Source: Arcobacter sp. (GTDB lineage: Bacteria > Campylobacterota > Campylobacteria > Campylobacterales > Arcobacteraceae). From it: DNA of 11,003 nt. The notes beneath the pieces were generated by a model. The model was given only the letters and a program-made list of their open reading frames with translations, was not told the origin of the DNA and did not search any database. The position numbers and the translations under genes were made by a program. The stretch is from contig CBFIGT010000074.1 in assembly GCA_965662175.1 (NCBI GenBank), positions 1-11,003 of the forward strand, read 5' to 3'. Shown here piece after piece: positions 1-11,003 of the stretch. The stretch's first letter is position 1. Each line of letters opens with the position of its first letter.

Positions 1-339
1 TTTGATAAAAAAAGAGATGGGGAAAGATTTGAACCTGATTTTATTTTGATGTTAAAACATAAAGACAACTTTATTTTTCAGATTTTTTGTGAACCAAAAG
101 GTGATTGGTCAAAAGATGATAAAGAAGGATTTGAAAATAGTAGTGAAAAATGGAAAAATGAGTTATTAGAAGATATTACACAGTGTACAGAACTAAATAA
201 GTTAATATTAGAAGATATAAATGAAAGTAATTTAAATATCTATGAAAATACTCCTTATAAAATATTAGGTTTACCTTTTTATAATTATTCTATGGAGAGT
301 GAGTTTAAGGATAGGTTTAGAAGTGTTTTAACTGTTTAG
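1..339 (+). CDS. C-terminal fragment of a probable type III restriction-modification Res subunit (PD-(D/E)xK nuclease end); gene starts upstream of the window
   Basis: Frame is open from base 1 (FDKKRDGERFEPDFILMLK...QIFCEPKG...KWKNELLE...YKILGLPFYN) to TAG at 337-339. The FEPDF...EPKG...WK pattern and GLPFYN tail match my recollection of type III Res C-termini. The ORF-track start at 46 is internal. Confidence 0.75.
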   Translation, partial: FDKKRDGERFEPDFILMLKHKDNFIFQIFCEPKGDWSKDDKEGFENSSEKWKNELLEDITQCTELNKLILEDINESNLNIYENTPYKILGLPFYNYSMESEFKDRFRSVLTV

Positions 340-355
340 ATTTTTTTGTTTTTAA

Positions 356-388
356 TATGCGTCCCAAAGCTGGAGCTTTGGGACGAGA
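356..388 (+). repeat. REP-like palindrome copy A (AAAGC/GCTTT variant), between convergent genes
   Basis: TATGCGTCCCAAAGCTGGAGCTTTGGGACGAGA. Perfect 12-bp inverted repeat CGTCCCAAAGCT (360-371) / AGCTTTGGGACG (374-385). GC-rich in AT-rich context; related to 8486-8518. Confidence 0.85.
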
Positions 389-397
389 GTGATGGTT

Positions 398-1312
398 TTA
401 GACAAAATAATTCAAAACTAAAAGTATAAATATGATTGAGACTAATGTCTGAACTGTGATAATTGAGGACATTAATCCAATATCACCACCTAATTGTCTG
501 GCTAGTATAAAAGAGCTTGGTGCTGTTGGTAGTACTGCAAATAAAACCAAAATAGATAACATCATTCCATCTATTCCAAATAGTTTTCCAAAAATAAATA
601 TCAAAATAGGTAAAACCATATGTTTTGCTAGGCTTGAGATTAGAAGCTCTTTTTTTGATGATTTTATCTCTTTGATTACAAGTCCAAAGCCTACTGATAA
701 AAGACCCATTGGAAGTGCTGCTTTACTTAATATCTCTAAAGTATTATTTATAACTATTGGAAACTCTATTCCAAAAAAGTTGATAGTTCCACCTATAACA
801 CAAGCTACTATTAGAGGGTTTGTGATTATTGATTTTAGTAAATATATGAAGTTCAGTTTATCATTTGAGATATATAATGCAAAAATAGTGATACATAAAA
901 TATTTATAAATGGTATGGCAAAGGTTAAAATAATAGCTGCTAGAACTAATCCCTCATTTCCAAAAATTGAACCTGCAAGTGCTAAAAAAACATAGGTATT
1001 AAATCTTATTCCTCCTTGAACTACTGAGGTAAAAGAAGCTGGTGTTGCTGGTGATATTTTATTTATAAAGATTAAGATAATCATGGTAAAAAATATTGCT
1101 AAAAGTGCTGATATTACGAATTCAAAGCTATTCTCTCCATCAAGTGAAGCTGATGAGAGTTTATATATCAAAAGCGAGGGCATAAGAATATAGTATGTTA
1201 GTTTATCAGCTTGTGGCCAAAATTCATGGGATGGAAATTTGATTTTTTTGAAAAAGTATCCTATTAGAATAAGTGAAAAAACAGGGATTAAAGCTGAAAA
1301 AATATGTATCAT
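398..1312 (-). CDS. AEC (auxin efflux carrier) family membrane transporter
   Basis: 304 aa, highly hydrophobic, about 10 TM. Family motifs: LIPVFSLILIGY, LTYYILMPSLL, RFNTYVFLAL, NPLIVAC, ALPMGLLSVG, LPTAPSSFILARQLGGD. Confidence 0.9.
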   Translation of the reverse strand: MIHIFSALIPVFSLILIGYFFKKIKFPSHEFWPQADKLTYYILMPSLLIYKLSSASLDGENSFEFVISALLAIFFTMIILIFINKISPATPASFTSVVQGGIRFNTYVFLALAGSIFGNEGLVLAAIILTFAIPFINILCITIFALYISNDKLNFIYLLKSIITNPLIVACVIGGTINFFGIEFPIVINNTLEILSKAALPMGLLSVGFGLVIKEIKSSKKELLISSLAKHMVLPILIFIFGKLFGIDGMMLSILVLFAVLPTAPSSFILARQLGGDIGLMSSIITVQTLVSIIFILLVLNYFV

Positions 1313-1374
1313 AAAAGATTCTTTATATTTAATATAATTTGTATATTATCATATTAAATATAAATTATCTTTTT

Positions 1375-2085
1375 TTAATCAAGTACTCTTATAAATATAT
1401 GTACATTTCTATTTTTGTTAAATGGTATTTCATTTAACTCAAGATAATCAAGTGATTTCATAAGTTTTCCATATTTATCATATCCGTATGTTCTAGGGTC
1501 AAATGATGGGTAGTTTTTATTTATATGTTTAACTACAGCTGATAAGTTTGCCCAATCATCATCATCTGATACAGCAATTACAGCTTTTGTTATTATCTCT
1601 TTTAATTTATTTTGTTCATTATTTGTCTGTTTTATTTTTTTAACTTCTCTAAGATTTTCTGTATAAACAAATTTATCACAAGCTGATATAAAAGCTTCAG
1701 GAGTTTTTTGCTCTCCAAAGCCATATACTTTTAGCCCTGATTCTCTAATTCTTGTTGCTAATCTTGTAAAATCACTATCTGAAGATATTATACAAAAGCC
1801 ATCAAGTCGATTTTCATGTAAGATATCCATGGCATCAATTATAAGCGAAGAGTCTGTTGCATTTTTTCCGTTTGTGTAGCTAAACTGCTGAATAGGTTGT
1901 ATTGCATGGGTATGTAGATGCTCTTTCCAGTTTTTTAGTTGACTAGTTGTCCAATCCCCATAAGCTCTTTTGATATTTGTAATTCCAAACTTTGCTATCT
2001 CTTCTAATAACTCAGAGATAACAGAAGCTTGGGCGTTATCAGCATCTATTAAAACAGCTAATTTATCTGTGCTTAATTCATTCAT
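1375..2085 (-). CDS. NYN domain (PIN-like, LabA/DUF88) protein with C-terminal OST-HTH/LOTUS domain
   Basis: LAVLIDADNA, KRAYGDW, GKNATDSSLIIDAMD, SSDSDFTRLATRIRESG, ACDKFVY, and C-terminal WANLSAV...PSFDPRTYGY. SD AAGGA (minus strand) upstream of the ATG. Confidence 0.9.
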   Translation of the reverse strand: MNELSTDKLAVLIDADNAQASVISELLEEIAKFGITNIKRAYGDWTTSQLKNWKEHLHTHAIQPIQQFSYTNGKNATDSSLIIDAMDILHENRLDGFCIISSDSDFTRLATRIRESGLKVYGFGEQKTPEAFISACDKFVYTENLREVKKIKQTNNEQNKLKEIITKAVIAVSDDDDWANLSAVVKHINKNYPSFDPRTYGYDKYGKLMKSLDYLELNEIPFNKNRNVHIFIRVLD

Positions 2086-2222
2086 TTGTAAAATCCTTTA
2101 AAATATCCAACAGTATATCTAATAACTAGGCAATTTTATTTTTTAGCTTATTTTTTTTAAGTGCTAATAAAAAACTATGTGATAATATTTCAAAATATAA
2201 CTATTTTTACTAAGGAATAAGT

Positions 2223-2714
2223 GTGAACATAACAGTTTTAAATACAGGTGGAACTTTTAATAAAAGATATAATCCAATAAAAGGTGAGCTTGAAGTTCCA
2301 AGTGATAATTTAGCTTTGGAAAAAATTATAAAAAATTGTCATAATATTGATTTTGATATTAAAAATATAGTTTCAAAAGATAGTTTGGAGTTTACAGATT
2401 TAGATAGGGAAACTATTTTAGAAAATATAATTAATAGTGCTAGTGATAAGATTATAATTATCCATGGAACTGATACAGTTGATTTAACAGCAAAATTTCT
2501 TGATGGAAAAGTTGACAATAAAAAGATAGTTTTTACAGGAGCTATGATTCCTATGAGTATCGATGAGGTGGAAGCTACAATGAATTTTGCCCAAGCACTT
2601 GGTTTTTTAAATGCAAATATAGAAAATGGAATATATCTCTCTATGCATGGTGTTGTTTTAGAGCACTCAAAACTAAAAAAAGATAGAAGTGTAGGGCAGT
2701 TTTTAGCTAATTAG
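2223..2714 (+). CDS. Short asparaginase-domain protein (N-terminal catalytic domain only)
   Basis: GTG start with SD AAGGA at 2212-2216. Catalytic motifs TGGT and HGTDT, plus VFTGAM. Only 163 aa. Confidence 0.85.
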   Translation: MNITVLNTGGTFNKRYNPIKGELEVPSDNLALEKIIKNCHNIDFDIKNIVSKDSLEFTDLDRETILENIINSASDKIIIIHGTDTVDLTAKFLDGKVDNKKIVFTGAMIPMSIDEVEATMNFAQALGFLNANIENGIYLSMHGVVLEHSKLKKDRSVGQFLAN

Positions 2715-2735
2715 CTATATTTAATTAAGTTTCAA

Positions 2736-2769
2736 TATAATATAGTATTGAAACAATTATGAAACAAAT
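2736..2769 (+). promoter_or_regulatory. Putative -10 (TATAAT 2736-2741) followed by tandem 11-bp direct repeat, likely an OmpR-family binding site
   Basis: TTGAAACAATT (2748-2758) + ATGAAACAAAT (2759-2769). The same motif occurs at 8608-8629. Confidence 0.6.
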
Positions 2770-2796
2770 TCTGCTTTCAAAATAGGAAATAATAAA

Positions 2797-5406
2797 ATGT
2801 TTATGGGAAAAAAGAAAAAGTACAGTTTAATAGATATACAAAATCTTTTTTCTAGAATACCAATAATTTTTATTATATTTCTAGCCACACTTCTTGTCTT
2901 GATTACATATTTTATTTTAGACTCCAAAAAAAATAGAGAAATAGATTTGATTAAACAAAAATATCATCTTCAATATGAGTTTGATAAAAAAGTTGAGTTA
3001 AATAAGTTTGTAAATAGTGTTTCTCAAAAAGTAAAAGAGACTTTTATTGATGAAGAAAAGATTATAAAAGAGGCTACATATAAGGCTATTGGATATTTAG
3101 AATCATACTCTTTCCATGACTTAAAAAAAATAAAAAACTATCTAAAACTTATAGAAGAGAGATATAGTATTGAGTTTGTGATTTTTAAAGAGAAAGATTT
3201 AGATATTTTATATGGAAATGAATCCATAAGTTATATACAAAATTTGATTTTTAATTCAACTATTACGAAAAACAGTAAAAACTTAACTCTTCAATATATA
3301 TATTCCCAAGGTAAAAATAATCTACAATATTGGAATGATGATATTAAAAAAACAGTAAGACTTAGTTTTTTTGATAATGTTATTTTAGAAAATGAGAGAT
3401 TTTATGTTGGGGCATTTTCTACTATTAGTTCTATTGAAGAGATAACAAGAAACTCTATTTTTGAGCTAATTAAAGCTAATAAATCGCATTTTTGGTTTTT
3501 TGATTTAGCAAATCAAAAGGTATTTAATTTTGATAATAAGAATAAATATGATGATAGTAATTACTTTTTAAAAGATAAAATTAAAAATAAATCTTATGAG
3601 ATATTGGAATACTATTTTAATGATTTAGAGTACAAAAAAGAGTATAAAAACTATACTTATTTATTCAGCAAATATAGTTTTTTGATTGTAAATCAATATG
3701 ATAATAATGTAGTGGAAAATAAAATAAAAGATTTAATAATTGATATAAAAAAAGAGTATATCAATCAATTTTTTCAAATATTTATTTATATTTTAGTTAT
3801 CTCTACTGTTTTGATTCTGTTTACATTTATCTTTACAAATTTTATAAGTAGTATTTTTACAAAATATAATGATGAACTGCAAACTAAAACAACATCTTTA
3901 GAGCACTGGAAAAAGAGATTTGAGTTAGCAATTATTGCTTCAAATGATGGATTATGGGATATTGATTTTAAGACACAAAAAATTTATTTTTCTGATAAAT
4001 GGCTTGATATGTTTGGATATAAAGAGAATGAAATCTCCACATTTCCTGATTGGGTTTCTTTGATTCATACAGAAGATAAGGCAAATGTAGAAAATCTTTT
4101 TAGTCAGATTTTTTCAAAAACAAGTGATACTTTTATATGTGAATATAGATTAAAGACTAAAAATGATGGCTTTAAATGGGTACTTGCAAGGGGTAAATCA
4201 TTTCCTGATGAAGAGGGTAATCTAGATAGAATGCTTATGATGTCAATGGATATTGATAAAAGTAAAAGGATGAAAAAAGAGCTTCTTGATATTGAGTTGT
4301 TAGTTGAAGATGGGAAAATCGTGATTTTCAAACTTCACAATGATGAAAACTTATCTGTAAAATATATCTCAAATAGTATCAAAAACTATGGTTTTATAAA
4401 AAAAGATTTTGAATCACATGAAATAAATTTGATGGATTTAATCCACAAAGATGATAAAGATTTAGTTCAAGCAGCTATAAATGCAGCACTAAAAAAAGAT
4501 TTGGGAAACTTTACTTTTGTATGTAGGATTTTAAATGCAGCAGATGAGATAAGATGGATATCTTGTAGAGCAATTTTGATAAAAAATTACTCAGGAGAGG
4601 TTATATTTTTTTATGGATATATAAATGATATAACCAAAATAAAAGTAAGTGAAGAGGAGCTAAAACTCAAAGTTGAAGAGGAATTGAGTAAAAATAGACA
4701 AAAAGATAGAATCCTAATCCAGCAAAGTAAACTAGCAGCCATGGGTGAAATGCTTGGAAACATAGCCCACCAATGGAGACAACCTTTAAATAATGTATCC
4801 CTAATCTTACAATTTTTAAGAGATAACTACAACAATAAAGATGTAAGTAGTGAAAAACTTGATAAATTTATAAATAATGCAAATAAACATATTCAATACC
4901 TAAGTGATACAATTGATGATTTTAGAAACTTTTATAAACCCTCAAAAGTACAAAACAAATTTTGTATAAAAGAGTCTATTGATTCACTTTTACATATGTT
5001 TAGAAATCAGTATGAAAATATAAATATAGAGTTAAAGTGTGAAAAAATAGAGATAACAAACTATGAAAATGAACTAAAACAAGCTCTCTTGAATATTTTA
5101 AATAATGCAAGAGATGCAATAAACTCAAAAAAAGAGAGTCAAAAGTTTGATGCACAGATTATTATAAGATGTAAAAAAGAGAATGATAAACTAAAAATAT
5201 CTATTTTTAACAACGGTGGAAATATCTCAAGTGAGATTTTAGATAGGATTTTTGAGCCATACTTTACAACCAAATTTGAAAGCCAAGGCACAGGAATAGG
5301 GCTTTATATGACAAAGTCAATTATAGAAAATAATATGAAAGGTAAAATAGAAGTATCAAATATAGATGATGGTGTTAATTTTAACATCACACTTGATATA
5401 AAATAG
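2797..5406 (+). CDS. Membrane sensor histidine kinase: TM - periplasmic domain - TM - two PAS domains - HisKA - HATPase
   Basis: Two hydrophobic segments. PAS motifs DGLWDID...IHTEDK...EYRLKTKNDGFKWVLARG and IHKDDK...IRWIS...GYINDIT. H-box EMLGNIAHQWRQPLN, N-box LLNILNNARDA, F-box IFEPYFTTK, G2 GTGIGLY. Confidence 0.95.
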   Translation: MFMGKKKKYSLIDIQNLFSRIPIIFIIFLATLLVLITYFILDSKKNREIDLIKQKYHLQYEFDKKVELNKFVNSVSQKVKETFIDEEKIIKEATYKAIGYLESYSFHDLKKIKNYLKLIEERYSIEFVIFKEKDLDILYGNESISYIQNLIFNSTITKNSKNLTLQYIYSQGKNNLQYWNDDIKKTVRLSFFDNVILENERFYVGAFSTISSIEEITRNSIFELIKANKSHFWFFDLANQKVFNFDNKNKYDDSNYFLKDKIKNKSYEILEYYFNDLEYKKEYKNYTYLFSKYSFLIVNQYDNNVVENKIKDLIIDIKKEYINQFFQIFIYILVISTVLILFTFIFTNFISSIFTKYNDELQTKTTSLEHWKKRFELAIIASNDGLWDIDFKTQKIYFSDKWLDMFGYKENEISTFPDWVSLIHTEDKANVENLFSQIFSKTSDTFICEYRLKTKNDGFKWVLARGKSFPDEEGNLDRMLMMSMDIDKSKRMKKELLDIELLVEDGKIVIFKLHNDENLSVKYISNSIKNYGFIKKDFESHEINLMDLIHKDDKDLVQAAINAALKKDLGNFTFVCRILNAADEIRWISCRAILIKNYSGEVIFFYGYINDITKIKVSEEELKLKVEEELSKNRQKDRILIQQSKLAAMGEMLGNIAHQWRQPLNNVSLILQFLRDNYNNKDVSSEKLDKFINNANKHIQYLSDTIDDFRNFYKPSKVQNKFCIKESIDSLLHMFRNQYENINIELKCEKIEITNYENELKQALLNILNNARDAINSKKESQKFDAQIIIRCKKENDKLKISIFNNGGNISSEILDRIFEPYFTTKFESQGTGIGLYMTKSIIENNMKGKIEVSNIDDGVNFNITLDIK

Positions 5407-5413
5407 GGGATTT

Positions 5414-6121
5414 ATGATGAGTGATTTAATTACAAGAGTTTTATTAGTAGAAGATGAAGAGGATGCAAGAGAAATACTTGAGTTTTATCTTGATACAATA
5501 TTTGATGAGGTACAAATAGCAAGGGATGGACAAGAGGGTATTGATTTTTATAAAAAAGCCTATGAAGAAAACAAAGCCTTTGATTTAGTTTTGACAGATA
5601 TAAAAATGCCAAATGTAGATGGCCTAAGCATGATAGAAAAAATCACACAGATAAATGAAAATCAAAAATTCATAATAGTATCAGCATACAAAGATGAAGA
5701 GTATCTTTTTAAATCAATAAATCTAAATGTAGTAAGTTATTTTGTAAAACCATTGGAAGTAAAAAATATAATGGAACTACTAAAAAAAGTAAAAGCAAAA
5801 GTTTTAGAAGATAAATCAAGTAGTGAAAAGATTGAAGAGATAATAAAATTAAATGAAAACTATACATACAACACAAAAACAAACTTGCTTTATAATGATG
5901 AGGTTTTAGTTGATTTATCAAAAAAAGAGATTTTACTAATACAAGCTTTACTTACAAATATAAAAGAGATAAAAACAAAAGAGTATCTAAAAAAATTCAT
6001 TTGGGAAAACAAAGAGACCTCCGATGCAACACTACGAACAGTAATAAAAAGAGTAAAAGATAAAATAGCAAATAACGACTTCATAGTTTCAAAAAAAGGA
6101 CTTGGATATATAGTTGAATAA
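5414..6121 (+). CDS. OmpR/PhoB-family response regulator (receiver + winged helix)
   Basis: LLVEDE, DLVLTDIKMPNVDG (phosphoacceptor Asp), SA, KP. C-terminal LRTVIKRVKDK...SKKGLGY. Starts 7 bp after the kinase stop. Confidence 0.95.
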   Translation: MMSDLITRVLLVEDEEDAREILEFYLDTIFDEVQIARDGQEGIDFYKKAYEENKAFDLVLTDIKMPNVDGLSMIEKITQINENQKFIIVSAYKDEEYLFKSINLNVVSYFVKPLEVKNIMELLKKVKAKVLEDKSSSEKIEEIIKLNENYTYNTKTNLLYNDEVLVDLSKKEILLIQALLTNIKEIKTKEYLKKFIWENKETSDATLRTVIKRVKDKIANNDFIVSKKGLGYIVE

Positions 6122-6155
6122 AATATAAAACAAAAAATCATCATATCCCCACACC

Positions 6156-6188
6156 TTTCATTCTCATCGTCCCCGATGGGAATGCATA
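6156..6188 (-). repeat. REP-like palindrome copy B (ATCG/CGAT variant)
   Basis: Plus strand TTTCATTCTCATCGTCCCCGATGGGAATGCATA. Stem CATTCTCATCG / CGATGGGAATG (10/11, one G-T), loop TCCC. Reverse complement begins TATGCATTCCC. Confidence 0.85.
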
Positions 6189-6227
6189 CATAAACAAATA
6201 CAATTTCAAATCACATAAAATAATTAG

Positions 6228-6256
6228 TTGACAATATGTACCAAAAAAGGTACAAT
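6228..6256 (+). promoter_or_regulatory. Sigma70 promoter with overlapping palindromic operator for TA module 1
   Basis: TTGACA (6228-6233), 17 bp, TACAAT (6251-6256). Inverted repeat TGTACC-N6-GGTACA (6237-6254). Confidence 0.85.
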
Positions 6257-6261
6257 AAAAA

Positions 6262-6603
6262 ATGAAAAAAATACCTGCACTTTTTTATAAAAATTCAAAT
6301 GATAAAAAGCCAGTTAGAGATTGGTTATTAGAATTGTCAGAAAATGATAGAAAAATAATAGGACAAGATATTGCAACAGTAGAGTATGCTTATCCTGTTG
6401 GAATGCCAACTTGTAGATCTCTTGGAAATAAACTTGAAGAAGTGAGGAGTGATATTTCTGATAAAAGAATAGCTAGAGTGATTTTTTCTATAAAGTGTGG
6501 CTATATAATTTTGTTACATGGATTTATAAAAAAAACGCAAAAAACACCAAAAAATGAAATCGATATTGCACTAAAAAGATTGAAGGAAATAGAATGCGAA
6601 TAA
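6262..6603 (+). CDS. Type II toxin, RelE/ParE superfamily (Gp49/DUF891, HigB-like), toxin-first
   Basis: 113 aa: FYKNSNDKKPVRDWL, PVGMPTCRSLGNKLEEVRS, RIARVIF, ILLHGFIKKTQKTPKNEIDIALKRLK. Confidence 0.9.
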   Translation: MKKIPALFYKNSNDKKPVRDWLLELSENDRKIIGQDIATVEYAYPVGMPTCRSLGNKLEEVRSDISDKRIARVIFSIKCGYIILLHGFIKKTQKTPKNEIDIALKRLKEIECE

Positions 6604-6878
6604 AACAAAATATGAAAAGTGATTTTGATGAATTCTTACAAGATGAGGGAGTTTTTGTTGAAACCGAATCACTTGCAATTAAAAGAGTAATTGCTTATCA
6701 AATAGAACAAGAGATGAAAAAGCAAAATATAAATAAATTAAAGATGGCAAAACTAATGCATACAAGTAGAAGTTCAGTTGATAGATTATTAGACCCTATG
6801 AATAAATCTCTTACAATATCAACACTTGAATCTGCAATTCAAGCTTTAGGTAAAAAATTAAATATTTCAATTTCTTAA
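6594..6878 (+). CDS. XRE-family HTH antitoxin (HigA-like), partner of the upstream toxin
   Basis: 94 aa, overlaps the toxin stop, SD AAGGA upstream. SDFDEFLQDEG...AIKRVIAYQI...MAKLMHTSRSSVDRLLDP...TISTLESAIQALGKKL. Confidence 0.85.
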   Translation: MRIKQNMKSDFDEFLQDEGVFVETESLAIKRVIAYQIEQEMKKQNINKLKMAKLMHTSRSSVDRLLDPMNKSLTISTLESAIQALGKKLNISIS

Positions 6879-6891
6879 AGTATATAAAATC

Positions 6892-6983
6892 TCTCGTTCC
6901 CATCGTCCCGAGTCTATAAAATAACCCAAACCAATATCTTGTGATTTTATTATTTTCCCAGACTCTGGATCTTTGGAACGAGA
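6892..6983. repeat. Decayed doublet of REP-like palindromes (copy C 6892-6910, half; copy D 6951-6983, degenerate)
   Basis: C: TCTCGTTCCCATCGTCCCG, the left half of the B-type element. D: TATTTTCCCAGACTCTGGATCTTTGGAACGAGA. 6892-6914 and 6961-6983 are inverted to each other (18/23 by hand alignment). Confidence 0.7.
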
Positions 6984-7126
6984 TAAAAAAATTCATTTGG
7001 GAAAATAAAGAGACCTCCGATGCAACACTACGAACAGTAATAAAAAGAGTAAAAGATAAAATAGCAAATAACGACTTCATAGTTTCGAAAAAAGGGTTGG
7101 GGTATTTGATTGAGAGTGGTAATTAA
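6984..7126 (+). pseudogene. Orphan duplicate of the response regulator 3' end (direct repeat of 5988-6118) with an alternative C-terminus
   Basis: 6984-7086 matches 5988-6090 at 102/103 nt. It then diverges but encodes SKKGLGYLIESGN* versus SKKGLGYIVE*. No credible start of its own. Confidence 0.9.
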
Positions 7127-7196
7127 AGGTTATCATACCCTCCTGATATATTTAGCATTTTGTTAAACTATTAGTTATCTTAAAAAATCCAACATC

Positions 7197-7225
7197 TTGA
7201 CAAAACGTACGTTATTTAGTACAAT
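7197..7225 (+). promoter_or_regulatory. Sigma70 promoter with YefM-type operator for TA module 2
   Basis: TTGACA (7197-7202), 17 bp, TACAAT (7220-7225). Palindrome AACGTACGTT (7204-7213) and a second GTAC at 7219-7222, 12 bp apart. Confidence 0.85.
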
Positions 7226-7252
7226 ATCTAAAATTTACAAAAAAGGTTAACT

Positions 7253-7498
7253 ATGACAAGAGTCATGTCAGTAAGTCAAGTTAGAAAAGATATTTACAAT
7301 GTAATGGATGAGACAGCACAAACTCATGAGCCGGTACTTATTACTGGGAAAAGAAACAATGTAGTTATGCTTTCTCAAGAAGACTGGAATGCGATAGAAG
7401 AGACACTATATTTAAACTCTATACCTAACATGGCATCTTCAATTCAAGAGTCAATGATTGCAGATGACAGTGAGTTTAGTGAAGATATTGAATGGTAG
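7253..7498 (+). CDS. yefM: Phd/YefM-family antitoxin
   Basis: 81 aa: SQVRKDIYNVMDETAQTHEPVLITGKRNNVVMLSQEDWNAIEETLYLNSIP; acidic tail. Overlaps the toxin start. Confidence 0.9.
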   Translation: MTRVMSVSQVRKDIYNVMDETAQTHEPVLITGKRNNVVMLSQEDWNAIEETLYLNSIPNMASSIQESMIADDSEFSEDIEW

Positions 7499-7761
7499 AG
7501 TATAAAATACTTTACTCAAAATTAGCACTGAAAGATGCTAAAAAGTTAACAAGTGCAAATTTAGATAAAAAAGCTAAAGAACTTATTGAAATCATAAAAA
7601 AAGACCCATTCCAAAATCCACCTCCCTATGAAAAATTAGTTGGTAATTTAAATGGCTCATACTCAAGAAGAATAAATATTCAACATAGACTAGTTTATGA
7701 AGTTAGAGAAGCTGATAAAGTAATAAGAATTTCTAGAATGTGGTCTCATTATGGAGAATAA
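7492..7761 (+). CDS. yoeB: Txe/YoeB-family ribosome-dependent mRNase toxin
   Basis: 89 aa, basic: DPFQNPPPYEKLVGNLNGSYSRRINIQHRLVYEV...MWSHY, with the YoeB catalytic E/R/H/Y pattern. Confidence 0.92.
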   Translation: MVEYKILYSKLALKDAKKLTSANLDKKAKELIEIIKKDPFQNPPPYEKLVGNLNGSYSRRINIQHRLVYEVREADKVIRISRMWSHYGE

Positions 7762-7774
7762 GATAACTGGAGTG

Positions 7775-7815
7775 GGTTTAATTTTAAAGAGGTTTAATTT
7801 TAAAAAGTTTAATTT
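7775..7815. repeat. Short tandem repeat, ~16-bp unit x2.5
   Basis: GGTTTAATTTTAAAGA / GGTTTAATTTTAAAAA / GTTTAATTT. Confidence 0.6.
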
Positions 7816-7897
7816 GTTTTAAAATTTTGTTGTTACTCATAAAAGTGATTATAGCATAAAATATAATATTTAAAGAAATTGTGTATTTGATTTTTCC

Positions 7898-7906
7898 CTC
7901 GTTCCC
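7898..7906 (-). repeat. Terminal remnant of the REP-like palindrome (copy E)
   Basis: CTCGTTCCC, identical to 6893-6901 and the reverse complement of the GGGAACGAG end. Only 9 bp, but GC-rich and located at a gene breakpoint. Confidence 0.55.
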
Positions 7907-8136
7907 TTAGTTTTGAAGATGTTATTTTAAGTATTGAAGATGGGAATTTATTAGATGATATAGAACATCCAAATAAAGATAAATATCCAAATCAAAATAT
8001 TTTTATAATATTAGTTAAAATTAAAGATTATGTATATTTAGTACCATATGTTGAAGATAATACTTCAATATTTTTAAAAACGATTATACCCTTAAGACAG
8101 ATGAATAAAAAATATAATAAAGGAGTTTCAAAATGA
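7906..8136 (+). pseudogene. 5'-truncated BrnT-like (RelE-fold) type II toxin, absent from the ORF track
   Basis: Translates LSFEDVILSIEDGNLLDDIEHPNKDKYPNQNIFIILVKIKDYVYLVPYVEDNTSIFLKTIIPLRQMNKKYNKGVSK*. In-frame TGA at 7888-7890 and no ATG/GTG/TTG before 8101. The usual N-terminal W..EKN..L...RG segment is missing. Stop overlaps the next ATG (ATGA 8133-8136). Confidence 0.8.
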
Positions 8137-8399
8137 AAAATTTAGATAAATTTGAACAAGATATTTTAAATAGTGTTGAAAGTGGTGAATGGAAAAGTAA
8201 AAATGATAATGAAAATAGATTAAAAGAGCTGCAATCATATATAAAAAATCAAAAGAAAAAAGCTATTTCAATAAGGGTAAATGAAAATGATATTTATGAA
8301 TTAAAGAAAAAAGCTTTAGAGAATTCTATTCCATATCAAAATATTATTCAAATGTTAATACATCAATTTGCAAATAATAAAATTAAATTAGATATGTAA
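8133..8399 (+). CDS. CopG/RHH-type (BrnA-like) antitoxin
   Basis: 88 aa: LDKFEQDILNSVESGEW...KKAISIRVNENDIYELKKKALENSIPYQNIIQMLIHQF. SD AAGGAG at 8120-8125; coupled to the toxin remnant. Confidence 0.8.
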   Translation: MKNLDKFEQDILNSVESGEWKSKNDNENRLKELQSYIKNQKKKAISIRVNENDIYELKKKALENSIPYQNIIQMLIHQFANNKIKLDM

Positions 8400-8418
8400 G
8401 ATTTCTTATTCATATTCT

Positions 8419-8518
8419 TCTCATCCCATAGTCCCAGATGGGGAATGCATACCTAAACTAACACAACTCTAAACCTCTTTTTAAATATGCATTTCAAAGC
8501 ACCAGCTTTGGAATGAGA
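8419..8518. repeat. Head-to-head doublet of REP-like palindromes (copy F 8419-8451, copy G 8486-8518; 34-bp spacer)
   Basis: F: TCTCATCCCATAGTCCCAGATGGGGAATGCATA (B-type). G: TATGCATTTCAAAGCACCAGCTTTGGAATGAGA (A-type; stem CATTTCAAAGC / GCTTTGGAATG, 10/11). Confidence 0.85.
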
Positions 8519-8607
8519 GGAATAAAGTTTCAAAATAAAAGGTTTTGTTTTATTGGTTTGAATATATAAATCCCTTAAAATAGGGTTTTATGTACAAATT
8601 TATAAAT

Positions 8608-8651
8608 TTGAAACAATTTTGAAACAATTTTGGATTGTTTTATGTTATACT
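8608..8651 (+). promoter_or_regulatory. Tandem 11-bp direct repeat over the -35 region plus extended -10 for the TRAP operon
   Basis: TTGAAACAATT twice (8608-8618, 8619-8629). TGnTATACT at 8643-8651. Confidence 0.7.
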
Positions 8652-8679
8652 TCTTCTGTACAAAAAAAAGGAGAATAAC

Positions 8680-9690
8680 ATGTCTAAATTATCAATCTTA
8701 AAAAAACTGTTAGCTACATCTGTAATAGCAACAGCAATGTTTACAAGTGCAAGTGCAGAAACAAAATATGTAATTGCAACAGCAAGTACTGGTGGTACTT
8801 ATTATCCAGTTGGTGTTGGGATTGCTACAATCGCTTCAATCAAATTAGCAAAAGAGCATAAAACTACTTTTTCAGCAATTACAAGTGCGGGAAGTAATGA
8901 AAATGTTGATATGCTTGATAAGGGTGAAGTAAACTTTGCTATTTTACAAGGTTTATTTGGTTCTATGGCTTGGCAAGGAAAAGATAAATATGAGGGAAAT
9001 GCTAAGAAAAATCTTAGATCAATCTCTATGTTATGGCAAAATGTTGAGCAATTTACTATTAAAAGTGAATATGCAAAAACTGGAAATATTAAAGATATAA
9101 AAAATCTTTATGGTGAGAGATTCTCTATTGGTGGAAGAAGCTCAGGTTCTAGAGTTTCATCTGAAACAATTCTTAGCTCACTTGGAATTGATTATAATAA
9201 AATGGATTTACAATACTTAGGTTATAGTCCAAGTTCAACTGCTCTTCAAGATGGAAAAGTAGAGGGTATGACAACTCCATCAGGTCCTCCAACATCAGCT
9301 GTAACTAATGCTTTTGCTTCAATTGGGGCTGATAAAATTAAAGTATTAGATTTTACAAAAGAGGATTTAGCTGCTATTAATGCAAACTATCCTGTATGGA
9401 CTCCATTTACAATCAAAGCAGGAACTTATCCTGGTCAAACAAAAGATATTAATACTATCGCACAACCAAACTTATTAGTTGTAACTGAAGATACACCTGA
9501 AGAGACTGTTTATTTATTAACTAAAACTATTTATGAAAATTTACCGTTTTTAAACTCAGTTCATAAAGCTACAAAAGCTATGTCTTTACAAAAAGCAATT
9601 GATGGTTTACCAATGCCTCTACACCCAGGTGCTGCAAAATTCTATAAAGAGCAAGGTATAAATATTCCTGCATCTTTAATCGCTAACTAA
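8680..9690 (+). CDS. TAXI-family TRAP transporter solute-binding protein
   Basis: ATG 8680 preceded by AGGAG. Signal peptide MSKLSILKKLLATSVIATAMFTSASA; IATASTGGTYYPVG, SAGSNEN, SIGGRSSGS, PLHPGAAKFYKE. The ORF-track TTG start at 8635 is less likely. Confidence 0.93.
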   Translation: MSKLSILKKLLATSVIATAMFTSASAETKYVIATASTGGTYYPVGVGIATIASIKLAKEHKTTFSAITSAGSNENVDMLDKGEVNFAILQGLFGSMAWQGKDKYEGNAKKNLRSISMLWQNVEQFTIKSEYAKTGNIKDIKNLYGERFSIGGRSSGSRVSSETILSSLGIDYNKMDLQYLGYSPSSTALQDGKVEGMTTPSGPPTSAVTNAFASIGADKIKVLDFTKEDLAAINANYPVWTPFTIKAGTYPGQTKDINTIAQPNLLVVTEDTPEETVYLLTKTIYENLPFLNSVHKATKAMSLQKAIDGLPMPLHPGAAKFYKEQGINIPASLIAN

Positions 9691-9726
9691 AAAAATAAAA
9701 AGGGCTTTATCTCCCTTTTTATTTTT
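9691..9726 (+). terminator. Intercistronic hairpin (intrinsic terminator-like / mRNA-stabilising)
   Basis: AAAAATAAAAAGGG (9691-9704), 8-nt loop, CCCTTTTTATTTTT (9713-9726): perfect 14-bp inverted repeat, mostly A/T. Confidence 0.65.
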
Positions 9727-9750
9727 ATATTCTATAAATAAGGATTAAAA

Positions 9751-11003
9751 ATGATACAAATAAAATATTTTAAAGAATTAACTTTTATTTATGCAATATT
9801 AATTTCATTATTTCATTTTGTAGTTAATATTTGGGGTGGAATCAGTGATTTATGGTTTAACTCAGCTCACTTTGCTTTATTGGCATCTCTTGGTTTTTTA
9901 GGTTATGAGTCTTCAAAAGGGGATAATAAAATCTCCATATTCAACATAATTTTTGCTATATTATCACTAGCTACTTTTGCTTATATGGTTATGTTTGAAG
10001 AGAGTTTATATGCTGTTGCTAAGGGGCAAATGAGATTAAGTGATATTGTTGTTGTTTGTTTAACAATTGCTCTTGCTTTAGAGTTAGTTAGAAGAACAAC
10101 TGGATATATTATTCCTGCAATTATAATCTTCTGTATTTCATATATTCTATTTTTAGGTCAACATTTTGAGGGTATTTTTGCCTTTGGTGGTATGAGTCTT
10201 GAGAGATTTTTATATAGAATGTTCTATACAAGTGAGGGACTATTTGGGCCAATTGCTACTATTTCATCTACTTATGTATTTATGTTTATACTTTTTGCTG
10301 CTTTTTTACTAAAATCGGGAGCAGGGGATTTTATAGTTGATGTTGCTAGTGCTGTTGCTGGTAAATATACAGGTGGAACTGGTCATGTGGCTGTTGTTTC
10401 TTCTGCACTTATGGGAACTATTTCAGGAAGTGCCGTTGCAAATACAGTATCAACTGGGTCTATTACTATTCCTATGATGAAAAAAGCTGGATTTAAAGGT
10501 ACTTTTGCAGCAGCTGTTGAAGCAGCAGCTAGTACAGGTGGTCAGATTATGCCTCCTATTATGGGAGCTGGGGCTTTTATTATGGCTCAAATTACTCATA
10601 TTCCTTTTGTTACTATTGTTACAGTTTCTATTTTACCTGCTATTTTATATTTTGCTTCTATTGCTTTTTATATTCATATTCATGCTAAAGAGCATAATAT
10701 AAAAGGTGAAGATAATGATATTAAAATTCTTCCAATTCTAAGTGAAGGTTTTCATTTTATTATTCCTCTTACTACTTTAGTTGGTCTATTGATTTATGGA
10801 TTTTCTCCAACTTATGCAGCTGGGATTGCAATTGGTGCTATTATTTTATCTTCATATCTAACAAAAAATAAAAGAATGGGAATAAAAGAGATTTTAGAAG
10901 CTCTTGCTCTTGGAAGCCAAAATATGGTAGTAACTGGAGTTTTACTGATTGCTGTTGGTATTATTGTTGGGGTTATAAATATCTCAGGAGTTGGGATTAC
11001 ATT
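9751..11003 (+). CDS. TRAP transporter fused 4TM/12TM (DctQM) permease, runs off the window
   Basis: SD AAGGA, ATG 9751 (MIQIKYFKELTFIYAILISLFHF...). LELVRRTTG, EGLFG, FILFAAFL, SSALMGTISGSAVANTVSTGSITIPMMKKAGF, AAAVEAAASTGGQIMPPIMGAGAFIMA. Confidence 0.95.
   Translation, partial: MIQIKYFKELTFIYAILISLFHFVVNIWGGISDLWFNSAHFALLASLGFLGYESSKGDNKISIFNIIFAILSLATFAYMVMFEESLYAVAKGQMRLSDIVVVCLTIALALELVRRTTGYIIPAIIIFCISYILFLGQHFEGIFAFGGMSLERFLYRMFYTSEGLFGPIATISSTYVFMFILFAAFLLKSGAGDFIVDVASAVAGKYTGGTGHVAVVSSALMGTISGSAVANTVSTGSITIPMMKKAGFKGTFAAAVEAAASTGGQIMPPIMGAGAFIMAQITHIPFVTIVTVSILPAILYFASIAFYIHIHAKEHNIKGEDNDIKILPILSEGFHFIIPLTTLVGLLIYGFSPTYAAGIAIGAIILSSYLTKNKRMGIKEILEALALGSQNMVVTGVLLIAVGIIVGVINISGVGIT

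Follow-up and report, generated by a model that had tools for sequence, protein, structure and literature searches.

Results

Gene content of the locus

The window, that is, the whole 11,003-nt stretch of DNA analysed here, is the entire contig C74 of a 2.6-Mb Arcobacter sp. assembly (249 contigs, 94% complete, 27.8% G+C). Its genes encode, in this order, a PAS sensor kinase, an OmpR-type regulator, three type II toxin-antitoxin pairs (TA1 to TA3), a TAXI-family TRAP binding protein and a DctM permease. The features are as follows.

5414..6121, + strand: OmpR/PhoB-type response regulator (Response_reg, Trans_reg_C), intact, C-terminal SKKGLGYIVE*; left flank of the hotspot
5966..5975, + strand: microhomology GAGATAAAAA, 18 nt upstream of the copy start; an identical 10-mer lies across the junction at 6980-6989
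5988..6121, + strand: copy 1 of the gene end, with a 103-nt anchor and an A-rich IVE* tail; GTTTCAA box kept
6159..6189, + strand: repeat B, a single REP (25 bits) with a degenerate outer end
6228..6256, + strand: putative TA1 promoter, sigma-70-like (11/12 matches, consensus match only)
6262..6603, + strand: TA1 toxin, Gp49/DUF891, RelE/HigB-like (domain match)
6594..6878, + strand: TA1 antitoxin, HTH_37 (domain match)
6892..6983, no strand: repeats C/D, a degenerate REP doublet forming one 92-nt hairpin; the junction is with its outer end, GGAACGAG+A
6984..7126, + strand: copy 2, the displaced gene end, with a G-rich LIESGN* tail and no GTTTCAA box
7197..7225, + strand: putative TA2 promoter, sigma-70-like (11/12 matches, consensus match only)
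7253..7761, + strand: TA2, Phd/YefM antitoxin (7253-7498) and Txe/YoeB toxin (7492-7761) (domain match)
7898..8399, + strand: TA3, a toxin without its first ~20 codons and a CopG-type antitoxin (8133-8399)
8419..8517, no strand: REP doublet E/F, with its outer end 8 nt upstream of the tail relic
8526..8571, + strand: relic of an ancestral regulator end, with a GTTTCAA box (score 36, 0/2000 matched windows)
8609..8630, + strand: 11-nt direct repeat, TGAAACAATTT twice, a putative binding site of the regulator
8680..9690, + strand: TRAP solute-binding gene of the TAXI family, flanking the hotspot on the right

The C/D doublet lacks the inner GTAT/GTAG feet. The DNA after copy 2 is similar to the post-gene DNA of three other genomes (G001, G002 and G007). 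As for TA3, its toxin matches a 100-aa homologue at 88%, starting at residue 21, and a 9-nt REP-end fragment (7898-7906) precedes it. The 996-bp unit itself contains only TA1, i.e. a Gp49/HigB-like toxin and an HTH_37 antitoxin. Neither an integrase nor a transposase was found in it. With regard to an integron cassette array (attC sites and IntI), none of the 14 proteins of the contig matched an integrase Pfam model, and a comparison with the Rfam models gave no match. Both ComEC and DprA are present in the genome, and one member of the family is reported to be naturally transformable (PMC8308473).

A duplicated gene end starts at the foot of a palindrome

The end of the regulator gene is present twice. 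In agreement with the original prediction, recomputation showed that 5988-6118 recurs at 6984-7114 with an offset of 996, such that 131 bp are duplicated. The mismatches fall at relative positions 23, 104, 113, 114, 116, 119, 123, 125, 126 and 131, i.e. one in the first 103 nt and nine in the last 28 (Fisher p=2.5e-6). The first seven codons of both tails are still SKKGLGY, and the tails end in IVE* and LIESGN*, respectively. Plain tandem duplication followed by decay was rejected on the grounds that the differences cluster in the tail, that SKKGLGY is kept and that the displaced tail is found on an intact allele.

The claim that the copy begins at the end of the palindrome was upheld as well, and this arrangement recurs in other genomes. 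Repeats C/D form an imperfect 92-nt hairpin (z -4.3 on one strand and -5.1 on the other, 0/200 shuffles) whose last paired base is 6983, placing the start of copy 2 at the hairpin foot, 1 nt past the conserved REP octamer GGAACGAG. The proposed microhomology GAGATAAAAA is indeed located at 5966-5975 and 6980-6989. In a post hoc test, 'GAGA + next 6 nt' recurs at most 40 nt upstream at a single one of 662 gene positions, the observed one. The copy starts at the T of a C|T step, which occurs at 2.8% of gene positions. Owing to A-run microhomology, the exact break can be placed only to within a few bases.

Read-derived sequences bear on the reality of the junction. A 355-nt Logan contig from run X4, which may be the genome's own source sample, covers 6732-7086 with no difference and no gap and bridges 6983|6984 by 252 and 103 nt; the junction is therefore present in reads, and an assembly chimera is unlikely. 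That contig ends at 7086, the last base before the tails diverge, and a contig from run X2 ends at the corresponding place in copy 1. The TA1 and TA2 pieces are identical in all four runs (four studies, depth 3-5, one run being possibly the source sample). No read-derived piece spans the whole stretch among the 32 of 116 pieces listed. Neither the joint of a circle nor that of a collapsed allele, for which a read search had been proposed, is among the contigs listed for these four low-depth runs, and contigs cannot show absence. A metagenome scan yielded no conspecific locus. Elsewhere in this genome, no other REP-end stub was found among 20 local repeats; an 88-bp stub on contig C2 (offset 5041) has no REP.

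The palindromes are REPs whose cognate RAYT lies in other genomes

The palindromes are REPs. On about eight contigs of the genome, they accompany small genes, among them toxin-antitoxin genes, as single copies or inverted doublets. Their feet are GTAT or GTAG tetranucleotides, mostly GTAT, and inverted doublets (REPINs) occur on contigs C5, C11, C120 and C150 as well as in the window (C/D and E/F). The same REP sequence is found across many phyla, at a low copy number (1-22 per genome). Its cognate RAYT is a 177-aa Y1 protein (NF047646, 102 bits vs a cut-off of 80) flanked by the same REPs in several phyla and present in 15 of 184 genomes of the family. It was not found in this 94%-complete assembly, in which the best match (25%) is another Y1 protein, on contig C164.

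REPs do enter genes: at L424, one adds 15 codons in frame to an XseA-like gene, and at C11:35614 and at L322 a truncated gene abuts a REP end. The 161 REP clusters yielded no REP that breaks a reading frame and has both gene halves beside it, the cases with coding sequence on both sides being in-frame or self-hits. The C/D doublet is rearranged relative to intact doublets. A fixed A|T site at the outer ends of REPs was rejected, as only 2 of 92 copies have it, and so was the idea of TA1 as a fixed REP-bounded cassette, since no REP lies within 1.5 kb of nine loci with TA1 homologues. In viral contigs, the toxin had only distant matches.

Two alleles of one variable site

The original prediction postulated two distinct alleles of the gene end, and orthologues support this. 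The protein P0003, with a single upstream residue different from the window regulator, ends in LIERGN* on an intact gene, and LIER(G/GN/SY)* ends are found on intact genes in all seven same-genus species, with different downstream cargo. A more distant relative, P0002, ends in IIE*. Both tail types thus exist on intact genes.

In the seven same-genus species, 2.4-14.4 kb of unrelated cargo separate the regulator from the TAXI gene. No integrase was seen among the ORF starts of these seven intervals, read by eye. The 30 orthologous sites that could be scored comprise 13 empty ones and 17 with 0.4-14.4 kb of unrelated cargo. None of the 17 cargo intervals of relatives harbours a second recent tail copy of at least 50 bp, a 34-nt match in G074 being below that length; the stub of the window is therefore a rare, recent event. 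Single-allele DNA was recovered for neither allele, each being represented by proteins only. On these comparative grounds, the regulator-TAXI interval is an integrase-free hotspot, and the window is best described as carrying two alleles of a single variable site, one behind the other.

A box in the gene end and an older relic

In all 13 empty sites, the V-S-K codons spell GTTTCAA, 74-83 nt before the direct repeat of the TAXI promoter (81-83 nt in 12 of them and 74 in one). GTTTCAA is an inverted half-site of that repeat. At cargo-bearing sites, the intact gene tail keeps the box in only 4/17 (Fisher p=2e-5); in 15/17, a box is retained where the cargo ends, 72-82 nt before the repeat. These counts are without G122, which has no tail motif, and L048, whose promoter is out of range. 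In the window, copy 1 has the box and copy 2 does not; a further one, at 8527, is 82 nt upstream of the TAXI promoter repeat. The relic at 8526-8571 represents an older DISPLACEMENT and matches the copy-1 tail better than 2000/2000 matched genome windows. As the box at 8527 lies within this copy-1-like stretch, the window contains the gene end in three versions. The relic begins 8 nt past the E/F doublet; given this distance and its age, it was not counted as a junction.

GTTTCAA is likely an operator. The operator box would reside in the last codons of the regulator gene and be kept at the far end of the cargo; the copy in the gene would be released by the cargo, leaving the tail free to drift towards G-rich sequences, which would explain tail drift once cargo is present. 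The G-rich tail was also considered as the att site of an integrase island and rejected: the seven same-genus intervals show no integrase among their ORF starts, and loss of the box may account more simply for the drift.

The REP-end join recurs in other Campylobacterales

In Campylobacterales, we screened 99 stretches surrounding REP matches (each at most 11 kb; 897,769 nt in all), which had been chosen from the matches listed, for direct repeats of at least 50 bp and at least 85% identity that contain no REP. There were 24 such repeats in 16 of the 99 regions, and in 5 of these 16 the duplicated stub begins 1-3 nt past the REP end. The stubs and their spacing after GGAACNAR, which is 1 nt in the window, are as follows.

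L331: end of an aldo/keto reductase gene, 127 bp, 3 nt
L398: end of an ATPase gene, 144 bp, 1 nt
L423: end of a YaaA gene, 80 bp, 2 nt
L394: non-coding, before a phosphoglucomutase gene, 56 bp, 2 nt
L329: gene boundary, 107 bp, 2 nt; both stub ends are novel (different geometry)

The first 40 regions contributed two of these cases, and the next 59 the other three. Shuffling of the REP ends gave a null mean of 0.18 over all non-coding DNA or 0.37 near repeats, and 0/20,000 shuffles reached five, with the caveat that the 0-3 nt window of the null was fixed after the cases were seen and that kin are non-independent. L367 (inner REP end, att-like) and L421 (other palindromic element, 2 nt) were set aside by eye from the junction count, and L388, which overlaps L331, was left out. 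Stub start and length vary from locus to locus, all stubs being 56-183 nt long. At L423, the new last codons of the intact gene come from REP-doublet DNA, and the native stop codon and terminator are displaced.

The association is not universal. The stubs of L372, L414 and L314 are not at REP ends, and L367 resembles an att-type duplication. Among 92 mostly non-Campylobacterota REP loci with flanks of up to 3 kb, from a cross-phylum screen in which 80 of 127 stretches were fetched, no gene stub abuts a REP end; at L093, the REP and a duplicated ispD start are 233 nt apart.

Such a picture might also arise from an ordinary illegitimate join, facilitated by homology, that happened to land on a palindrome, or from a two-strain chimera introduced by the assembler, as the assembly consists of 249 contigs, no read-derived contig spans the whole stretch, and REPs and scars both concentrate in variable regions. 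We regard this as very unlikely: the junction lies within a difference-free read-derived contig, L331 is part of a 2.74-Mb contig, and the stricter null, based on non-coding DNA near repeats, still gives 0.37 vs 5. Judged from these genome comparisons, the REP-end join is a recurrent feature of related bacteria.

L331, a replicate of the window

The whole architecture of L331 repeats that of the window. Its stub shows no difference in 85 nt, then 12 in 42. A near-identical, intact protein, P0035, has the displaced tail, and related tails of the LL type are found in the other two full-length members of its cluster. The anchor in the gene is 80/85 identical to the species with the displaced tail and 69-74/85 to two species whose tail (40/42) is now on the gene. 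As the gene body groups with displaced-tail lineages and the on-gene tail matches other species, it is the displaced tail that was resident. Between the two anchor copies there is no difference (0/85), and both are resident-like, although the incoming-tail species match at only 69-74/85; duplication of recipient DNA therefore fits better than a circle from a diverged donor.

Discussion

Every model requires one novel join at the REP end and one homologous exchange. We lean, by a modest degree, towards an incoming strand that was anchored by the gene end and whose REP-terminated end was joined into the resident gene, circular forms included. DNA from another strain would have entered, probably via natural transformation, with the new gene tail, a toxin-antitoxin pair and the REP doublet, and would have paired with the end of the regulator gene by homology. 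The REP end would provide a free 3' end, made either by RAYT cutting in the donor or an ancestor or by host nucleases halting near the hairpin. This REP-terminated end might then re-enter the resident gene ~130 bases upstream, annealing via a few bases (GAGA/TAAAAA) near the paired region; the GAGATAAAAA match of the window would require a short slip between A runs. The anchor would thereby be duplicated and the gene regenerated, with the old tail and TA2/TA3 pushed downstream and not replaced, and collapse would be slowed by toxin addiction and by the short anchor. It is likely that REP ends let incoming DNA be added beside old cargo without an integrase.

The original prediction envisaged a circle integrated Campbell-style. 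Its polarity, with a new tail on the gene and the old one pushed downstream, is backed by L331. The circle with Campbell integration is one of several possible routes; a linear donor, or insertion of a REP doublet followed by rescue of the gene, gives the same product. Because of L331, we consider a linear intermediate with duplication of recipient DNA about twice as probable as a circle.

Several observations weigh against a strand anchored by the gene end. No intermediate has been seen, and the single alleles are known as proteins, not as DNA. Stubs lie away from REP ends at L372, L414 and L314, L367 is att-like, the geometry of L329 differs and L394 is non-coding. The 92 mostly distant-phylum REP loci show no stub at a REP end, and TA1 homologues at nine loci lack a REP within 1.5 kb. 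As for the statistics, the null window was set post hoc, the regions were hand-picked from listed matches, and kin are non-independent.

How the REP end is made is a matter of conflicting indications. Junction spacing is constant from the end of the REP sequence, with long or short hairpins, which points to RAYT as the end-maker. In contrast, the target dinucleotides at the six junctions (C|T, T|A, G|A, T|G, A|A and A|A) are not conserved, the junction REPs are degenerate (the tetranucleotide foot is missing from REP D, and three others score just 14-17 bits), and RAYT is absent from this genome and from 3/5 other junction genomes, all of which point to host nucleases. As a RAYT signature, C|T is doubtful, being present in only 1/6 junctions, that of the window. 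A-run microhomology permits A|A or A|T in 5/6 junctions, and both are the commonest steps in such genomes.

One version of the circle, included in the reading that we favour and not additional to it, gives RAYT the leading part: in a donor with the cognate RAYT, single-strand cuts at C|T 5987|5988 and just past the REP would close a 996-nt circle, and a later single crossover in the 103-nt anchor would integrate it. TnpA-REP is reported to cleave at C|T and to join any attacking 3'-OH to that T (PMC8266576), and to cut more than 400 nt from the REP, with capture of flanking genes having been proposed (PMC3333891). These activities agree with a copy that begins at the T of C|T, with the constant spacing and with the RAYT gene located 4 kb from the L331 junction; single-crossover circles have also left duplications of 109-950 bp in E. 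coli (PMC3240628). We nevertheless hold this version to be improbable, given the varied dinucleotides, the degraded REPs and the missing RAYT genes just mentioned. It would also make the 10-nt microhomology a coincidence.

As the main alternative, a REP doublet may have inserted into the long-tail regulator, creating a normal REP boundary at 6983|6984, after which a donor with a short tail, TA1 and a REP doublet of its own recombined twice, in the upstream part of the gene and in the doublet, with no circle involved. The gene would be whole again, and its broken half would remain downstream. This scenario accounts for the REP-end position without special chemistry, for the 1-3 nt spacing and for the unconserved target dinucleotides. 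REPs do enter genes (L424 in-frame, C11:35614 and L322 at truncated genes), C/D is rearranged as a hybrid might be, and repair of a broken gene supplies selection. However, the 161 REP clusters include no frame-breaking REP with both gene halves. A donor-type anchor is predicted in copy 1, yet the two L331 copies do not differ and look resident; a conspecific donor would remove this conflict. Survivorship is needed for all stubs being 56-183 nt, and rescue does not explain the non-coding L394. We consider this scenario doubtful.

The anchored-strand reading has elements in common with several known processes. The palindromes belong with the REP/REPIN-RAYT (TnpA-REP) systems (PMC3333891, PMC8266576, PMC6006769, PMC3733652), with which they share tetranucleotide feet, inverted doublets and, elsewhere, a REP-flanked Y1 HUH gene. 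Unlike in those systems, the REP end here marks where two alleles of an adjacent gene are joined, GTAT and not GTAG is the prevailing foot, there are 1-22 copies per genome, and RAYT is absent from the assembly. The addition of a module by a conserved anchor and an illegitimate end, integrase-free and with the old module displaced downstream, resembles the homology-facilitated illegitimate recombination described for V. cholerae T6SS arrays and Rhs loci (PMC5361080), and a homologous anchor at one end with a microhomology join at the other is what we observe. As modelled there, however, the old effector is lost and the sequence at the illegitimate end is unnamed, whereas here the anchor is duplicated, the end is a REP and no loss is seen. 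The deletion of recipient DNA taken as diagnostic in PMC3240628 does not occur either, 131 bp being duplicated instead. The locus also resembles integrase-free hotspots of horizontal gene transfer (PMC5635113), with variable cargo between conserved genes, no mobility protein and a tail that travels with the cargo, but there a double crossover is reported to replace the cargo, whereas here cargo is stacked and a stub is left. Finally, direct anchor repeats bracket the unit, as in the Campbell integration of a partly deleted circle, whose anchor duplications of 109-950 bp are in the same size class as the stubs (PMC3240628); that was a laboratory plasmid, with no palindrome-defined end reported in the text available.

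Integrative elements can regenerate the end of the gene that they enter, the gene being restored with a replacement tail and the old tail displaced. Unlike such elements, there is no integrase in the unit, the contig or the seven same-genus intervals, and stub start and length vary per locus. Neither an integrase in or beside the unit nor a fixed att core was found, and junction sites differ among loci.

Literature searches, with most subscription journals outside their coverage, retrieved no description of a REP end followed by a gene stub. A 1990 EMBO J paper reportedly places REP sequences at the join points of duplications in Salmonella, which may bear on novelty. What is new is a variant of homology-anchored hotspot turnover with a REP end; the processes themselves are known.

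The role of REPs and of their domesticated transposases in the cell is still open, and many transfer hotspots are reported to be integrase-free (PMC5635113). The signature of a REP end, 1-3 bases and a neighbouring-gene stub with another allele's tail links both questions and provides a countable genomic marker as well as a direct assay, so that the part REP ends may play in gene acquisition can be tested. Hotspots may thus grow by addition, not replacement. A bolder and tentative idea, which is probably not correct, is that REP and RAYT form a one-ended integrase: RAYT would set the REP-terminated end of incoming or excised single strands and join it into the chromosome, and host recombination would fix the other end in a neighbouring core gene. 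If so, a hotspot could take up any REP-ended cassette, with the gene being regenerated and with toxin-antitoxin and defence cargo piling up in an integron-like manner without attI or an integrase, and RAYTs would have a concrete function at the level of the host.

REPs in the window, in arrays and within reading frames

Short palindromic repeats (REPs), single or as inverted doublets, also occur outside the hotspot between the regulator and TAXI genes. At the start of the contig, a single REP (356-387) comes after the ORF at 46-339 and marks another variable site. On other contigs of the same assembly, doublets are interleaved with toxin-antitoxin pairs and small genes:

C120, 1516-4768: REP doublet array
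C150, 3908-4560: REP doublet array
C5, 27902-29316: REP doublet array
C149, C4 and C11: REP doublet arrays

These arrays resemble cassette arrays that have no integrase. On C11 (35480-35710), the gene that comes after a nucleotidyltransferase-like ORF enters a REP doublet and has lost its latter half. As for the other Campylobacterales, in-frame REPs are found within long ORFs of five REP regions (L407, L409, L417, L422 and L424); in L424 (2203-2234), an XseA-like gene carries the REP as an insert of 15 codons.

The first ~20 codons are missing from the toxin of the window's third toxin-antitoxin pair (7898-8136), and a 9-nt fragment of a REP end precedes this toxin. A full-length homologue is present on the opposite strand in the same hotspot of genome G030.

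Other duplications and repeat families

Duplicated gene pieces were also found at other loci:

Assembly contig C2, 36969-37056 and 42010-42097: 88 bp from the interior of a protease-like gene, duplicated 5 kb upstream on the other side of a cargo block, without REP
L093 (Methylobacter record), 2364-3061: ispD 5' end duplicated (161 bp, 91%), flanking a REP pair, with 233 nt from junction to REP
L367, 2834-5001: last 83 bp of selO duplicated on either side of a 2-kb element adjoining guaA

The selO duplication is att-like, and the element carries a replication-like gene; no integrase was seen.

Contig C66 (11745-12350) harbours a CRISPR-like array of ~36-nt repeats, each beginning with GTTTCAAACTA and spaced by ~71 nt. 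In the rest of the genus, the cargo intervals of the same hotspot (L034-L039, from genomes G002-G007) contain a second, longer family of non-coding repeats between cargo genes, hundreds of nt long and often inverted.

Near-identical pieces of the window are present at low depth in sequencing runs X1-X24, from many unrelated habitats (20 rows of matches from 14 studies, with pieces aligned for 4 runs only). This wide occurrence might reflect a widespread clone or a shared contaminant.

A putative operator at the regulator end

At empty orthologous sites, a probable operator half-site lies within the last codons of the regulator gene (in the window, the GTTTCAA box at 8527-8533; compare the two 11-nt direct repeats of the TAXI promoter, 8609-8630). 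At cargo-bearing sites, it is kept at the far end of the cargo. G-rich third positions in the regulator tail go with cargo presence at orthologous sites of several genera.

Follow-up and report, generated by a model that had tools for sequence, protein, structure and literature searches.

The window, that is, the whole stretch of 11,003 nucleotides (nts) from Arcobacter sp. analysed here, carries three toxin-antitoxin (TA) modules among copies of one REP hairpin, and these modules were probably stacked by one-ended excision and re-integration driven by a RAYT enzyme, a reading to which we give, from the sequence, a probability of about 0.6. The observations beneath it, namely the link between REP and RAYT, the doublets, the joints at REP outer ends, their near-constant offset and the differences between strains, are each demonstrated below. 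The features concerned are these.

356..388, plus strand: REP subtype B, right end of an accessory block ending in a type III restriction gene
5414..6121, plus strand: core gene for a response regulator, bounding the variable interval on the left (family match and relatives)
5988..6117, plus strand: X, the 3′ end of the regulator and first of the two 130-bp repeat copies, with end allele 1 (sequence comparison)
6158..6188, minus strand: REP subtype A, degenerate (profile/pattern match)
6228..6256, plus strand: candidate Sigma70-like promoter of TA1 (11/12 consensus matches; by consensus match only)
6262..6603, plus strand: TA1 toxin, Gp49/DUF891 family (family match)
6594..6878, plus strand: TA1 antitoxin, HTH_37 (family match)
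6892..6913, minus strand: REP subtype A reduced to a half without its inner arm, left doublet member (profile/pattern match)
6951..6983, plus strand: REP subtype B, degenerate, right doublet member, outer end fused to X′ (profile match)
6984..7126, plus strand: X′, defunct repeat of the regulator 3′ end, whose end allele is that of genus relatives (sequence comparison)
7197..7225, plus strand: candidate Sigma70-like promoter of TA2 (11/12 consensus matches; by consensus match only)
7253..7498, plus strand: TA2 antitoxin, Phd/YefM (family match)
7492..7761, plus strand: TA2 toxin, Txe/YoeB (family match)
7898..7906, minus strand: REP remnant of 9 nts, the outer arm, abutting the middle of the TA3 toxin gene as a deletion scar (pattern match)
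7907..8136, plus strand: TA3 toxin, 5′-truncated, about 22 codons and the promoter gone (sequence comparison)
8133..8399, plus strand: TA3 antitoxin, CopG_antitoxin (24.7 bits, under the cut-off of 28)
8419..8451, minus strand: left REP of the intact doublet, subtype A (profile/pattern match)
8486..8518, plus strand: right REP of the intact doublet, subtype B (profile/pattern match)
8680..9690, plus strand: TAXI-type substrate-binding protein, core gene, right anchor (family match and relatives)

The three TA pairs all lie on the plus strand and belong to different families (Gp49/HTH_37, Phd-YefM/YoeB, and a toxin without a Pfam family paired with a CopG antitoxin), as the original prediction had it, except that the third toxin is truncated at its 5′ end; this truncation and the 130-bp direct repeat had both escaped it. 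The TA1 toxin is one that we take to be RelE/HigB-like. The TA3 toxin had no match in Pfam, NCBIfam, PADLOC or PDB, and in the Atlas it fell into 'Toxin' clusters, near a cluster with BrnT in 12% of its members, which offers a BrnT-like identity as a lead only.

A sequence check of the whole window recovered the seven predicted palindrome copies, six in 6122-8520 and one at 356, at the positions predicted. The partition of the array by six copies was also proposed, and its positions hold, with the refinement that the copies, four of them on the minus and two on the plus strand, are paired back to back as doublets of two subtypes instead of following one another as direct repeats. The doublet layout, in which subtypes A and B are inverted, predominates among the REPs, with many single copies as well, and such inverted doublets are characteristic of REP/RAYT (REPtron) systems. 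A profile trained on 12 genome copies, which therefore match by construction, detected 24 units of at least 11.4 bits in the genome, confined to 8 of its 249 contigs, whereas the reversed genome gave one match of 10.2 bits; the repeat is thus a short intergenic hairpin recurring genome-wide, as in REP/RAYT systems. The arm at 7898 was detected by a pattern that has nine genome matches, eight of them REP copies. In agreement with the prediction, the profile found no copy in the core intergenic regions 1313-1374, 2086-2222, 2715-2796 and 9691-9750. Downstream of the REP at 356..388, homology to all five relatives begins at 396-398. Inner stem pairs were paired in 89-94% of the copies, which are not independent of each other, versus 41-72% after shuffling, and stem covariation was present across 190 distinct REP cores. 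The 5′ foot is mostly GTAT or ATAT, with GTAG in one genome copy, and does not conform to the canonical GT(A/G)G foot of REP/RAYT systems. Rfam had no match in 5900-8700 or in the corresponding intervals of relatives. Separately, a scan of phage sequences found 45 stretches that carry the REP.

A Y1_Tnp/RAYT gene flanked by the repeat, which the original prediction named as a check, was found, in relatives only: among 45 RAYT loci the REP lay upstream in 43 and on both sides in 39, whereas all 45 reversed loci together gave 5 matches. The protein scores 100.2 bits with the NCBIfam model REP_Tyr_transpos (NF047646; cut-off 80) and fits this RAYT model rather than NF033573 of IS200/IS605, and no TnpB was seen alongside in the ORF maps of these loci. 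It is 177 aa long with NHLH, WQ, YIHQNP and SS motifs; subclass 2.6 is described with NH[LIV]H, WQ, YIH[QN]NP and SS motifs, a length of about 179 aa and no GT(A/G)G foot in the portion of PMC6006769 consulted, so that by motifs, read from the sequence against Table 1 of that paper, and by length the partner would be a subclass-2.6-type RAYT. Its relatives span several phyla. Copies 95-100% identical occur at three different loci, where the downstream gene is one of three core genes and the upstream gene varies by genome, and in one genus the doublet spacers start with the RAYT leader. In the own assembly (94% complete, 249 contigs) no subclass-2.6-type RAYT was found, the best match (E 4e-4) being a REP-free protein with subclass 2.1 motifs. 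The two Y1 genes of this genome were rejected as partners, an IS200-type Y1 gene on contig C32 with no REP alongside and a RAYT-like Y1 gene on contig C164 with subclass 2.1 motifs and likewise no REP.

Inspection of the array showed a 130-bp direct repeat (5988-6117 and 6984-7113) made of the regulator 3′ end, the second copy of which begins right after a REP. X and X′ differ at 1 position in the first 103 nts and at 8 in the last 27, indicating different end alleles. The TA3 toxin gene is cut short on its 5′ side at a REP arm, at the joint 7906/7907. In sequencing run X1, a contig contains the 996-bp TA1 unit closed on itself (7087 to 6092), but a shortcut of the assembly graph through 80 identical nts gives the same path, and this contig does not count here as proof of circularity. 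Contig 27 of run X7, from a sister strain, has a partial doublet, 280 other nts and then 7907-8623, so that the TA3 module is flanked by hairpins on both sides, and run X2 has a different, coding-like sequence ahead of 7907. Run X7 also has a joint 6066-8594 with 30 nts on one side, which may derive from another organism. No duplicated regulator tail turned up in a scan of metagenomes.

Similar endpoints were seen elsewhere. At an orthologous locus in three genomes, homology stops 3-8 nts from REP outer ends around differing cargo, and an insertion on contig C5 has a REP at both ends and is absent in 7/7 genus relatives. Together with the strain contigs, these cases agree with the prediction that the endpoints of indels and swaps coincide with the repeat, specifically with its outer ends.

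We then counted non-REP direct repeats beginning 0-6 nts past a REP outer end, and found 3/14, 3/27, 5/24 and 0/13 in four sets, with permutation means of 0.04, 0.08, 0.15 and 0.03, respectively. The duplicated-end footprint is thus present at 11 loci besides the window and C5, versus 0.3 expected; six loci had been removed as duplicates before this and before the Polbeta and TA-neighbour counts below. Over these 13 junctions, 2 nts are kept past the REP end in eight, 1 nt in four and 3 nts in one, so that all lie 1-3 nts outside one defined end, with flanking duplications of 11-388 bp and, in most, little or no microhomology. The joints fall 2 nts outside the 3′ GAG of the hairpin, mostly before AA, and these offsets fit a fixed cut at +2. 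Four of the 11 footprint units (L151, L181, L194 and L228) enclose TA pairs. The long duplication occurs at only 11 of 543 REP copies, with 0/13 in the order-level set, and two of the repeats in the test involved the wrong copy. At inner REP ends, four repeats began within a wider 15-nt window, one of them spacer-like. A stricter exact-match test had a modest outcome, with 7 starts at offsets 1-3 versus 0.78 per offset (P = 0.01, 372 ends).

A rather unlikely explanation of these joints is that they are passive scars, in which the interval between the two core genes is a hotspot of homologous recombination, REPs were inserted later, and their hairpins bias illegitimate recombination or slippage with no cutting involved. 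It would account for the regulator-TAXI interval, which in 7/7 genus relatives holds variable cargo, restriction-modification genes included, without this REP (the comparison across GTDB being at species level only), for genome G030, where the TA3 module occupies this site without any REP, for the absence of a REP within 600 bp at 20 of 21 homologous TA loci, and for the lack of a cognate RAYT in the own assembly. In addition, the deletions at 6913 and 7906 end within hairpins and not at +2, which suits slippage, and for this reason they may be independent of the enzyme. Passive effects of a hairpin are, however, not expected to yield one end, one polarity and one offset, as the 13 junctions do.

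Excision by RAYT would explain both the TA modules at the joints and the duplicated gene end, likely because the enzyme is predicted to cut 2 nts outside the hairpin and to carry neighbouring DNA with it. The doublet would be a RAYT element from which the gene has been deleted. The HUH enzyme, acting on single-stranded DNA, would make one cut at REP end +2 and a second, loosely placed one within the core gene upstream, closing a circle of gene tail, TA1 and doublet. This circle would re-enter a recipient chromosome that already contained TA2 and TA3, through RecA crossover between the gene tails that the two have in common, leaving the regulator complete together with a dead extra tail of a different allele; strand transfer on transforming DNA could give the same product. 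A later deletion from the REP arm would have removed the TA3 promoter and toxin start. The RAYT may have acted in trans or been lost since. TA pairs would accumulate by being small, resistant to loss and equipped with their own promoters, with no selection of TA genes by the enzyme. The lack of a RAYT of this type in the own assembly, the rarity of the long duplication and the REP-free variability of the interval in relatives count against this reading.

The original prediction went further and proposed an integron-like capture system for TA and defence genes. Its REP/RAYT link, its endpoints and its enrichment of TA genes hold; as a dedicated system, with RAYT as cassette recombinase and REP(+)-gene-REP(-) units as cassettes of defence arrays, it is quite improbable. 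Among small ORFs, 29 of the 177 close to REPs had TA-family matches, versus 3 of 122 far ORFs (122 of 169 scanned), and 4 of the 6 ParE-family genes of the own genome are adjacent to REPs, which occupy about 1% of its sequence. Cargo swaps that stop at REP ends and the changing gene upstream of nearly identical RAYTs favor such a system as well. Against this, 11 of the 29 TA matches come from one genome, a TA neighbor was detected with Pfam at only 17 of the 173 REP loci surveyed, a REP lies close to 1 of the 7 Polbeta-family genes, and the REP-free TA loci and REP-free interval of relatives are further counterevidence. The TA modules retain their own promoters, RAYT itself sits at different loci, and the cassette reading is weakened because the joints are one-ended and duplicate or break genes, unlike clean cassette insertion.

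That the hairpins are degenerate attC sites served by the integron integrase of this genome is extremely improbable. An integrase above the TIGR02249 cut-off does exist on contig C130, next to a guaA-like gene, whereas the flanks here are the regulator and TAXI genes, with no adjacent integrase or attI. A fold scan found no attC-like fold in 5901-8700 or elsewhere, and RYYYAAC was at chance level in the window (20 vs 21.6), in line with the predicted lack of attC cores. The GTT/AAC order is also reversed for attC, the joints are found at REP end +2, and it is RAYT genes that the repeat borders.

More speculatively, and in our view doubtful, subclass-2.6 RAYTs and their REPs might form an HUH gene-cassette platform parallel to integrons, with a fixed outside cut. 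If so, REP-bounded TA, defence and lipoprotein genes would be circularised and stacked at doublets and beside RAYT in Campylobacterota and other phyla. The footprint is readable as one REP end, one polarity, a near +2 cut, a duplicated gene tail and cargo between; it supplies an exact junction and a predicted cut site for a RAYT group on which the portions of the literature consulted report no biochemistry. RAYT-driven stacking would also offer a way for small TA clusters on chromosomes to arise and decay with no integron involved.

The resemblance to integron cassette arrays (attC/IntI) is a loose one of stacked, co-oriented, promoter-carrying TA modules between hairpins; the array lacks attC cores, attI and an adjacent integrase, and its imprecise one-ended joints duplicate or truncate genes. 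With IS200/IS605 peel-and-paste and IS91/ISCR one-ended capture it shares a Y1 HUH gene between hairpins, gene-less derivatives and pickup at one end. Unlike IS200/IS605, its ends are inverted copies of one REP, and it has flanking duplications, whereas IS200/IS605 make no target duplication (PMC3333891, portion consulted).

A close counterpart is TnpA-Y1 subclass 2.6 (Quentin et al. 2018, PMC6006769), equivalent to RAYT group 5 (Bertels et al. 2017, PMC5581495), with which the partner enzyme shares its length, motifs and atypical flanking hairpins recurring in the genome; Table S1 of PMC6006769 has, in a single row filed under subclass '0', a REP consensus that is almost the same. As far as the consulted portions go, subclass 2.6 is mostly from Bacteroidetes and group 5 is slowly evolving and vertically inherited, unlike the nearly identical copies at three loci and the spread across phyla found here, and cargo, TA links and duplicated gene tails are mentioned in neither paper. 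A literature search, with most subscription journals outside its scope, did not yield a paper describing how this REP stacks TA modules, and among the matches listed for the REP letters none concerned bacterial repeats. The E. coli REP/BIME with TnpA-REP (Ton-Hoang et al. 2012, PMC3333891; Corneloup et al. 2021, PMC8266576) and REPINs are alike in two-subtype doublets, HUH chemistry and proposed single-stranded circles, and differ in a fixed GTAG foot, in higher copy number than the 24 profile matches here, and in joints at C|T. In the parts of these sources consulted, REP spread and the host role of RAYT are still called poorly understood (PMC8266576), and cutting at a distance was suggested to let the unit sequester flanking genes or fragments (PMC3333891). 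Gene capture by REPs was already proposed in 2012; the difference here is that the capture leaves footprints that can be counted.

The assembly holding the window comprises 2.6 Mb (27.8% GC, 94% completeness), and the window is its entire contig C74. Its gene content suggests Arcobacteraceae as the source. All seven repeat copies of the original prediction were found (at 356, 6158, 6892, 6951, 7898, 8419 and 8486). The unit, here called REP, is (G/A)TAT-GCATTCC-N13-15-GGAACGAG, and two subtypes are paired back to back as doublets. The window holds the following:

8419-8518, REP doublet, intact
6892-6983, REP doublet, damaged
7898-7906, REP remnant, single arm left

When the genome was searched with a profile built from 12 copies, 24 units of at least 11.4 bits were found in 8 contigs, and the reversed genome, used as control, gave one match of 10.2 bits. 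Inner stem pairs were 89-94% paired, against 41-72% after shuffling, and included several pair types (190 distinct cores, whose kin are not independent). The pattern was detected at family level in 52 of 171 genomes (chance explains some of the single matches) and at order level in 19 of 151; among seven genus relatives it occurred only in G002. One genome, G125, carries 38 REP matches with several REP-studded TA arrays (L141, L142, L144, L181), and is the best natural model for the REP/TA system. REP is also carried by 45 viral-contig stretches (L325-L369), which are possible vehicles.

Three of ten REP-rich genomes searched had a Y1 HUH transposase (RAYT) gene whose start lies about 35 nt downstream of a REP. 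The 177-aa protein passes NCBIfam REP_Tyr_transpos and carries the subclass 2.6 motifs as given in the available text of PMC6006769, where Table S1 has a nearly identical REP as a single entry filed under subclass '0'. Among 45 relatives of this protein, from hosts including Campylobacterota, Methylobacter and Planctomycetes, REP lies upstream in 43 and on both sides in 39. The layout is REP(-), RAYT, REP(+), with the same polarity as the doublets, and in one genus the doublet spacers begin with the RAYT leader; from these two features, the doublets look like gene-less derivatives of the RAYT unit. RAYT proteins 95-100% identical are encoded next to three different core genes, and the accessory gene upstream differs for each of them, so the unit itself appears to be mobile. 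In the slot upstream of near-identical RAYT genes (L078-L081, L182, L077), no two genomes have the same accessory gene.

The three TA pairs were confirmed to be of different families, namely Gp49/HTH_37 (TA1), Phd-YefM/YoeB (TA2) and a CopG-type antitoxin paired with an unnamed toxin (TA3). Upstream of TA1 and TA2 are sigma70-like promoter matches at 11 of 12 consensus positions each, as consensus matches only. Two scars had been missed. The 3′ end of the regulator gene (5988-6117) is repeated at 6984-7113, directly after REP 6951-6983. Between the two copies there is 1 difference in the first 103 positions and 8 in the last 27, and the end of the second copy with its downstream DNA matches the allele of the genus relatives, while the live gene has a different end, so that two alleles of one locus are fused at the REP end. 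In addition, the TA3 toxin has lost its promoter and about 22 codons; the breakpoint is the REP arm at 7906. Contigs from public runs X1, X2 and X7 are consistent with these scars. Contig 27 of X7 has doublet sequence like 8424-8500, 280 other nt and then 7907-8623, and X2 has a loose end preceding 7907. Contigs 23 and 26 of X7 abut in the order regulator, end allele 2, TA2, and their 29-nt overlap points to a strain that lacks the 996-bp TA1 unit. An X1 contig runs from TA1 through the doublet and the tail back to 6092, the predicted circle or tandem form, but a graph shortcut via 80 identical nt yields the same path. The sister strain of run X1 has a 29-nt deletion in the TA1 toxin at window position 6447, another sign of erosion.

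The same footprint recurs elsewhere. Across 219 loci, in which 543 REPs were called, the scoring yielded 78 non-REP direct repeats of at least 40 bp. Of these, 11 (43-388 bp) begin 0-6 nt beyond the outer end of a REP and have the polarity seen in the window. By set, the counts are 3 of 14 (discovery), 3 of 27 and 5 of 24 (two later sets) and 0 of 13 (order level), with permutation means of 0.04, 0.08, 0.15 and 0.03. In many cases the duplicated segment is the end of the gene upstream, and TA pairs are enclosed by four of these units. Bases kept after the REP 3′ GAG at 13 junctions numbered 2 (eight cases), 1 (four) or 3 (one), as would be expected of a fixed cut at +2 plus chance one-base overlap; a stricter exact-match test gave P = 0.01. 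Contrary repeats also occur, four starting at REP inner ends (in a wider window) and two involving the other copy. A rival account, in which the joints are passive scars, is unlikely. On contig C5, an 11-bp duplication stands at the edge of a 1.5-kb REP-bounded insertion absent in all seven genus relatives. This insertion (L004:5904-7317) has two lipoprotein-like genes between two 96%-identical doublets, and the duplication preserves both overlapping flanking stop codons. Three genomes compared at one orthologous locus lose homology 3-8 nt from the REP outer ends, with different fillings inside; a fourth genome matches on the right side only. The original prediction was open to refutation if strain endpoints did not coincide with REP and copies were spread regardless of accessory content. 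The recurring outer-end junctions and the cargo swaps ending at REP indicate that endpoints do coincide. Numerous copies lie between core genes.

The interval between the regulator and TAXI genes is empty in eight genomes of other genera, contains a REP-free TA3 in G030, and carries 2.4-14.4 kb of REP-free cargo in all seven genus relatives. Among 21 loci with homologs of the window's three modules, only 1 has a REP no more than 600 bp away, most hosts having few or no REPs. Thus, the hotspot exists and TA modules travel without REP. A different non-coding repeat, unrelated to REP, is about 500 nt long and contains inverted repeats; six genus relatives have it in this interval (L041-L046; for example L046:2412-2958 and 4983-5497), and it is also present in L125, L133 and L163. 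It occurs twice, around cargo, in L042 and L046, has no Rfam match, and has only a weak 35-nt match in our assembly. The gene at L008:3379-4092 on contig C11 is, in relatives, two genes from the transporter of window 398-1312. The end of C11 (L008:3379-6437) and C74 (window 1-388) likely join through one island of a nucleotidyltransferase, a REP-cut partner ORF, ORF6N fragments, a type III restriction gene and REP.

In our assembly, a TA or defence gene adjoins 13 of 17 REP clusters (gene maps read by eye). In the ParE family 4 of 6 genes are beside REP, but in the Polbeta family only 1 of 7, REP neighbourhoods being about 1% of the genome (a slight underestimate). On contig C120 (L003), four doublets lie within a polysaccharide-synthesis cluster, three of them bracketing an addiction-module gene and a RelB/YafQ pair. 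The predicted enrichment held in the survey, where small ORFs matched TA families in 29 of 177 cases up to 450 bp from REP and in 3 of 122 at 1.5 kb or more (122 scanned of 169; Fisher P = 8e-5), but just 17 of 173 loci were involved and 11 of the 29 matches came from one genome. With so few REP loci having a TA neighbour and REP so rarely near the TA homologs, the proposed dedicated integron-like system capturing TA/defence genes is not sustained, and we consider it improbable.

Our preferred explanation, at a probability of roughly 0.6, is RAYT-driven excision and re-integration with accumulation of TA modules. According to the parts of PMC8266576 and PMC3333891 available, HUH enzymes leave a 5′-phosphotyrosine and a rejoinable 3′-OH, and E. 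coli TnpA-REP makes its cuts some distance away from its REP, to either side. A first cut would fall at the REP end +2 and a second, loose one in the upstream gene, and tail, cargo and REP would be closed into a single-stranded circle. Through homology, this circle would then recombine into the tail of a different allele. Strand transfer to transforming DNA is an alternative giving the same product, and sequence does not show which strand is involved. Modules that are addictive and carry their own promoters would withstand these events and so accumulate, and later hairpin-ended deletions would erode them.

Neither the +2 junction nor stacking of TA modules by this REP family was described in the literature searched. 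In the text seen of PMC5581495 and bioRxiv 10.1101/2021.07.10.451892, group 5 RAYTs are characterised by Bertels et al. as evolving slowly and inherited vertically, and the accessible part of bioRxiv 10.1101/2024.07.17.603846 states that REP circles were not seen in E. coli. Our assembly has an integron integrase (C130:5286-6062), which exceeds the TIGR02249 cut-off and lies at the end of a contig next to a guaA-like gene; a scan found no attC-like site. The window array is loosely like an integron array in its working, but falls outside integrons by the tests for membership, and it is very improbable that the repeats are attC sites. By repeat and partner, the window repeat belongs to the REP/RAYT system, although the cognate RAYT was not found in our 94% complete assembly; for such systems Ton-Hoang et al. 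(PMC3333891, in the portion available) suggested that cleavage at a distance could enable REP units to sequester the genes that flank them.
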